Positions 1 through 64,000 of a stretch of DNA of 64,000 nucleotides are shown here, piece by piece (within the stretch, counting starts at the first letter, position 1; every line of letters starts with the position of its first letter). A model generated the notes under the pieces. That model was not told the DNA's origin. It did no database searches and saw nothing but the letters and a program-made list of their open reading frames with translations. A program made the translations under genes and the position numbers. The DNA comes from Candidatus Heimdallarchaeota archaeon (lineage in GTDB: Archaea; Asgardarchaeota; Heimdallarchaeia; Hodarchaeales; Hodarchaeaceae), in NCBI GenBank assembly GCA_048881705.1, contig JBHLSH010000001.1, positions 1 through 64,000 of the forward strand, in the 5' to 3' direction.

Positions 1-1190
1 GCTAGTAAAAATGCTCCATTTAGTAAATATCCTCTGGAAAATAGATTCCGGAATTTGGGATGTATAAGCTCGATTGATTTTTCAGTGTCTTTAATGATGC
101 TAAATCCAGCGTTTTTCAGATGATCTTCTAATTTTTCTTGAGACGGCAGATTTTTAGCTAATTCTGGATATTTGATATACATTTCCCTGTTACGATCCAC
201 TTGCGGATTAATTGATTTTTCAGTTATCAATTTAACAGCAGAATTAGTTTCCCAATCTGTAAGCAGGTTATTTTTAGAGAGATAATTGACAGAATTGACC
301 AATCTGAGGTATGATGACTCATTTCTCACGAACCAAGCCTGAGTTTTATGTTTTGTTTTTCCGTTTGGTGTTAATTCTAGAATCGCAGTTGATCCAGGTC
401 CGAATTGATTTGTATATTTGCGAAGATCTAGAGAAATCTGTTCTAAGTCTTTTTCTGGAAAATATTCTTTTGAAGAGGACACCATATTCGATCGATCAAT
501 AAGGAAAAGCCTTGCATCCTTGTAATGTGACCAACAAGTGCGATACAATCCCTCATATATGAGCATGAGTCCAATAAATGGGGCAAGACTTAACGAATAA
601 TAAAGAATTTGAATAAGGATAATTGGCCCGACCGCGTTGGGATTGATAAGACCCTCAAACCTATTTTGTAAAACATTAAAGCCATAAGAGCCAATTAGAA
701 TGGATATTGAACTTAGCAGAAAGATTCGAATGGTTTTGAGGCGGGCATTAGACAAACCTTCTATTAGGCTTTTAATGATTAAATAAACACCAAAGAAAAG
801 AAATCCCGTTAAGAGGAAATATATCAGAACCGAAAATATATCTGAAACGATCAAAAAAGGCAATATAGCGTAAATACCGATGAGCATTCCTCCTCCCACT
901 ATTTTTGAAATACCATAACCTCCTGCCCAAAAAATAGACCCCGATACCTCGAGTGGGATCTCTTGGAGTGTTGTAAATTCCTTCATTGGCCTCCTTGCAA
1001 GAAATGCAAGTGTAATAATTGGCGTAAATATGAGAGAGGTAGTTCCACTTAGAAACAAAAAAGCAACAAATAATCCTTCATTAAATACCTCCTGATGTTC
1101 ATCAGAAGAATCTTGAGCTCCAACTTTTATTGGAAGTAAACCTTGAGCTAATAGAATGGACAAAACTAGTATGATAGACCATTTGATCAT
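1..1190 (-). CDS. Multi-pass membrane protein, hypothetical; 3' end runs off the window (partial)
   Basis: Manually translated, absent from the ORF track because it has no stop. ATG at 1190 reads MIKWSIILVLSILLAQGLLPIKVGAQ (signal-peptide-like), then several hydrophobic segments and a soluble C-terminal part, with no stop to position 1. Confidence 0.8.
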   Translation of the reverse strand, partial: MIKWSIILVLSILLAQGLLPIKVGAQDSSDEHQEVFNEGLFVAFLFLSGTTSLIFTPIITLAFLARRPMKEFTTLQEIPLEVSGSIFWAGGYGISKIVGGGMLIGIYAILPFLIVSDIFSVLIYFLLTGFLFFGVYLIIKSLIEGLSNARLKTIRIFLLSSISILIGSYGFNVLQNRFEGLINPNAVGPIILIQILYYSLSLAPFIGLMLIYEGLYRTCWSHYKDARLFLIDRSNMVSSSKEYFPEKDLEQISLDLRKYTNQFGPGSTAILELTPNGKTKHKTQAWFVRNESSYLRLVNSVNYLSKNNLLTDWETNSAVKLITEKSINPQVDRNREMYIKYPELAKNLPSQEKLEDHLKNAGFSIIKDTEKSIELIHPKFRNLFSRGYLLNGAFLL

Positions 1191-1517
1191 ACTAGACGAT
1201 TTCCTCAAAACATTCGCAATCCTTTACAATTCCCTGTTCGTAGGATCGTAACAAAAGCGGGAGATTTCTTCTTTTACGTATTCTGTTGTGAATTCAATTA
1301 ATCCTTGGATTTATTAAGATTCGGTTCTCGGAAACATCCGGGTTATGATCTCATGATCTCGTGTGAAGATCACATTCCATTTTTATTCGAATAAGATAAT
1401 GAATGATCTTTTTTAACCATATAATAGCGATAAAGGGTACCCTTTCTTGGCTCGCTCAATATTTAAAACTTGAATGACGCTAGCATCTTATCAATAACTA
1501 GCAGAAGTTGATATTAA

Positions 1518-2498
1518 GTGGATACACGTCCTATGGTTCTTCTAACTCATAAAATTCCCGAATTGGGTCTAAAAAAACTAAAAACAACCTTGAAAGTAAA
1601 AATTCTCGATCCAAATCAACCCATAGAACCACAATTACGTAATTTTCTTCCTGCGGCAGATTATCTGATATCCCTTCTCTCTGTCCATATTACAAAAGAT
1701 CTACTCGCCAGTGCTCCAAGACTTCGGGGCATAGCCAACTATGCCGTGGGTTATAACAACATTGATATGCGCGCAGCACAAAAGTACGGAATTTCGGTGA
1801 CCAATACTCCAGATGTTTTAACTAACGCAACGGCTGACCTAGTTTGGGGTTTAATTCTTGCTGTTACTCGTCGTATAGTAGAAGGTGATGCTATCTGTCG
1901 AAAGAATGCATTCGCAGGATGGGCGCCTGACTATCTCTTGGGATATGAACTCTCTGGAAGAACCTTAGGTATTATTGGCCTGGGCAGAATTGGCCAAGCA
2001 GTTGCACGTCGTGGAACCTGCTTCGAGATGAATGTCTTATATCACTCAAGGAATCGAAATCCCAAAGTCGAAGATGGTTTGGGGGTGGTTTTTCAACCTA
2101 ATTTGGATGATCTTCTTGGCGGCTCAGATGTAATTAGTCTTCATGTCCCTTATACGCAGGAAACACATCATTTAATCTCTTCACGAGAGTTGGACATTAT
2201 ACGTCCATCGGCTTTTCTTATCAACACATCCAGGGGAAAAGTTGTGGACGAAATAGCCCTTGTTCGGGCATTAAAAGAAAATTCTATTGCAGGAGCAGGG
2301 CTTGATGTGTTTTATGATGAACCTAGAATCCCAGAAGGTCTCCGTGAGTTACCTAATTGTGTGTTGACCCCGCACATTGGTTCAGCAACCATGAAAACTC
2401 GAAATGCAATGGCTAAAATAGTAGCAGATAACATCTTAGCAATGGTACGAGGTGAAGAACCTCCAAATTTGGTCCCCGAATTGAAAACTGAAGAATAA
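1518..2498 (+). CDS. gyaR: D-glycerate dehydrogenase / glyoxylate reductase (D-2-hydroxyacid dehydrogenase family)
   Basis: NYAVGYNNID, TNTPDVLT, Rossmann GLGRIG, INTSRG, AGLDVF..EP, LTPHIGSAT. Confidence 0.85.
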   Translation: MDTRPMVLLTHKIPELGLKKLKTTLKVKILDPNQPIEPQLRNFLPAADYLISLLSVHITKDLLASAPRLRGIANYAVGYNNIDMRAAQKYGISVTNTPDVLTNATADLVWGLILAVTRRIVEGDAICRKNAFAGWAPDYLLGYELSGRTLGIIGLGRIGQAVARRGTCFEMNVLYHSRNRNPKVEDGLGVVFQPNLDDLLGGSDVISLHVPYTQETHHLISSRELDIIRPSAFLINTSRGKVVDEIALVRALKENSIAGAGLDVFYDEPRIPEGLRELPNCVLTPHIGSATMKTRNAMAKIVADNILAMVRGEEPPNLVPELKTEE

Positions 2499-2532
2499 GT
2501 CTTTTGAATAGTCCTAAGGATATCTCATATCA

Positions 2533-3246
2533 ATGGAACATGACTCCGAACTTAATATAATCATTGAAAAGCGCGTTCAATGGATGCTCGAAAAATGGAG
2601 GGAACTAGATAAACCACCTACGCCAACCCTAGACGAGATTTCGTTCTTCCACCACGTCGAGGAGATTGTTAGAAGAGAAGCTGACATCAAAGATGGCGAA
2701 TCGAAAGTCGTTAAATCCCTAGAGCGTCGCAAACGTCAAAGACATAATCAGGGACATCTTATTTACGGTGATACTGTGGTCTTGAAGGTAAAAATCACTG
2801 ATCATTACGGAAAGGATAAAGGAGCCCTGGAATCCGTCGCTTATTTCCAAGTCCTCCCGATTACAGATATAGATACTCCGATCACCCGTATTCTTGAATG
2901 GAGAGTAATGCACCGCCCCTCCTGGGTTATCTGGTTTACTAGTCCTATAGCAAAGGGCCTTAGTTCAAGGACAAAAAGCGAATATATCGTAGCACATACT
3001 TTGACAGAGACAGAAACTCAGGATCAAGATCTACTTCGAAGACTCGGAGCATTTCCGTGCCTTGTGACATCCTATGGAATGGATATTCTTCTAAGCTTTG
3101 AATCATTAGACCAGGGAATTAAAATGGTAGAACAATTTCTCCCAGTAATTATTGAACGGAACTTGTACGGGGACCCAAGATTTTTAGAATATTTGGAAAC
3201 ATACCGAAGGAAACTGATCATACCTTTGCTTACTTTAAAGCCATGA
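2533..3246 (+). CDS. Hypothetical protein (237 aa)
   Basis: Long ORF 34 nt after gyaR on the same strand, globular composition, no recognised motif. Confidence 0.7.
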   Translation: MEHDSELNIIIEKRVQWMLEKWRELDKPPTPTLDEISFFHHVEEIVRREADIKDGESKVVKSLERRKRQRHNQGHLIYGDTVVLKVKITDHYGKDKGALESVAYFQVLPITDIDTPITRILEWRVMHRPSWVIWFTSPIAKGLSSRTKSEYIVAHTLTETETQDQDLLRRLGAFPCLVTSYGMDILLSFESLDQGIKMVEQFLPVIIERNLYGDPRFLEYLETYRRKLIIPLLTLKP

Positions 3247-3268
3247 AAAACCCCTAAAAAAAGAGGGG
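3246..3268 (-). terminator. Candidate terminator between convergent genes
   Basis: CCCCT (3251-3255) pairs with AGGGG (3264-3268). On the minus strand it has a T7 loop and is followed by a T5 run. Confidence 0.3.
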
Positions 3269-3277
3269 GGATACTAG

Positions 3278-4945
3278 CTATTGTACCTTGACCAGATTTC
3301 CCTTACAGTAAGGGCAAGCAGTAATCCCCGTTTGGGACATATTAGTATAGCAACTCGCGCAAATCATCCGTGAGCATTGTTCGCATTCATAACCTGAATC
3401 TGTTGCCGGGTGTTTTTCATTATCCAGTTGACAAAAGAATGTTTTCCGTTCTTTAGGAGCAAATTCAACGGAGGCGGCGGGCTTTTCCACCTTGGCTCCG
3501 CAGTTCTTACAATATCTGCTTCCTGGTTTGAGATCCGCTCCACAACTCTGGCAATTTTTTGCTGATGCAGGCGTGCTAATTTTGGCTACTCCGTAATCCC
3601 GACCATAGAGTTTAGCGCCGCAGTTTTTACAATAAACGTCACCAGGATTGTAACGAAAGTTACAGCGATGGCATTGCCCTTCAGTCGTACGGGTAGGAGT
3701 TGCAGGTGCCGTTGTGGTAGAGGATGTCTCTGTTGAAGCCGTGGAGGCCGCTGCACTAACTTCGGGTGTTTTTTTACCAGTAGAACGCTGAATTATCGCA
3801 ATTATAAGAACAATAACCACAATAAGGCCTATAAACATTAAAATAGGGCTGAAATCGGCCCAGCGCTGACTGGAAGTTATTCCCGTCTCGTAAGAGACAT
3901 CAAAAGTTATATCAACAGCTTCCTCTGGATTTACAAAGGGATCAAGGTAAATGAAAAAGAACCAAGCACCTTCATTGGGTGTAGTGAAGGTACCGCTAAC
4001 GGGGTCAACAACATTTTCTATATGAACGTCCGTGGCGGAAAAATCGGGGGCTCCAACGGCAAGATAATTGACAGTGAAATCTATCGAGACCGGATTAGAT
4101 CCACTGTTATACCATACAAGATACCAGTCCTGGGCATAATCTACGTCAAAAGTTCCAATATCCCCGTCAGAACCAATATATTGTACTTCAGGAATAATAG
4201 TCTCCCAATTGTTCCAGCGGTTCAGGTCGTTTGCGTCAGCGATGAAAAACTCTATTGCTCCACCTGTGACGGTAAAATTGTAACTTAACTCGGAACCGGG
4301 CCGTAGAAAATAACCGATGTACTGATAATCGTGATTTCCTTGTACGACCATATCTTCTTCTGAATAGGATCCGTTCAGGGTTGTTGTAGGAAGAGCCTCG
4401 AAGGGTAGATCCCAAATTGCGAAGGTTACCTGACTCTGGGCCTCGACACGATAGTTTATAGAGCTTCCCGCACCGACATGTTCGCTCTCGTACCAATACT
4501 CGTTATAATAGAGAGTTTGTGTATCTCTATAGGTTACAGTTCCCTCTGTTGAGGCATTGCTAAATGGGAAAGGGATAAAGATAAATGCCGGGAGAATGAT
4601 CAGTAGAACTACTATCGCTAGAACAACCCCCCCACCCCAATAAACTGGGGCACGATACCACGGACGGTATGGATAACCCCACCACCAATTCCAGTACCAC
4701 CATCTACGCCACCAAGGCCGATAGTAGGGGCCCCAATAATGACCTCCATAACGATGATGACGACGATAACCAGACGACCGAGGAGCGCGGGAAACTGTAC
4801 GTCTTGATCCAGTTCTTCCAAAGGGCCGTCCTGAAGATCGAACCCGTCCTACTCGAAAACTCCTTCCGCCGCCGCGGAAACCTCCACCCCGAAAACCACC
4901 CCCGCCAAAGCCACCGCCACGAAACCCGCCACCACCACGAGGCAC
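3278..4945 (-). CDS. Membrane protein: RGG/aromatic low-complexity N-tail, TM, extracellular beta-sandwich domains, TM, two zinc ribbons, C-terminal RING-like finger
   Basis: GTG start. GGGFRGGG repeats, hydrophobic VVLAIVVLLIILPAFIFIPF and ILMFIGLIVVIVLIIAII, zinc ribbons CHRC..CKNCG and CQSC..CKNCG, terminal CQLD..CEQC..CASC..CPYC. Confidence 0.85.
   Translation of the reverse strand: MPRGGGGFRGGGFGGGGFRGGGFRGGGRSFRVGRVRSSGRPFGRTGSRRTVSRAPRSSGYRRHHRYGGHYWGPYYRPWWRRWWYWNWWWGYPYRPWYRAPVYWGGGVVLAIVVLLIILPAFIFIPFPFSNASTEGTVTYRDTQTLYYNEYWYESEHVGAGSSINYRVEAQSQVTFAIWDLPFEALPTTTLNGSYSEEDMVVQGNHDYQYIGYFLRPGSELSYNFTVTGGAIEFFIADANDLNRWNNWETIIPEVQYIGSDGDIGTFDVDYAQDWYLVWYNSGSNPVSIDFTVNYLAVGAPDFSATDVHIENVVDPVSGTFTTPNEGAWFFFIYLDPFVNPEEAVDITFDVSYETGITSSQRWADFSPILMFIGLIVVIVLIIAIIQRSTGKKTPEVSAAASTASTETSSTTTAPATPTRTTEGQCHRCNFRYNPGDVYCKNCGAKLYGRDYGVAKISTPASAKNCQSCGADLKPGSRYCKNCGAKVEKPAASVEFAPKERKTFFCQLDNEKHPATDSGYECEQCSRMICASCYTNMSQTGITACPYCKGNLVKVQ
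4865..4939 (-). repeat. Coding Gly-rich repeat (GGGF/RGG) at the N-terminus of 3278..4945
   Basis: Encodes RGGGGFRGGGFGGGGFRGGGFRGGG; ccacc/ccgcc-rich on the + strand. Confidence 0.85.
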
Positions 4946-4948
4946 TAC

Positions 4949-5929
4949 TTAGGCCTCCTCCGCGCTTTCAGCGCTCATTCTATCTCGGAACACCAGGTCA
5001 CGCGATACGGCCAGCACTAAAAACACAATTGCCAGTACACTCACAATAACTCCTAGGACATCAAACGTGATTTGACTTCCAGGTACACGTAGGGCTCCAA
5101 GGGACATAATGATGAAGAATAGAATCCATTCAATGACGATATTGACCGTGCCAATCATTAACCCTATTGATCCCCAATTCCGACCCGTTTTAACGAGATT
5201 ATAGTCAGCTTGGGCCCAATAATAAACAAGAAAAGCACCGAGTAACCCTAAAACTATGAATATAACACCATATAGAGCCAATCCCAGCCATAGAAGGCCA
5301 AAATCGCCTGTAAATTCCCAATAGCGAATCCAAAACCCACCTCCGCGGGCCTCGAATAGATAATAGGTCGCAGTATAAACCGCGGAGCCTGCAATTGGTG
5401 CCTTTAGGTATCCCACCATACCAACTAGTGGACCAGCAATTCCAAGGAAAAAGTACAAGAATGTAAAAAACGTCGAAAAGGCATAATTAGCGAATCGAGG
5501 ATTACTAACCGCTATTAAACCCCTCTGATCTTCATATTTCTCGGGAAGCATGCCCCAACAATCTGTAATTGTGGCAACTCCAGCAAGCTTGTCCTTATCA
5601 ATGACTGGAATAACTGACACATCGAGATCACGCATTCTCTTGAACGCGGTTTCCACAGGAGTGTCCAAATTAACACTCTCTATCGTATACATAACCTCGG
5701 TGACCTTTGCAGTTTCCGTTGATAGCCCTTCAGCAACAACATTTGTAACAATATCGAAATCAGCAATAATTCCCAATACCTGATCATTATCATCTACAAC
5801 CACAAGATCAGGAATTCCACCTTCTTTCATCTTAGCTGCCGCCTCTTTGATAGAAGCTTGGGCATTGATCACCTCAAATTCATCGTCAATGGTTAAATCA
5901 CGAACTACAGGATTTCTTTTGGATGCCAA
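4949..5929 (-). CDS. CBS-pair domain fused to a four-TM membrane domain
   Basis: Residues ~10-128 form a CBS pair (ASIKEAAAKM..IPDLVVVDD..VLGII; TPVETAFKRM..VIPVID..LAGVAT), followed by 4 hydrophobic helices. The stop lies 3 nt before the GTG of the next gene. Confidence 0.85.
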   Translation of the reverse strand: MASKRNPVVRDLTIDDEFEVINAQASIKEAAAKMKEGGIPDLVVVDDNDQVLGIIADFDIVTNVVAEGLSTETAKVTEVMYTIESVNLDTPVETAFKRMRDLDVSVIPVIDKDKLAGVATITDCWGMLPEKYEDQRGLIAVSNPRFANYAFSTFFTFLYFFLGIAGPLVGMVGYLKAPIAGSAVYTATYYLFEARGGGFWIRYWEFTGDFGLLWLGLALYGVIFIVLGLLGAFLVYYWAQADYNLVKTGRNWGSIGLMIGTVNIVIEWILFFIIMSLGALRVPGSQITFDVLGVIVSVLAIVFLVLAVSRDLVFRDRMSAESAEEA

Positions 5930-6082
5930 TGGAATGACCTTCTCACTTTGATGTTTAATTTAGAATCGTAGAGCGTTCTTATGAATTTTCTAAACTCTCA
6001 TAACGCGATTTCCTTTCAGAATACACGATTTAAAAGTCTAGGCTTGGTGGAATACCTAGGTTCGTATTCAGGTTATCAACTT

Positions 6083-6976
6083 TTAGAGGATGAACAGCCT
6101 CCCCAATCCAACCAATACTAGTCCCATTACAGCTGTAGTCAATTGACGTGTCTTTTCAACATTATTTTGCGTGTCCTTGAATAACAAGATGACGGCAATT
6201 GCAAGAACTAACCCTGTCACAAGTAAAATCACAAGATATACCAGATCCCATTTCATGAAAAGGAGAAATGACGTAGCCAGAATCCATGCCAAAGAATATC
6301 CAATCGAGAGGAGATTGACCGTTGTTAAGATTCCCAAACGGGTTGGGAGTGTTTGTACGCCGTGATTGAGATCTCCTTCAACGTCTCCAAGGTCTTTATG
6401 GATTTCGAAGACCAATGCACTCCAAAAAATTAACACCTCAAGCCAGAGGAAAGCCAGGGAAAAATTCCGAGCTACGGCAACGTACCCAGCCATGGAAGCC
6501 AACGATAAGCTTAGAGCAACGATAATGTTTTTCGCAATGAAGAGCGATTTCAACCATCTTGAATACAATACAGCCAGTATGACAACTGAAATTCCTACCA
6601 AAACCACTTGAAATCCGCCTACGATCCCAATGGTTAAAGCCACAATAGCCTCAATGATCGCTGCTAGCAAGGCAGTTCGAGGTTCTACTAAGCCTTGTGG
6701 CAAGGGACGCCATGGTTTTGAAATCTTGTCAATTTCGAGGTCACGATAATCATTGAACGTATCCATACTCGCAAGCAATAGTACGCCACCAAAGAAACCC
6801 ATAATCATATGTTCAAATGCGGGTAATGCCAGGGTTCCAGCGATCATCCCAAGCACCACTGTCCCTCCAATTATTGCGCCATCGGCTGGGCGGCCCATTA
6901 TCAAGAGATTATATAGCGTAGTAAGTAGTGATCGCAGTCCTTTTTCACCGACTGTATTAAGAAAATCCGTTTTCAT
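6083..6976 (-). CDS. UbiA-family prenyltransferase, digeranylgeranylglyceryl phosphate synthase-like
   Basis: Asp-rich motifs FNDYRDLEIDKISKPWRPLPQG and EIHKDLGDVEGD; about 8 TM helices. Confidence 0.8.
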   Translation of the reverse strand: MKTDFLNTVGEKGLRSLLTTLYNLLIMGRPADGAIIGGTVVLGMIAGTLALPAFEHMIMGFFGGVLLLASMDTFNDYRDLEIDKISKPWRPLPQGLVEPRTALLAAIIEAIVALTIGIVGGFQVVLVGISVVILAVLYSRWLKSLFIAKNIIVALSLSLASMAGYVAVARNFSLAFLWLEVLIFWSALVFEIHKDLGDVEGDLNHGVQTLPTRLGILTTVNLLSIGYSLAWILATSFLLFMKWDLVYLVILLVTGLVLAIAVILLFKDTQNNVEKTRQLTTAVMGLVLVGLGRLFIL

Positions 6977-7096
6977 CTGTTATTGCTCTCAAGAATAATT
7001 ACTACCTGACAAATTGGGAAGATTATTAATTTTGGGATTGATTTGAGTATTTGACCTGAACCTGGTATCCTAGGTTCTAGTTAGGCTACCTTTCCA

Positions 7097-8215
7097 TTAT
7101 ACCACCGAAGTATCCCGAAGGAATTCACCGATGAGATCCAATCCTGTTTCCAGATAATCTTTTTTTGATCCAATTCCGATCCTGATATACTTATCCATGC
7201 CAAAGCAGTCTCCAGCAACAATAAAAACACTTTTCAGTTCACGAAGCTTAGTAACAAGTTCAGTGGAATTAATATCCATGTCATAACGTAAAAAAACCAT
7301 GCCCCCCGCTTGAGGAGGAATGAAGCTGAAATATTTTTGGTGTTTTTCAACCCAATTGGTTAGAATGGCCAAATTATTTTGCAAATAGTTACGATTTCTA
7401 GTTAGAATCCGTTTCCTACGCTCGGGTTGTAAAGCCAAAGCAGCAATTTTGTTACTAAGAATTCCGGTCGAGATGGTTGTGTAGTCGGAGTAAGACCATG
7501 CCCTATCAATAAAGGTCTCAGGGCCGACGAGCCACCCGATTCTTAGACCAGGGAGAGCATAAGATTTCGATACGCCACAGGAGATTATGACCTTTTCATA
7601 TCGACCCCAAAAACTAGGTGTTTCTTTGCCCGATAATTCGGCGCCACGATATATTTCATCCGCATATATCCATGCATTGGTTTTTTTCGCCAAATTAACG
7701 ATTTTCCTCATCGCCTCGTCACTTAGGACTGATCCAGTAGGATTATTCGGATTGCATATCACAATCATTTTCGCATTAGAGTTAATTTTCGTATCTAGCT
7801 CATGGAGATCAGGTTGCCAGTTAAGATCCTCTCTAAGATGGAATGGGACTATTTTAACTCCAAAACTTCTTGCTAGCCCCCATATCTGCATATAATTGGG
7901 AAGCATAAGGATTATTTCGTCATCAGGCTCCAAAAGGCTCCAGACGCCTATGAAATTTGCTTCTGCTGAACCATTTGTCACTAGGACATTGTTTCGATCC
8001 GTACCGGGATAAAGATGACTAATTCTATCCCGTAACTCAATAGATCCATTTGTTTGACCGTAACCTAGACGAACTGAAAGTAATTCGTCTATTTCCTCCT
8101 TTTCTAGTAATTCGGAGAGTGTATAGGGATGGATCCCACTCTCAGTTAGGTTATATTTGACTTTGTTTTCCCAAACCGATTGTTGTCGTTCAAGTTCGAA
8201 AGTCTCAATTTTCAT
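7097..8215 (-). CDS. PLP-dependent aminotransferase class I/II
   Basis: CNPNNPTG, ADEIY, SKSYALPGLRIGW (PLP lysine). Confidence 0.9.
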   Translation of the reverse strand: MKIETFELERQQSVWENKVKYNLTESGIHPYTLSELLEKEEIDELLSVRLGYGQTNGSIELRDRISHLYPGTDRNNVLVTNGSAEANFIGVWSLLEPDDEIILMLPNYMQIWGLARSFGVKIVPFHLREDLNWQPDLHELDTKINSNAKMIVICNPNNPTGSVLSDEAMRKIVNLAKKTNAWIYADEIYRGAELSGKETPSFWGRYEKVIISCGVSKSYALPGLRIGWLVGPETFIDRAWSYSDYTTISTGILSNKIAALALQPERRKRILTRNRNYLQNNLAILTNWVEKHQKYFSFIPPQAGGMVFLRYDMDINSTELVTKLRELKSVFIVAGDCFGMDKYIRIGIGSKKDYLETGLDLIGEFLRDTSVV

Positions 8216-8240
8216 TGGTATCCCTCACAATACTGTCAAG

Positions 8241-9191
8241 TTATAGACTTAATTTTGAGAAAACCGCTTTTGATATTTGTATGTCCTGAATGGCGACTCC
8301 TGTTAAATCGGCGACTGTAATTTCATCATCTGATTGTCTTTGTAAGTCTTTGTTTGTTATCATTGTTCCAAGTTCTATTATATCATTCTTGGTGATGGTT
8401 TTGTTTTTCATTGCTCGATAACATTCCCCGCGTGATTCTGCTTGAAATAAACTGTCCGAAATCACCCGATCTGCCAATCCCAGGATCTCTACATCTAATT
8501 CCTGTTTTTCAGGAGTATCTGATCCTATTGCAGTAATGTGAGTTCCTTTTCGTACTTGATTAGCTTTAATCAAGGGTGTTTTGGAGGGAGTACATGTGAC
8601 AATTAGATTACATGTATTTGTCACATCTTCAGAGCTTAAAGTAGTTTCTATTGCGAAGCCGGATTCCTTCATGTCCTTTATGTATTCATCAAGACTGTTT
8701 TGGCTTCTTCCCCAAACAAGGGCTTCGCGGCAATCTATAACGGTCTTCAAATATCGTAATTGCATTTTACCCTGGATTCCGGTTCCAAAAATGCCGATCC
8801 TATTGACCTTCTTTGGGGCCAGATACTTAGCTACGACTGCACCAGCAGCTGCAGTTCTAACATTGGTCAAATGTCCTTCATCAAGCAATATACATTCGAT
8901 CTGTCCGTTTTTTTGATTAAACAATAAGTTAAGTCCGTTGATAGAAGGCAGACCAATCTTTGGATTTTCATAAAAACCCTGAGCGATTTTAATTACGTAA
9001 TAATCGTCGCCCTTGATGTAGCCATACTTTATATGGCAATCTCCCGGCGGATCTTCGAAAATCAATTCCCCCACTGGCGGCACCACGACCTTTCCCTCTG
9101 AATATGAAATAAATCCTTCTTCGACCAAGGGAACTGGATCGAGGATATCAAGAATTCGATTGATTTCTTCTAAAGCTATGATTTTTACCAT
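8241..9191 (-). CDS. Ornithine cyclodeaminase / mu-crystallin family protein
   Basis: LTNVRTAAAGAV, FGTGIQG, HITAIGSDTP, DLTGVAIQD. Confidence 0.9.
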   Translation of the reverse strand: MVKIIALEEINRILDILDPVPLVEEGFISYSEGKVVVPPVGELIFEDPPGDCHIKYGYIKGDDYYVIKIAQGFYENPKIGLPSINGLNLLFNQKNGQIECILLDEGHLTNVRTAAAGAVVAKYLAPKKVNRIGIFGTGIQGKMQLRYLKTVIDCREALVWGRSQNSLDEYIKDMKESGFAIETTLSSEDVTNTCNLIVTCTPSKTPLIKANQVRKGTHITAIGSDTPEKQELDVEILGLADRVISDSLFQAESRGECYRAMKNKTITKNDIIELGTMITNKDLQRQSDDEITVADLTGVAIQDIQISKAVFSKLSL

Positions 9192-9505
9192 GTGTTAACC
9201 CACCTTTTGGTTTGAATCGTTAAACTAGCCCGATTTAATCGTCATAAAAACAACGACAGCTTTAAGCGGAAAATCTACCTTACATCCGTACCTTAAGACC
9301 TCTTGACCATAATGACGGTCTAATAGAATACGTAATAGATTTTCTAGTGGTAAGGCTAATAAAACAAAATATGATTGATATACTTGCAGTCATCCCTCAC
9401 TCTTTAAAATAAATGGCCCGTTGGCTTTGTGTCTAAACAGCTTTGAGCAATTATGAGAGTAAAAAACCTTCGTTTCTTCCATTATGATAAAAAAACTATA
9501 AACTG

Positions 9506-10708
9506 GTGAAACAAATGCAACAGCGTTTATCATTTCCATTTTCAGCGATTGTTTCATCAGAAAAGCTAAAACTTGCGATCTTGATAAATGCGATAAACCC
9601 CAAAATTGGAGGAGTATTGATCCAAGGTCCAAAAGGTTCAGGAAAAACTACGATAGTAAGGAGTCTAACTGCAATACTGCCAAAAATCAATGTTGTAAAA
9701 GGCTGCCCTTTCAACTGTAATCCGGAAGATCCAACCAAAATGTGCGAGAATTGCACCGAAAAACACCACAACGGCGAAAGTTTCCTTACCGAAGAGAGAG
9801 ATATGAGGGTTGTAGATCTTCCTTTAGGAGCAACTGAGGATAGAGTCATTGGAAGTTTAAATGTCGAAAAAGCTATAAAACACGGAATTGAAGCATTAGA
9901 ACCAGGGATTCTGGCAGAGGCTAATCAAAACATCCTATATGTCGACGAAATAAACTTGTTGCCAGATCATTTGGCTGACGATTTGCTGGATGCTGCCGCA
10001 ACAGGCTGGAATGTAGTAGAACGTGAGGGAATATCAGTACGACATCCTTCATTTTTCATTTTCATTGGTACAATGAATCCGGAAGAAGGGCAATTAAGGC
10101 CCCAACTCCTAGATCGGTTCTCTTTGTCGGTTTCGGTTGAACCAATATTATCTGCAAAGCAAAGAATGGAAGTAGTAAAGAAAAATCTTGACTTCGAGGC
10201 GAATCCTCAACATTTCCTTGGTACTCAAAAAATTGCGCAAGAAGAATTAATTGATCGAATAATGTATGCTAGAAAAATCCTATCCGAGGTAGAAATGCCA
10301 GAGAACCTTTTGGAGGTCGTATGTCGAAGCTGCATAGAATTAGAGGTAGACGGGATGAGACCTGACATTGTGATTAGTAAAGCGGCAGCAACACTCGCGG
10401 CGTTTGAAAAAAGAAGGATAGTTACCCCCGATGATATCGCAATCGCCTCTGAACTCACATTAAGACATAGAACTAGAAAAGGGGGATTTTTAGAACCCGC
10501 TTCCCGAGACGAAATCTCTAAGATATTCATGGCCAAAATCAAGAAACTGAAATACGTGGAAAAGCCAAAACGTGAAACTGAAAACGAAAGTCCGAAGGAA
10601 CAACCGAAAGGGCGGACTGCAATTTGGGCAAAACAGAAACTAACTGAAGAACAAGAAAAAATGGTAAAAAAAAAAAGAGTAGAGGAAGAAGATTCTTTTC
10701 CTTCATGA
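9506..10708 (+). CDS. ChlI/BchI-type AAA+ ATPase (Mg/Co-chelatase ATPase family); N-terminal half of a ChlD-like gene
   Basis: FPFSAIV, Walker [23 protein letters not shown], Walker [27 protein letters not shown], ending in a charged tail. Confidence 0.92.
10666..10676 (+). other. A11 homopolymer, candidate -1 frameshift / slippage site joining the AAA+ and vWA ORFs
   Basis: ATG GTA AAA AAA AAA AGA in frame 0. The -1 frame is open from 10648 and reads AAA AAA AAA AAG AGT AGA GGA straight into 10705..11880. Confidence 0.6.
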
Positions 10709-11880
10709 GACGTCTCGGTCCTGTTTTTGGCTTTGGCAGAAGAATGGGAGAATCTCCAAAAAAAGCTCCAGTAACCGATGGTGTAGTTAAAGGTACAGAA
10801 GATCTGGGTGGGGAGATTTCGGATGCGATTGATTCTGATAAATTACCAGGAATTCCAACAATAAGTAGAGCCGTACGACCTCCTCCAATATCTGAAGGAA
10901 AAAGTCTCATTTCCAGAGTGAGAGAAAGCATTTTATTCCCATTTAAGTTAATTTTCAAAATAAAAACTCCGAGAGGAACCAGTAGCTTTGTGGGAAAAAG
11001 AGTAGAGACCGTTACCACTCTCCATCGAGGTCGGCCTTGGGGATGGAAAATTCCCAAAGACAAACCTTCTGATATCCATTTACCCGCAACAATAAGAACT
11101 GCAGCAAGAAAGCAGAGATTTCGACAATCTTCTTCTGAATTGGCCTTGCAAATTTCTTTGGAGGATGTACGAGAGAAAGTAAGGCGATATAAGGCGCCCA
11201 TGACCTCGATCTTTGTAATTGATCTCAGTGGGTCGATGTTATTCAGTTTAGAAGAAGCAAAAGAGGCATTACTAAGACTCCACAGAGATGCTTATCAATA
11301 TCGAGATAAAGTAGGGATAGTAGCTTTGAAGGAAACATCTGCCGAGGTTGTTCAACATCCCATTACTAATTTGGGAGTCGTTGCAAACAAACTTCTGGGA
11401 TTGGGGATTAGTGGATTTACTCCATTGGCTTCAGGTATGTTGAAGGCATTAGAGGTTTTAAAAGAAGCTAAACGTCGAGATAGGGCAACCATACCAGTAA
11501 TGATTATTATAACTGATGGAAATGCCAATGTTCCACTTCATAGAGGCATAGATGGAAAAAATCGAGATTTCAGTACATTAGGTATAGTATTACGAGAATT
11601 TGAGGACTTGGCGGTTAAGGACACGCTGGAAATATCAAAATTGCTTAAAAAAGAAGGAATTCATACCGTTGTTGTTAATACAAACCAACATCTCTATGGC
11701 CGTGAGACTTACGGCTATACTGTTACGAAATTAATCGCTATGACCACAAATGGAAGTCATCATCAGGTGGATAGACTTGCTGAAGGAAAGGAGCTTGTTG
11801 ATATGATGTTTGCAGGAATCAGTGACGATCAAAAGAGAGTTTCGCATGGCGCTTCGTTGTCTCTACGTAATTTGTTTTGA
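10705..11880 (+). CDS. ChlD-type linker plus von Willebrand factor A domain; C-terminal half of a ChlD-like gene
   Basis: [54 protein letters not shown]; ~100 low-complexity N-terminal residues; ATGA overlap with the upstream ORF. Confidence 0.9.
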
Positions 11881-12070
11881 GGATATAAGCGCCCAAGAAA
11901 TTGAATTTTGAATTACTTCGGAATAGTGATTGAAGCCTCGTTTTCATCGAATTTTTCCTCAAACTTTACAGTTTATCCTTGGATAGATTTTTGCTGAAAC
12001 ACAAAATATAGATAAGGTAGTGGCCAGAAAAGAATTAACAATAGTTAAGGATACCTTGAGATTGTGAGAA

Positions 12071-12853
12071 ATGTCCGAAACACCTTCATTCCCAGCTAAA
12101 AGCGAAAATTACCAGCATCTTTTCCAGTCAATGAGAACAGACCGTTGGTGGGTCGATCCATTACTAAAGGCACTGATTCTGATCATATTCGGCGCGTACA
12201 CAGGGTGGTCAATGTGGATTGGTGTAGATTTCAAATATAATCACTATATCAGCCCTATTTACTCCCCAGAGATCGAAATTGCTGGTTGGCCATTTTCTCC
12301 TGCATTTATTCTTATCTGGGCGCCCTTAGGATTCAGGTTTACCTGTTATTATGCAAGAAGAGTCTATTACCGGATTTTTTTCTTTGACCCTCCGAGTTGT
12401 GCAGTTAATGAGGTACAAGCCATTCGGTATCGATATAAGGGGGAAAATCAAAAATTCCCTTTACCATTTGTTTTAAACAATCTTCACCGTTACTTTCTTT
12501 ACATGGCAATTATTCTAGCTGCCATTCATTGGGTAGATACCATTATAGCATTAAGTTTTGAAGGAGGAATAGGAATAGGTTTAGGATCTGTACTCATTTT
12601 CACAGATGCTTTATTCCTTTCTCTTTATGTTGCATCATGCCATTCATTTCGCCATTTGGTCGGTGGAGGCCTGAACTGCTATTCCTGCTCTAAAGTTCGG
12701 TACGAAGGATGGAGAATAGTAAGTCGGCTAAACAAGTACCACTATGTATTTTTTTGGATGAGTTTGGTTTGGGTAGTAATTGTCGATCTCTACATAAGAT
12801 TGCTAGTACTGGGGATTCTTTCCGATCCATTTATTGTGTTGATCCCTCTTTAA
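12071..12853 (+). CDS. Succinate dehydrogenase membrane anchor, actinobacterial Sdh1 (type F)-like
   Basis: GFRFTCYYARRVYYR, LHRYFLY, SCHSFRHLVGG, LNKYHYVFFW resemble the mycobacterial Sdh1 anchor; first gene of the sdh operon. Confidence 0.75.
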   Translation: MSETPSFPAKSENYQHLFQSMRTDRWWVDPLLKALILIIFGAYTGWSMWIGVDFKYNHYISPIYSPEIEIAGWPFSPAFILIWAPLGFRFTCYYARRVYYRIFFFDPPSCAVNEVQAIRYRYKGENQKFPLPFVLNNLHRYFLYMAIILAAIHWVDTIIALSFEGGIGIGLGSVLIFTDALFLSLYVASCHSFRHLVGGGLNCYSCSKVRYEGWRIVSRLNKYHYVFFWMSLVWVVIVDLYIRLLVLGILSDPFIVLIPL

Positions 12854-12875
12854 CATAAGTCTTGGAGCCTTCATT

Positions 12876-14708
12876 ATGTCTGAAATCAACATAAAAGACG
12901 AACTTGACGATTTAGAGAGATTTCGCCACGATGTCTTAGTTATCGGGGCAGGAGGAGCTGGATTACGAGCTGCAATCGGAGCTGCGGAAAAAAAACTCAG
13001 TGTTGGAGTGATTTGCAAATCATTATTGGGTAAAGCCCATACGGTAATGGCTGAAGGAGGGATTGCAGCTGCGCTCGGAGATGCAGATCCCAACGATAAC
13101 TGGAAGATCCATTTTAGGGATACAATGAGAGGAGGAAAATTGCATAGTGACTGGCGGATGGCAAGACTACATGGTCAACTAGCTCCTGAAAGAGTGAAAG
13201 AGCTTGAAAAATGGGGGGCCGTCTTTGACCGTACAAGAACTGGAAAAATAAGCCAAAGACATTTTGGAGGACATACTTTCCAACGCTTGGCCCATGTTGG
13301 TGACCGAACAGGACTTGAGATCATCAGAACTCTACAAAACAAGGTCATTCACCAGAAGAATGTCAAAATATACATGGAATGTACTGTGACCCAAATAATT
13401 GTCGAGGAAGGAAAAGTTGTAGGCGTGTTTGGTTATAACCGTCAAGATGGAAGGTTAATGTTGTTTGAGGTGGATACAGCAATAATTGCAACAGGAGGGA
13501 TGGGTAAGTGTTATCGAGTAACCTCTAACTCGTGGGAATATACTGGTGATGGTTTTGGACTTGCCTATGACGCGGGCGCAGAACTAGTTGACATGGAATT
13601 TGTACAGTTTCATCCAACAGGTATGCTTTTTCCTTCCAGCGTCGCGGGAATTCTGGTAACTGAAGGAGTCCGAGGAGAGGGGGGTGTTCTTCTCAATAAT
13701 AAAGGGGAGAGATTTATGTTTAACTATATACCTGAGTTTTTCAAGAACGATTATGCTGATACTGAAGAAGAGGCGGAAAGATGGGGCATGGGGGATAATT
13801 CGGCAAGACGACCTCCTGAATTATTAACCAGGGACGTGGTGGCGAGGGCCATTATATCCGAAGTAAAGGCAGGAAGAGGTTCTCCTCATGGAGGCGTTTT
13901 TCTGGACATTGCGTCAAGGAAATCTAGGGAAGAAATCCTAAAAAAACTCCCCTCTATGCATCATCAATTCTTAACTCTAGCCCAATTAGATATTACAAAG
14001 GAACCTATGGAGGTTGGGCCTACTTGCCATTATTTTATGGGGGGTATTAGAGTAGATCCATTTACGCAGGAGACTTCAATTAAGGGATTGTATGCTGCGG
14101 GCGAAGCTTCAAGCGGTTTACATGGTGCAAATAGACTGGGTGGAAATTCTTTATCTGATTTACTTGTCTTCGGGGCGTTAGCAGGAGAAGCTGCGGCAGA
14201 ATATGCATCTTCATTAACCAAGGAGTCCAACGTTTCGGAAACTAGATTGATGGACGCTATTAATCAGGTTTTAATGTATTTCGATCCAAAACGAACTGAG
14301 GACCCATATAGGCTTCATGATGAGCTCAAAGATATAATGGAAGAGCACATTGGAATTGCCCGCAGTGAGGAGAATATTAAGGTCGGAATCAATAAATTAA
14401 AAGAAATATCCACGAAAATAAATAATGTGGGCGTGTTAGAAGGAGGAAGAAAATACAATCCCAACTGGCATTTATGTATTGATCTTCATCATATGTTCAT
14501 TACTAGCATTGCAATTGCAAGAGGGGCTTTAGAGAGGAAAGAAAGTAGGGGCGCACACACAAGAGTTGATTATCCAGAATCCAATCCAGATTTGACAGAT
14601 TTGCTCATTGTACTAAAAAAAGGTGACGATGGAACCCTTGAAGTTACTCATGAAAAATATCCCAAGATCTCTGACGATTTGGAGGAACTAATCGAGCAAG
14701 AGGTTTGA
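12876..14708 (+). CDS. sdhA: Succinate dehydrogenase / fumarate reductase flavoprotein subunit
   Basis: GAGGAG, covalent-FAD motif GKAHTVMAEGG, QFHPTG, TEGVRGEGG, HYFMGG, HGANRLGGNSL, ESRGAH. Confidence 0.95.
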   Translation: MSEINIKDELDDLERFRHDVLVIGAGGAGLRAAIGAAEKKLSVGVICKSLLGKAHTVMAEGGIAAALGDADPNDNWKIHFRDTMRGGKLHSDWRMARLHGQLAPERVKELEKWGAVFDRTRTGKISQRHFGGHTFQRLAHVGDRTGLEIIRTLQNKVIHQKNVKIYMECTVTQIIVEEGKVVGVFGYNRQDGRLMLFEVDTAIIATGGMGKCYRVTSNSWEYTGDGFGLAYDAGAELVDMEFVQFHPTGMLFPSSVAGILVTEGVRGEGGVLLNNKGERFMFNYIPEFFKNDYADTEEEAERWGMGDNSARRPPELLTRDVVARAIISEVKAGRGSPHGGVFLDIASRKSREEILKKLPSMHHQFLTLAQLDITKEPMEVGPTCHYFMGGIRVDPFTQETSIKGLYAAGEASSGLHGANRLGGNSLSDLLVFGALAGEAAAEYASSLTKESNVSETRLMDAINQVLMYFDPKRTEDPYRLHDELKDIMEEHIGIARSEENIKVGINKLKEISTKINNVGVLEGGRKYNPNWHLCIDLHHMFITSIAIARGALERKESRGAHTRVDYPESNPDLTDLLIVLKKGDDGTLEVTHEKYPKISDDLEELIEQEV

Positions 14709-14711
14709 AGT

Positions 14712-15500
14712 TTGCAGAACAAGTCACAATTGCAGAAAGCTACGTTAATCATTCAAAGGGGGGAGAATAAGGAGGTTATCCGTATGGAGGAATTTGATGT
14801 TGACCTTGAACCGGGTTCCGTGGTTCTTGATGCCGTTCATGCTGTTCAGGCATTACATGCCAAAGATCTGGCAGTTCGTTGGAATTGTAAAGCTGGAAAA
14901 TGTGGTTCCTGTTCGGCTGAGATTAATGGACTACCCAAATTAATGTGTATGACTCGGCTTTCAGATTATGACCTAACTGAACCCATTATTGTAAAACCAA
15001 TGGCTACTTTCCCCTTGATTAAGGACCTTGTCACCGATGTCTCTTGGAATTATGAAGTAAATCGAAAAATCACTCCTCTAGCATTTCCAGATATCAAAAA
15101 ACCCCGTGTAATGCAGGAAGATGTTGATAGAATACAGGAATTTCGAAAATGCATCGAATGTTATCTTTGTCAGGATATATGCCATGTTCTTAGAACTCAT
15201 GAGAAATTCGAGGAATTTGTCGGTCCGCGATTTCTTCTTCGTTTGGCGAATTTGGATATGCATCCTCTAGATACCGAAGATAGAGCCGCAGCCGTAAAAA
15301 ACGAGTTTGGCATCGGATATTGTAATATTACAAAGTGTTGTACTGAAGTTTGTCCCGAAAATATCCAAATCACTGATAATGCGATAATTCCTTTAAAGGA
15401 AAGAGTCGCAGATAGGTACTACGATCCTTTAAAGTGGATTTGGCGAAAAATATTCGGATTTAAGAAGGAAAAAAAATTGTTATCAAGGCAAGAAAACTGA
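14712..15500 (+). CDS. sdhB: Succinate dehydrogenase / fumarate reductase iron-sulfur subunit
   Basis: CKAGKCGSC..C, CIECYLCQDIC, CNITKCCTEVCP. Confidence 0.95.
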   Translation: MQNKSQLQKATLIIQRGENKEVIRMEEFDVDLEPGSVVLDAVHAVQALHAKDLAVRWNCKAGKCGSCSAEINGLPKLMCMTRLSDYDLTEPIIVKPMATFPLIKDLVTDVSWNYEVNRKITPLAFPDIKKPRVMQEDVDRIQEFRKCIECYLCQDICHVLRTHEKFEEFVGPRFLLRLANLDMHPLDTEDRAAAVKNEFGIGYCNITKCCTEVCPENIQITDNAIIPLKERVADRYYDPLKWIWRKIFGFKKEKKLLSRQEN

Positions 15501-15502
15501 TT

Positions 15503-16933
15503 TTATGAATGGGGGGATGTTTTTAAATTGAAACATACCACTTTGGGTTCAGTCATCTCCATAAGCGCGAATTTTATCCCTTCTCGACCCAATCCAGAAT
15601 TCTTAATTCCTCCAAAAGGCATAGAATCCAATCTATAATCAGTGCTTTCATTAACAATTACTCCACCACATTCTAGCAGATAGATTGCTTTGAATGCAAG
15701 ATCAATGTCCTGAGTAAATATCGCCGCATGTAATCCATAATTAACCTTGTTTGCTTCTTCAATTGCTTCTTCAAAGGAGGATATTCGATAAATACTTACA
15801 ACTGGTGCAAATACTTCATCGCAGTCTAGGGTCATGTCCTTTGTTACGTTTTCAAGGATTGTAGGTTCAAACAATGCCCCTTCGCGATTTCCTCCCAGTA
15901 AAAGGGTCGCACCCCTCTCGATTGCTTCATTTACCCAATTTTCAATACGTTTGGCCTCCGTCTCGTTTATCATCGGTCCCATATCACAATCCTCCTCCAA
16001 TTTATTACCAATTTTATATTTCTTTGTCCGTTCTACAATCCTAGCAACGAACTCTTCGTAGATTGTGGTATGTACAAGGAGTCTTTGAACGCCTATACAA
16101 TTCTGGCCGGCAGCCCAAAATGCTCCTGATACGCAGCTTTCAACTGCATACTCTAACTCAGCATCGTGCCACACGATAACAGGACTATTTGAACCGAGTT
16201 CCATACCTACCTTCTTTATACCTGAAATCTTTAGTATCTGCTGTGCAGCTTCAACGCCCCCCGTGAAACTAATCATTCTAATCCGCTCATCGGTTACCAG
16301 GGAATCGCCAATCTCAGAGCCAAAGCCAGTCACTATATTGATGATTTCCCTAGGTAAGCCAGCAGCCAAAAATCCTTCAACAAGCTTTATTGCAGAAAGA
16401 GGGGTCATTGACGCGGGCTTGAGAACAACCGAATTTCCTCCCGCAATTGCGGGACCAAGTTTGTGGGCAACAAGATTAAGAGGATCATTAAACGGAGTTA
16501 TACAGGCAATTGGCCCGATGGGAAAGCGATAGTAATAACCAATCTTGTTTTCTGCTCCTGGAAAACTGTCAAAAGGAATTGTTTCCCCTATTACTCTGCG
16601 AGCTTCCTCCGCAGAAACTTTGAGAGTATTAATGCATCGAGCTACTTCTTTACGGGCCTCACGAATGGTTTTAGAACCTTCCCTAGCGATTGTCTGGCTA
16701 AAATCTTCAAAATGATCCTTAACATAATTGGCGGTTTTTTCAAGGATTTCCATCCGTTTATGTGTTGGCAGTGCACGACACTTTTGATAGCCCCTTACTG
16801 CGCTTTCAATAGCCTTTTGTACATCCTTGTCCGTAACTCGTGGTACGGTATCAATGATTGAGCCGTCATACGGATCAAAAACATCGATTTTTTCATTCCT
16901 TTCAATCCATTCTCCAGCAAGCAGAATTTTCAT
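15503..16933 (-). CDS. NAD(P)-dependent aldehyde dehydrogenase (archaeal lactaldehyde DH / GAPN-like)
   Basis: ITPFNDPL, KPAS, SFTGG, MELGSN, GQNCIG, EVFAP, PFGGIKNSGLGREG. Confidence 0.9.
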   Translation of the reverse strand: MKILLAGEWIERNEKIDVFDPYDGSIIDTVPRVTDKDVQKAIESAVRGYQKCRALPTHKRMEILEKTANYVKDHFEDFSQTIAREGSKTIREARKEVARCINTLKVSAEEARRVIGETIPFDSFPGAENKIGYYYRFPIGPIACITPFNDPLNLVAHKLGPAIAGGNSVVLKPASMTPLSAIKLVEGFLAAGLPREIINIVTGFGSEIGDSLVTDERIRMISFTGGVEAAQQILKISGIKKVGMELGSNSPVIVWHDAELEYAVESCVSGAFWAAGQNCIGVQRLLVHTTIYEEFVARIVERTKKYKIGNKLEEDCDMGPMINETEAKRIENWVNEAIERGATLLLGGNREGALFEPTILENVTKDMTLDCDEVFAPVVSIYRISSFEEAIEEANKVNYGLHAAIFTQDIDLAFKAIYLLECGGVIVNESTDYRLDSMPFGGIKNSGLGREGIKFALMEMTEPKVVCFNLKTSPHS

Positions 16934-17069
16934 AGCTGATCACCTTTGAAGGAATAAAGGGGTCTGAGCTTCTAAAAATTGTGGTTATCCCCCCAAAGGT
17001 CACGCCTAGCTGGGAGCTAGTAATCAATTGAAGATACTCTAGAAGTTCTCAAAAACCATCAGAGGCTCA

Positions 17070-18611
17070 TTAACCGAATTTAATGCCTTGAGCTAATGGT
17101 AGTTTGTCACTCCAATTAATTGTATTAGTTTGACGACGCATATAACCTTTCCAAGCATCAGAACCTGCCTCTCGACCTCCTCCAGTTTCTTTCGTGCCAC
17201 CAAAGGCCCCTCCGATCTCAGCACCGGAAGTACCAATATTTACATTAGCTATACCGCAATCACTCCCGATGGCCGATAGAAATCGCTCTGCTGATTTCAA
17301 AGAATCCGTGAAAATTGCCGATGATAATCCCTGAGGGACACCATTATGGAGCTGTATTGCATGGTCTAGATCCTTAAAAGGAATAAGATACAAGATTGGG
17401 GCAAACGTTTCGTGACAGACCCGTTGAACATTGTCATTAACCTGAACAAGAGCAGGAGTGACATAATTACCTACTTGATCAAGCTTTTTCCCACCATATA
17501 CAATCTTGCCTCCTTGACCTGGAAGTTCTTCTAATGCCTCTTGCATGTCTTCAACCGCGAGTTTATCTACAAGTGGTCCCATTAAAATCCCATCTTCCAA
17601 TGGATTTCCAATCGTAATTTGTTTGTAAGCTTTGATTAATCGTTCTGTGAGTTCACCAATTATTTTTTCATGGGCAATAATCCGCCTGGTTGTTGTACAT
17701 CGCTGTCCTGCGGTTCCAATGGCTCCAAAGATAATGGCCCTCTCTGTCAATTCCAAATTTGCATCATCCATTACCACAATCGCATTATTGCCTCCCAATT
17801 CCAAGATAGAACGAGCGAACCTTCTAGCTGTGACTTCAGCCACTCGTCTTCCCATTCTTGTGCTTCCCGTAAATGAAATCAATGGAATCCGGTCATCATG
17901 AATAAGCTTTTCACCAATAGACGATCCTTTACCGATACAAATGTTGAAAATCCCCTCCACTCCATTTTTCGCCATAACTTTGTTAGCGATCTTCTGAATG
18001 GCAATAGCACATAAAGGAACTTTTGAGGAAGGTTTCCAAATCATTGTATCACCTGCAACAGCCGCTATCATGGCATTCCATGACCAAACAGCCATAGGAA
18101 AGTTAAATGCAGTTATAATCCCAATAGCTCCCAATGGATGCCATTGTTCAAACATTCTATGCATAGATCTTTCAGATTTCATTGTGAGACCGTAAAGTTG
18201 TCTGGAAAGGCCAACCGCAAAATCTGCTATGTCTATTACTTCTTGAACTTCGCCCATTCCTTCCTGTACAATTTTTCCCATTTCTAGAGTGATTAATTTG
18301 CCTAGTGGTTCTTTTAACTCCCTTATTTCGTTTGCAAACTGACGAACAATATCTCCTCTTTTTGGGGCCGGGAGCATTTGCCATTCTCTGAAATTTTCTA
18401 CAGCTGCCTTCACAACTATTTCGTAGTCGTCATCATTAGCCTGTGCTACTTTTGCAATTACTGTATTATCTATTGGAGATCTGACTTCTAAAAGATCTCT
18501 ACCCTCAATGGGGGTCCAATGTCCCAATCCAAAACTGGCTCCAGAATTGATTTCCTCTATCTCAAGTTTCTTCAAAAATGAATATTCCTGTTTTATCAGT
18601 GAACTTTCCAT
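17070..18611 (-). CDS. Aldehyde dehydrogenase family 7 (aminoadipate-semialdehyde dehydrogenase / antiquitin-like)
   Basis: GEVQEVIDIADFAVGLSRQL, ITAFNFPMAVWSWN, ELGGNNA, GTAGQRCTT, GAEIGGAFGG, GGGREAGSD. Confidence 0.9.
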   Translation of the reverse strand: MESSLIKQEYSFLKKLEIEEINSGASFGLGHWTPIEGRDLLEVRSPIDNTVIAKVAQANDDDYEIVVKAAVENFREWQMLPAPKRGDIVRQFANEIRELKEPLGKLITLEMGKIVQEGMGEVQEVIDIADFAVGLSRQLYGLTMKSERSMHRMFEQWHPLGAIGIITAFNFPMAVWSWNAMIAAVAGDTMIWKPSSKVPLCAIAIQKIANKVMAKNGVEGIFNICIGKGSSIGEKLIHDDRIPLISFTGSTRMGRRVAEVTARRFARSILELGGNNAIVVMDDANLELTERAIIFGAIGTAGQRCTTTRRIIAHEKIIGELTERLIKAYKQITIGNPLEDGILMGPLVDKLAVEDMQEALEELPGQGGKIVYGGKKLDQVGNYVTPALVQVNDNVQRVCHETFAPILYLIPFKDLDHAIQLHNGVPQGLSSAIFTDSLKSAERFLSAIGSDCGIANVNIGTSGAEIGGAFGGTKETGGGREAGSDAWKGYMRRQTNTINWSDKLPLAQGIKFG

Positions 18612-18790
18612 CTAGTTTTACTCTCCAGGCTTGGTTTTAGGTTCAATAAGAAGTATCCGGTTTCCATAGGAATCTAAATCAGCAAATCCTCCCCTTTTTT
18701 TCCGATTTCGCTTCCTATCGAAGCGATCTGTTTTTTACTTAAAATGGATTTCTTTCAATCAATGGAGTTTCTCTTTTTGAGGTTTAAGAT

Positions 18791-19117
18791 ATGAGCTATA
18801 TGATTACTAAGGACATTGCTTTGCAGGTAACCGATTTAGAATCACTAGTCGATTTTTTTAGGAATATTCTTAGACAAGAAATAACCGAACTTAAACAGGA
18901 TACCTATAAGGTCAAAACAAAAGGATATAATCTTTATCTAACAAGTGGATCAGAATTTAGTGTCATAATAGAAGTCCTGGTCGATGATATCGAGAAAATG
19001 AAACAAGAATGTCTTGATAGTGGTTGTGACGTTGTTCGTTGGAATGATGGTGATTATTGGTTGAAGCATCCTTTGGGATTTACTTTTAACATCGATATTA
19101 AAAGAGATCAGGGATAG
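18791..19117 (+). CDS. VOC / glyoxalase-like protein
   Basis: IALQVTDLESLVDFFRNIL.. and C-terminal YWLKHPLGFTFNI fit the VOC beta-alpha-beta-beta-beta pattern. Confidence 0.6.
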   Translation: MSYMITKDIALQVTDLESLVDFFRNILRQEITELKQDTYKVKTKGYNLYLTSGSEFSVIIEVLVDDIEKMKQECLDSGCDVVRWNDGDYWLKHPLGFTFNIDIKRDQG

Positions 19118-19141
19118 TTACTTGTTGGTTTTTAGAATCGT

Positions 19142-19966
19142 TTATTTTTTCTCTTTTTTAAAGATATTAAAGAATTCATTACTGGTTTTTCTATCATAGA
19201 AGGCAAGAAGATAAGGCAAGCGACGGAATTTTGGGGTAAAAACGATTGGATTTCCAGCTAGATCTGTACAGATTCCCCCTGCTTCTTCCACGATTACCTT
19301 GGGGATGCCAAAATCGTGTGGGCTCGCCATGTGGTACATTTCAACACGGGCATTACCTTCAGCAATTGCGATCATTCCATGATGAGCACTCAGCGTATCA
19401 AATGGTTGCAGGCCCATTTCTTGAACGATTGGAAGAAGATCATCACACCTCTTTTGTACGTATCTATCAGCCGCTTTGTCGGGTCTAGAAAAAACTAGCT
19501 CAGATCCTGAACCTGTCAGCAGTCGAACTCCCTGTCCTTTTTCAGCATAATAAAGACGATCAAGTACCGGAAAATAGATGGCACTAGCGACAAACTGCAA
19601 ATCGTGTGAGAAGGCTGCTCCGATTGCAAAATCATCGCGATTCTTTAGGTAAGCGAGTGTCCCATCAAGCGGATCCAGATGAAAACATAAACCAGATTTA
19701 TTGTTCTTAAATAATTCAGTTCTCGATGTCTCTTCTTCTACGTTTATCCTGACTTCAGGCAGATTTGTATATAGAATTTCGAGAGCAATATCCTGTACCA
19801 GATCGTCAACCAGTGTATGAGCAGTTGAACTTTCTTTTACTTTGTCAGTTGGCAAGTCTGACTTTTTGGGTATGTTTTCTACCCTTCCTCGAAAGGCGTT
19901 AAGGATTAATCCTCCTGTAACGACAATGGTCTTGAGAATGCTGAACCTGCTGGGGATTTTTGTCAA
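19142..19966 (-). CDS. Inositol monophosphatase / FIG superfamily phosphatase
   Basis: VEEE, LDPLDGT, HDFG..VIVEEAGG. Confidence 0.85.
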   Translation of the reverse strand: MTKIPSRFSILKTIVVTGGLILNAFRGRVENIPKKSDLPTDKVKESSTAHTLVDDLVQDIALEILYTNLPEVRINVEEETSRTELFKNNKSGLCFHLDPLDGTLAYLKNRDDFAIGAAFSHDLQFVASAIYFPVLDRLYYAEKGQGVRLLTGSGSELVFSRPDKAADRYVQKRCDDLLPIVQEMGLQPFDTLSAHHGMIAIAEGNARVEMYHMASPHDFGIPKVIVEEAGGICTDLAGNPIVFTPKFRRLPYLLAFYDRKTSNEFFNIFKKEKK

Positions 19967-20159
19967 TGAGTTTCCCTTGAATAAAATGGATTCCCCAAAT
20001 TTAAAAGTCGCTGTGTGTTTTTATCCAGATTTTTGGTAGTATCAGCCCATAAACTTGAACAAGGTGTATTGAAAAAAGCCCCATAAACGTGGATTTTGGC
20101 GTTTACCCCAGAATATAATGAAAAATAGTCATGATCAGTTTGGGCGTTCGCAATTCTTA

Positions 20160-21458
20160 CTACTCTAGGAGATGTTGGAGACTCTGAATGATCTCCGTCG
20201 TGGGGATATCACGAATCTGGATTGAGGTAACACGTCCCAGAGATCGTCCATTTTTGTGATGACGGTTTTCTACGGTTTGATGAATTAGCCCTAAGCGAGC
20301 AAGATCCTTAATGTATGCCCAAACTTGTGTGTGTCGTCTTGGCCGAATCCTAGCTTGTTCACATAACGCTGAATACGCTGCTTTAACTTCAGGCGTTGTG
20401 ACACAATTTTTCATACCGTCGTTGTGAAGTAATTGGGCAATACTGAGAAGAAGGATCTTTTGATGGGTGTTCAGATCCTCTACGAACGATTTTTCCACGG
20501 GTTGAACACTAACCATAGCTTGTCGCACATGTTCCGCTGAAATCTCATTGACCTTGTTATGGTCGGCGACCTTTGCAGCCCGCCATAGAAGTTCAATGGC
20601 AAATCTGGCATCCCCATATTCTTCCGACAAACCAGCGATAGTTTCAATGAGCTCATCAGTATAACTTTCTTCCCTTAATCCTTGTTTTGCCCTATAATCT
20701 ATGATATCAAAAAGCTGGTAACGAGTGTACGGAGCGAACGTGATCCAGTTCTTACCTAGGGAGGAAGCTGTGGAGGAATCAAGGTAGTGTCGAAAATTGG
20801 GGTCACGTGTGATAGCCAGGAGGTTAAATCGGGATTCTGTGTCACGATTACTCTGGCCAGGCGTCTCGCGGTATGGATGACTTTCCTCTAACCGACTTAG
20901 TGCATACAAGAAATCGGTTCGTTCATCAGGAATGAGATAGTCAATCTCATCTAACACAAGTAAACTAACGAAATTCTGCTCGTAAAGTAACATAGTGAAA
21001 ATCCGTAACAATTCTTCTACACTGTATCCCCGGAGCGGAAAACCAGGAATGAGAAGCCGTAGTATTGTTGTTAGAATTAGATGAGGAGTTTTGGTTTTTC
21101 GACAGTTGATGTGGAAGAATCGAAAGAGAGGATTTCCAGGTTGGTGCTCTGAATACAGATGATTTGTCAAATCGTTACAAAAGGCTCGTGAAACCAGGGT
21201 TTTTCCCGTCCCCACTGGCCCATATAGTACAACTTTTCGGGACGAGGATACAGGATTGGTAATAATAGAACGATAGAGATTAGCAAGTGTCCGCATTTCC
21301 TCTTCTCGATGATGGATCTTATGAGGAATGAATTGCGGACTAAAAGCAATCTCTCCTACCATTTCACCTGCGTTCGGATCTTCCATCTTAAAAACGGATG
21401 TAGTGGATCCAAACAACTCACTAAATGTTGACATTTTTTTCCCACGGTCATTTTCCAT
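20160..21458 (-). CDS. cdc6: Cdc6/Orc1 replication initiator (the real start may be the ATG at 21434)
   Basis: FIPHKIHHREEE, Walker A GPVGTGKT, HINCR, Walker B LVLDEID, FAPYT, GDARFAI, C-terminal winged helix. Confidence 0.92.
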   Translation of the reverse strand: MENDRGKKMSTFSELFGSTTSVFKMEDPNAGEMVGEIAFSPQFIPHKIHHREEEMRTLANLYRSIITNPVSSSRKVVLYGPVGTGKTLVSRAFCNDLTNHLYSEHQPGNPLFRFFHINCRKTKTPHLILTTILRLLIPGFPLRGYSVEELLRIFTMLLYEQNFVSLLVLDEIDYLIPDERTDFLYALSRLEESHPYRETPGQSNRDTESRFNLLAITRDPNFRHYLDSSTASSLGKNWITFAPYTRYQLFDIIDYRAKQGLREESYTDELIETIAGLSEEYGDARFAIELLWRAAKVADHNKVNEISAEHVRQAMVSVQPVEKSFVEDLNTHQKILLLSIAQLLHNDGMKNCVTTPEVKAAYSALCEQARIRPRRHTQVWAYIKDLARLGLIHQTVENRHHKNGRSLGRVTSIQIRDIPTTEIIQSLQHLLE

Positions 21459-21468
21459 ATTTTGTCGG

Positions 21469-21792
21469 CTAAGGTTTGCTCAACTGTGGGTCAGATTCAT
21501 GTTTGAGTAGTGCATTTCTTTGCGAGAATAAAAAGGCGTTCATGGGTATTTTCAAAATAGTTTGCGAGTCAGTGTTGAAAAAGGTAAAAACGACTCTTGG
21601 CTTTCTCATGGAATTAGGATTCCTCCCATGAGAACTATAAAAAAATTCCAGATCATCAAGGAAAACGACTCTTCCAAGATTATTATGAACTTGCGTGCGA
21701 TTCAGGTTTACCTCCAGGGATTGATCAACTTCTCCCTTATTTGATTCGTTTAGATTCGAGATTCTTATCCACAGAAAATGAGTTAGAGACAT
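21469..21792 (-). CDS. Hypothetical protein (107 aa) upstream of cdc6
   Basis: ATG ORF ending 10 nt before cdc6 on the same strand; no motif. Confidence 0.45.
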   Translation of the reverse strand: MSLTHFLWIRISNLNESNKGEVDQSLEVNLNRTQVHNNLGRVVFLDDLEFFYSSHGRNPNSMRKPRVVFTFFNTDSQTILKIPMNAFLFSQRNALLKHESDPQLSKP

Positions 21793-22333
21793 AACTGAAA
21801 GTGATGAATATCTTACTCCTTCTTATTGGGGGTATGTGGGTAGATTCTGTGACCCTATTTTGGGATCTAGCCACCTAGGTTGCAAGCAGAGGTAATTATG
21901 GATGGATAAGAGATAGAAAGATCCTTGAATAATGAAACTCTGGCGGGATTTATCTGATTTAATTTTGTTTGACGTCCAGCATGGAGTACTTTGGTTAAAT
22001 CATGAGTTTCGTTTCTACCTGTCAATGAACAGCTGAGGGAGGTCATCGAAAATGACGAAAATGTCCCCAATTCTTCTATATCAGATACAAATGGGAGGCC
22101 CATGGATTAACCTTATGGATATGACCTTTTTCACACGATCATGGAGGAATTTCCTAGGAGTTGGATTCTCGATTGGAGGGCGTTCCTCAAGGAACGACCT
22201 ACCAGCTGTAAGAAGTTTAAACCTTGTATAATCTGAGGAATTCTTTCATCATTCACTCTGTTTGCTTAAAAACGTCGAATGACCTTGAATTCATAACCGT
22301 AAGACCCAATAGGAGATTGAGGCGAAGTCTGTA

Positions 22334-23416
22334 ATGCCCCCACGCAAAAAGACAACTAATAAAAACACAGGAGAGAGCGCTACTCAAGAAGAGCTGCCAG
22401 TCCAAACAACAACTGGATCTGCATCAAGCGTTAACACTACAGCAAAGGAACCTAAAATCGAGAGCATCTCTGATTTGCCAGGTATAGGTCCTGCAACAGC
22501 CAAAAAGCTACAAGACTCAGGATTTGGAACTATGGCCTCATTGGCAACAGTATCTGTGGGTGAACTAGTGGCTGTAGGGAATCTGGGTGAAGCAAGTGCA
22601 CGTAAGATAATTCAAGCTGCCCGAGATGCGCTTGATTTCGGATTCATTTCCGCCGAGGAAATCCTGGAACGCCGCAGAAACATGTTAAAAATCACCACAG
22701 GATCAGCAAACCTCGATGATCTCTTTGGTGGAGGGGTAGAAACTGGATCCATGACTGAATTTTATGGAGAATTTAGGACTGGAAAAACCCAGATAGCCCA
22801 CCAGCTATGTGTGGCGGCTCAATTACCTAGAGAAATGGGAGGCTTAAAAACTGATGATACAGCAGTAAAGGTTATTTACATCGATACAGAAGGCACTTTT
22901 CGCCCTGAACGAATTCTCAACATGGCAAAACGATGGGATGGTGTACTAGACATCAAGGGAACCCTGAAAAATATTTTTCATGGGAGAGCGTACAATTCTG
23001 ATCATCAAATGGTTTTAGCAGAGAAAGTGGCCAGAGATATGCAAACGGAACGAATTGGTTTACTCGTAGTAGACTCTTTGATTGCCCACTTCCGAGCAGA
23101 GTACGTGGGACGGGGAACTCTGGCAGGCAGGCAGCAGAAACTCAATCAACACATCCATACTCTCCTAAAGATTGCAGAAGTAGGGGGTGTTGCAGTAATC
23201 GTCACGAATCAGGTTCATAGTAAACCAGATATGTTTTTTGGTGACCCGACTGCTCCTGTCGGGGGAAATATAGTAGCTCATGCTAGCCAAACTCGTGTTT
23301 ATCTAAGAAAATCGAAAGGAGAACGGCGAATAGCTCGGATTGCGGACTCACCTTTACTCCCCGAGAATGAAACAGTGTTTGCCATAACTGGGGATGGAAT
23401 TATGGACGTTTCGTAA
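22334..23416 (+). CDS. radA: DNA repair and recombination protein RadA (Rad51-like)
   Basis: HhH DLPGIGPATAKKL, ITTGS..LDDLFGGGVETG, GEFRTGKTQ, YIDTEGTFRPER, DSLIAHFRAEYVGRG, YLRKSKGERRIA. Confidence 0.97.
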   Translation: MPPRKKTTNKNTGESATQEELPVQTTTGSASSVNTTAKEPKIESISDLPGIGPATAKKLQDSGFGTMASLATVSVGELVAVGNLGEASARKIIQAARDALDFGFISAEEILERRRNMLKITTGSANLDDLFGGGVETGSMTEFYGEFRTGKTQIAHQLCVAAQLPREMGGLKTDDTAVKVIYIDTEGTFRPERILNMAKRWDGVLDIKGTLKNIFHGRAYNSDHQMVLAEKVARDMQTERIGLLVVDSLIAHFRAEYVGRGTLAGRQQKLNQHIHTLLKIAEVGGVAVIVTNQVHSKPDMFFGDPTAPVGGNIVAHASQTRVYLRKSKGERRIARIADSPLLPENETVFAITGDGIMDVS

Positions 23417-23752
23417 CCTTTCCTTGGAAGTCACCCATCTTTTCTGCAATAATTCTTTTCTTTCTTCTCTATCATTTAATTCATAAAAACAGAGATTTCC
23501 AATGTTTTGTTTCTTATAGCTTGTGTTCTTATTTGCTTATTTATCAATAGAAAACCAATATCTTATAGGTTCAAAAAGCGAACTAGTATTAATTCACGCG
23601 TGGTCATTTCTCATAATTCTTGACAGTAGTCTTATAAGAAACCCTTTTTTTTTTGAAAATTATCCTCCCCTTCACGTTAGAAAATCACTAGATTTATCCT
23701 TAAAGGTTTTTAGCGGTTACGTCTCAACAATAATAAACCTCAGTGATTTAAT

Positions 23753-24982
23753 TTGCAGAGAAATGTAGAAGAGGATATTCCCGACAGAATAAAAAGCTTA
23801 ATAATGAATAAACACCTTGAAAAACCCATTGAAGACTATACCAGGGAAGAGCTCGTAAATTTATCTGCTCAGGCTATTTATGGAATTGGTACCTTTTATG
23901 CGAAAAAATTAAGACGTAAAAGTAATGTTAAAACGATTGCTGAGTTAGCTCATCTAGATATTACCAGTTCGAGCGAACTAGGTATAAAGCCCAAGCTTTT
24001 AGAGAAGTGGACTCTAGCTGCATCTATTATTAACGATTACGTGCAAGGTACTGGTGTTTTAACCACTCGTCGCATTTGTATTGCGGGATTAAGTGCCGCA
24101 GGTAAGAGTAGTCTTATCCGGACCCTGCAGAAACAGGAAACGACCCCTGTCGATCGGCCGACTTTGGGTTTATCTCTCGAAAACCTGACATTCTTAGGAC
24201 TAAGGATTGCGGTTTGGGATTTAGGAGGTCAATCAAGATTTCGGGATATGTACTTAAGTGCTCCGGGGCAATATTTATCTCATACTATGCTCTTACTTTA
24301 TGTGGTAGACTCGCAGAACGCAACTTTGGCAGTTGAAAATGCACGATATCTTGATGAACTTCTGATCAAACTCAAGTACCTAAAGGAATTTCCCAAAGTA
24401 TACCTAACTCTACATAAATACGATCCAAATCTTGATGAAAACTCTCTCAACAGCTCAATTGATACTATTCTAGCCAAAATAAACCCAGTTTTTGTCAAAC
24501 ACGGGTTACCTAGATATCGTGTTGTACGAACGAGTATTTACGATGTCGAAGGACTGGTGTACCTTTTTTCTAGGATTTTTGCTGATGTTTCACCTCTCAG
24601 CAAAATTCTTTCAGATTCTCTTGCATTTTACTGTGAATCACATGGGATCATCGCTAGTTATCTGATGACAGAAGCCTGCTTTATTGCAGCAGAATGGACT
24701 AATCAATTAACAGACAAGCAAAATGAAGAAATTTTTCTGGAAATCATGGAGAACATACGAAAAGAAGTCTATGAAAGCCCAAAAAAGCATAAATCCTTGG
24801 CATTTGCCAGTCATAGTAAAAGATTCTTTGTAACAATTGATCGAATAGAATTTGATGAGATTAAGCTATTTCTATGTTCTATTAATCAAAGTCTTAGGAC
24901 TTCTGATGATCTAGAGATGATAGCTCTCCGTAAAGAAATTCGGCCATGGATCATGAACTTCTTCTCCATTTTGACTGGCTGA
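23753..24982 (+). CDS. Rag-like small GTPase with N-terminal HhH-like domain and C-terminal roadblock/longin-like domain
   Basis: G1 GLSAAGKSS, G2 PTLG, G3 WDLGGQ, G4 HKYD, G5 TSIYD; N-terminal AIYGIGTFYAKKL; ~130-aa alpha/beta C-domain. Confidence 0.8.
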   Translation: MQRNVEEDIPDRIKSLIMNKHLEKPIEDYTREELVNLSAQAIYGIGTFYAKKLRRKSNVKTIAELAHLDITSSSELGIKPKLLEKWTLAASIINDYVQGTGVLTTRRICIAGLSAAGKSSLIRTLQKQETTPVDRPTLGLSLENLTFLGLRIAVWDLGGQSRFRDMYLSAPGQYLSHTMLLLYVVDSQNATLAVENARYLDELLIKLKYLKEFPKVYLTLHKYDPNLDENSLNSSIDTILAKINPVFVKHGLPRYRVVRTSIYDVEGLVYLFSRIFADVSPLSKILSDSLAFYCESHGIIASYLMTEACFIAAEWTNQLTDKQNEEIFLEIMENIRKEVYESPKKHKSLAFASHSKRFFVTIDRIEFDEIKLFLCSINQSLRTSDDLEMIALRKEIRPWIMNFFSILTG

Positions 24983-25112
24983 CTTGTATCCGATAGGCAA
25001 GTTAGTTCTTGGAAACGAAGAAGATCCAAAGAAGAACTGCTTTTACTGTGAAATCCGAATTACACTTCCCGAATCTTTTAAATCGGGTTATCTCTGACCA
25101 CGGGGGGGACTT

Positions 25113-25517
25113 TTGCTGACTCGGTTGATCTCTGGGTATGCTGGAAATGTAGCGATTGTGGATTACATAAAACTTACATTCGAGATAACAGACATGGTGA
25201 AAATGATGGAGGGATTCACAGGGGAAACCATGACCAACATAGATCTCAGAACTAAAGCGCACCAAATTTGGTTGCTTACTCGGATTATCAATGAACGGGA
25301 ATGCGAGAAAAGCCCCATAGAATATGATGTTCTACCATAACGACATATGAAAGATCCTCTTCCAACAGGGAGAGCAATAAATCGAACTGCGTTCGTAAGT
25401 GAAAAGGATTTCGTAGCGCCCCGAGCTACATTGTACGAATTGCGAGATTTAAATGAATTTGGTGTGGTCAAACCATCTGTAAGAGAACCAATGCTTTCAA
25501 AGCTCGCATTGAATTAG
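25113..25517 (+). pseudogene. Possible interrupted ORF (75 aa and 56 aa in the same frame, split by TAA 25338-25340)
   Basis: Manual translation: the frame continues after TAA as RHMKDPLPTG..RATLYELRDLNEFGVVK until TAG at 25515-25517; only weakly winged-helix-like. Confidence 0.2.
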
Positions 25518-25681
25518 AGGCAATAGCTATTAATCTGAATACGAGAGTAGTCCATTAATTTAGGAAAGAGATAAGCGTTCAATCGTTGCGAGAATGGGTA
25601 GTTATCCTTTTTATGAAAAATGCCTTATATACCAAAATCACTGTGTATTAGTGGAAATGGTTTTTTTTAACCTATCACCAA

Positions 25682-27214
25682 ATGAGGAGTTATAGGCGTT
25701 TGGCAGCAGAGAGGTACATTGGGGCGGTTGATCAGGGTACAACTGGAACCCGTTTCATGTTATTTAACAGCAAAAGCCAACTTATGGGATCACACTATAA
25801 GGAACATGAGCAAATATTTCCTCATCCGGGCTGGGTAGAACACGATCCGCTAGAAATCTGGAATAACACCCAATTTGTGATTCGTAAAACACTAAAGAAA
25901 ACGGGAATCACTTTAAAGGATATCGCCGCAATTGGAGTTACTAATCAGCGCGAAACTACTGTTGTTTTTGATAAGATAACCGGCACCCCGGTTTATAACG
26001 CTATTGTGTGGCAATGTGTCCGAACTGCGAAAATTTGTCAAACTCTTAAAGAGAAAGGATTGGATCCTCTGATTCAAGAACGTACGGGCTTAGTAGTTGC
26101 GACTTATTTCTCTGGGCCTAAAATACGTTGGATCTTGGATCACGTTCCGCATGCCCAGGCCAAAGCACAAAGAGGGGAACTTCTGTTCGGAAACATCGAC
26201 ACCTGGATCATCTGGAACTTAACAGGCGGGGTTACTGGGGGGAGTCACGTGACCGACGTCTCCAATGCCTCCCGTACCATGCTAATGGATTTAAAAACCT
26301 TAAACTGGGATCAGGAACTCTGTGACAATATGGGGATCCCAATGAACATGCTTCCAGAAATAAAGCCCTCTAGTGATGCCACCACATATGGGCAGACGTT
26401 TCTCTCGGGTTTATCAGGGAATCCCGTCGTTTCAGGAAATCTAGGGGATCAACAGGCCGCGTTATTTGGGCAAACCTGCTTTAGCCCTGGTGACGCAAAA
26501 AATACCTATGGAACAGGAAATTTTTTGCTTCTGAACACTGGTAATAAGATAGTGCATTCAAAATCGGGACTCATTACAACTGTGGCTTACGGAGTTGGTA
26601 GTAATGAAATTACGTATGCATTAGAAGGCAGTGTAGCTATTACTGGTGCTGCGATCCAATGGCTTAGGGATCAGTTGCAAATCATCTCAGATGCGGTAGA
26701 AAGCGAAGAATTAGCCCGTTCGGTTCCTGATAATGGTGGGGTCTACTTCGTTCCTGCTTTTGTCGGTTTGTTTTCCCCTTACTGGGATACAACTGCCCGT
26801 GGAACATTAGTTGGGTTGACTCGTGGAAGTAATCGAGCTCACATCGCGCGGGCAGTCTTGGAGTCAATAGCATTCCAGTCTTATGACGTGTTCCGAGCCA
26901 TGGAAGAAGATAGCGGCTTAAAATTGGAGTCTTTACGGGTTGATGGAGGGGCGTCCAAGAATAACCTCCTTATGCAGATCCAAGCTGACTTGCTGGGAAT
27001 TGAATGCATACGGCCAAAAATCGAAGAAACAACTGCTTTGGGAGCGGCGTTTGCTGCAGGTCTTGCTATAGGATATTGGGATAGTCTTGAAGAGTTGCGC
27101 AATACATGGGTCATAGATGAAGTTTTTAAACCCAAAATGGATTCTCAGAAGAGACAGGAGATGATCCACTTCTGGAATAAGGCTGTATCCCGAGCTAAAG
27201 GGTGGGTGGATTGA
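25682..27214 (+). CDS. glpK: Glycerol kinase
   Basis: DQGTTGTR, GWVEHDP, TNQRETT, YFSGPK, TDVSNASRT, GDQQAALFG, KNTYGTG, LRVDGG. Confidence 0.95.
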   Translation: MRSYRRLAAERYIGAVDQGTTGTRFMLFNSKSQLMGSHYKEHEQIFPHPGWVEHDPLEIWNNTQFVIRKTLKKTGITLKDIAAIGVTNQRETTVVFDKITGTPVYNAIVWQCVRTAKICQTLKEKGLDPLIQERTGLVVATYFSGPKIRWILDHVPHAQAKAQRGELLFGNIDTWIIWNLTGGVTGGSHVTDVSNASRTMLMDLKTLNWDQELCDNMGIPMNMLPEIKPSSDATTYGQTFLSGLSGNPVVSGNLGDQQAALFGQTCFSPGDAKNTYGTGNFLLLNTGNKIVHSKSGLITTVAYGVGSNEITYALEGSVAITGAAIQWLRDQLQIISDAVESEELARSVPDNGGVYFVPAFVGLFSPYWDTTARGTLVGLTRGSNRAHIARAVLESIAFQSYDVFRAMEEDSGLKLESLRVDGGASKNNLLMQIQADLLGIECIRPKIEETTALGAAFAAGLAIGYWDSLEELRNTWVIDEVFKPKMDSQKRQEMIHFWNKAVSRAKGWVD

Positions 27215-27229
27215 AATCCATGTTAATCC

Positions 27230-27979
27230 TTACTTTTCCTCAATAAAGAATAGATGAATGTGCTTTTCTAACTCAAGGAGTGACGAATAGATCGCATCGG
27301 GATTGGTCTGTTCTAAGATTGGCCTAAGCCCAAAACCAGTTGTTAGCCCAATAGTAGTGATTCCGATATTCTTGCCGGAAATGATATCACCTCCGAGATC
27401 TCCGACAATTGCCATTTCCCTAGGTGTATCTGTCATTTCCCATTTTCTTAAAAAGTGAACGATTGCATCTTCCTTGTTCTTACCAAGATCTTCTCCCGCC
27501 AGAATGTGACCTGATGGAAAATATGGGGTACGTTTTAGGTGAGTTTCTAGGAAGATCTGGATCTTTCTTCGAGACGTGTGACTAACTATCGCAAGCTTGA
27601 TTTTTGCTGTATGAAGCTGTTTTAGGGCAAATACGGCATCAGGAGTGGGTTGCGCTTTAGAGAATTGAGTCAAATGATTTTTGCGTACATAATTCACTGC
27701 ACTCAAGGCTTTGGCGCGGCCAATACCCAATGCCCGCGCAACCTGATATACGGTTGTAATAATTCTCCACTTGACGTTTCGTACAGTAGGGGCGAGTTTT
27801 GAGAAACTTAGATCATCTGCCAGGAGTACCAGTTCCTCGGGATCTTTACGCAAGTAAAAGGCAGCCAATTCGAAATAAAAACGCTTGGTATCCACTATCG
27901 TTCCGTCAAAATCGAGTAGAAGTGCACGAATCGGAGTATAAACGATTTGTTTTGAGTGTGACATAACAAACAGTCCCAA
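27230..27979 (-). CDS. HAD-superfamily hydrolase (phosphoglycolate phosphatase-like)
   Basis: LLDFDGTIVDT, IVSHT, IVGDLGGDIISG. Confidence 0.85.
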   Translation of the reverse strand: MGLFVMSHSKQIVYTPIRALLLDFDGTIVDTKRFYFELAAFYLRKDPEELVLLADDLSFSKLAPTVRNVKWRIITTVYQVARALGIGRAKALSAVNYVRKNHLTQFSKAQPTPDAVFALKQLHTAKIKLAIVSHTSRRKIQIFLETHLKRTPYFPSGHILAGEDLGKNKEDAIVHFLRKWEMTDTPREMAIVGDLGGDIISGKNIGITTIGLTTGFGLRPILEQTNPDAIYSSLLELEKHIHLFFIEEK

Positions 27980-28156
27980 ACATTCTTTAAACTCTAAAGT
28001 TGGGAGTAGATTGCCTGTTGTTACTGATTGGGAGGATATGACAACGAGGAAACTGGCGGTAGAAGCGCTTTTTATTATCTTCTTTTGGATCGCCTGATTG
28101 CGATTTAGATTGATTTAATCGTTTTTTCTTTGTCTTGATAACCGAGGTCCTAATGA

Positions 28157-29131
28157 ATGCGTTTTAACAGGAACGATCCTCTCAGCCCACTCCTGCCCTC
28201 CAAAACCGCCATTTGGGATGCCCATACTCATATTTGGGATGCTGAAGCATTCACAGATCTCGAAAAGTGGGGTAAATTCTACGGAGTTAAGCGATTTCTT
28301 GGGATCGCACAACCTGATGTCAAAAAGTCGCTTGAAGATAGAGGTAAGAATTCCGAAATTGTCTTTGCTTATTATTTATCTCCTCAAGCATTTGCAGAGC
28401 AGGAACCTGACAAACTTCTTGATTATATTGACGAAGCACACACATTAGAGTATTCTATGGTCAAAATGTGGTTTGCTCCCCGTTTTCTGGATTTCTTCAA
28501 TGCAACAAAGCCCTTTTCGATCTCAGATCCCATCTTTGAACCTGTTTTTCACCGCATTGAGGAATACGATCTGCCGTTTGGTTGTCATGTTGCTGACCCA
28601 GATGTAGTATATGAGATCAAATATACGGAAGCAAAGTATCGAACAAAGACCCAGGCCTTGAATGAGTTTTTAACAGTCCTTAGACGTCATCCACGTCTTC
28701 GAGGTGTAAGCATTCATTTTGGCAGCCTTCCAGAGATTCAACACCATAATTTCTTGAGTTCCATCCTAGATGATTTTCCGAGTCTCTACATCGATACTGC
28801 GTCTTCCAAGTGGATTATCCGAGAATTAGGCCAGAATATTGAACGGACTCGGAGCTTTATCACTCGTTATCAGAGACGGATTTTATTCGCAACTGATTTA
28901 ATGTGTGGTTATCCTTTTAGCCCAGACAGGAGGCCAGATGATTATTATGCGTCTCGATACTGGGCACAACGACTATTTTGGGAAACTGATGTACGTGATG
29001 TGGAACTTCCTTTTCCTGATGATGATAATCCACATCCTCCATCCCTAATTAATGGTTTAAAACTTAAGGCCGGTGTTTTAGATCGTCTTTATTGGAAAAA
29101 CGCAGTAGAATTCTTCAATGGCGCGACCTGA
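28157..29131 (+). CDS. Amidohydrolase family protein (Amidohydro_2-like)
   Basis: DAHTH, HVAD, SIHFG, YIDTA, RILFATD, NAVEFF. Confidence 0.8.
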   Translation: MRFNRNDPLSPLLPSKTAIWDAHTHIWDAEAFTDLEKWGKFYGVKRFLGIAQPDVKKSLEDRGKNSEIVFAYYLSPQAFAEQEPDKLLDYIDEAHTLEYSMVKMWFAPRFLDFFNATKPFSISDPIFEPVFHRIEEYDLPFGCHVADPDVVYEIKYTEAKYRTKTQALNEFLTVLRRHPRLRGVSIHFGSLPEIQHHNFLSSILDDFPSLYIDTASSKWIIRELGQNIERTRSFITRYQRRILFATDLMCGYPFSPDRRPDDYYASRYWAQRLFWETDVRDVELPFPDDDNPHPPSLINGLKLKAGVLDRLYWKNAVEFFNGAT

Positions 29132-29214
29132 ATCTTATTTGTTTTTCCGACTTTAAAATATGATTCAGAGCCTGCAATGTCCTCAAAATAACCATTTTAC
29201 TCCACCAAGGTTAT

Positions 29215-30432
29215 TTATTCGCTTAAAAGCTGATAAGATTTTTTTACTTCTTGAACGATGTCTGTTGAATGATCTCGATTTTTAGTTTCAAGAGCCAGAT
29301 GAATGACGCCATAGCCAAAAGGAAGCCTAGCTGAATACCTATCGAAATCGATATCTACAACATTTGCTTCAAGTGATGTGATTATTTCTAATAGCGCCTC
29401 CAACCGACCAGGTTTATCCTCAACCAAAACTTTTAGTTCTTGATACCTTCCCGACTTAAGTAAGCCTTGTGTTATAATTTTACCTAAAATAGTACTGTCG
29501 ATATTCCCACCACTTACAATTAGGACTGTTTTCTCCCCCTTTTTTGCGATGTCGTGATTTAAAAGAGCTGCGAGGGAAACAGCTCCTGCTCCTTCTGCTA
29601 TGGACTTGCAACGTTCCATTAAAAGGAGAATCGCCTCCGCTATCTCTTCTTCTTTAACAATAACAACATCATCAACGAGAGATTTCATTATTGAAAATGT
29701 AAATTTACTAGGACTCTTAATAGCGATACCATCAGCAATGGTGTTACCTTTTCCCGTTAAAGTTAATTTTCCTGTCTTGATTGATTGGTATGCTGCGTTC
29801 ATTTCCTCTGTTTGAACCCCTATCACTCGACAGGACGGATTTGTAGCTTTTATTCCACTTGCTATCCCAGAAATTAGACCTCCCCCACCTATTGGACAAA
29901 CTAACAAATCAATATCTGGAAGATCTTCTAAAATCTCCAAACCAATTGTCCCCTGACCCGCAGCGACATGATGGTCATCAAATGCATGGATCAGGGTTAA
30001 TTCACGATCTTTTGCTATTTCCAAGGCTCGTGAATAGGCTTCCTCAAAACTCTCACCAAATAATTCAACACCACCGCCATATCCTCTTGTAGCCTCTATT
30101 TTAGGAATAGGTGCACCTTTAGGCATCACAATTGTTGAGGGGATTCCAAACATAGCTGCTGCTACAGCCACGCCCTGAGCATGGTTACCCGTACTTACAG
30201 CAACTACTCCCTTTTTTCTTACAGATTCATCTATATGTGCGATTTTGTTGTATGCCCCTCTTACCTTAAACGATCCTGCCTTTTGAAGGTTCTCGTGTTT
30301 GAGATAAACTTCGCATCCAGTCATTTTAGAAAAAGTGGCGGAGTGATTCAAGGGAGTACGCTTTACATTATTATTCAAGATTCTTTTAGCTTCTATTATA
30401 GATTCAATCGAGAGAAGATCCAACGGGTACAC
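29215..30432 (-). CDS. ilvA: Threonine ammonia-lyase with C-terminal ACT domain
   Basis: KHENLQKAGSFKVRGA, STGNHAQG, GQGTIGLE, PIGGGGL, EGAGA, SGGNID, ACT domain DKPGRL; GTG start. Confidence 0.9.
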   Translation of the reverse strand: MYPLDLLSIESIIEAKRILNNNVKRTPLNHSATFSKMTGCEVYLKHENLQKAGSFKVRGAYNKIAHIDESVRKKGVVAVSTGNHAQGVAVAAAMFGIPSTIVMPKGAPIPKIEATRGYGGGVELFGESFEEAYSRALEIAKDRELTLIHAFDDHHVAAGQGTIGLEILEDLPDIDLLVCPIGGGGLISGIASGIKATNPSCRVIGVQTEEMNAAYQSIKTGKLTLTGKGNTIADGIAIKSPSKFTFSIMKSLVDDVVIVKEEEIAEAILLLMERCKSIAEGAGAVSLAALLNHDIAKKGEKTVLIVSGGNIDSTILGKIITQGLLKSGRYQELKVLVEDKPGRLEALLEIITSLEANVVDIDFDRYSARLPFGYGVIHLALETKNRDHSTDIVQEVKKSYQLLSE

Positions 30433-30438
30433 CTGTGC

Positions 30439-30585
30439 TCACGCGAAAATCCCATGCTGCGTTAAAATCTTAACCAGCAAATCATGAGCTTCTTCATAGC
30501 ATGCCTGAAGCTCCTCGCCACATTCTTCATAGAATTCTTTTAAACTGTCTAAAAGTTCACGATATTTCGATTCTTGGTTGTTCAT
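30439..30585 (-). CDS. Small acidic helical protein (48 aa), not in the ORF track
   Basis: MNNQESKYRELLDSLKEFYEECGEELQACYEEAHDLLVKILTQHGIFA*, with AGGTGA SD upstream; fills the gap between two co-oriented genes. Confidence 0.6.
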   Translation of the reverse strand: MNNQESKYRELLDSLKEFYEECGEELQACYEEAHDLLVKILTQHGIFA

Positions 30586-30652
30586 TTGTTCACCTAGTTC
30601 GATCGGTCCTTTTTTTTCTTGATGGATATTTATGCTTCATATGATGGGATTA

Positions 30653-31783
30653 TTACCCATTTATGGGGTAAGGATGTAATATTCTCCCGCCATCCGGAGT
30701 CACTTGATAGACATCCTCAAACCTTGCACCTCCAACACCAGGGATAGCAAGTATGGTATGACCAATAGTCAGCGTCATGCTTTCACGCAGTTGGACATTA
30801 CGGTGTTTTTTGACAATGGTAGATGCAGGAGTCTCTTCAAATCGTAAACCAATGCCGTGAGAGATCCCATCGATATGATACTCCCCAAATCCACGATCTT
30901 GGCAAATTGATTTCCCCAAATTATCTAGCTCCCTGGGAGTCACCCCAGGTTTTAACATGAGGCGAGTTTGTTCTTTCATTTCGATGTAGGTCTCGATTAA
31001 TCGATTTGTTTGATCGTCCACGTGTCCAATGGTGAATGTACGAGCTAAATTAGCACAATAACCTTCAAATTGTGGAGTCAAATCAACAACAACCAGGTCT
31101 CCTTGTTGAATCGGATATCTGTCTATTTTTCCATGAATCCAACAGCTTCGTTTTCCCGCATTAACATAAATGGGAGTACTTGTTCCTTCCGCTCCCTCCT
31201 TCATCATAACATAGAGTGCTTCAGTTGCAAGTTCATGACCAGTGATTCCGGGTCGTAAGAGCTCCCTAACAACATCCATGCCCTTTCCTGCAATTGTTTG
31301 AGCCTTTTTCATCATTTCAATTTCATCAGGTTCCTTAACCAACCGTAATTCATCCATTACGGGAGCAGACGAAACCAATTCGAGTTTAGGATTTACTTGT
31401 CTAAATAAATCGACCAAAAAAGCGGGGGTGTGAAAAAACATTTGCATTCCAACCCTTGGTTTGGTATTTGATTGGCTAACGGCTTGGATGTCAGGATTCT
31501 GTATTATACCTTTGAATGAGGTTCTTACATCCATGATCTGTTCTCCGACGTGAGAGAAAATTTTAACGGGAACATTTCCAAGGGTCTCCTTCAATTCAGG
31601 TTCTTCTGCCTTAAAAGTGATCAGAATGGGTTCTCCAATAGCCGGTATAATGGCCCTAGGTTGAGCGCGGATATCCCCAAAGAAGTAGCGATAGTCATCA
31701 TAGTTCATTATCATTATTCCAACCATCCCCTCTTTGATCATTAATTGTTGGGCTCTTTCTATTCGCTTAAAGTTAATCTTCAT
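30653..31783 (-). CDS. M24 family Xaa-Pro aminopeptidase / prolidase
   Basis: Creatinase-like N-domain, IHG, VVDL..GYCANLART, HGIG, ARFED. Confidence 0.88.
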   Translation of the reverse strand: MKINFKRIERAQQLMIKEGMVGIMIMNYDDYRYFFGDIRAQPRAIIPAIGEPILITFKAEEPELKETLGNVPVKIFSHVGEQIMDVRTSFKGIIQNPDIQAVSQSNTKPRVGMQMFFHTPAFLVDLFRQVNPKLELVSSAPVMDELRLVKEPDEIEMMKKAQTIAGKGMDVVRELLRPGITGHELATEALYVMMKEGAEGTSTPIYVNAGKRSCWIHGKIDRYPIQQGDLVVVDLTPQFEGYCANLARTFTIGHVDDQTNRLIETYIEMKEQTRLMLKPGVTPRELDNLGKSICQDRGFGEYHIDGISHGIGLRFEETPASTIVKKHRNVQLRESMTLTIGHTILAIPGVGGARFEDVYQVTPDGGRILHPYPING

Positions 31784-32144
31784 GTAAACATCCCGTTTCG
31801 TATTCTTTCATGGGATAATAAGCAGTGATAGTTTCTCTTTAATTCTCTATACCAATGAAATTCAAACAGCCCCCCATCCTCCTGGTGTTAAATATTTATA
31901 TTTTCAAAAAATAGGGCCTATCAGCAAATTATCTAAGAAGTGTGACGTTATTTACTGATCAACATAGAAATAGGGGTCAATCCTCCGTATTCTGCAATTT
32001 TCTATGGCTGGTTAAGACTAATATCCAAGAATATTACTAATCATGTTCTTTTGGCAGTCACTCTTCGAAAAAAGTCAATAAATAAAGAGAAAAGATGAAG
32101 ACCCGTCTAGAAAATAGAAATCATAAAATCATCAAAGGAAGGAT

Positions 32145-33065
32145 GTGATTACAATGAAGATAAATAAGACACAACTATTCTACTCGTTTATCTTTTTGAT
32201 TTTTATTATACTCATTATCTCGATCAATACACTTGGCTACGACACACCATTGGCCACTTTTGTGGATGAATCAACGGTTACTGGCACTTATAAACTCATG
32301 TTCAACTTATTCGTGCAGCTGTTGGTTTGGATATTAATTGCTATGGTGTTGTTACTTATCTGGGGTTCTATGCTTGAAGTAATAACCCCAAGAATGACCA
32401 AAACTGTTATCAACACGCTAAGAGTGTTGGGTAGAATGATAATCGTCCCTTTCTGTATTATTGCTTATTTGAACAATTTTCCTGCTTTTCAAGGGACATT
32501 ATTGGGAATTTCAGCAATTTTAGGAACCGCCATTGGATTCGCTTCGACTACTACCCTAAGTAACTTCTTGGCAGGGCTTTATATTATGGCAACACGTCCT
32601 TTCCTGATCGGAGATTATATCATTCTTCCTGATAGTAAAGTGGAAGGACGTGTAAAAGAGATTACCGTGAATTATACTAAAATCACGTTGCCCACTGGTA
32701 ATACGATGCTGGTTTCGAATAGTAAATTTTTGGGGCAATCTATCATTAACACAAGAACCACTGAAGATTCTTTGATCCTTAAAAAAGATCAGAAATTACG
32801 TTTTGTGTATCCCTTAATGTGGGGGGCTAATTCGGATGAAAAACATGTTTGGTCTGTAGAAGCCATTGAAAAAACTGGCAAGGAATTTAATCAAAAACTA
32901 TCAGAGCCTATATCATGGTTTGTCTATTCGCGCAATAGACTGGATACAACTTTCCAGGTTAATTTGATCTCGAACAGTGCAACCAAGCTGTTGGATATAT
33001 CGGGGGAGTTTCTCACCGCATTGTCGAAGAATTATGATGAAACGAAGGAAAGATATAGGCATTAG
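32145..33065 (+). CDS. Small-conductance mechanosensitive channel (MscS family)
   Basis: AIGFAS..TLSNFLAGLYI..RPFLIGDYI..EGRVKEITVNYTKI..VSNSK. Confidence 0.85.
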   Translation: MITMKINKTQLFYSFIFLIFIILIISINTLGYDTPLATFVDESTVTGTYKLMFNLFVQLLVWILIAMVLLLIWGSMLEVITPRMTKTVINTLRVLGRMIIVPFCIIAYLNNFPAFQGTLLGISAILGTAIGFASTTTLSNFLAGLYIMATRPFLIGDYIILPDSKVEGRVKEITVNYTKITLPTGNTMLVSNSKFLGQSIINTRTTEDSLILKKDQKLRFVYPLMWGANSDEKHVWSVEAIEKTGKEFNQKLSEPISWFVYSRNRLDTTFQVNLISNSATKLLDISGEFLTALSKNYDETKERYRH

Positions 33066-33088
33066 CCTCCTTTTGATTTGTCGTTGGC

Positions 33089-34486
33089 CTATTTACTCGT
33101 CTTTCGAAAGAGTTGCCTATTCCAGATAGCAGATTGTCGAGATTTCACAGGAGTGGGTACTAATTCGGGACCTTGTCCTGCGTTAGACCTAAAATCTTTG
33201 AATAAGAAGTTGCGCCGAGGATGTACGATAGATCCTGGAAACATAGGTTCTTTAACTCTGGCTAAAAGGGCAAGCGTAAACAGCGTAAGCATGGATCTTA
33301 TCATAAAGATTGAAACAACATTCTGTAGTATTTCTGTAAGGATACCTCCGACTAAGGCACCAATGAACATTGTCAAACCTGTTATGGTATTGTAGGCCGC
33401 AATAAGAGGGAGACGGTATTGTGGATGGATGAGATCCAGTAAAAAAACTGAAATCGATCCATTCACGATTCCCCAACCAGATCCTAGAATGATCCAAGAA
33501 ATTATACACCACAAGAATGTGGGGACGTTCAGGTAGTACGGGATAATTACTGAGATAGTTGCAAAAGAAACCAAGACGATTCCAATCAATAACGGGAATC
33601 TACGTCCATACCTATCTAAAAGCTGAACTTTACTTATATACAAACTTGCAAGGAATTGGGCAGCTGTGGTGACACTAGTAAGAATAGATGCCATGAAAAA
33701 GGAAAAGCCATAAATCTCAATCGATAGTATAACAAAGAATGGACCAGCAAGATAAACCGCAAAATAGTATATTCCCGCAAAATTACAAAAAACCCAAAAA
33801 TTTAAAAACTTAGTAAGATAAATTTTTGCGATTTTATAGAAATCCAAACGAGAGGGAGTAGAATTATAGATAATGCTATTCTCGATTATATCAGAAGGGC
33901 CGATTCTTTTCATAGACGGATTTTCGTAAACAGTTAGATGAAATAAACCAGACGAAAGGAATCCCAAAAAGATTGTCCAACCAAATGCGATCAAAAATGC
34001 GGTCTCCCATTCAAACTCTAGACTATCTGTAATAAAACTGATCAAGGTACCTCCTGCTAAAGTACCCAAAAAGACACCCAGAAGCCCAATTCGTGTAAAA
34101 AAAGTAATTCTCGACGCGCGTTCCCGCAGAGGAATCTGCTCTGCCAATATAGAACCCAGGGTTGGGGCGGCAGAAGAATGAAAAATCGCTTGAAACGTCC
34201 GAATGATAATTAAAACGGTCATCTGACCAGTCTTAAGCAACATCATGGGTATAAATAATAGTGAATTTCCAATCCAACCTAACACAACAAAGATTTTCAG
34301 TCTTCTAAGTCTCTGTGATAAATAAGCCCAAAAAAATTGGAACAAACTTGCAAGGGAAAACAACCCAGTCATTAATCCTATCTCGCTTATTGATCCTCCA
34401 ATTACGCGCGCGTATATGGGCATAAATTGGTCTACCCCTCCTCTACCAACGCTTTCAACGAAATTAGCTAAGAATAACCCCGTCAA
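33089..34486 (-). CDS. MFS transporter
   Basis: About 12 TM helices; motif-A-like LSQRLRRLK and LDRYGRR. Confidence 0.85.
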   Translation of the reverse strand: MTGLFLANFVESVGRGGVDQFMPIYARVIGGSISEIGLMTGLFSLASLFQFFWAYLSQRLRRLKIFVVLGWIGNSLLFIPMMLLKTGQMTVLIIIRTFQAIFHSSAAPTLGSILAEQIPLRERASRITFFTRIGLLGVFLGTLAGGTLISFITDSLEFEWETAFLIAFGWTIFLGFLSSGLFHLTVYENPSMKRIGPSDIIENSIIYNSTPSRLDFYKIAKIYLTKFLNFWVFCNFAGIYYFAVYLAGPFFVILSIEIYGFSFFMASILTSVTTAAQFLASLYISKVQLLDRYGRRFPLLIGIVLVSFATISVIIPYYLNVPTFLWCIISWIILGSGWGIVNGSISVFLLDLIHPQYRLPLIAAYNTITGLTMFIGALVGGILTEILQNVVSIFMIRSMLTLFTLALLARVKEPMFPGSIVHPRRNFLFKDFRSNAGQGPELVPTPVKSRQSAIWNRQLFRKTSK

Positions 34487-35319
34487 TCTCGTGTCGGGCC
34501 GTTTGAACCGATCCTCAAGCTCAAATCCGAATTATTCACAAATGTTCCATGATCACTACTTCTTATTAAAAGCTTCCGTAGGTACTACTAAAGCAAACAA
34601 TCTCTTTTTGGATATTGTAAAATTCCTAATATCTCCAATTCTCTGTAATACAAGACAAAGTTTACTCAAATCCTAAGTTGAGAGCTGTTATTGTTAATCG
34701 TATAACTTCCTAAAGGAAAATCCTTTTCGATCTTGTGTGAATACGATGCCCAATCAGGTTTTTATTCAGCCATGACATTCTAAACGGATTTCTCCCAGCG
34801 TTAGATCGAAAAGCGTTTTTAAACACCGCAACAGGTAGAATTGTGGATTTTTTCCATGAAAACGAACAAATTTTTTACAGATTGTTGGTTCAGCTCCGAA
34901 TCTTCATAGTTTTCGGCAGTATGAACCTGAACCTTATATAAATCGTGATTAGAAAATATTCATGCTTGATGAAGTGAAATTAAACCTTAAAATGGTGCGA
35001 ATTTAACATCAACTTCTATTCACTCCATATTAAAAAAATTCCTCCCGATCTCTTACTGATAGTTAATCTGATGGGGTGATCGCGCCACTAGACATACCCC
35101 ATTAAGAGTTAAGAAGATTGAAAGGCATTGGGCACCCCGATCGATGATTATAAATCTGGAAACGAAACGAACTGCAAATGATTGGAGATCTAGGATAGCA
35201 CTCCGTTAGAAAAAGTAGTTGAATTTCACGGAAAAAAGGATGAAAGTTGTACTGTAGGTCTGTGTTTGAAGGAATTCAATAGAATTTTGTTAGGGAATAC
35301 CGATCTGGAATGAAAAGTT

Positions 35320-36693
35320 ATGAAATCGAGCTCCATACGAATCCAACAAACTAAAAGCCCGTTAATCATGCTTCGAAGACCTTTCAAGGATTTCTTGAAA
35401 ACAGAAGCCTTTAGTGGTATTCTGCTCGTGATATGCACCGTACTAGCACTGGTAATCGCCAACTCTCAACTTTCACATGACTATTTTGAGCTATGGGAAG
35501 TGGATCTCGAAATCACGGTAGGTTCTTTCACTTTCGGGAAGCCATTGCATCTTTGGATAAATGATGGATTAATGGCCTTGTTTTTCTTTGTAGTCGGACT
35601 TGAAATCAAAAGAGAGTTACTTGTAGGAGAACTCAAATCGCCTAAAAAAGCTTTATTGCCAATAGCTGGCGCAATGGGAGGAATGATCATGCCTGCAATC
35701 CTATACAGTCTTATAAATCTGAATAATCCAAGTGGAGCTAGAGGGTGGGGAATTGCGATGGCTACTGACATTGCATTCGTGATCGGCGTGATGGCGCTTT
35801 TAGGTACAAGAGTACCCCATACCTTGAAAATATTTCTCACAAGTCTCGCCATTGTAGATGACATTGGTGCCGTATTAGTAATAGCGGTATTTTATTCTCA
35901 AACACTTGATTATACATTCTTGTTGATTGCCGCAGGGCTGTTTCTCTGTCTGCTTATAATTAATCAGCGAGGGGTTCAAAATCATATTGTATATGGAATA
36001 TTAGGTATATTGCTATGGTATTTTATGTTCTCAAGTGGTCTGCATGCAACACTTGCAGGGATCCTCGTTGCACTAACAGTGCCAGCTCAAACTAGAATGA
36101 ATCCAGAGGAATTCATTCAGGAAGGACAATCAATATTGGATAGATTTAAAGCAGCAGGACGTCGCGATAAAGAAATCCTCTTAAATCGACAGCATTTGGC
36201 AGCTTTAAAAACGTTAGAGCTAGCGGTTTTAGATGTTCAAACTCCTTTACAACGTTTTGAACGAGCTCTTCACTATTGGGTAGGATTTGCTGTTATGCCT
36301 TTGTTTATCTTTGCGAATGCAGGTATCACCATTGAAAGGATCGATCTTGAGATGTTTTTTGAGCCAGTGAGCTTAGGAGTCATCATTGGTTTAATCCTAG
36401 GAAAACCACTAGGAATATCTCTATTTTCATGGATCGCAGTAAAAATCGGATTGGCTGACCTACCATCAGGTTTGACGTGGAGTTATATATATGGGGGTTC
36501 GTGTTTAGGTGGAATTGGCTTTACGATGTCATTGTTTATTGCAGGTCTGGCATTAATTAGCCCAACCAATTTAATCATGGCAAAAATTGGAATAATCACT
36601 GCTTCGCTTATATCTGGAATCGTAGGATTTGTAATATTACGTTATATGGGGATAAGAGCTCAGAAAAAACATGAAGAAACCAATATACAATAA
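35320..36693 (+). CDS. nhaA: Na+/H+ antiporter NhaA
   Basis: WINDGLMALFFFVVGLEIKRE, GWGIAMATDIAF, LAIVDDIGA, SGLHATLAG, GKPLGI, GIGFTMSLFI. Confidence 0.95.
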   Translation: MKSSSIRIQQTKSPLIMLRRPFKDFLKTEAFSGILLVICTVLALVIANSQLSHDYFELWEVDLEITVGSFTFGKPLHLWINDGLMALFFFVVGLEIKRELLVGELKSPKKALLPIAGAMGGMIMPAILYSLINLNNPSGARGWGIAMATDIAFVIGVMALLGTRVPHTLKIFLTSLAIVDDIGAVLVIAVFYSQTLDYTFLLIAAGLFLCLLIINQRGVQNHIVYGILGILLWYFMFSSGLHATLAGILVALTVPAQTRMNPEEFIQEGQSILDRFKAAGRRDKEILLNRQHLAALKTLELAVLDVQTPLQRFERALHYWVGFAVMPLFIFANAGITIERIDLEMFFEPVSLGVIIGLILGKPLGISLFSWIAVKIGLADLPSGLTWSYIYGGSCLGGIGFTMSLFIAGLALISPTNLIMAKIGIITASLISGIVGFVILRYMGIRAQKKHEETNIQ

Positions 36694-37552
36694 TCAGTTT
36701 AAGGAGATGGTAGAAATCATAAGCCAAGTTCCCTCCTTGGAAGGATTACAAGCATTTCTGACAGCTTTTACCGTTCAAGATTACGTAGTTATTTTCATTC
36801 TGGTTTGGATCTTGGGTAGGGCATTCAAATATATATTCAAAAAAACACCCCGTATCAATGCAGATGTAAAAAACGGATTACTGGTACTTGTTGCATTCTC
36901 ACAATTTACAATTTTACTCTTAGCTACCGCACTTCTACTCTCAAACCTTGGAGTTCAGTTCGAAATCATTCTTGGTTCAATGGCAATTCTAGCCACTGCT
37001 ATCGGCGTGTCGTTTACAGGAGTTGCCGCCAATTTTATAGGGGGAATGTACATTTTAACTACCAGACCATTTAGAGTGGGTGATTTTATAAAAACACAAG
37101 GGATTGAAGGAATAGTTGAAGAGATTGGGATTAATTTCACTCGTTTAACCACAATGGACAGGACGATAGTCAAGATCCCAAATGGAAATCTACTAAACAC
37201 TTCATTATTGAACTTTACAGAAAGAACCGAAAATTCGAATTTTACAACGTCCTCGGGCTTATCAAGGCAATTCGTGACCTATAAAAAGATGATTGAGTTA
37301 AAACTAGATATCACTACTCCACCTATATCGATCAAACGAGTAAGGGAAGGTGTGGATCACGTCTGTAATGAGTTTGGATCTGTGTTTGGGGTCAAACCAG
37401 AGTATTATCTTGGACGACACGACTTTAGACAGGAAATTTACCTGATTATTCGTGCAATTGATGGATATACCATTTTTAATGTGTGGCCATACTTTATGGA
37501 GAGAATTGCAACAGCGGTTTATCAAGAATTACAGCAGGAGATATCTTTATGA
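36671..37552 (+). CDS. MscS family mechanosensitive channel
   Basis: ANFIGGMYILTTRPFRVGDFI..EGIVEEIGINFTRL..IPNG. Confidence 0.85.
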   Translation: MKKPIYNNQFKEMVEIISQVPSLEGLQAFLTAFTVQDYVVIFILVWILGRAFKYIFKKTPRINADVKNGLLVLVAFSQFTILLLATALLLSNLGVQFEIILGSMAILATAIGVSFTGVAANFIGGMYILTTRPFRVGDFIKTQGIEGIVEEIGINFTRLTTMDRTIVKIPNGNLLNTSLLNFTERTENSNFTTSSGLSRQFVTYKKMIELKLDITTPPISIKRVREGVDHVCNEFGSVFGVKPEYYLGRHDFRQEIYLIIRAIDGYTIFNVWPYFMERIATAVYQELQQEISL

Positions 37553-38391
37553 TTTTTCAAGATCACACGGAATTCCTTTTCACCATAGGGATCAAGATAT
37601 CTTTGATTGTCGGAATTAGTTTATTCGTATTAACTGTTCAGCGAATACTTCAAGTATTTATAGGTAGATATTTGGTTAAAAATGCCAGAATCTCTTTGGA
37701 CATGGTCAATAGTTTAAAATTGCTTGTTAGAATTGGTACACTTGTCATTATTTTTTATTCATCCCTAGTTATCTTTGAATACTCTATAGAATCTATATTT
37801 GGATTTTCAACAGTGATTGGGGCCCTAGTTTCCTTTGGATCAGTCCAATGGGTAAGTAATTTTATTGCAGGGGTTTACTTGTTATTTCTTCGGCCTTTCA
37901 GCATCAACGATTTCCTCCAAGTAGGAGCAGATATCAGAGGAACTGTGGAAGAGCTATCCTTAAACTATACCAAAATCAGGACCATAAACGGAATTTATTA
38001 CCATATTCCTAACCGGGTTGTCGTAAAATCAAACCTTAAGCTCTTTTATGGGAAAAAGAAAAGGATTATTGGGGCTGAAGGTTTAGACAGGCAGTCTAAG
38101 GACCTAGTGATACATAGATTTCGGGATTTGGCTAGGTACTTGCTCGAAGAACGAACAATACGTTATACTTTTCTCTGGGGAGCCCCCATAGGTGATATCC
38201 AGGTTTCAAAAAGAAATATACTTGAGGTGTGTGAAATTTACGCTGGAGTTTTCGGTTACACCCCCGAATATTATCTTGAATCCTTAGGGAACAGAATGTT
38301 CTTTAGATTCATCATCGAAACTCTAAATACACATTTATTAGTAGAAAATATCCATGATTTCAGAAATGACATAATATCAAAGTTTCACTAA
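37549..38391 (+). CDS. MscS family mechanosensitive channel (start set at the ATG overlapping the upstream TGA)
   Basis: SNFIAGVYLLFLRPFSINDFL..GTVEELSLNYTKI..IPN; ATGA overlap at 37549-37552. Confidence 0.85.
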   Translation: MIFQDHTEFLFTIGIKISLIVGISLFVLTVQRILQVFIGRYLVKNARISLDMVNSLKLLVRIGTLVIIFYSSLVIFEYSIESIFGFSTVIGALVSFGSVQWVSNFIAGVYLLFLRPFSINDFLQVGADIRGTVEELSLNYTKIRTINGIYYHIPNRVVVKSNLKLFYGKKKRIIGAEGLDRQSKDLVIHRFRDLARYLLEERTIRYTFLWGAPIGDIQVSKRNILEVCEIYAGVFGYTPEYYLESLGNRMFFRFIIETLNTHLLVENIHDFRNDIISKFH

Positions 38392-38418
38392 GAAATCGGA
38401 TGATAATTTGTCTTCATG

Positions 38419-38679
38419 TCACAAATCTTTGAACCAAAGACCTAATTGCACTAATTGTAAGGCAATCCGAAGATTGGGAATTATTTGAAACCCCGAATGT
38501 AACATGAAACGATAAAGAATATGTATCCCCTGAGTGACTGTTCGTAGTCCTACGACAGTATTTAAATACAAAAAGCTCGGCAATTGATGAGGTTCTTTCG
38601 ATGAAAAAAGTCGAATCGTATCAAGATCTTTACTACGCGTGGATGCTTTTTCAAGCGCTAAGAGAATCCAGAAATCCAA
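38419..38679 (-). CDS. Possible small hypothetical protein (86 aa)
   Basis: ATG ORF in an otherwise empty gap between mscS and corA; no motif. Confidence 0.3.
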   Translation of the reverse strand: MDFWILLALEKASTRSKDLDTIRLFSSKEPHQLPSFLYLNTVVGLRTVTQGIHILYRFMLHSGFQIIPNLRIALQLVQLGLWFKDL

Positions 38680-38794
38680 GATTCATTGAACTGAGAGAAA
38701 GATTACGAACGGAAATTGAAGATTTTTGCGGAAAATAATGTCACACTGGTGATACATACACAATCAAGTTAGAAATACCATTTTTGGGACCTAG

Positions 38795-39874
38795 ATGGGC
38801 TTGTTAAGAAAGACACAATTGATTAAACGAAGGACGAAAAAGTTAGGGCTGCCTCCAGGAAGCCCCGTGTTCGTTGGTCGCAAAAAAACGGACAAAACAA
38901 CACTAACACTTCTTCGATATGATAAGGATAATTCTGAGGAAATTGGTTTAGATGAGATTAGGGAGGTTACAAGGTATGAAGAGCAAAGAAAAGTTTTTTG
39001 GATCAATATCGATGGCTTGCATGATATAAGAGTAATCGGGGAGATCGGTAACACTTTTTCTATTGATCCCCTTCTGATTGAAGATATATTAAACACTGAT
39101 CAAAGACCAAAATTAGATGAATATACCGAAACTATCTTTATCACCGTAAAAACGCTGGATTATCTCCCCGAATATGATGCAATCACAGTAGAACAGATTA
39201 GTATGGTTCTAACCAAAAATTACGTTCTTACGTTTTTGGAAGCTCCTAATGAACTTTTTGATCCAATAAAAAACCGAATTAAGAGCTATAAAGGGAAAAT
39301 CAGACACTCAGGTTCCGATTATCTCTTTTATAGCCTCCTCGATCTAATCGTAGACAAATATTTCGTGGTTTTGGAAAAGCTTAGTAATAGAATTGAAAGG
39401 TTAGAAACCGATCTAATTTCAAACCCGAACACGGAGACCTTACATACCATTTATGACCTCAAAACGAATTTACTGCATCTTCGTAGGGCCGTATGGCCCC
39501 TAAGGGATGTTGTAAGTCGTTTAGAACGAGCTGGTTCAAACCTGATTCAGACGAACACTCGCCGATACGTTCGTGACATTTATGATCATACAATTCAAAT
39601 CATAGAGACTCTAGAAATCCTGAGAGACATGATCAACGGAATGATGGAAATCTATCTTTCTAGTACTAGTAACAGAATGAATGAGATAATGAAAGTTCTA
39701 ACGATCATTGCAACCATTACAATTCCATTAACAGTTATTTCGGGAATTTATGGAATGAATTTCAGATATATGCCAGAACTAGAATGGATTTTTGGTTATC
39801 CGTTGGCACTATTATTAATGCTGATTGTAGTAATTACAATGATAACCTACTTTCGGACGAAAAAATGGTTTTAA
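38795..39874 (+). CDS. corA: Magnesium/cobalt transporter CorA
   Basis: GLPPGS, WINIDGL, EDILNTDQRPK, NEIMKVLT, signature GIYGMNF, MPELEW. Confidence 0.95.
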   Translation: MGLLRKTQLIKRRTKKLGLPPGSPVFVGRKKTDKTTLTLLRYDKDNSEEIGLDEIREVTRYEEQRKVFWINIDGLHDIRVIGEIGNTFSIDPLLIEDILNTDQRPKLDEYTETIFITVKTLDYLPEYDAITVEQISMVLTKNYVLTFLEAPNELFDPIKNRIKSYKGKIRHSGSDYLFYSLLDLIVDKYFVVLEKLSNRIERLETDLISNPNTETLHTIYDLKTNLLHLRRAVWPLRDVVSRLERAGSNLIQTNTRRYVRDIYDHTIQIIETLEILRDMINGMMEIYLSSTSNRMNEIMKVLTIIATITIPLTVISGIYGMNFRYMPELEWIFGYPLALLLMLIVVITMITYFRTKKWF

Positions 39875-39989
39875 GGTATGTATTGAACTCAAGATCTGAT
39901 TCTGTTCTTTTTTCCAGTATTTCGATCAGATATAAAGCAGCAGACAAATAGGTGTATTGATGCTAAACTTCATTAATCTTGCTAATAAG

Positions 39990-40151
39990 TTATCTTTTTT
40001 TCTTTTTTATTCGTTTAAGTTCATCTTTCAGTTCTAATTTTCTTTTCAGTAATTTCTGACGGGATTTGATACCCGTTATAGTACTCAAATGTCTATCAAT
40101 AATCTGCAATTCCTTGCTAATAGATTTCACTTTTCTATCTGTCATCTTCAT
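39990..40151 (-). CDS. Small very basic coiled-coil protein (53 aa), not in the ORF track
   Basis: MKMTDRKVKSISKELQIIDRHLSTITGIKSRQKLLKRKLELKDELKRIKKKKR*. Confidence 0.5.
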   Translation of the reverse strand: MKMTDRKVKSISKELQIIDRHLSTITGIKSRQKLLKRKLELKDELKRIKKKKR

Positions 40152-40617
40152 AAACTACAACAATCCATGAAATTTCCTGAATCGACCTAATGGCATATCC
40201 AAAGGAAAATGAATGAGGTAACTACTTGGACTGAATTTTTTTCATACGTTTCTCCGGCTTTACCAACTATGCTGACAGGACTCATTCCAGTGACCTTATC
40301 ATCCAGAATCTAGATTATTATTTGCCAATGATGAAATATGGAAATGAAAACAGAATCCCCCGACGGCAAATTGAGAGGATTTGAGTAAAGTGAAAAAATC
40401 AAGGAAAAACAACTCCATTCATTTTTCGATCGATTTTTGGATTTATCTGTATTTTTCGGTGAAGGGCTCATTCCTTTAAATTTACCCATCCTATTCCGCC
40501 TCATTGAGATCTAATCAACAGCGGGATCAAAAGAAATCCAATTTTAAACTCTCCTCACTTAGTTTTAAGGCGGCTATCTTCAAAATTAGGTTCAATCCAA
40601 TACCTATTAGCTAGTCA

Positions 40618-40770
40618 TTATTCGTCTTGGTATCTACTAAAATCCTCATCGTAATCCTCATAATAATCTTCATCGTCGTCCTAATCGCAATCCTCGTCAG
40701 AGTCCTCATCATCGTTCTCAGCGTGTTCTTCTGATCCGATGATTCGTTTAGTGGGTTTTATTTTACTCAT
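40618..40770 (-). pseudogene. Small hyper-acidic ORF (50 codons) with an in-frame TAG at codon 30
   Basis: MSKIKPTKRIIGSEEHAENDDEDSDEDCD(TAG)DDDEDYYEDYDEDFSRYQDE(TAA); the D/E/Y composition continues unchanged across the TAG at 40683-40681. Confidence 0.5.
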
Positions 40771-40790
40771 TTTATATCTACCACGCTTAT

Positions 40791-40859
40791 TCAGGATTGT
40801 GTCCATGTCCGTATATATAGAAGAGCCATGAGCCAAAGAGCCAACTCAAATATATCCAT
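40791..40859 (-). CDS. Possible 22-aa hydrophobic peptide
   Basis: MDIFELALWLMALLYIRTWTQS*, with AAGGT upstream; ends 20 nt before the acidic ORF. Confidence 0.25.
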   Translation of the reverse strand: MDIFELALWLMALLYIRTWTQS

Positions 40860-41282
40860 ATTTTAACCTTTTCAATTTTAAGAGTTAACGTATCTATCAA
40901 GATTGAGATGTGTATTGGGTGTTCGTAACCCAGCATGGGGAACGTGCCTAGTCTGGTTTCGTACACTATCCCTGTAAACAGTTTATGATAAAAACGAGGA
41001 AATAGTGGTCTGCATACTTCACTCGGTTAATCATGTACTAGTACATTCTTGTTTCGTTAAGACCGTTGAAAAACCAGCTTCCTTCAGTATTTTCATTCAG
41101 GATGCATAAGGATTTCATAAGATAGCTGTGATCTATATTTTCAGCATCAAATACTGTATGATTTAACAGCATTTAATTGAAAGACCCATGAGATGACATT
41201 TGGAGGTTAATAGCATATCATCGAACTTATGTTTACTTAGAACACCTGTTAAACTGATATGTATTAGGAAAAACCATTCAGA

Positions 41283-41308
41283 GGGAAAAGAATAAAATTT
41301 ATAAATAA
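41283..41308 (+). promoter_or_regulatory. Candidate BRE plus TATA box for the histone gene
   Basis: Purine-rich GGGAAAAGAATAAAA followed by TTTTATAAATA about 75 nt before the ATG; GGTGA SD just before the start. Confidence 0.45.
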
Positions 41309-41381
41309 TGACGGTATTTCTGTTTTCTGTGGCTCTTTTAACAGGCCCAAAACACACTAGATGGAAAAAAGGTGAAAGTAT

Positions 41382-41612
41382 ATGTCCAAACGAACTAAAG
41401 CAAGACGGAAGTCAGGCTTTGCCCGGGCACGAGTAGAAAAGGTGATTCGCGACGCCGGTGCATTCCGTGTATCTGCTGATGCGGTTTATCGATTGAATGA
41501 GATATTAACCGACTATGGAATGAATGTTTCGCGATATGCAGTGGATATTGCAAAGCACTCAGGACGTAGAACTGTCAAAGAAGTGGATATTCGGCTGGCT
41601 GCAAGCCAATAA
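41382..41612 (+). CDS. Archaeal histone (HMf-type histone fold) with short basic N-terminal tail
   Basis: RVEKVIRDAGAFRVSADA...AVDIAKHSGRRTVKEVDIRLA (RV, H..RxTV and R..D motifs). Confidence 0.95.
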   Translation: MSKRTKARRKSGFARARVEKVIRDAGAFRVSADAVYRLNEILTDYGMNVSRYAVDIAKHSGRRTVKEVDIRLAASQ

Positions 41613-41629
41613 TCAATTATTTAAACCAA

Positions 41630-41657
41630 TTTTTCCCCTTTTTCTTTTTTCCTTTCT
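41630..41657 (+). terminator. Oligo-T archaeal-type terminator after the histone gene
   Basis: TTTTTCCCCTTTTTCTTTTTTCCTTTC starting about 18 nt after the stop. Confidence 0.5.
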
Positions 41658-41950
41658 CATGATTAAGAATACTGCCATCTAGTTATTGATCTGCTGTCGG
41701 AATTGAAAATAATATAATATCTCGCTTCAACATTGCAATTCTTCTTTTCTAGAAGGACTGGAGAATTTTGTAGTTGGATTCCATCGCACAATAGTAGGAT
41801 TTTCGGGGATGATGGTCTGATCAATCCCTCCGTACATGAAATTCCAAGATTTCATCACCAGTTTTTTGAAGTACCCAGCAATGTTCATTTCTACTAGGAC
41901 AGATTCGGTACACGATAATGATTATTAAAGTATCCGTAAACACGATAACT

Positions 41951-44701
41951 ATGGAAAAAAAGCTTGCTAAGGCCTATGTTCCCGCTGAATTTGAAGATGA
42001 GATTTATAGGTTCTGGGAATCGAATGATTATTTTCGACCTGAAACACAAATTGAACTAGGTCTCATAGATCGTGAAACGAGCCCAAGATTTTGTATCACA
42101 ATTCCGCTCCCGAACGTAACGGGTATCTTGCATCTAGGACACGCCTTGACCATTTCCATTGAGGATCTGATGACCCGGTATTCCCGAATGCAACAAAAAG
42201 AAACGCTGTTCATGCCAGGAACCGACCATGCAGGAATTGCGACACAGAACGTTGTAGAACGAGAACTCTTGAAACAAGGGATTAGGAGAAAAAAACTAGG
42301 GAGAGAAAAGTTCGTAGAAAAGGTATGGCAATGGAAGGAAATTTATCATGCTCGAATCACCGAGCAATCAAAAAAGATGGGGATGAGTAGTGACTGGATT
42401 CGTGAACGTTTCACATTGGATGAAATCTGCACAAAAGCAGTACGTGAAGCCTTTTATCGTTTGTATCATAAAGGATTTATCTATCGTGGCGAATACATGG
42501 TCAATTGGTGCCCACGTTGTGAATCGGCCATTTCGGATCTAGAAACAGAACCGAAGGACACTTCGAGCCACCTATGGTATATAAAATATCCAGTAAGGAC
42601 TCCGACGTGGAACGGTCCCAAATCAGAATGGGGTAGTGGAAATTGGGCAAAAGGAGCAGAAGAATTCATTATCGTGGCAACCACGCGGCCTGAAACTTTG
42701 TTGGGAGACACAGGGGTTGCTACAACCCCTGACCATAACGAATTCTCCAGATTTATAGGCCAAAATGCCATTCTCCCAGTCCTGGGCCGTGAGATCCCTA
42801 TTTTTGCAGATGAATACGTCGATCCCGAAGTTGGAACGGGAGCTCTGAAGGTCACGCCAGGACATGACCCTAATGACTTTGAAATCGGGGTAAGACACGA
42901 GCTAGATGTTGTAACAGTTCTAGATGAAAAAGCGCGTTTACTTCCACATGTTTCAGGGCCGTACGCAGGAATGAAACGGGAGGAAGGTCGAAAAGCTATT
43001 GTGACAGATCTAGAACAGGAGGGACTGCTAGTTAAGATCGAGCCATATGTTCACACCGAACCCCATTGTCAAAGATGTGCTACCGTCATCGAACCACGTG
43101 TATCAATTCAATGGTTCGTAAAAACAAAGCCTTTGGCAGAGGCGGCTATGGAGAAAGTCCGTAAGGGGGAAACAGTAATTATCCCTAAGAGGGAGGAAAA
43201 ACGATTTTTTCAATGGATGGAAAACATTAGAGACTGGTGTATTTCTCGTCAGCTCTGGTGGGGTCATCGGATTCCCATATGGTACTGTGATGATTGTTCG
43301 GAAGAAATCTGCCCGCCCCCGGATGTGGATGAACTTGCTGAATGTCCTAGGTGTAGTAGAAAGAATTTAGTGAAAGAGGAGGACGTTCTAGATACCTGGT
43401 TCTCAAGTGGTCTGTGGACTTTTTCTACACTCCATTGGCCAGACACCTCACACCCAGATTTTCAGCGATTCTATCCAACTGATACCAGGGAAACTGGCTA
43501 TGATATCCTTTTCTTCTGGGTTGCTCGAGAAATGATGTTGGGCATTGAATTAACAGGAGTAACCCCTTATCATACCGTATACCTGCACGGAATTATCAGA
43601 GATGAACGAGGGCGGAAAATAAGCAAATCTATGGAAGATGTGGAAGAATATGATCCATTACATATAATTAAGGAATATGGAGCGGATTGTTTGCGTTTTG
43701 TTCTGATATCGAACACCATTCCGGGGATTGATATCAATCTTGATCCCAGACAACTTGAGGCGGCTCACCGATTTGCCAATAAGGTCTGGCAATCCGCGAA
43801 ATATGTCCTTGGCCATATCCAAAAAGGAGACACATTCCCAACTCTGGATGAAATCGCTCCAACTCTGAGATTCGCTGATAATTGGATATTATCCCGATTA
43901 CATCAGACCATCAGATCAGTAACTGCATCCATGGAAGAAATGGATTACCTAAAAGCCGCTCGTGACATAAAAAGCTTTTATTGGAGCGAATTTTGCGACT
44001 GGTATCTTGAGATCAGCAAGATTCGTCTCCATGGAATCAATGAGGAGGCCAAGGCTGCTCCCAAGGTTATTTTACTTCATATCCTGGACAATACTCTTCG
44101 TTTACTCCATCCTATCATGCCATTCGTGACTGAAAAACTGTGGCAGCGGCTTCCAAGCTCAATACGAGTCCAACCTGCCTTGATCGTGGCCGAATGGCCA
44201 GATTCCCGTGATGATCTCGTTGACATTGATCTAGAAGAGGAATTTCTCCTTACCATGGAGCTGATTCGTGAAATCAGAAGAATTCGTGTGGACTATAATG
44301 TGAATCTCAGGGCCAAGATTCCTTTTCTTATAAGTCCAGGAGAATATGCGCCAACCTTTGAAGCAACCCGAGAAGAAATTGTGGCACTTGCAAAACTAGA
44401 TCCTAAAAAATTAGTCATATCATCAATTTCAGATTCCCCCAAGCGGGCAGCACGCGTAGTTCTTCCGGAAATTACTGCTTATGTCCCGCTTGAAGAAATT
44501 ATAGATTTGGAAAAGGAGAAGCAGCGAATCCAAACAAATTTGACCAAAATCACGAAGGATATTTCTGCTACTGTGTATAAGTTGAATGGTCCTTTCGGAG
44601 AACGGGCGCCTCCTGAAATTGTTGAACGGGAAAAAGGAATATTATCAGAACTGGAGACCAAAAAGTCTCTACTAGAGGATCAATTAAGAATTTTAAGTTG
44701 A
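41951..44701 (+). CDS. valS: Valyl-tRNA synthetase, bacterial-type (ORF open from 41918; ATG at 41951 preferred)
   Basis: PNVTGILHLGH (HIGH), PGTDHAGIATQ, ATTRPETLLGD, WCISRQLWWGHRIP, LDTWFSSGLW, DILFFWVARE, KISKS, C-terminal coiled coil. Confidence 0.96.
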   Translation: MEKKLAKAYVPAEFEDEIYRFWESNDYFRPETQIELGLIDRETSPRFCITIPLPNVTGILHLGHALTISIEDLMTRYSRMQQKETLFMPGTDHAGIATQNVVERELLKQGIRRKKLGREKFVEKVWQWKEIYHARITEQSKKMGMSSDWIRERFTLDEICTKAVREAFYRLYHKGFIYRGEYMVNWCPRCESAISDLETEPKDTSSHLWYIKYPVRTPTWNGPKSEWGSGNWAKGAEEFIIVATTRPETLLGDTGVATTPDHNEFSRFIGQNAILPVLGREIPIFADEYVDPEVGTGALKVTPGHDPNDFEIGVRHELDVVTVLDEKARLLPHVSGPYAGMKREEGRKAIVTDLEQEGLLVKIEPYVHTEPHCQRCATVIEPRVSIQWFVKTKPLAEAAMEKVRKGETVIIPKREEKRFFQWMENIRDWCISRQLWWGHRIPIWYCDDCSEEICPPPDVDELAECPRCSRKNLVKEEDVLDTWFSSGLWTFSTLHWPDTSHPDFQRFYPTDTRETGYDILFFWVAREMMLGIELTGVTPYHTVYLHGIIRDERGRKISKSMEDVEEYDPLHIIKEYGADCLRFVLISNTIPGIDINLDPRQLEAAHRFANKVWQSAKYVLGHIQKGDTFPTLDEIAPTLRFADNWILSRLHQTIRSVTASMEEMDYLKAARDIKSFYWSEFCDWYLEISKIRLHGINEEAKAAPKVILLHILDNTLRLLHPIMPFVTEKLWQRLPSSIRVQPALIVAEWPDSRDDLVDIDLEEEFLLTMELIREIRRIRVDYNVNLRAKIPFLISPGEYAPTFEATREEIVALAKLDPKKLVISSISDSPKRAARVVLPEITAYVPLEEIIDLEKEKQRIQTNLTKITKDISATVYKLNGPFGERAPPEIVEREKGILSELETKKSLLEDQLRILS

Positions 44702-44968
44702 ATTATCCGTTATTGTTCGATACTCTGTTGTTATGTACAATGTTCAGACAACTTAGGTTCCAAGGGGGTTGAAGAGTTTTGCCCACAAAGTTTAGAGAGA
44801 AACTGATCTTATATCAAATCAAAATCTCAGCCCTCTATCTAATTGCGAGCAGAGAGAACCTCCGAGCAATATAGAAAAAAGATTAAGGTTAGAGTAACAT
44901 TCATCCCTAATATTGCCCGATTTCATGACTTGAATCGAGAACTGAAGTTAGTAATAGGATAAATAAAG

Positions 44969-46489
44969 TCAAAATGGGAATAGAAATGAGAAAAGGGGCA
45001 AAATCACCCCAGTCAACGCGCTTAGTCGCCCGCCATATGCCCGTATGTAGAATCCAAGATCTCGTACTAGATCAATTTTGATTGTTTCACCAAAAATGGC
45101 TCCTCGGTCTTTTTCGGATACGGATAGATGAAAGATATGAGACCTAAATGCACTTCGAGACGTAGTAAACCAAACCGCGTCACCAATCTGCAAAATACGG
45201 CCTAAAACTCCCACGATATCATTCCCCTCTGAACTTATGAAAGGAAGCTGAGCCTCCGCCATACCCATAGGTTCTGCTTCATCTAGCGAAAAGGCGTACT
45301 CAATACTCTCCATAAACGAATTCTGGGCACCTTGTAAGTGAAAAGTAACCGTCCTTTTCTTTTGGCTAAATTCTGTCGTGTTTCGATTCAATGCAAAAGC
45401 TAAAATTCGAAAAGGATGCCGATTTCCGCTTACCTTTTCAGGGGCAGAAATTGATACCCAAATATCGTCATTTCCTATAAAATTAGCAAGATTATCTGTA
45501 AGTTCTATTATCAAACGATCAATTGTGGCGAATACCTCTGGGATTCGTTCACGGAGACGATCAAAGATCTCCTCAAGTACTGAAAAATTGATTCCTGAGA
45601 ATTGCCCCTCCTGAAGACTTCTCAAATGCTCCGCCTGAATGATTTCTGTAAGTTCATCCTCGAAAGCCTTTGTTGGCAGCTGGAGAGGCATTCTCCTTCG
45701 TAAATAGAACAGTAGAAGGATTTTCTCACGCGCACGTTCCATTCTAGTTCGTGGAGGGAGCGAAGGTTCGAAATCCTGGCGTAATGCCATCACGATTGAA
45801 TCCGTCCATTCATCAAAGCGCATCTTCGTAATTGGGTCAAGAAACGCCAGAATACTATCCGAAAGAAGATTATCGAGAGTGATTGGAGTTACACGAGGTT
45901 GAAAAACTCTCAAAAACGCTCCTACTTCAAAAGCAGGCTTTTCGGGGATTTCAAGAATCAATAGAATTCCTAGCGCAATTAATACCAACCCTAACGCGGA
46001 AAACAGAATAACGGGTCTTAGGAGAGCCTTAAGATTGTCAACAAGATTTGGTGGAAGAGAATCGGCTAATCCGGGAAATAAAACCAATAATTGCTCCAGC
46101 GTGGGGATGACTGAAATTGCAACAAGGTACAAAGCCAACGAAAGAAAAACAACAATCGTGATCAGAGTCGTTGAAGTACGAGTTGAAGAAACGTAACCTG
46201 AAACAGAAGAAAAACCTTCTAAACTCTCAACAGGAAATCCCTCGTTGGTTTTTCGTTCTGTTTCGTTAGAAAACGTCTTATGATTTAAAAATCCCAGAAG
46301 ACTAAAAGCAAATGCGTTTAAAAGTAGTGCAACCCAGAAAATGCCCGCTAGCGCGAGTTCTGCCCTTCCAGGTTCAAAATTACCAGTAAGCATGAAAAAT
46401 AGAATGATTATTGGAAGGATAAACATCAACCAGGTGCCATATTTCCGACAATAGCCATTCAGAAAGCCAGTGAATGAAATTCTTGTCAC
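44969..46489 (-). CDS. Hypothetical membrane protein (N-terminal TM bundle, large soluble domain, C-terminal hydrophobic segment)
   Basis: 506-aa ORF with GTG start; about 4 hydrophobic helices in the first 180 aa; no family recognised. Confidence 0.75.
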   Translation of the reverse strand: MTRISFTGFLNGYCRKYGTWLMFILPIIILFFMLTGNFEPGRAELALAGIFWVALLLNAFAFSLLGFLNHKTFSNETERKTNEGFPVESLEGFSSVSGYVSSTRTSTTLITIVVFLSLALYLVAISVIPTLEQLLVLFPGLADSLPPNLVDNLKALLRPVILFSALGLVLIALGILLILEIPEKPAFEVGAFLRVFQPRVTPITLDNLLSDSILAFLDPITKMRFDEWTDSIVMALRQDFEPSLPPRTRMERAREKILLLFYLRRRMPLQLPTKAFEDELTEIIQAEHLRSLQEGQFSGINFSVLEEIFDRLRERIPEVFATIDRLIIELTDNLANFIGNDDIWVSISAPEKVSGNRHPFRILAFALNRNTTEFSQKKRTVTFHLQGAQNSFMESIEYAFSLDEAEPMGMAEAQLPFISSEGNDIVGVLGRILQIGDAVWFTTSRSAFRSHIFHLSVSEKDRGAIFGETIKIDLVRDLGFYIRAYGGRLSALTGVILPLFSFLFPF

Positions 46490-46596
46490 CTCAAGTTATA
46501 TTTTCAAATGAATGGATTAATGGGAATCGATTATTTTCGAAGGTTCATAAATGGAAACAGATTTCTGAAGTTAAAGATCCAAATAGAAATCCGGAA

Positions 46597-49296
46597 TCAA
46601 GTTGTTAATTCTTTCGCTACTTCTGTTAAATCCATTTGAATACTATGCTTAATTGCCGGAAGTTGGGACACTAATACAATCAGCAGAAGCCCGCCCCATA
46701 ACAGGATCCATGTGGTTTGATGAATAAGAATCTGGAAGTAAAACACCCGAATTACATTGTCCAGTAGCCAGCTTGCCATCCATAAACCAATAGGGATTCC
46801 GAAAATTATCCCAACGATGGCCTGTACAATGTTTTCCAATGTCATCATCATTAAGAATTCACCATCAGATAGGCCCAGTGAAAACATGGTAGCGATTTCC
46901 CGTTTCCTTTCCTGAAAATTGATAAAGATAGTGGTAAAAACGGAAGTTCCTGCAATCAAGCATGCAAGGATAAGAAAAACCCCTACTACTGCATTGAATA
47001 CTCCCATAACAATGTTGAGAGACGAGCGATAATCGTAGAAAAATTCGATTGACCTGACATTATCAAGTTTTTCTAGAATTTCATCTCTTAAAAATTCCAG
47101 CTGAGCTACATTATCCGGATCTTCAACTTTTATGATCAGTTGTGAGTAGGGAGTTAAATCGATATTAAGCTCTGAGGTTCGGAAGATATCAAGCCCCATT
47201 AGAGATGTCAGGATCCCAATGTGAGTGTAAATGAATCCTCCCCAGATTTCTTCCGAAACCCCCGATACCGAAGCATTGGCTGGAGCCACAGGTATTTTTT
47301 TAGCATCGGAAAACGATAGTCGTTCTTTACTCCTAGATAAAACCTTTTCAAGGAATTTCAACGCCTCAATTCTTGCCAAATCGTGGTAGGTCTCATTTTT
47401 TTCCAAATCAGGTTTCACGTAGAAAAATGCATTAGAATAGACCTCAGATGCAGCATAAAACGCTAGGTCAATACTGGGAATTTGAGGATAATCAAAAGAA
47501 ATGTTACTTCCAAGACCAATTGAAAATCGAGTCGCTAAGGCTGAACAAATAACCAAACTATCATTAAGCATCTCATCTCGCATGCTAGACCATTGAAAAT
47601 TGTGAACCTCAGGCTGGGTAGTGTTGAATGCTGTTATCAGTACCTCCTGTTCGACATCACCGAAGTGAATTAGAGATGGAATTTGTAAAACGGGATTCAC
47701 TGCCAAAATAGATTGATCTAGGTCAGTGATGGCAGCAATGTCTTCCTTTACACCAAGATCGGCATAACCGATCCCATCATATTTTACGATAATATCGTAT
47801 TGACTAGTTTGGTAGAATTGCCTATTAACACCCATCCCAATAGAGTCGATGAATGCCAAAGCTACAACCAAGATCATGACACTGGCGGTTAAGCCAACGA
47901 TCGTGGCGGCTGTACGTAACCTTCGACGTGTGAGGTTGCGTAGTGGGATTGTTAATTTCAAACCTAAGGGATTTATCACCAATAAACGTTCCAGTATAGA
48001 TCTCTTGCCTGATTCTACGTTTAAATTAGTCTGTAACGCTTCCTGGGGCACCATACGACTAGCCCCGTAAGCAGGCAAGATACCACTAACCACACTTACT
48101 CCAATCCCTGTTCCTATGCCTATTAGAATGACGGAAAACTCAGGGACAATTACAATCAGGAGACCAAATCCCATATAATATGAATAAATCCAAGTTACCA
48201 CCCCAGAAATGAGAATTCCAGCTATAACACCAGAAAAACTTCCAACAACGCCAATAAAAAGAACCAACAGGCCATAATGGATCAAAATATCGTTGGGTAG
48301 GTAACCCAGTGAGGCTGCAATTCCAATGCTCCGCTTCTGGCTTTGGACAATTCGACCAAGGGTGAGATAGATGGAAACTCCCGCTACACCGAGAATCACG
48401 GTCGGAAGAATGAGAGCAATTTCCCGAATTTCCGCTAGATCAAGTTGTAGTGCCCAGTTCGAAATTTGCCATTCTTGAAAGATCGGGGGAGTAAACGAAT
48501 TGCTGGTAAATTGGTTCAAGGTAGATGTCAGTGCATTAATAATTCGGTTACGATCATTGAGAGATGTTCCATCTCGAAGTTTGACAATTATATTATTTGC
48601 AAGGCCTGTAAGGTTACTATAGCCTTGAAGATGTTCTAAAGGAAGAAATCCTACTCCAAAACGATGTGTAGGTAGAAAATCGTATCGAGAAGGAATTAAA
48701 AGAAGATATTCAGGACTATAGACAATGCCCCTGATTGTAAAGTTGTAATTCTTTCCAGAGATCAGAGTAACTTGAGACTCCCCCACTTCAAGATCAAAAT
48801 GGTGCGCGTAATGGGCTTCAATGAGAACAGAGGTGTTTTCAGTGGTTTTATCGAAAAAACTACCAGCTTCGAAGAAGAGATCATTCACCCGAGAATCTGT
48901 GTCCCAATCTATCCCCACTAATCTCCCTTCGTTGTAATAATTTCGATCAATTCCTTCCCTAGAGCTTGAATGGTTAAGATTATGTCCCACTTTGACCAAT
49001 AATCGAAAATCCACCCTCTCTACTTCAGGGGTTTTGCTCCTAAACTCATCAACTTTAGCTTGTACGAGTGATAGATTAAACCATGTACCTTCATATGTAA
49101 ACAATTCAGCATCAGCAAAGCGAGTTCGCGAATAGAATCCTTGGTATGTATGGCTGAGATTGGTATAACCCATTGTTAACGCAATATAGGACCCAATTCC
49201 CAAAAAACAAAGCATTAAGAGGGCAGAAAATAGCAATTTTTGCCGGAAAATGTCCCTAACAGATTTTTTTATCCAAATCCGTGTTAGAGCTTTCAT
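46597..49296 (-). CDS. ABC transporter permease, FtsX/MacB-like (two repeats)
   Basis: Two TM plus large extracellular loop units; RIVQSQKRSIGIAASLG and QERKREIATMFSLG; RNLTRRRLRT. Confidence 0.88.
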   Translation of the reverse strand: MKALTRIWIKKSVRDIFRQKLLFSALLMLCFLGIGSYIALTMGYTNLSHTYQGFYSRTRFADAELFTYEGTWFNLSLVQAKVDEFRSKTPEVERVDFRLLVKVGHNLNHSSSREGIDRNYYNEGRLVGIDWDTDSRVNDLFFEAGSFFDKTTENTSVLIEAHYAHHFDLEVGESQVTLISGKNYNFTIRGIVYSPEYLLLIPSRYDFLPTHRFGVGFLPLEHLQGYSNLTGLANNIIVKLRDGTSLNDRNRIINALTSTLNQFTSNSFTPPIFQEWQISNWALQLDLAEIREIALILPTVILGVAGVSIYLTLGRIVQSQKRSIGIAASLGYLPNDILIHYGLLVLFIGVVGSFSGVIAGILISGVVTWIYSYYMGFGLLIVIVPEFSVILIGIGTGIGVSVVSGILPAYGASRMVPQEALQTNLNVESGKRSILERLLVINPLGLKLTIPLRNLTRRRLRTAATIVGLTASVMILVVALAFIDSIGMGVNRQFYQTSQYDIIVKYDGIGYADLGVKEDIAAITDLDQSILAVNPVLQIPSLIHFGDVEQEVLITAFNTTQPEVHNFQWSSMRDEMLNDSLVICSALATRFSIGLGSNISFDYPQIPSIDLAFYAASEVYSNAFFYVKPDLEKNETYHDLARIEALKFLEKVLSRSKERLSFSDAKKIPVAPANASVSGVSEEIWGGFIYTHIGILTSLMGLDIFRTSELNIDLTPYSQLIIKVEDPDNVAQLEFLRDEILEKLDNVRSIEFFYDYRSSLNIVMGVFNAVVGVFLILACLIAGTSVFTTIFINFQERKREIATMFSLGLSDGEFLMMMTLENIVQAIVGIIFGIPIGLWMASWLLDNVIRVFYFQILIHQTTWILLWGGLLLIVLVSQLPAIKHSIQMDLTEVAKELTT

Positions 49297-49303
49297 AATC
49301 TTG

Positions 49304-50038
49304 CTACCAAATTATGTTATCTAGATCCGTAGGTTGTTGCTGAATTATCATGTTATAAGTTCCCGTTTGCATTCCAATAATTGTATCAGCAATTTTTGCG
49401 ATCTGCTGATTGTGTGTAGCAATTAGAAATGTCTTTTGCGTTGTTTCATTAAGACGTTTCATTAACCGCAGAATTTTAACGCCGTTACGATAATCCAAAT
49501 TTCCCGTTGGTTCGTCTGCAACCACTATGGGGGGATTTTTGGCAAGAGCCCTGGCTATGGCTACCCGTTGTTGCTCTCCCCCTGATAACTGACTTGGAAA
49601 ATGAGAAGCTCGGTTACCAAGACCGACCTCTTTCAACCAATGCAAGGCCTGAGTCCGGATAACATTCCTATCAAATGACCGGGATCCCACGTCGCCCTCG
49701 ACACCGACTAGATCTAATGAGAACTCGATATTTTCGAGGGCAGTTAACGTTGGAAGAAGGTTAAAAAATTGAAAGATGAAACCGATAGAATGCCTTCGAA
49801 AGACCGCACGCTGGGTTCGGGTATAAAATGAAATATCATTGCCATTAATAAGAATTTTACCTGATGTGGGGATATCTAGGGCGCTAACTAGATTTAGCAA
49901 GGTTGTTTTACCCGAACCGCTAGGACCAAGAAGTACCACAAATTTACCTCTATCAATATCAAGGGTTAAGTTTTTCAGAGCGTTTACTCTAACTTCTCCC
50001 AATTCATACTCCTTAGATACTTCTCTTAATGAAATCAA
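49304..50038 (-). CDS. ABC transporter ATP-binding protein (LolD/MacB-like)
   Basis: [42 protein letters not shown]. Confidence 0.93.
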
Positions 50039-50053
50039 AATCGCGGTTCCTCA

Positions 50054-51076
50054 TTAGTCAATTGTAAGAATAACTTTTCCAATATTCTGACGGCTTTCGA
50101 TACGTTTATGCGCTTCATTGATAGACTCTAATGGAAAGACAGTGTCAATCACTGGTCGAAGTGAGTTTTCTTTCACAAGTTCGACCAGCTCGTCAAATAA
50201 AATCTTTATTCTTGGATATTGTTTAAACAACAGCTGCCCCAAGTGGAAGCTCATAACCCCCTGTGAATTTCCAAGCATCTTCAGCACGTTCACTTTGGGC
50301 AGAGTCCTATACGCTGCCCACCATGTCCATGGTTTGTATTTGCTGAAGCGTACGCTGCTTAATCCAACAACAATTATTCGCCCCATAGGTGCAAGGCAAG
50401 CAATGCTTTCTCGGAATATTTTTCCTCCAATGGATTCAATAATGACGTCCACACCATTTGGTTTCCATTGGAAAATTTCCTTTTGAAAGGAATCATAGCC
50501 AATTGCTAAATCAATGTCCATTTGGTTTTTTAGAAAAGTAATCTTTTTTGGAGAACTCGCCGTACCTGCAATCTCAAGATTTAAGGCCTTTCCAAGTTGA
50601 ACTGCCGCAGTTCCAAGTCCTCCAGCTGCCGCGTGGATCAGTAAAGACTCCTTGGGCCTCGCCCGAGCCATCTCCCTCAATGCCACGAAGGATGTGAGAA
50701 AGGATACCGTAAAGGCGGCGTTTTCCTCAAAACTGTAATCATCTATTGCCGGAAATACGTACCTCTGTGAGACCTTTGTCCGTTCAGCCTGACATCCGTA
50801 TTGATAGCCCACTATAACTGGGTCTCCAACCGAAAAATCCGACACATCCGGACCTATTGCTTCAACAATGCCCGCACCCTCCATACCAAGAACAAACTGG
50901 CTTTCCGCTGGAACCCAGCCATATATTCCCCGTCTTGTAAGTATCTCAGCATAATTGACACCAGCGGCCTTTAAGTGGATTAAAACTTCATCCAAGATGG
51001 GAGGATCGGGTTGTGGAATATTTACCGCACTGAGAACATCAGCATTGCCCCGTCGCTTTAGTACAATAGCTTTCAC
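50054..51076 (-). CDS. MDR-family NADPH:quinone oxidoreductase (zeta-crystallin / VAT-1-like)
   Basis: AAGVNYAE, LGMEGAG, LIHAAAGGLG, NIGKVIL; no catalytic Zn cysteines. Confidence 0.88.
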   Translation of the reverse strand: MKAIVLKRRGNADVLSAVNIPQPDPPILDEVLIHLKAAGVNYAEILTRRGIYGWVPAESQFVLGMEGAGIVEAIGPDVSDFSVGDPVIVGYQYGCQAERTKVSQRYVFPAIDDYSFEENAAFTVSFLTSFVALREMARARPKESLLIHAAAGGLGTAAVQLGKALNLEIAGTASSPKKITFLKNQMDIDLAIGYDSFQKEIFQWKPNGVDVIIESIGGKIFRESIACLAPMGRIIVVGLSSVRFSKYKPWTWWAAYRTLPKVNVLKMLGNSQGVMSFHLGQLLFKQYPRIKILFDELVELVKENSLRPVIDTVFPLESINEAHKRIESRQNIGKVILTID

Positions 51077-51446
51077 ATCTCAAATCGTCCTTAACTGCTG
51101 TGTTACACTTGGTCTTGCCTTAATTGAGATCTAAGAGATTGGGTATCAACTGTATCAGCCGCTTTTCTATATTTAAAACAATTCAAATCCCCTTGAAAAT
51201 GGACTTATAGAGGTGGGGACTCTGTTAAAGCGATCGCAAGAGAAGTAATTCCAAAAATCACTCCCACAAAATGCCTGAATGGGAGAAAAAAACCTCTTCA
51301 AGTTTATCCTTGGTCAAATGCAAGCGGTGTTGATCCATCTATAACATACTAAAAACCTAGTAAAAGCGTGGTATAATTGAAATCTTGCACACTGAGAAAC
51401 ATTTTATATTGGTAGTTCGATACGATAACATTCAGGATGTTTTGAA

Positions 51447-53057
51447 TTGGCTGATGAGGTAATTTTTTTTTCAGATTCCCATATATCAAAGTACACAGGT
51501 CTATTTCATGAAAAAGTGTTCAACATGGGGGTTAATCTAGTCAATGAAATTCTTAATGCCCGACCCAATGCTTTTTTATTGCATCTAGGGGATATTACCG
51601 ATTCTGGGACGTATGAGGATTTTCTTTATGCAAAAAACGTACTAGATGCGAACTTTTCAAATATCGAGCGATTCTATACAATTCCTGGAAATCACGATAT
51701 GCGAAACATCGGATATCAGCTCTGGAAGGATTTCTTTGGGGAGCGTCAGTTCTTTATTGACACGAGAGAAGATGGAGGAAACATGCTCATCTTGGGAATA
51801 GACTCTTCAGAACCTGATGCGAATACTGGGATGATAGGAGATCGAGGCATAGAGGCCATTTGTGAATTAGCGAAGTATCCTGAAGATATGGTAAAGATAC
51901 TATGTTTTCATCATCATTTCCTTCCCATTCCAAATACAGGGAGGGAACGGGCAATGGTTCTAGATGCTGGCGATGTAAGGGAGGTTATTTGGGATGCAGG
52001 AATTGATATTATTGTTACCGCACACCGTCATTATCCAAATGTATTTTCTCTTTCAAACGGTGATAGAAGACTTTTGTTAATCAATTCGGGCACTTTCAGC
52101 AGTTTTAAAACGCGTGGAAGGGCGGGACATACCTTTGTTCATTTAAAGATGAATGAAAATCGTATCAAACTGAAGTTTATGGGTATCGAGGCCTATTCGG
52201 AATTCCTGCAACCCGCTCAATTTACTCAAGGTATTTCCAATGGTGAAATCACGACATACTCTCCATATGTTTTGCCTGAGGATAAGATATTGACAAAGAT
52301 CTGTCAATTTTCTGACACCCATTTTACAAATGGTAATGATTTTCTCCCCGAAGTTTATGATTTAGGCATTAAAATGATGGTTAGAGAGAAACCAAATCTA
52401 CTAGCCCATTGCGGGGACCTAACCAATGATTCGTATCCTGAGGATTTTGCTCTTGCTAAAATGAGATTACGTGAACTTCGTGAAAGTAAAATACCGTATT
52501 TAATTGTACCTGGGAAACGTGATCTTCAACCATTCGGTCGCGAGATGTTTATTGAACAGATTGGCCCGCTTGATCCCATCTTTGAAGATCCTACTGTACG
52601 CGTGGTTGGCATCAACACAGGCCCCGATGATTCAGGACATGTGGGACGTAGCCGACTTAAGATGATCCAAAGGGATTTTCATCAATATGGGTCATACAAA
52701 TTCTTTGTTGTGGTTATGCATCACTCAACGCTACCGATCCCCCGAGCAAAATTCAAGCGGAGTGTCCAAGATGCAGGAGATGTTATTAGTTTTCTTACAG
52801 GAAACCAGGTACCTCTCGTTCTTTCAGGGTTCGAACACTATGCAACCACATTACAGGTTGAAAACACCGTATTTGTGAATTCTGGAACATTCTCCAGTAG
52901 AAAAATTAGGTCACGACGATTAAATACGTTTGTGGTTATCACTGTGTACGAGAGTGGGATGATGTTGGTTGAGGAAATTGAAATCCATTCAGGATCACGT
53001 CATAGATTAGGTATTTTTAGGGTTCCACTAATACATATGAGGGAACCCAATCAATAA
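51447..53057 (+). CDS. Tandem calcineurin-like metallophosphoesterase (two CpdA/Icc-like domains)
   Basis: Domain 1: SDSH, LGDI, PGNHD, HHH, AHRH. Domain 2: SDTH, CGDL, PGKRD, HHS, GFEH. TTG start. Confidence 0.85.
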   Translation: MADEVIFFSDSHISKYTGLFHEKVFNMGVNLVNEILNARPNAFLLHLGDITDSGTYEDFLYAKNVLDANFSNIERFYTIPGNHDMRNIGYQLWKDFFGERQFFIDTREDGGNMLILGIDSSEPDANTGMIGDRGIEAICELAKYPEDMVKILCFHHHFLPIPNTGRERAMVLDAGDVREVIWDAGIDIIVTAHRHYPNVFSLSNGDRRLLLINSGTFSSFKTRGRAGHTFVHLKMNENRIKLKFMGIEAYSEFLQPAQFTQGISNGEITTYSPYVLPEDKILTKICQFSDTHFTNGNDFLPEVYDLGIKMMVREKPNLLAHCGDLTNDSYPEDFALAKMRLRELRESKIPYLIVPGKRDLQPFGREMFIEQIGPLDPIFEDPTVRVVGINTGPDDSGHVGRSRLKMIQRDFHQYGSYKFFVVVMHHSTLPIPRAKFKRSVQDAGDVISFLTGNQVPLVLSGFEHYATTLQVENTVFVNSGTFSSRKIRSRRLNTFVVITVYESGMMLVEEIEIHSGSRHRLGIFRVPLIHMREPNQ

Positions 53058-53128
53058 GGCAGCTCTAGTTATGAATCTGTATTCAGACGTCACCATATCT
53101 TCTAGGCGGTAAGGGAAAAAAGGTGTCC

Positions 53129-54268
53129 CTATCGTGATTGTTTTCGATAGGAACTGATAATAACGATGATTAATCCTAAAACTGGATAAAAACCTTGTAG
53201 GACTGGGGTAAATGTAGATCTGACCATCTGGGGGACAGAGTTTGGATCCAAAGGATCACTTTTCAGATCTAATTCGACTTTATCTCCATAGGAATCATTG
53301 TCTGAATCAGATCGATTAGGAAAGGTGCCAATCTCCCATTCAAGTTTCGAAGAAAGGCCATCTTCGTCAGGATCTTTAGATGGAGATTCCGAATCCGTAG
53401 CATTTAGTGAAAATTGATATTCAAACCAATTGGGAAGATCATCTTGGTCAGGATCATTATGATCAAAGCGGTACATGAAATTCGGAAAACCATAGTTACT
53501 ACGATCTGTCCAAAACATAATATCCAGATTATGATCATCAACGGGCATATCACTTTTATTGAAGCCCCATAGACGCATCCATGTCAAATCCTCATAATCT
53601 AAGATGGAGTATGCGGCACTTCCATACCACGATTTAGGAACCTCACCTCCTTCCAGATGTTCTCCCCCGAAAAGGTGCGCTAATTCATGAAGTAGCATCA
53701 ATTGAGGTGTGGTCCACAAGCCTGGCTGATTATGGGCAATAATGAATGAATTTCCCAAGATAGCATTAGCATGATTTCCGCCTCCGTTGTATTCTTTTTG
53801 ATATATCATAAGAATGTCATATCCATTTTTCTCCAGATCTGGACTATTTATCGTTGAAGTCGGAAGCCAAGGGAGATCAATTTGAACGGCAGACATTGTA
53901 TCAAAAAGGGAGTCGTTCTCGTCAGGTGTGAATAACCAGATTTTTGCAATATGGATGTTGATCCCAAATTTCTTTTCAAATGGAGTCAACCAGGTTTTGA
54001 ATAGCCGTTGAACCGTCGAACGATTAAAAAAACTACCCAAACCGAACAGACTGTCGTCAAGTGCCAGGAGGGCCGCAATCGATCCGGTAGGCCTATAAAT
54101 ATGGGATGGTAATATTGTAGAAACACCATCCGAATTCAGAATTGCTTTATGTGGAAAAACAAGAGCGGAAGGAAGGAGGATCGAAAACATAACAAGGCAG
54201 CTGAAAACTACAGATTTCATCTTATCTGGTCTCATAATCATGGTAAGGAACTGAGCCAAAGAAACCAC
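53129..54268 (-). CDS. Exported, C-terminally anchored metzincin-like zinc metalloprotease with acidic Ca-binding-like repeats
   Basis: N-terminal hydrophobic signal, HELAHLFGGEH, repeats DPDQDDLPNWFE / DPDEDGLSSKLE / DSDNDSYGDKVE, C-terminal TM followed by RKQSR. Confidence 0.8.
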   Translation of the reverse strand: MVSLAQFLTMIMRPDKMKSVVFSCLVMFSILLPSALVFPHKAILNSDGVSTILPSHIYRPTGSIAALLALDDSLFGLGSFFNRSTVQRLFKTWLTPFEKKFGINIHIAKIWLFTPDENDSLFDTMSAVQIDLPWLPTSTINSPDLEKNGYDILMIYQKEYNGGGNHANAILGNSFIIAHNQPGLWTTPQLMLLHELAHLFGGEHLEGGEVPKSWYGSAAYSILDYEDLTWMRLWGFNKSDMPVDDHNLDIMFWTDRSNYGFPNFMYRFDHNDPDQDDLPNWFEYQFSLNATDSESPSKDPDEDGLSSKLEWEIGTFPNRSDSDNDSYGDKVELDLKSDPLDPNSVPQMVRSTFTPVLQGFYPVLGLIIVIISSYRKQSR

Positions 54269-54290
54269 CTATTTTAACAGCGCAGAGGAT

Positions 54291-54887
54291 TCAAGAAGAG
54301 AATAGAATCACCAATTCCCGTGGAGATATCTTTCTTTCAAACTTGACAGCGAAACGGTATTTTTGGAATATCTTTATCAACTGACCAAGATCTTTATGAG
54401 GTACCAGGATATGGAATGGTGCAGATTGAAGCCGGCTTTCTATCTGTATACGTCCAATTCGATCATATCCCCTGCCACGAAGTCTTCTTTCCCACTGGTC
54501 AAATTTGATCGATTTCAAGTCCCTGTACCGTAACTTGGTCAGTTGATACAAGTTTCTTTTGAAAATACTAGACGAAAAAGATCCAACACCGTATAGAGCC
54601 GCATGCTTATCCAGTTGGATCAGTTTATAATGTCTAGGAAGAAAAACTATCAGAAGAAAGATCCATGCGACAATGAGCACACCTATTGCTAGCCAGCCAA
54701 ACAATAGAAAGGAGAAAATGCCAATTACGATTGAAAATAAGACCATATCTTTTATTAATCCTTTTGTATCATGGGCACGACAGTAATAAATCGTGTTCTC
54801 AGCGTAAGGGGGATAAAACTGGCCAGGACTTAGCTCTTGGTCCTTACTAATCGCCATTCTTAAGTATTCGACAATAAATTCAAACAT
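54291..54887 (-). CDS. Hypothetical membrane protein (two TM plus soluble C-domain)
   Basis: 198-aa ORF, hydrophobic hairpin at about residues 48-83. Confidence 0.65.
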   Translation of the reverse strand: MFEFIVEYLRMAISKDQELSPGQFYPPYAENTIYYCRAHDTKGLIKDMVLFSIVIGIFSFLLFGWLAIGVLIVAWIFLLIVFLPRHYKLIQLDKHAALYGVGSFSSSIFKRNLYQLTKLRYRDLKSIKFDQWERRLRGRGYDRIGRIQIESRLQSAPFHILVPHKDLGQLIKIFQKYRFAVKFERKISPRELVILFSS

Positions 54888-54914
54888 TTAAACCCTCTGT
54901 GGTGAAGTTAAAGA

Positions 54915-55577
54915 TTGAACTTGTACTCCAGCCAAGATAGGGATCGACAACGAATACTTCTGGTTCGACACGGACAGAGTGAAGCCAACGCCCAGCGGAT
55001 ATACCAAGGACAGAATGACTCTCCGTTATCATCACTGGGAAGAACTCAAGCTGTGGATTTGGCAAAGCGATTGAGAATCAATGGTTACAGTTTTGACCAG
55101 ATATATTCATCTGATCTCATTAGAGCCGCTGAAACAACTCAAATAATTCTCACACAAATGGAAACTGTAGGTTGCCCGGTTATTTACACTCCGTTGCTGA
55201 GGGAAATGGATTTAGGGGCGTATTCAGGAAGAAAAATGGATACGCTTAATGCAGACGAGCAGGCGTACCTTGATACGATCTGGAAGGAACGATCAAAGCG
55301 ATTTCCTGGTGGGGAAAGTGTAAACATGCTGGTGCGTCGTTTGATGGAGTTTATGATTAGGGTAGAGAATTTACCGACTTCATCAGCCACTATCTTGGTT
55401 GTGACACACGGAGGTCCAATCTATCATATCTTGAGCTCCATTTTAGGATTATTAGAGGGATTTTCCTTTGGTTGGTTTGAAAACTGTAAGGTAAATGAGG
55501 TTGAACGAATCAATAGCGCGTTCAAGGATCCAGAATGGAAGTTACTGACAATAAATGATAATCCATGGTCTGAATAA
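54915..55577 (+). CDS. Histidine phosphatase family protein (PGM / CobC-like)
   Basis: LVRHGQS, YSSDLIRA.ETT, LREMDLG, GGES, VVTHGG. Confidence 0.9.
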   Translation: MNLYSSQDRDRQRILLVRHGQSEANAQRIYQGQNDSPLSSLGRTQAVDLAKRLRINGYSFDQIYSSDLIRAAETTQIILTQMETVGCPVIYTPLLREMDLGAYSGRKMDTLNADEQAYLDTIWKERSKRFPGGESVNMLVRRLMEFMIRVENLPTSSATILVVTHGGPIYHILSSILGLLEGFSFGWFENCKVNEVERINSAFKDPEWKLLTINDNPWSE

Positions 55578-55726
55578 AAGTAGATCCATTCAATAATCTA
55601 AAATAGCTAGGATACTGGCAGAGGTTACGAAAGCACATATTTTTATATCTTAGTATGGCTTAGAAGGCATTCCCGAATTCTACTAAGGGTGAAATTTGTA
55701 TAGGAATAAGGATGATTTTGGAACTA

Positions 55727-56593
55727 TTAAAATTTACTAGTAAAAGGAAAACTAGATTGTCTAAATTCGATTTCTTGCTCATTATGGAAATCTATTTTCT
55801 GAACAGTACTGAGGAATTTTTCAATCAGACATACTGAGATGGTCAGAGTCAGAAACGGACTCAAGAAATCATGAGAAATAATGTGATATTCGTGTAGGTT
55901 TGCTAGAGCGGTATCAGAACTAGTCCAGGTTAATGCGAAACAAAGATTATTATCCGAATCTGTGATCTGGCATGTTCTTGAAAGCAAATACTCCTTATTT
56001 CCTCTTATTGAAAACGCCTCAACAGGAGCTTTGACTCGTAGGAGCCCGAACTGAGTTCTTATCTTTCCAAGGTTGAAAAGAATGCCAGATTCATCTATAA
56101 ATTTGCCTCCTGGAAGTTTTACATTAACCTGGTCATTACTTAACTTCCCCAGGATCTGCCAGGTAATTCTACCGAACAGGGGAATCTGCCCTCTGATTTC
56201 TCCTAGATTTATTCCAGTTAACGTCTCAACACGAAACGAATATAGATTGGCAAGTTCTACAAATGCCGTGACTATTATTACAATCGGAATTAAAAGCGAA
56301 GGAAGGATAAAAAAAAGCCAGATTGGTTCAAACAGGAAATTTAGAAGATTACTATTTATGGGAATTAGGATTGATGAATCTGGATAAATGTCATCAAGGA
56401 TTGCAATACATACTAGTAGTGTAAATATCCAGATAAGCTTCTTTAAAATAATCACTAACCTAACAAATGGGCGTCTCCCCCCTATTATCCTTATGAACTC
56501 ATGTCCGTTCACGACTCTAGTATTGTACTCGATTTTGCCCTCTTTTGCTGATCTTTGTAATCGGAAGGCTGTCATCGTGAGAATCTCACCCAA
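55727..56593 (-). CDS. Hypothetical membrane protein with a beta-rich, possibly scramblase/LURP-like C-domain
   Basis: Two TM segments, then a run of short beta strands ending in the hydrophobic helix PFLTLTISVCLIEKFL. Confidence 0.65.
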   Translation of the reverse strand: MGEILTMTAFRLQRSAKEGKIEYNTRVVNGHEFIRIIGGRRPFVRLVIILKKLIWIFTLLVCIAILDDIYPDSSILIPINSNLLNFLFEPIWLFFILPSLLIPIVIIVTAFVELANLYSFRVETLTGINLGEIRGQIPLFGRITWQILGKLSNDQVNVKLPGGKFIDESGILFNLGKIRTQFGLLRVKAPVEAFSIRGNKEYLLSRTCQITDSDNNLCFALTWTSSDTALANLHEYHIISHDFLSPFLTLTISVCLIEKFLSTVQKIDFHNEQEIEFRQSSFPFTSKF

Positions 56594-56797
56594 TTTTCGC
56601 TTGGGATCTGAAAACTAAATACGCACAATATTCAAAGCTCTATGGTTATTTGAACCTACGTATTTACGAAGTAATTTCAGGAGGAAATGAAAAGATGTCC
56701 TAATTATGGATTCTACGGATTTTTCCGATGGAAAATCCACCATCTTTCTCAAAAAGAAAATTTAATGGCCAAAATGTTTAGGAAATGCCATTATTCG

Positions 56798-57778
56798 TCA
56801 TAAAAATACAGATTCTTCAGACTCGGGATCAAATGAAAGAATATCTTTTGTTAATAAAATACGAGCCACATGGCCCGTTTTACCGTGAATAGATGTTGGG
56901 AGTCGCAGTAACCGACGGAGATCGATGGTTACTTTGTGATCGATTCGCGGGGCCCATCGTCGAAGGATTTCATCATATTTATTAATCTTAGCGAGATTCA
57001 GATTGAATCTCCGCATGAAATTTTCGTCGATTAGTCCATCCTGATGTTTTAGTTGTCGAATTACATCAGATGCGGTATTTGCACTGAATCCCAGCTCGAT
57101 TAGATCTTTTCGCTTGATATTTCTAAGAAAATACCTAAAAACAGTTTGTTCAATACGTTTACGAAAATCATATCGGAGTTTTGTCCGATCATGAACACGA
57201 GCAGTCTCTCCTTCACCATGGACAATTGACATATAGTCCACAATCGCCTTACGCTGTTCCTGATCAAGATTAAACCCAATATCGTCTTTTATCCACCCGT
57301 GGACTCCTCTACGTCCAGAAAACACCCATGTTATGTTTTCTAGCCCAAAATCCATACGTAAGGTTTCATCGATGATTTCGATTGCAAGGGTTATCAATTG
57401 CCAACAACTGTGACAAACCTGTTCTGCTCCTTGGCACGAGCAGATGAACTTCCGAACCGCATCATAGTCTGTGAGATCGAGATCAAATACTAACTCATGA
57501 CCCCTCCATTCGAGAGTGTGGATTGGTGTCTCCCGTGTTGGGGGAGTATCAAAGACGGCACCAACATATACGTCCGTCGGGGTTCGGTCAACCAAGAAAT
57601 CGACAAATTCATGAGGTGTTTCAAACGAGAGGTTCCGAAAGAATTTTCCGTGTAGGCTGATAAATCCAAACTCCCTATATGAGAAATTAGTGAGATCAAT
57701 AATATCAGATAAGTCTTGGAGGTCAAAATAAGACGCGTAATAATCACGGATCAGTTGTCGTTTCTGGTAAAGGGTCAT
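56798..57778 (-). CDS. priS: DNA primase small (catalytic) subunit
   Basis: REFGF, ELVFDLDLTDYD, CSC..VCHSCW, FSGRRGVHGW, RIDHKVT, LLRLPTSIHGKTG. Confidence 0.95.
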   Translation of the reverse strand: MTLYQKRQLIRDYYASYFDLQDLSDIIDLTNFSYREFGFISLHGKFFRNLSFETPHEFVDFLVDRTPTDVYVGAVFDTPPTRETPIHTLEWRGHELVFDLDLTDYDAVRKFICSCQGAEQVCHSCWQLITLAIEIIDETLRMDFGLENITWVFSGRRGVHGWIKDDIGFNLDQEQRKAIVDYMSIVHGEGETARVHDRTKLRYDFRKRIEQTVFRYFLRNIKRKDLIELGFSANTASDVIRQLKHQDGLIDENFMRRFNLNLAKINKYDEILRRWAPRIDHKVTIDLRRLLRLPTSIHGKTGHVARILLTKDILSFDPESEESVFL

Positions 57779-59028
57779 TATACCTCACGTGTCTCGTCAC
57801 TAGATGCCGATTTAATTTCAGATGCGGCCAAACTCCACTGCAATGGATGGACAATCTTACGAGGAGCAGGCCGACCATAAACAATCCGAAAGAACCAAGT
57901 ACATGCTAGTGTAGGATCGCTTCCACTCCTCCCAACAATTCGAGTAATTTGGTTATGTGGAGTTGACCGGGGATTACTACGATTCAGTGCATTAGCCTTT
58001 AAGTATTTTGTCAAAAGATCGGGGGCGAGATGAACAAACGGACAGAAATATCCTGTAGCTATCGTGGAGCATTTTGGAACGTGATAATCGGTACGACCTC
58101 CCTCAAGTCCATACAAATGCCTTATTTGGTAACCCGCCTGTCGTTGGAATGTAGAAAAACTCACTCCAACGTTGTCTACTGACTTTTCATACCAATACTG
58201 GAGCTGCTCGTCTACAGACATTCCCGTTTTTTTCAAAAAAAATCCCAATTGAAGGCGATGGACATGGGTCAGCCTACCTGAGCGTTCAAGTTCCATAGAA
58301 AGGTATGCCATGCACGGTGGGAAGAGCTCGGGATTTGTATGTAGATTGTACCCTTCAAGGTCAATTTCTCCAAATTGTGATCGAATTTGAACATGCTGTG
58401 CTAAATGTTGTTCAATTTCTTGAACAACTTGGTCAATATCCTCACGAAGACCTAATAGATTCTGAGCCTTCTCGATTTCGTGTTCAAACTTTTGTTCAAA
58501 GGCTTTCTTGAGACTCCCCCTAAAATCGGTTTCACTCGATATTACCCAGCCTTTACGCAGATACCCTCGCCTATTGGCTACCATCCAGGGGACTTGAGTA
58601 AAATGTACACAGATGATGAAATCTCTACGCGAACCTCCTTTCTGGCCAAAATGAATATCCTCGTACAATTGGGTAAGGTGGGGATTTTGAGACTCGTCCA
58701 TGATCGATTTAAATTCTTCATAATGCATAACATTTTCCGAACCAAAGATTGCCTGGAAAAATCTAGTTCGTTCTTCATGTGACTCCACACGATCAAAGTA
58801 TAATTGTTGGAATAGATCCCCTTCCGTTTCGATAAGCCACGCTTCAAGTCTTCTATTGGTTGCAGCAACCAACCGAAGTAAATATGCGCCCAATAAATAG
58901 TTCTTATAGATTTCGGGGAGACCAACATCATGGTAAGGGAAAGTATCGTGGATCACTTGTGAGGGATTTCTCGGAAGATCTTCAAGTAATTTGATTCGAT
59001 CTAGTGCCAACTTTTTCCAATCCAACAT
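57778..59028 (-). CDS. priL: DNA primase large subunit
   Basis: FPPCM, H..RLQLGFFLK, YQIRHLYGLEGGRTDY..PKC, FCPF, LAC (4 Cys of an Fe-S domain); stop overlaps the priS ATG. Confidence 0.93.
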   Translation of the reverse strand: MLDWKKLALDRIKLLEDLPRNPSQVIHDTFPYHDVGLPEIYKNYLLGAYLLRLVAATNRRLEAWLIETEGDLFQQLYFDRVESHEERTRFFQAIFGSENVMHYEEFKSIMDESQNPHLTQLYEDIHFGQKGGSRRDFIICVHFTQVPWMVANRRGYLRKGWVISSETDFRGSLKKAFEQKFEHEIEKAQNLLGLREDIDQVVQEIEQHLAQHVQIRSQFGEIDLEGYNLHTNPELFPPCMAYLSMELERSGRLTHVHRLQLGFFLKKTGMSVDEQLQYWYEKSVDNVGVSFSTFQRQAGYQIRHLYGLEGGRTDYHVPKCSTIATGYFCPFVHLAPDLLTKYLKANALNRSNPRSTPHNQITRIVGRSGSDPTLACTWFFRIVYGRPAPRKIVHPLQWSLAASEIKSASSDETREV

Positions 59029-59360
59029 GTCAAGACTGAGGTCAGGAGGGGTTTTCAGTATGAACCAGTCTGGTAACGACAGCGTTTATCCCTTCATGCC
59101 AGGATTAGAGTGGAATAATTAAGAGTAGATAAGAGCTGAGCTTCAATACATACAACTCGAGGTTCCCTTATTAAAGAACATGAAAAAACCTCATACGAGA
59201 CCATATAGCTAATAATTCATAAGGTAAGGAAACAAGAAAACGCCTGCTTAGCCATCACTATATATACTACTATACGTTTTAGTTATCCTTCTGATATCCT
59301 TTTCCTCTGAAGAGGTGAATAACATTAGTTGACATTTACCGGCAATACTGTATCGATAAG

Positions 59361-59924
59361 ATGAACCTAGTAGAACGGTTTATCTCCAGAGAGTCCGGAC
59401 AGGTATTGGATGTGGGCTGTGGCAATGTCAACGTACCTGGACTTCAATACTGTTATTGGCGTTTAAGGGCAAAATATGACGTCATCGGAGTTGATATCCG
59501 TCCGGGACAATACGAGAATGTCCTAAAAGCCTCGGGAACCCATCTTCCCTTTGCTAGTCGCTCGTTCAAATATGTGGTCTCATTTGATGTAATTGAACAT
59601 ATTAAAGATTTTTCAGCGGTCATTAAAGAAATGTTACGGGTGGCAAAGCATCGGGCGATAATCATAGTTCCGTCAACCTCACGGCCCACGGTACGAAAAG
59701 CGTTAAATTGGGTTCGACGTATGCTCGGAGGTGCGGGCTCAGATCTAGGTGAACTTGTGTTACAAGGTCATTATTACGAGTTTTTTCCTAATGAAATCCT
59801 TTACTTCAAAGGAGAAGCGTTTGAGGCCTTTCATCTTACCTTAGATTATCCCATATACGGCCGAAATTTACTCCGTAGAGCTGGGGTCATCTTTGCGGGG
59901 TTGTACATTTTTGACCGTTTATAG
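59361..59924 (+). CDS. Class I SAM-dependent methyltransferase
   Basis: VLDVGCG, IGVDI, LPFASRSF..V.SFDVIEHI, EMLRV. Confidence 0.88.
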   Translation: MNLVERFISRESGQVLDVGCGNVNVPGLQYCYWRLRAKYDVIGVDIRPGQYENVLKASGTHLPFASRSFKYVVSFDVIEHIKDFSAVIKEMLRVAKHRAIIIVPSTSRPTVRKALNWVRRMLGGAGSDLGELVLQGHYYEFFPNEILYFKGEAFEAFHLTLDYPIYGRNLLRRAGVIFAGLYIFDRL

Positions 59925-59969
59925 CCATTTCTCCCTAGTTATCTTGAAATCAGATGGTTTCCCAGAGAG

Positions 59970-61118
59970 ATGCCTATGAATATTGTGGAACTTCTTTTTA
60001 CTCAATTTGGCCCCCTCTTTTATAATGGAATCTTTCTCGGATTATGGTTACTCTGGTTTGTGTATAATTCTAACGAGAAAGGAATGCCTTTGCGAACTAG
60101 GTTCAGTACTTATCTCAAAAACCCACTATGGTTTTATTTGATAACATCGGGCCTAATTATATTGTTTCTCTTCCTAGTACTCTCCTACGCAATTCAAAAT
60201 ACGGACGTCGATGATGCTATTACATCTGGGGTTCAAGCCTTTTTGGCAGGCAACAACCCGTACAAGGAAGAAGTGGTAATACATCATCTGCCATCTGGAA
60301 TAACCTATGGCTTTTATCACTACTTTCCACCGGATTTGTTGTCATACAGTCTATTTTATCTTTTAGGGGGGAGATTACTCGTGTCTCTCTTGGACACATA
60401 TTGGTTTGTCCCATTCCATTTCATCCTCCTCATTCCTTCTTATTGGTTCGTATCGCGAATTGTAAACTGGCCGAATGGCCGCCGACTCCCTTTTTTCGGA
60501 TTATTAGTTTCCCCGTTCTTGTTTACAAATTCCATATTAATGTTATTCTTTTTTTTGATTGGATATTATCTCTATGAGATCCAAGAAAAACACACCCTAG
60601 GAATGACCTTCTATGTACTAGCAGCTTCAATAAAATATATGGTTGGCTTTATTGTTCTGTTCTATTTAGTTGAAAAACTTAGACTTCTTCTAAAGGAAGG
60701 TCTGCCCGCCTCGAAATGGACGTACATCCATGCAAATTTTGGTCCATACCTACTAGCGGGCATCACCCTTGCCGTTTTTTCACTCCCATTTGGTCTCGTT
60801 GATGTAATTATAGCCGTGTTTTTCTACCAAGGCCTGCTATCGTTCCGAAGTGAGGTGGCCCAATCTCAAGGACCATTACTAATCGAACTCATTCACTGGG
60901 GGGCATTAGATCCTTTTTATATTGGTTTTGTTGTCATCATTCTTATCAGCGCTTTTTTTATGGCACGAAAACAATCTACGTATAGCCAGATACTGCATTT
61001 TTCGTTTCTGGCGATGATAATCTTGCCATTTTACGCGACAGAGCTCTTCATTACCGTTCCCTTTTATTGGTGGTTCAAGGAAGGACAGGATGTAATGATA
61101 GAGGAACGGAATGTCTAG
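59970..61118 (+). CDS. Polytopic membrane protein, possibly GT-C fold glycosyltransferase (GT87/DUF2029-like)
   Basis: About 10 TM; loop DVDDA..FLAGNNPY..YHYFPP; LAASIK motif. Confidence 0.55.
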   Translation: MPMNIVELLFTQFGPLFYNGIFLGLWLLWFVYNSNEKGMPLRTRFSTYLKNPLWFYLITSGLIILFLFLVLSYAIQNTDVDDAITSGVQAFLAGNNPYKEEVVIHHLPSGITYGFYHYFPPDLLSYSLFYLLGGRLLVSLLDTYWFVPFHFILLIPSYWFVSRIVNWPNGRRLPFFGLLVSPFLFTNSILMLFFFLIGYYLYEIQEKHTLGMTFYVLAASIKYMVGFIVLFYLVEKLRLLLKEGLPASKWTYIHANFGPYLLAGITLAVFSLPFGLVDVIIAVFFYQGLLSFRSEVAQSQGPLLIELIHWGALDPFYIGFVVIILISAFFMARKQSTYSQILHFSFLAMIILPFYATELFITVPFYWWFKEGQDVMIEERNV

Positions 61119-61160
61119 GAACAAAAAACCTTCAATTCCCCTCCCAGACTAATGATGGAC

Positions 61161-61394
61161 TCATCTAGTGTTTGCAATAGTAGAGATAACAGAGATACTT
61201 CTAACTGAGAATCTTTCATCCACATATAGGATGCGAACGTGTTCTTCATCATTGTCAAGACCATGGATGTCCACAACCTGACAGACCCCCGAAATCGATG
61301 GTTTGTAATCTTTTTTCCTCATTTTAAGGGGAATTGCTTTTTTGCAAATGGGACATGGCTCACAATTAAGGGCCACAAAGTCACCTTTGGACAT
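61161..61394 (-). CDS. Small putative Zn-binding protein
   Basis: CPIC..DIHG..EEHVRILYVD..VRS. Confidence 0.65.
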   Translation of the reverse strand: MSKGDFVALNCEPCPICKKAIPLKMRKKDYKPSISGVCQVVDIHGLDNDEEHVRILYVDERFSVRSISVISTIANTR

Positions 61395-61580
61395 TTTCTA
61401 CGTTCCTTTAGACTTTTCCTGCTTTTTTAGTATGCCTACGAAGGCTTTCTTAAACCTTTCTTTATAAGATTAGTTAAAACTCCTAATTCCAACCGAGAAA
61501 TCTGGAAATGAGTTTTGGAAAGGTTTTTAAATGTAATTTATGGAGTATTCCTCAGTTTAAGTCGTTAGTCCCTGCTAAAG

Positions 61581-61916
61581 ATGAGGGTTTGTCTTATGAA
61601 GGATGAGACGGAATCGGAATTGACCGTCGATACCCCCTGGGGTAAATTGATAACAGTAAAAGGACTGAAATTTCTACTTGACGGGTTCACTAACGATTTA
61701 AGGAAAATTGATGGCTCATTACGAAACATTGAGACTCGCCTTGCAGAATTAGAGTCAACTTTGCCGAGTAGGAACACTATAAGTCGAATTCAAGCCTTAG
61801 AGGGATCATTTAAATCGCTCGAAGAAGAGATTCAACAGTTTCGTGAGAATCAGACAAGATTCGCCTCACATTTGAAAAAAACCTTAGAGCTTTTTTACGC
61901 CCGTTTAGAAAACTAA
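61581..61916 (+). CDS. Small coiled-coil protein
   Basis: Heptad pattern FTNDLRKIDGSLRNIETRLAELE..LEGSFKSLEEEIQQF. Confidence 0.65.
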   Translation: MRVCLMKDETESELTVDTPWGKLITVKGLKFLLDGFTNDLRKIDGSLRNIETRLAELESTLPSRNTISRIQALEGSFKSLEEEIQQFRENQTRFASHLKKTLELFYARLEN

Positions 61917-61952
61917 GTCATTTAATTTGAACTTCGCTCCATCTAAGCGATT

Positions 61953-64000
61953 TCAAGGTATTTCATGATCGTCGGGGGAATTTAAAATTGCTTGAATACG
62001 CTTTGCAAGTTTTTCCCCTATCTGAGGGACAACGATTAGATCATTGATTTCAGCGGACGAAATCGCCTGAATTGAGGAAAATCTCTCCAATAAATTCTTG
62101 GCCTTAGTATGATTGACTCCGGGAATGGTAGAGAGTATAAATAGCTGGATTTCCTTGATACTGTGCGTCTTTTTACCAGCACTTGGCAAAGCTATCTCCG
62201 TTATTTTTTTTTCCTGTTCTCGTTTTGCTAACTGTAGTAAAAGAGCTGTTGTTTCCGAGGGGGAGAGAGTAAATATGATAGGAATTCGAAAGTCCAGGAT
62301 AATTGAACTAATAGCTCCCATGATTGAGTTCAATGAACCATATGGGATAATTCCCTCTGGTTCCAACTGAACCACAAGTAGGGGAACCTTTTGCTGTGCC
62401 AATCGTATCAATTGGGACTCCCGGCCAGGGGAGGAGGGCTGAAATAATCGCCCGTCGTGAACCGATCTGATGAAATCGGAATAAGTCTTTAATTCTACCA
62501 CAACACGATTAGAGAGTAGATAATCCCCAACTTCAAGTCTCTCCTGTTGGATCCGTGCCCCTTCTTTTCGGAGTAACCTGGGAATCTGATCACGAGTCTC
62601 ACGTGAATCGACAATGATTAGAGGCCCTTCCACTGGCTTCCTGGCCGATGACTCCTCTGTTTCTTCTGAAAAAAACGCATCTAAAGTTGACTGGGGCTTA
62701 TGAGTCACTGTCTTTTCAAGCAACTCAGGCAACTCTTTTCGTAAAAAGGTCTTCATTAACCTGTCCTTTTGTTTTATGGCCCAGTACATGGCCTCGTCAC
62801 GCGTTTTTTTTGTTACAAGATGGATTACTCTCGATTCCTTCATCCTTCCACGTCCTTGACGCTGAATTGCACGAACAACGGATGGTACGGAGTCATAAAA
62901 TACTACAAGATCGCAGTTTCCAACATCCAATCCCTCCTCTCCAACTGATGTACTCACCAACACCTGTGTATCTCCGTTTTTAAATTCCTCCAGTACTTGG
63001 AGCTGTTTTTTTTGGGAAAGCCCTTTATCCCCTCTAGTACTAGCGTGACCAAGAAATATCCCTATCTTGATGTCTGTCTTGCTAAGTTCCTCATCAAGGA
63101 AACGAACAGTATCCCGGTAATTACTGAAAACAATGATTTTCGACTCGTTTACTTTGTCCACTCTAAGGGCGGCCTGAATTTCTTTGATAAGGAGTTTGAG
63201 TTTCGGATGAACTAAGGCAGATTCCTTCATTGTACGTTCAATATTGCGGGTACGGGAATCTTCGAGGAATAACCGTAAAGCTTTGGAGGCATGCTTGTGA
63301 CGCCATTTTTGTATCGCCTTGATTGCTTGTGGAAATCCTTGGCTTTCAACGAGTTCCTTCAAATGTTGGACCCTAATTAGGTTGGAAGATACCAGTAAGA
63401 GATTTCCATATGCTTGATCCTGTTTTGTAAGTTTTATGACCCTCTGGTGGATATCCAATGCCTCACGTTTTCCCACATATCTCTTGGTCAAGATCCCAGG
63501 TACACCTTTTTTTAGTTCAGCAATTAATTCGTCCTGAAAGACCTGAAGGCCATTAAGAATCCCCTCGTACTCCGGTGGTAGGGATATCCAAACTACTTTG
63601 GGAGTATGAATAGAGATATATTGGTTTACATCCAAATCACTTGCATCGGTGACCGAAACCTTAGAAATTTTGAGATTGTTGCACACTTCCAAGATTTTTT
63701 CTGTATTATTTCCTGGAGTAGCCGTGAAACCAACCACCTGACATGTAGCTTGAGCGGCGATTCCTACATAGGCGTAGTCACCAGTAGCGCGATGAACTTC
63801 ATCGACACATAACAATCCGATACGCTCAAAGGTAATTCGTCCAAATGTTAGGTCATTCTCGATTGTTTGGGGAGTAGCCACTATTACTCTAGCAGAGGGG
63901 TACATAGGTTCTCTTTTACTAGGTGGAACATCCCCTGAGATCTCTAACACCATTTCATCTGAAAGGTTCGGGATGACTTCAACCAAAACCTCCTTGATTT
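61953..64000 (-). CDS. hef: Hef / FANCM-like SF2 helicase plus ERCC4 nuclease plus HhH; 5' end outside the window (partial)
   Basis: VATPQT, DEVH, TATPG, HPKL, IVFSNYRDT, STSVGEEGLDV, QRQGR, GDY..ELKT..D, PGV..KA..LL..F, PQIGEKLA; frame open to the window edge and motif I missing. Confidence 0.93.
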   Translation of the reverse strand, partial: IKEVLVEVIPNLSDEMVLEISGDVPPSKREPMYPSARVIVATPQTIENDLTFGRITFERIGLLCVDEVHRATGDYAYVGIAAQATCQVVGFTATPGNNTEKILEVCNNLKISKVSVTDASDLDVNQYISIHTPKVVWISLPPEYEGILNGLQVFQDELIAELKKGVPGILTKRYVGKREALDIHQRVIKLTKQDQAYGNLLLVSSNLIRVQHLKELVESQGFPQAIKAIQKWRHKHASKALRLFLEDSRTRNIERTMKESALVHPKLKLLIKEIQAALRVDKVNESKIIVFSNYRDTVRFLDEELSKTDIKIGIFLGHASTRGDKGLSQKKQLQVLEEFKNGDTQVLVSTSVGEEGLDVGNCDLVVFYDSVPSVVRAIQRQGRGRMKESRVIHLVTKKTRDEAMYWAIKQKDRLMKTFLRKELPELLEKTVTHKPQSTLDAFFSEETEESSARKPVEGPLIIVDSRETRDQIPRLLRKEGARIQQERLEVGDYLLSNRVVVELKTYSDFIRSVHDGRLFQPSSPGRESQLIRLAQQKVPLLVVQLEPEGIIPYGSLNSIMGAISSIILDFRIPIIFTLSPSETTALLLQLAKREQEKKITEIALPSAGKKTHSIKEIQLFILSTIPGVNHTKAKNLLERFSSIQAISSAEINDLIVVPQIGEKLAKRIQAILNSPDDHEIP

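Follow-up and report, generated by a model that had tools for sequence, protein, structure and literature searches.

The gene at positions 3278–4945 (minus strand) of the window, i.e., the whole 64,000-nucleotide stretch of Candidatus Heimdallarchaeota DNA that was analyzed, encodes a 555 aa membrane protein (P0001) for which the best explanation is an E3-like adaptor of RING type, anchored in the membrane. It would recruit an E2 and act as a ubiquitin ligase of the membrane, a candidate role to which we assign a probability of about one half. The ancestral core of the family would consist of a cytoplasmic RGG/aromatic tail, a nested GOLD ectodomain and a cytoplasmic double zinc ribbon after the second transmembrane (TM) helix, and it would be co-produced with a CBS-pair/four-TM protein encoded directly upstream. 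To this core, a C-terminal finger of predicted RING type (two-zinc, C4C4-like, cross-brace) has been added in the source genus. The outer GOLD module would bind something outside, the inner finger would bring in either a charged E2 or some other ubiquitin-system component, and the tail together with the zinc ribbons would hold substrates at the membrane for the finger.

RING ligases anchored in membranes and receptors with a GOLD domain are seen as inventions of the eukaryotic endomembrane system. In the Asgard family described here, a GOLD/APD-like domain lies on the outer side of the membrane, and in one lineage near the eukaryotes this protein is fused to a RING-type finger of the same family as the one encoded in a ubiquitin operon. 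Provided that its finger does recruit E2, the protein would be the first transmembrane E3 from a prokaryote, and it would offer an accessible system in which to study how ubiquitin signaling becomes membrane-coupled. The practical value lies in a set of defined constructs and partners (the finger, four E2s, E1, a ubiquitin-like protein and the CBS-four-TM protein).

Gene, family and membrane topology

The open reading frame (555 codons plus stop) begins with GTG, a start that was judged to be right given that the orthologues share the N-terminus MPRGGGG. Since it has more than 100 Asgard homologues, with E-values down to 1e−268, the reading frame is not a product of chance. Single-copy members were found in 154 of 400 genomes of the phylum; counted by family, the numbers for three families were 18/21, 11/14, and 96/135. 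The full-length members (n = 99) belong to Hodarchaeales, Loki and Thor lineages. The family comprises conserved, Asgard-specific, single-copy two-pass membrane proteins. No published description of it was found in the literature on Asgard archaea and GOLD, RGG, RING or Hodarchaeales, and NCBIfam returned no match for P0001 or for the finger paralogue of the ubiquitin operon. The original prediction, made from the DNA alone, had listed a tail, a first TM helix, a beta-rich region, a second TM helix, a linker, zinc ribbons and a finger, and each of these segments was found in the translation in that order. It had left the strand unstated, and the finger, although present in P0001, is missing from most orthologues.

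The first TM helix (residues 106–128, positions 4562–4630; all features below are likewise on the minus strand) is marked by a Kyte-Doolittle peak at residues 98–132 and by an AlphaFold2 (AF2) helix at 101–120 (model residues 2–21), and the second (residues 363–386, positions 3788–3859) by a peak at 361–392 and an AF2 helix at 358–390 (model residues 259–291). The charge distribution fits the positive-inside rule, with +22 on the tail and −30 on the ectodomain, and together with the two helices that flank the ectodomain in the AF2 model it supports a two-pass topology with both termini inside, in agreement with the cytoplasmic termini proposed earlier. The second helix is followed by a cytoplasmic linker (residues 387–423, positions 3677–3787) that is 65% Thr/Ser/Ala and differs in length and sequence between orthologues, and then by a double zinc ribbon with four C-x2-C pairs (residues 424–487, positions 3485–3676). 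Both ribbons have the pattern C-x2-C-x10-C-x2-C (Cys 425/428/439/442 and 465/468/479/482), and residues 425–483 match Pfam DZR (PF12773) with 33.1 bits (E 6.2e−8), above the cut-off of 27.3 bits. The same match was obtained in 20/20 aligned members, all of which keep the eight ribbon cysteines. We infer that the cysteine modules of the protein bind zinc. Weak sequence matches to the ribosomal zinc-ribbon proteins bL32 and eL43 were also obtained.

A nested GOLD-type ectodomain

The extracytoplasmic domain (residues 129–362, 234 aa, positions 3860–4561) was modeled by AF2 as an all-beta structure between the two helices (mean pLDDT 93), in which an outer sandwich (about residues 130–186 and 301–353) encloses an inserted GOLD domain (about residues 187–300, positions 4046–4387). 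With VIA-align, the insert matched p24beta1 (5azw_B; Z 12.6, rmsd 1.6 Å, 88 aa), TMED1 (7rrm; Z 12.0–12.2), p24gamma2 (5gu5; Z 12.1), SPF/SEC14L (1o6u; Z 11.8) and also ACBD3, scores that exceed the general jelly-roll background (Z 8–10) and identify a GOLD beta-sandwich, and the outer sandwich matched PliG (Z 9.8, rmsd 2.4 Å, 90 aa). As modeled, the ectodomain is a GOLD beta-sandwich nested in a second sandwich, and it probably serves to bind proteins or ligands. Three of the four N-x-S/T sequons of the protein lie within it. The top Foldseek matches of the ectodomain were birnavirus VP2 proteins (E about 5e−6), yet a TM-score of 0.23 and an rmsd of 15–17 Å led us to reject kinship, and these matches were taken as a hint of nested jelly-rolls only.

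The topology, the tail, the RING-like finger and the ubiquitin machinery put forward in the original prediction are all supported; its view of an architecture unlike any described family is not wholly so, as the ectodomain has a GOLD fold with matches to Pfam APD1-4_N. This fold also raises the question of whether the protein could be a p24/TMED-like cargo or envelope-assembly receptor, whose GOLD ectodomain would oligomerize or bind surface proteins, whose CBS partner would couple it to energy status and whose cytoplasmic parts would serve for localization or turnover only. The GOLD domains of p24 proteins are the top fold matches (5azw, 5gu5 and 7rrm; Z 12.0–12.6, rmsd 1.6–2.2 Å, 88–95 aa) and lie, as in P0001, on the non-cytoplasmic side of the membrane; Pfam EMP24_GP25L (PF01105) matches 3/59 ectodomains (best E 8.5e−4), a marginal sequence similarity; and the family is single-copy, shows a housekeeping-like conservation and is finger-free in most lineages. 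However, a GOLD fold by itself indicates no function, and the p24 architecture is absent: P0001 has its GOLD domain inside a second sandwich, two TM helices and long cytoplasmic tails, and lacks the signal peptide, the coiled coil, the single TM helix and the short COPI/COPII coat-binding tail of p24 proteins. In addition, no vesicle-coat genes were found in its neighborhood or at the other loci checked, and we regard a p24-like receptor as quite unlikely.

A second link leads to membrane ligases. Pfam APD1-4_N (PF16040), which represents the luminal part of RING ligases in eukaryotic membranes, matched 34/59 ectodomains at E ≤ 0.1. On P0001 (residues 203–230) the match reached 17.6 bits against a cut-off of 27 bits, and in three orthologues it was above the cut-off (P0326, 29.1 bits; P0328, 30.5 bits; P0350, 29.4 bits). 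For APD1-4_M (PF16041), P0001 gave no match at a threshold as loose as E ≤ 10, and the model did not feature in the list of 25 families obtained with the 59 ectodomains. A profile search with the ectodomain alignment gave 135 matches, the best 120 of which were family members, and those that carried a source name were all Asgard. The APD link depends on one short Pfam model. Arabidopsis APD1–4 are cited as membrane RING E3 ligases (Luo et al. 2012, as cited in PMC6118397). What they share with P0001 is a beta-rich non-cytoplasmic domain, TM anchoring and a C-terminal cytoplasmic RING-type finger (predicted in P0001), whereas they lack the RGG tail, the double zinc ribbon and the CBS partner, and the finger of P0001 differs by its C4C4 type, in which the first pair contains Asp/His.

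The C-terminal RING-like finger

The finger (residues 488–555, positions 3281–3484) has the ligands C505-x2-D508(-x3-H512)-x12-C521-x2-C524-x4-C529-x2-C532-x11-C544-x2-C547, with the spacing of the final cysteine cluster exactly as first reported. The eight ligands are spaced as in RING fingers and deviate in that they are seven Cys plus Asp/His, the exception being in the first pair; finger paralogues have Cys at the position of Asp508. In the AF2 model (pLDDT 85, core > 90), short strands precede a helix at model residues 43–51, and an interleaved cross-brace with a central helix is seen at the level of prediction, the model being without zinc. A profile search against the PDB returned only RING fingers at the top, the best being the CesA RING (1WEO, E 0.0013), in which FCEIC aligns to FCQLD of the finger. 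Foldseek (probability 0.9–1.0) and VIA (Z 4.0–6.2) gave fold matches to aS34, Cbl, RNF4, Ring1B, Slx1, ZNRF1, U-box and ZZ domains. These profile and fold scores are modest (E about 1e−3, Z 4–6), values often obtained with small zinc domains. RING E3s score on par with aS34 and ZZ domains, which are not known to be ligases. No curated RING model of Pfam was above its cut-off on P0001 (Prok-RING_4, 11.6 bits vs. 27), and RING models were found below threshold among family members (zf-RING_4, best E 0.0017; zf-C3HC4_3, best E 0.035). For the finger, a RING/ZZ-type cross-brace is predicted rather than two independent ribbons; a B-box (E 7.4) or PHD fold is likewise not favored, the model and its matches being RING/ZZ-like.

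The spacing of the last six ligands (C-x2-C-x4-C-x2-C-x11-C-x2-C) is the same in the N-terminal RING of plant CesA (1WEO; Pfam zf-UDP) and in the C4C4 RING of NOT4, the first pair of which is C-x2-C as opposed to C-x2-D plus a conserved His in P0001. The CesA RING mediates oligomerization and is not an established ligase. A hydrophobic residue at C1+2 and the proline of C-P-x-C are typical of E2-binding RINGs, and both are kept among the finger sequences, the former (L/I/V/M) in 49/50 and the latter, after C7, also in 49/50; no such conservation is seen at the linchpin position or at C6+4 in the helix. The predicted complex of the finger with a UbcH5-like E2 encoded on contig C15 had ipSAE values of 0.02 and 0.01 and a mark of 0.32, which says nothing either way.

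The top fold match of the finger is aS34 (9fhl chain a; Foldseek E 9e−3, TM 0.60; VIA Z 6.2; 25–29% identity), a stand-alone, finger-sized archaeal protein with a two-zinc RING-like fold. It has been described as a two-zinc, RING-E3-like 30S ribosomal protein confined to Thermoprotei (PMC11698992). The superposition with the finger is poor (rmsd 7.6–7.7 Å), and the sequence match (E 0.18–0.3) is insignificant.

Finger distribution and the ubiquitin system

Within the family, the finger is present on 27/99 full-length members and missing from the other 72, so the family must be able to work without it and the RING is not inherited jointly with the luminal domain. Fingers of this type were detected in 21/21 genomes of the source genus, with 4–15 copies each, and in 0/378 other genomes of the phylum at E ≤ 1e−12. 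The finger is a late, genus-restricted addition to the family. As it is recent and confined to one genus, the family cannot have started out in ubiquitin signaling, and the overall architecture shared with APD proteins must be at least partly convergent. Its hosts are diverse and include proteins with CBM96, LVIVD, DUF7664, Cache, WD40, and TPR-like domains as well as stand-alone proteins of 63–110 aa, a pattern that points to a mobile module on receptor-like membrane proteins and soluble proteins.

The expected ubiquitin machinery is encoded in the source genome (four E2-like and three ubiquitin-like proteins and an E1), with no ubiquitin or E2 gene near the P0001 gene. A PCI protein with two fingers adjoins genes for a ThiF E1, a ubiquitin-like protein, an E2, and JAB in the source genome and in G067. 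In the sister-family genome G078, a finger reading frame lies on a contig of 7.6 kb, and no ubiquitin genes were seen on that short contig. The gene set of the operon in the source genome is that of the biochemically active Caldiarchaeum ubiquitin operon (PMC5654768), and the finger paralogue, which has a full C-x2-C first pair, sits in the slot held there by the RING protein srfp (PMC5654768), the E3 slot. The finger of P0001 resembles srfp of Caldiarchaeum subterraneum in being a small two-zinc RING-like domain from an archaeon with ubiquitin, E1, E2, and JAB, and in keeping the hydrophobic residue at C1+2, the position at which the I30Q mutation abolishes srfp activity (PMC5654768). Unlike srfp, it forms part of a large membrane protein whose gene lies outside the operon, and the helix position equivalent to the Trp is variable.

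The same observations could also be read as a non-catalytic RING/ZZ docking module that binds no E2, in which case P0001 would be a receptor or scaffold rather than a ligase. The fingers would tether diverse membrane and soluble proteins of the genus to one common cytoplasmic partner, e.g., a complex of PCI/JAB type or a component of ESCRT or the cytoskeleton. The diversity of the host proteins, the variable linchpin and helix positions for E2 contact, the PCI scaffold domain of the operon paralogue and the RING-like scores of ZZ domains (Nbr1 with Z 5.5, p62, CBP/p300) agree with such a role. It is nevertheless a rather doubtful one in our judgment, as the sequence profile favors true RING E3s, the hydrophobic character of C1+2 and the proline of C-P-x-C are almost always retained, and the operon position matches that of the active archaeal E3 (PMC5654768). 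An E3-like adaptor remains our preferred reading, and a much wider version of it can be formulated: the family would be an archaeal forerunner of the GOLD/APD-type membrane ubiquitin ligases of eukaryotes, the finger-bearing Cache, CBM, beta-propeller and GOLD receptors would form a ubiquitylation-based transmembrane network, and the tail would be a membrane-tethered platform that condenses RNA or protein, with the CBS protein gating it as a nucleotide sensor. We regard this extension as speculative and improbable.

The N-terminal tail and the CBS partner

Residues 1–50 (positions 4796–4945) form a cytoplasmic RGG/GGF repeat tail with 42% Gly, 24% Arg and 12% Phe, four RGG and four GGF repeats, a net charge of +12 and the motif S-G-R-P-F-G-R-T-G at residues 38–46. 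They are followed by a juxtamembrane stretch (residues 51–105, positions 4631–4795) rich in Trp (20%), Tyr (18%), Arg (18%), Pro and His, with RPWY motifs and a net charge of +10; these counts agree with the transition from RGG/GGF repeats to an R/Y/W/H-rich region noted in the first description. The PFGRTG motif and the RGG-rich N-terminus are found in 99/99 full-length family members and RP[WY] in 97/99, and the aromatic/basic motif persists in a shorter form in distant paralogues. With its 105 aa, its net charge of +22 and its presence in every full-length member, the N-terminus was ruled out as a signal peptide, and it cannot be dismissed as junk either. Such a tail, RGG/aromatic in composition, present throughout the family and bearing a short motif without variation, is unusual in archaea and offers a testable prokaryotic RGG domain. 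The invariance of PFGRTG suggests, at the level of sequence conservation, a specific protein contact over generic RNA binding.

RGG repeats are classical elements for RNA binding and condensate formation, and P0001 might accordingly be conceived as tethering RNA or ribosomes to the membrane, where translation or RNA granules would then be localized, with the tail and the zinc ribbons binding RNA and the aS34-like finger contacting the small ribosomal subunit. The weak matches to bL32 and eL43 would suit this, as would the first rank of aS34 among the structures matched by the finger (29% identity in VIA). We consider it very unlikely in view of the poor aS34 superposition and sequence E-values given above, the restriction of aS34, itself only RING-like, to Thermoprotei (PMC11698992), the protein contact suggested by PFGRTG and the finding that no RNA-related neighbor is conserved across the loci checked.

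The neighbor that is conserved encodes a 326 aa protein with a CBS pair (Pfam CBS, E 4.2e−15) and a four-TM module (positions 4949–5929, minus strand), the stop codon of which lies 3 nt ahead of the GTG of P0001 (junction GGAGGAGG-cc-TAA-gta-GTG). At 4/4 loci checked in three lineages (the window, P0009, P0039, and P0097), the two genes lie side by side, separated by a gap of 1–5 nt. This arrangement indicates that the two genes are translationally coupled, and the P0001 core is probably in a complex with the CBS-pair/four-TM protein.

Gene anatomy and topology

P0001, the 555-aa protein under study, is encoded from a GTG start on the minus strand at 3278–4945 (ORF list and translation). An RGG/GGF tail (residues 1–50; 42% Gly, 24% Arg, 12% Phe; RGG n = 4, GGF n = 4) passes into an aromatic/basic stretch (residues 51–105; 20% Trp, 18% Arg, 18% Tyr), followed by two hydrophobic segments (residues ~98–132 and ~361–392) that enclose 234 aa with a net charge of –30, a linker of 65% Thr/Ser/Ala, two zinc ribbons (each C-x2-C-x10-C-x2-C), and a last cysteine cluster, C505-x2-D508-x12-C521-x2-C524-x4-C529-x2-C532-x11-C544-x2-C547, in the RING-like C-terminal finger (residues 488–555). 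All segments listed in the original prediction were found in the translation; the feature is real, and the interpretation attached to it was supported in part. The double zinc ribbon was the sole feature over the Pfam threshold (33.1 bits vs. 27.3), with weak hints only for APD1-4_N and Prok-RING_4. The charges of the tail (+22) and the beta domain (–30), together with basic residues after the second hydrophobic segment, satisfy the positive-inside rule, and the beta domain is flanked by two helices in the AF2 model, so that both termini are most likely cytoplasmic, as had been proposed.

Distribution of the family and its partner gene

Searches recovered more than 100 homologues, and all those with a source name came from Asgard archaea (Heimdall/Hodarchaeales, Loki/Promethearchaeota, and Thor). 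When the TM-ectodomain-TM core was searched across 400 genomes of the phylum, it was single-copy in 18 of the 21 genomes of the window's own family and in 11/14 and 96/135 genomes of two further families, and essentially absent from the remaining families of the class. One genome (G041) carried a full-length core-family gene (E 2e-116) as the sole case among 31 genomes of its family; its contamination is 8%, and this copy is therefore attributed to contamination or lateral transfer.

The RGG-rich N-terminus, whose retention in orthologues the original prediction had counted on, was present together with a P[F/Y]GRTG motif in 99/99 full-length members examined. By the alignment the tail is no disposable low-complexity appendage: Arg3, several Gly/Phe positions, an S-G-R-P-F-G-R-T-G run, and RPWY motifs vary little or not at all. 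Distant paralogues (21–28% identity) have no RGG tail and retain only a short aromatic/basic juxtamembrane motif. These paralogues form tandem arrays of 2–4 copies (contigs carrying P0131 and P0169), each copy with the double zinc ribbon, the RGG tail and the CBS neighbour both missing. Family-like ectodomains were also joined to an N-terminal TPR array (P0099, 875 aa) and to WD40 repeats (P0100, 651 aa), which may reflect true fusions or, the contigs being short, gene calls joined in error.

Upstream of the RGG gene lies a gene (4949–5929, minus strand) whose product has a CBS pair and then four hydrophobic segments, and whose TAA ends 3 nt before the GTG (junction at 4943–4965, minus strand: GGAGGAGG-cc-TAA-gta-GTG). 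A Shine-Dalgarno-like GGAGG sits within the 3' end of this CBS-4TM gene, which, given the 3-nt gap, suggests that the two genes are translationally coupled. A CBS gene of 327–330 aa was directly upstream (gap 1–5 nt) in three further loci, one each from a complete genome of the Heimdall group, a genome of the Loki group, and a metagenome contig of Promethearchaeota; such a conserved, coupled pair argues that the two proteins may form a complex.

Predicted fold of the ectodomain

The ectodomain model (AF2, residues 100–400, alignment of 59 sequences) had a mean pLDDT of 93 and consisted of a helix, ~17 strands, and a second helix. Its central part (residues ~187–300) best matched p24beta1 (Z 12.6, rmsd 1.6 Å, 88 aa), followed by the GOLD domains of TMED1 (Z 12.0–12.2), p24gamma2 (12.1), SPF/SEC14L (11.8), and ACBD3 (9.0), and is predicted to be a GOLD domain. 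A second sandwich, built from the four strands on either side of it, matches PliG when aligned separately (Z 9.8, rmsd 2.4 Å, 90 aa), hence the modelled architecture is one sandwich nested inside another. That P0001 is a p24-like receptor whose cytoplasmic parts are accessory is improbable.

APD1-4_N, which forms the non-cytoplasmic N-terminal domain in the APD membrane RING ligases of eukaryotes, was the only Pfam family matched recurrently by the ectodomains (34/59; EMP24/GOLD 3/59), with three orthologues over its curated cut-off of 27 bits (29.1–30.5) and P0001 under it (17.6). No eukaryotic APD protein occurred among the best 120 of 135 matches of the ectodomain profile, and the source-named ones were all Asgard. 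GOLD domains have been noted previously in other archaeal contexts (PMC10936438).

The C-terminal finger and the ubiquitin genes

In an exhaustive phmmer search, residues ~492–555 recurred independently of the rest (40–66% identity), at the end of proteins of 63–1650 aa with CBM96, LVIVD repeats, DUF7664, or Cache, and as stand-alone small proteins; the finger behaves as a cytoplasmic end-piece that many receptor-like proteins share. The dCache receptor-like proteins of Hodarchaeales (P0101–P0103 and a 546-aa ORF, G065:C1:1735065-1735247) have only this finger in common with P0001 (48–50% identity over ~90 aa).

Across 50 fingers, the consensus reads FFCQLD-x3-HP-x8-C-x2-C-x-R-x2-C-x2-CY-x10-CP-x-C-x-G-x-L. 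Only RING fingers headed the profile matches to the PDB, the best being the cellulose-synthase RING 1WEO (E 0.0013), which has identical spacing and whose first C-x2-C aligns to the C-x2-D of P0001. Since same-genome paralogues also have C-x2-C there, D508 is identified as the ligand-equivalent position; H512 is equally conserved, and either is a candidate zinc ligand. The finger model (pLDDT 85, core > 90) matched aS34, the RINGs of Cbl, RNF4, Ring1B, TRAF3, Slx1, and ZNRF1, and ZZ domains, with scores in the modest range usual for small zinc domains (Foldseek probabilities of 0.9–1.0, VIA Z of 4.0–6.2). The predicted RING-like nature of the finger held as a well-supported cross-brace RING/ZZ fold class (AF2, Foldseek, VIA, profile), but ligase function was not supported. 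The top fold match, aS34, has been described as a two-zinc, RING-E3-like ribosomal protein (PMC11698992). That P0001 is an RNA/ribosome tether seems very unlikely.

Two E2-contact positions are kept, a hydrophobic residue (L/I/V/M) at C1+2 (49/50) and a proline after C7 (49/50); the helix and linchpin positions are variable. The residue at C1+2 (I30) is indispensable in srfp, an archaeal RING with demonstrated biochemical activity (PMC5654768). A finger serving as a non-catalytic docking module is possible, if on the unlikely side.

The finger occurs on only 27 of the 99 family members, those of 549–569 aa. At E ≤ 1e-12 its type was found in all 21 genomes of the window's genus and in none of 378 others of the phylum (E ≤ 1e-6 adds one sister-family genome), at 4–15 copies per genome; in the window's genome, 14 matches fall in ~11 ORFs, membrane and soluble. 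By this distribution, the finger is a recent add-on to the P0001 family in one genus.

Four E2-like and three ubiquitin-like genes of the window's genome all lie on other contigs than P0001. A cluster on contig C72 (L022 1755–11393, within C72:9000-20622) comprises a 588-aa PCI protein with two fingers, the second with a complete C4C4 pattern, a ThiF E1, a Ub-like gene, and an E2, adjoined by ESCRT-II-like and SPFH genes. The complete genome G067 has an equivalent cluster (L027 6938–15173; PCI two-finger protein of 585–588 aa across the two) that additionally encodes a JAB/MPN protease; PCI beside JAB recalls the CSN/proteasome-lid pairing. The ESCRT-II-like gene is of the EAP30/Vps36 kind. 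The gene set is that of the Caldiarchaeum operon, whose small RING protein has E3 activity (PMC5654768), so the finger family holds the E3 slot, and this contextual position is the strongest argument for linking the P0001 finger to the ubiquitin system.

On this reading, the ancestral protein is an Asgard membrane protein with a CBS-4TM partner, a GOLD-type outer module, and conserved cytoplasmic binding modules (RGG/aromatic tail and double zinc ribbon), and its function does not need a RING. In the window's genus, it joined the many proteins given a RING-type finger, which would most likely bring an E2, or some other part of the ubiquitin system, to the membrane, a consequence to which we give about even odds (roughly 0.5). 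Small RING proteins are already known from published archaeal Ub operons (PMC5654768, PMC9192718); in the literature searched, we found neither the P0001 family nor its RGG tail described, nor any transmembrane RING-like protein of Asgard archaea. P0001 is best described as a variant combining known kinds, a GOLD receptor and a RING-type finger, and as a candidate ligase.

Contig C15 of the window's genome encodes a UbcH5-like E2 (L001:1465-1965) that has the catalytic Cys and the PFQPPKV and WSPA loops; its HPN motif reads HVN. Its annotated ORF is 15 N-terminal codons longer than the 151-aa orthologues, and its relatives include Paramecium and insect E2s.

Follow-up and report, generated by a model that had tools for sequence, protein, structure and literature searches.

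Does the run of 11 adenines (A11) at positions 10666–10676 break a gene for an AAA+ ATPase, or does it allow one gene to encode two proteins? The run lies in the plus-strand region 9506–11880 of a 64,000-nucleotide stretch (the window; contig JBHLSH010000001.1, positions 1 to 64,000 of the forward strand) from a Candidatus Heimdallarchaeota archaeon. Sequence comparisons lead us to favor the second answer: with a probability of about 0.8, region 9506–11880 appears to be one functional chlD-type gene, deliberately interrupted at A11 and making both a short and a long protein.

Read directly from the sequence, the tract is decoded in frame 0 as ATG GTA AAA AAA AAA AGA, and translation in this frame stops at TGA 10706–10708. 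The frame-0 ORF (9506–10708, plus strand) encodes a ChlI-like AAA+ protein of 400 residues from GTG 9506; gene callers also choose ATG 9515, which gives 397 residues (P0003). Encoded within it are a Walker A motif (GPKGSGKT, 9626–9649), a Cys4 insert (9704–9754), a Walker B motif (LYVDEIN, 9935–9955), sensor-1 (10067–10090) and the Arg-finger region (RPQLLDRF, 10097–10120). The −1 frame is uninterrupted from 10648 to 11877 (410 codons), with a stop codon at 11878–11880. It encodes a linker, corresponding to the first ∼80 residues of the second ORF, and then a VWA domain bearing the MIDAS elements DxSxS (11221–11235), T (11413–11427) and D (11509–11529). All of the Walker A/B, Arg-finger and MIDAS motifs are intact. 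Addition of a single A at A11 (register A_AAA_AAA_AAA_A, the proposed recoding site) joins the two frames into a ChlD-type protein of 791 residues with the junction [22 protein letters not shown]. Between the tract and the first stop lies an overlap zone (10677–10708), which in frame 0 specifies a 10-codon tail, [10 protein letters not shown], plus TGA. In the −1 frame, 10678–10704 encodes the peptide SRGRRFFSF and precedes ATG 10705, which shares bases with the TGA (an ATGA overlap). On re-reading, the tract, the 400-residue ORF, the −1 frame (10648–11880) and the 791-residue fusion proved correct in every detail given by the initial annotation, and the low-complexity linker that it had put at ∼100 residues is indeed present ahead of the VWA domain, at the length given above.

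Profile searches of the first ORF returned Pfam families AAA_lid_2, AAA_5 and Mg_chelatase, and those of the −1 ORF returned VWA_2 (E = 9e-12) and VWA. NCBIfam model TIGR02442 is matched at positions 1–368 in the first ORF and 395–618 in the second. Because these are consecutive parts of a single model, the two ORFs together make up one ChlD-type architecture. The first ORF also matches positions 1–331 of 337 in TIGR02030 (BchI-ChlI) at 388 bits (E = 3e-116), short of the curated cut-off of 467, and the second matches positions 348–579 of TIGR02031 (BchD-ChlD). Scored separately rather than as the conceptual fusion, the halves gave 456 and 153 bits for TIGR02442 (cut-off 779) and 226 and 132 bits for TIGR02031 (cut-off 500), and both fall under the ChlI, ChlD and cobaltochelatase equivalog cut-offs. 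AAPxQ (PF26791), a precomputed label for the −1 product, had no match on a Pfam rescan at E ≤ 1.

Homopolymers of at least 10 nt are prone to sequencing and assembly error, and if the true genome carried A12 (or A9) here, the locus would be a plain, intact chlD-like gene for the 791-residue protein. However, an identical A11 is found in two Logan assemblies from different runs (SRR24270832 and SRR30758834), one SNP from the window, so the length of the tract is reproduced independently of the MAG. We also considered how such runs behave across the 3.96-Mb genome. Every one of the 25 sense A9 runs inside long open frames leaves its frame intact, as do both sense T10–11 runs. Only three sense A runs of at least 10 nt lie well inside long open frames; all three occupy the linker of an AAA+-VWA gene, and two of them break the frame, as errors might. 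Yet the other frame-breaking run, at C78, belongs to a gene family with an ancestral −1 split, found at A6–A7 heptamers in 20 of 20 genus genomes, so the split there is genuine. In addition, split orthologues of the window gene occur in at least six other assemblies from different projects. The A11 tract is not an assembly error, and a miscounted run is a very improbable account of the locus; in other MAGs, homopolymer errors of the assembly could account for some of the fused or split calls. On contig C65, a fourth run of at least 10 As is found 37 codons into an open frame. An A11 on contig C83, considered as a fourth split gene, is intergenic, between EamA and ABC-transporter genes. The −1 design is seen at three other AAA+-VWA loci in the same genome.

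Orthologues were compared among Asgard MAGs labelled Heimdall-, Hod- or Promethearchaeota, in which G000 is the window's genome, G010 is closed and G008 is 99% complete. In genus orthologues (67–73% identity), a run of A10–A11 lies in the linker of all eight for which DNA is available. The gene is fused in G021, G012 and G010 (802–807 aa) and split in G008, G011, G015, the window and L176 (A10), as well as in the more distant L177 and L178 (A8). Every split orthologue, L177 and L178 included, has the run within the ORF overlap in −1 register, and all require the same gain of one A or −1 shift, none the opposite one. A frame-0 stop near the run is conserved, and the downstream −1 frame of the other split orthologues runs open for 405–439 codons. 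P0004 and P0007, the nearest split relatives, were compared by two-gene layout; P0004 (81% identity) is split in both of two Logan assemblies. Two sister clades carry the run at two linker sites separated by ∼24 codons, yet the protein remains colinear, which points to selection for a slippery run rather than one inherited accident. About 20 orthologues from Bathyarchaeia are fused, at ∼800 aa (770–850 aa), and have no run of at least eight As at this site. A scan of metagenome contigs with the VWA half gave only two distant matches (32–35% identity). The initial annotation had proposed an Asgard instance of published chlD recoding, or of phase variation, and these comparisons support that view: the orthologues reside in Asgard MAGs, with poly-A, −1 register and nearby frame-0 stop all conserved.

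A broken frame, in a genome where the canonical partners (cobN and tetrapyrrole synthesis) were not found, might also be expected of a once-intact chlD-like gene decaying after a recent 1-bp deletion. Measures of selection argue against this. Between orthologues, dN/dS for the VWA half is 0.06–0.17 at dS ≥ 1. In the window's own clade (G000, G011 and L176), all members are split, and the corresponding value is 0.13, again at dS ≥ 1. Protein identity among the members sharing the split state is only 62–67%, and the −1 frame has stayed open over more than 400 codons here and in the other split orthologues. The selection analysis effectively refutes the pseudogene reading, to which we give next to no credence.

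Another reading is a switch at the DNA level. Changes of run length between A10 and A11 would toggle the gene between a ChlI-only (OFF) state and an intact ChlD (ON) state, with no programmed slippage of RNA. Long A runs are hypermutable, and sister species are not all in the same state: fusion in G010 contrasts with a split in G015, and between the identical flanks of G012 and G015 lie A11 and A10, respectively. Against this, A11 is present in three of three assemblies for the window's species, P0004 is split in both of its assemblies, and L177 is identical to L178. Moreover, the whole window clade is split while its VWA half remains under strong purifying selection, which fits poorly with a mostly-OFF allele unless slippage allows its expression. 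A +1 shift is not required by any split allele, and a cell with only the ON form would miss an I-type subunit, since no separate chlI was found in G000, G008, G010 or G012. We consider length switching unlikely to explain the locus, though it may form a layer added to recoding.

Alternatively, these could be two ordinary genes, with the VWA protein made from ATG 10705 by termination-reinitiation at the ATGA, no fusion formed, and the poly-A representing a remnant of a Lys-rich linker. Gene callers annotate the locus in this way (400 and 391 aa), the second ATG overlaps the first stop codon, a similar ATGA overlap is present in L177 and L178, and downstream initiation was evident in some cassettes studied by Antonov et al. 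2013 (PMC3711429). In G011 and L176, also among the nearest split relatives, however, the VWA frame is devoid of ATG, GTG and TTG for 30–41 codons past the run, and in the window no Shine-Dalgarno-like motif is present within 14 nt before ATG 10705. The peptide SRGRRFFSF, encoded upstream of that ATG, aligns with the conserved S-K-x-R-A-R-I-F-Q-F-F of fused orthologues, and the same genus clade contains such fused forms. Finally, the all-A run has been kept despite dS ≥ 1 and genome-wide avoidance of AAA-AAA-AAA (11 all-AAA cases among 250 KKK triplets, versus 67 expected, a roughly six-fold depletion). Taken alone, the two-gene arrangement is thus quite unlikely. A free VWA protein may possibly be made by coupled re-initiation at the ATGA, beside or instead of the fusion.

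How might a single recoded gene, the reading we prefer, work? Standard decoding would produce the ChlI-like AAA+ ATPase of 397–400 aa, ending at TGA 10706–10708. Some expression events would instead gain one base at the run, moving translation into the −1 frame. This could occur through RNA polymerase slippage, yielding A12 (or A9) transcripts, or through −1 slippage of the ribosome on A_AAA_AAA_AAA_A. The shifted product would be the 791-aa AAA+-linker-VWA (ChlD-like) protein. By analogy to ChlI/ChlD and CobS/CobT, short and long products may co-assemble into an AAA+ motor with VWA/MIDAS adaptor arms, in which the short product would supply the I-type subunit, given the lack of a separate chlI gene. 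We infer the two proteins, their ratio, their assembly and the level of slippage (RNA polymerase or ribosome) from sequence. A search for downstream stimulatory RNA structure revealed none, as 94 nt folded no better than shuffled sequences (z = +0.5). The runs of at least 10 nt, the lack of downstream RNA structure and the free interchange of fused and split alleles lead us to lean slightly toward transcriptional over ribosomal slippage.

With this locus, the published family of fs-chlD recoding comes to include Asgard archaea; both the recoding trick and the genotype lacking a chelatase partner have been published before. The fs-chlD genes, known as the 'magnesium chelatase' recoding cluster, are the subject of work by Antonov et al. 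(2013 NAR, PMC3711429), Antonov (2020 MBE, doi 10.1093/molbev/msaa081) and Kuznetsov et al. (2022, PMC9227772). Like them, the window gene has a ChlI-like AAA+ ORF, a linker-VWA ORF poor in start codons behind it in the −1 frame, a poly-A slippery site in the overlap, fused orthologues elsewhere and no separate chlI. Its 11-A register is identical to the A_AAA_AAA_AAA_A pattern that gave 63% frameshifting in reporters, compared to 40% for 9 As and 10% for 7 As, although these figures come from Mg-chelatase fs-gene cassettes of other species in E. coli and not from Asgard transcription or translation (PMC3711429). Spirochaeta thermophila and Brevefilum fermentans likewise carry fs-chlD without cobN/chlH and without the CHL/B12 pathways (PMC9227772). 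The host is what differs first: this Asgard (Heimdall/Hod-type) genus is not among the genera named in PMC3711429, PMC9227772 or the 2021 archaeal recoding review. Furthermore, a single genus here has its slippery run at either of two places in the linker, sister species alternate between fused and split alleles, and no downstream structure is seen, whereas AT-rich sites usually come with downstream structures (Kuznetsov et al., PMC9227772). For annotation, the called 400- and 391-aa genes should be merged into a single recoded chlD-like gene, as should their counterparts in the split orthologues. To our knowledge, few frameshift cases have been documented in archaeal cellular genes. A run that moved between two sites, with fused and split forms alternating within one genus, constitutes a natural experiment that could help tell transcriptional slippage, ribosomal slippage and phase variation apart.

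A second precedent is dnaX of Thermus thermophilus, in which tau and gamma are made by transcriptional slippage at A9–A10. For archaeal RNA polymerase, we know of no demonstration that it slips at runs of this kind. Forms of dnaX divided into two ORFs, with A10, are also known (Antonov 2013, PMC3711429). In dnaX, a long A run at an AAA+ domain boundary lets one gene give a full-length and a truncated product, as proposed here, and relatives include in-frame as well as two-ORF forms. Programmed transcriptional realignment of this type calls for a homopolymeric A/T run of at least 9 nt at the frame junction and requires no downstream stimulator; the window gene has A11 there and no sign of downstream structure. 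The protein families differ, however: the short dnaX product is the same clamp-loader subunit minus C-terminal domains, whereas the extension here is a VWA adaptor. A broader proposal, which we regard as tentative and rather doubtful, is that homopolymer slippage is a general, evolvable means in this lineage of setting how much free AAA+ ATPase is made relative to AAA+-VWA fusion, with long runs acting via slippage of the archaeal RNA polymerase. Four paralogous AAA+-VWA loci of one genome would then use −1 recoding, and at C78, or at more of them, a heptamer-plus-hairpin ribosomal site would have been replaced by a hairpin-less A10–A11. Polymerase slippage at long runs would make fused and split alleles nearly equivalent. 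If true, it would be the first case on record of programmed transcriptional slippage in cellular genes of archaea, and the closest prokaryotic relatives of eukaryotes would prove to have a ChlI/ChlD-type motor that is independent of chelatase.

What might such a motor act on? No match to CobN/ChlH (PF02514) was found in G000 (90.9% complete), and a search of 21 genus genomes, among them the closed G010 and the 99%-complete G008, gave none above cut-off. HemB (PF00490), HemC (PF01379) and CbiX (PF01903) were not found in G000, and HemB was not found in G010, G008, G012 or G015. The locus thus marks a ChlI/ChlD-type motor for which no CobN, ChlH or HemB/HemC was found, and it stands apart from the Class I Mg/Co chelatase medium subunits (ChlD/BchD/CobT) in its profile scores, in CobN/ChlH and in the tetrapyrrole pathway alike. 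Given these absences, its client is most likely not a chelatase, in line with what the initial annotation had suspected from the lack of a large subunit in the window; that lack extended to the genome and to the genus genomes searched.

MoxR-VWA chaperone pairs (RavA-ViaA, CbbQ-CbbO, NorQ-NorD and CoxD-CoxE) offer a plausible working model by analogy, as no chelatase large subunit was found. In these too, an AAA+ ring works with a client-engaging VWA/MIDAS protein. They differ in that our ATPase belongs to the ChlI/BchI type (Mg_chelatase and AAA_lid_2, with the TIGR02030 match above) rather than MoxR-proper AAA_3, that one recoded gene takes the place of two genes, and that no client gene is conserved adjacent to it. 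A literature search on MoxR/VWA frameshifting in archaea found no relevant paper. Comparison of 31 loci revealed no conserved neighbor gene shared with the Asgard loci that might serve as a candidate client. The Bathyarchaeia loci, and only these, share an ORF of ∼130 aa without a Pfam match and a DUF885 protein.

We conclude from comparative sequence analysis that the A11 run of the chlD-like gene (9506-11880) is probably a genuine, conserved recoding site. The reality of the run, its conservation in orthologues and the −1 register uphold the initial reading of an Asgard instance of chlD recoding, and the gene adds an Asgard case to the published kind of frameshifted chlD (fs-chlD), in which one gene yields a short ATPase and a long AAA+-VWA product. 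The window sequence also agrees exactly with the initial annotation on the A11, the frames and the stop. Read directly, the run occupies 10666-10676 (forward strand, as are both frames). ORF1, the frame-0 AAA+ half (9506-10708; 400 aa, or 397 aa from ATG 9515), crosses it as GTA AAA AAA AAA AGA and ends ten codons on at TGA 10706-10708, which overlaps ATG 10705 as ATGA. ORF2, the linker and VWA half, is open in the −1 frame from 10648 to a stop at 11878-11880. One additional A gives a 791-aa protein; among modelled transcripts, A9 and A12 encode the long protein, and A10, A11, A13 and A14 encode 391-401 aa.

ORF1 carries AAA_lid_2, AAA_5 and Mg_chelatase domains, matching the BchI-ChlI model TIGR02030 (E 3e-116) and the cobaltochelatase model TIGR02442 (641 positions) at 1-368. 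ORF2 carries a VWA_2 domain and matches TIGR02442 at 395-618 and the BchD-ChlD model at 348-579. Intact motifs comprise Walker A and Walker B, the Arg-finger region and the MIDAS residues. Because no model score of either half reaches the curated equivalog cut-offs, 'ChlD-like' is the safe name. Just 3' of the gene lies a 260-aa ORF (12071-12853, forward strand) that matches neither Pfam nor NCBIfam models; sdhA/frdA-like and sdhB-like genes come next (12876-15500). No gene neighbours conserved with the Asgard loci were found.

The same A11 and the exact 400-aa protein are present in two Logan assemblies from separate sequencing runs (SRR24270832 and SRR30758834), with one synonymous SNP relative to the window in each (4.5-6.2 kb compared). 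Across the 3.96-Mb genome (G000), frame is unbroken at 25/25 sense A9 runs and 2/2 sense T10-11 runs within long open frames, and thus homopolymers are not a general problem of the assembly. The coding sequence of G000 otherwise avoids long A-runs. Given a frequency of 0.65 for the Lys codon AAA, 67 of the 250 Lys-Lys-Lys triplets in long ORFs are expected to be all-AAA and 11 are, an about six-fold depletion, suggesting that slippery A-runs are generally selected against in the organism.

The genus of G000 is Asgard, its public members bearing the labels Heimdall-, Hod- or Promethearchaeota. Six further species of the genus have an orthologue in their genomes (67-73% identity), and one more, L176, comes from a protein collection. 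The initial annotation had named a poly-A and −1 register in relatives as a check, and both are seen: A10-A11 is kept in the interdomain linker of all genus orthologues, L176 included, and every split is repaired by the same +1 A or −1 shift, none requiring the opposite. The halves are fused in one open frame of 802-807 aa in G021 (A10), G012 (A11) and the closed genome G010 (A10), and split in G008, G015, G011 and L176 (all A10) and the window (A11). A more distant assembly pair (L177 and L178) also has the −1 split, here at A8 and with the ORFs overlapping as ATGA; Bathyarchaeia orthologues (~20, 57-70% identity) are fused and lack a run of A≥8 at this place in the linker. The nearest homologues outside the genus (L032-L057, L107) are Bathyarchaeia proteins of 57-74% identity. 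The Asgard clade has two Bathyarchaeia-labelled MAGs (L032, L033) as its sister, a placement that suggests either that the gene moved horizontally between these archaeal groups or that bins carry wrong labels.

The run occupies one of two linker positions, about 24 codons apart, across which the protein is colinear. Site 1, 5' of the conserved KPKGRxxIW, is used in G021, G012, G010, G008 and G015; site 2, 5' of RxRxFxFxSRxxPxF, is used in the window, G011 and L176. In a maximum-likelihood tree, these groups form sister clades (supports 0.95 and 0.92). All members of the window's clade are split; in the other, the state changes at least twice, with sisters G010 and G015 being fused and split, respectively. 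The genus differs from published fs-chlD in that the slippery run has moved within it and fused and split alleles alternate. Despite the two sites, the frame-0 stop lies 9-10 codons past the run in 5/5 split Asgard orthologues (window, L012, L013, L014, L176), a constancy that may be due to chance.

For the VWA half, dN/dS is 0.06-0.17 at dS ≥1, split genes included, and hence it is no pseudogene. In G011 and L176, the first 30-41 codons of the VWA frame past the run include no ATG, GTG or TTG. Fused proteins share a conserved SKxRARIFQFF, with which the nine window residues between the run and ATG 10705 (SRGRRFFSF) align. Together these data argue for production of the VWA half by reading across the junction rather than by independent initiation, although some re-initiation at the ATGA overlap may occur in this species.

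The 11-A register of the run, A_AAA_AAA_AAA_A, has been tried in a Mg-chelatase frameshift cassette by Antonov et al. (PMC3711429), where frameshifting in E. coli was 63% with 11 As, 40% with 9 and 10% with 7. No RNA structure was found 3' of the A11 run (z = +0.5). Transcriptional slippage, the mechanism of dnaX in Thermus and of two-ORF dnaX genes with an A10, is compatible with these features, since the run is long, a stimulator is missing, and fused and split alleles are freely exchanged. Alternatively, the ribosome may slip −1 or slide on the poly-A; replication slippage may further vary the run in the DNA itself (phase variation).

The −1 design is repeated at three further AAA+-VWA loci of G000, on contigs C78, C61 and C55. 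At C78 (about 9751-11642, reverse strand; L111:1252-3137), an A10 run separates a MoxR-like ATPase (AAA_5/AAA_3, 290 aa) from a VWA_CoxE-like ORF (open for 368 aa) in the −1 frame. In the genus genomes further removed than G001 (17 in all), orthologues carry a heptamer of the A_AAA_AAN or C_AAA_AAA_(T/C) type and a stop codon, with a GC-rich hairpin (GCGGGA..TCCCGC) directly 3' of the stop in about 15; their VWA frame is start-poor, the first start codon often lying 100-600 nt downstream. G000 (A10) and G001 (A11) have a long run where the heptamer was and have lost the hairpin. In other families of the class, −1 junctions also lie at A7 or T6 runs. The C61 locus (18160-19956, reverse strand; L112:1158-2954) encodes a 598-aa AAA_5-VWA_2 fusion with an in-frame A10 (..EILKKKMTD..) exactly in the interdomain linker, where one A less creates an immediate TGA. 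Three genomes (G000, G001, G021) have fused orthologues and four (G017, G015 and the closed G016 and G010) have orthologues split −1, all with A10-A11 at the same site. At C55 (21235-23165, forward strand), a fourth pair, the MoxR ORF ends CGT TTT TTA GTG TAA (T_TTT_TTA), followed by a TCCCGG..CCGGGA hairpin; the VWA ORF, in the −1 frame, lacks a start codon for about 60 nt past the stop. The T_TTT_TTA, stop and hairpin are kept in orthologues across the genus.

A genome search for the large subunit CobN/ChlH (PF02514), as proposed in the initial annotation, gave no match in G000 (90.9% complete) and none above cut-off in the 21 genus genomes searched, including closed G010 and 99%-complete G008. 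Searches of G000 for HemB, HemC and CbiX found none of them, nor was HemB found in G010, G008, G012 or G015. Such a chelatase-free context is already published: Spirochaeta thermophila and Brevefilum fermentans have fs-chlD without a large subunit and without CHL/B12 pathways (PMC9227772). G000, G008, G010 and G012 have no separate chlI, which would fit the short product serving as the I-type subunit.

Some genus members (G002, G004, G006, G011, G013, G018, G019; L013, L015-L020, L022-L028) have a second, paralogous system whose ChlI-like gene stands alone (about 350 aa, 50-54% identity); no CobN above cut-off was found in these genomes. A 990-1046-aa protein with a ChlI-like N-terminus, found in all of them except G006, lies ~15 kb from the stand-alone gene on the same contig where contigs are comparable. 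In G028, a closed genome from another family of the class, in which neither a separate chlI nor HemB was found, a fused chlD (678-aa frame) adjoins cobN (G028:C1:929953-934690; L021, L029). Its linker contains two in-frame A9 runs, at about aa 394 and 422, each with stops in both other frames within 1-7 codons.
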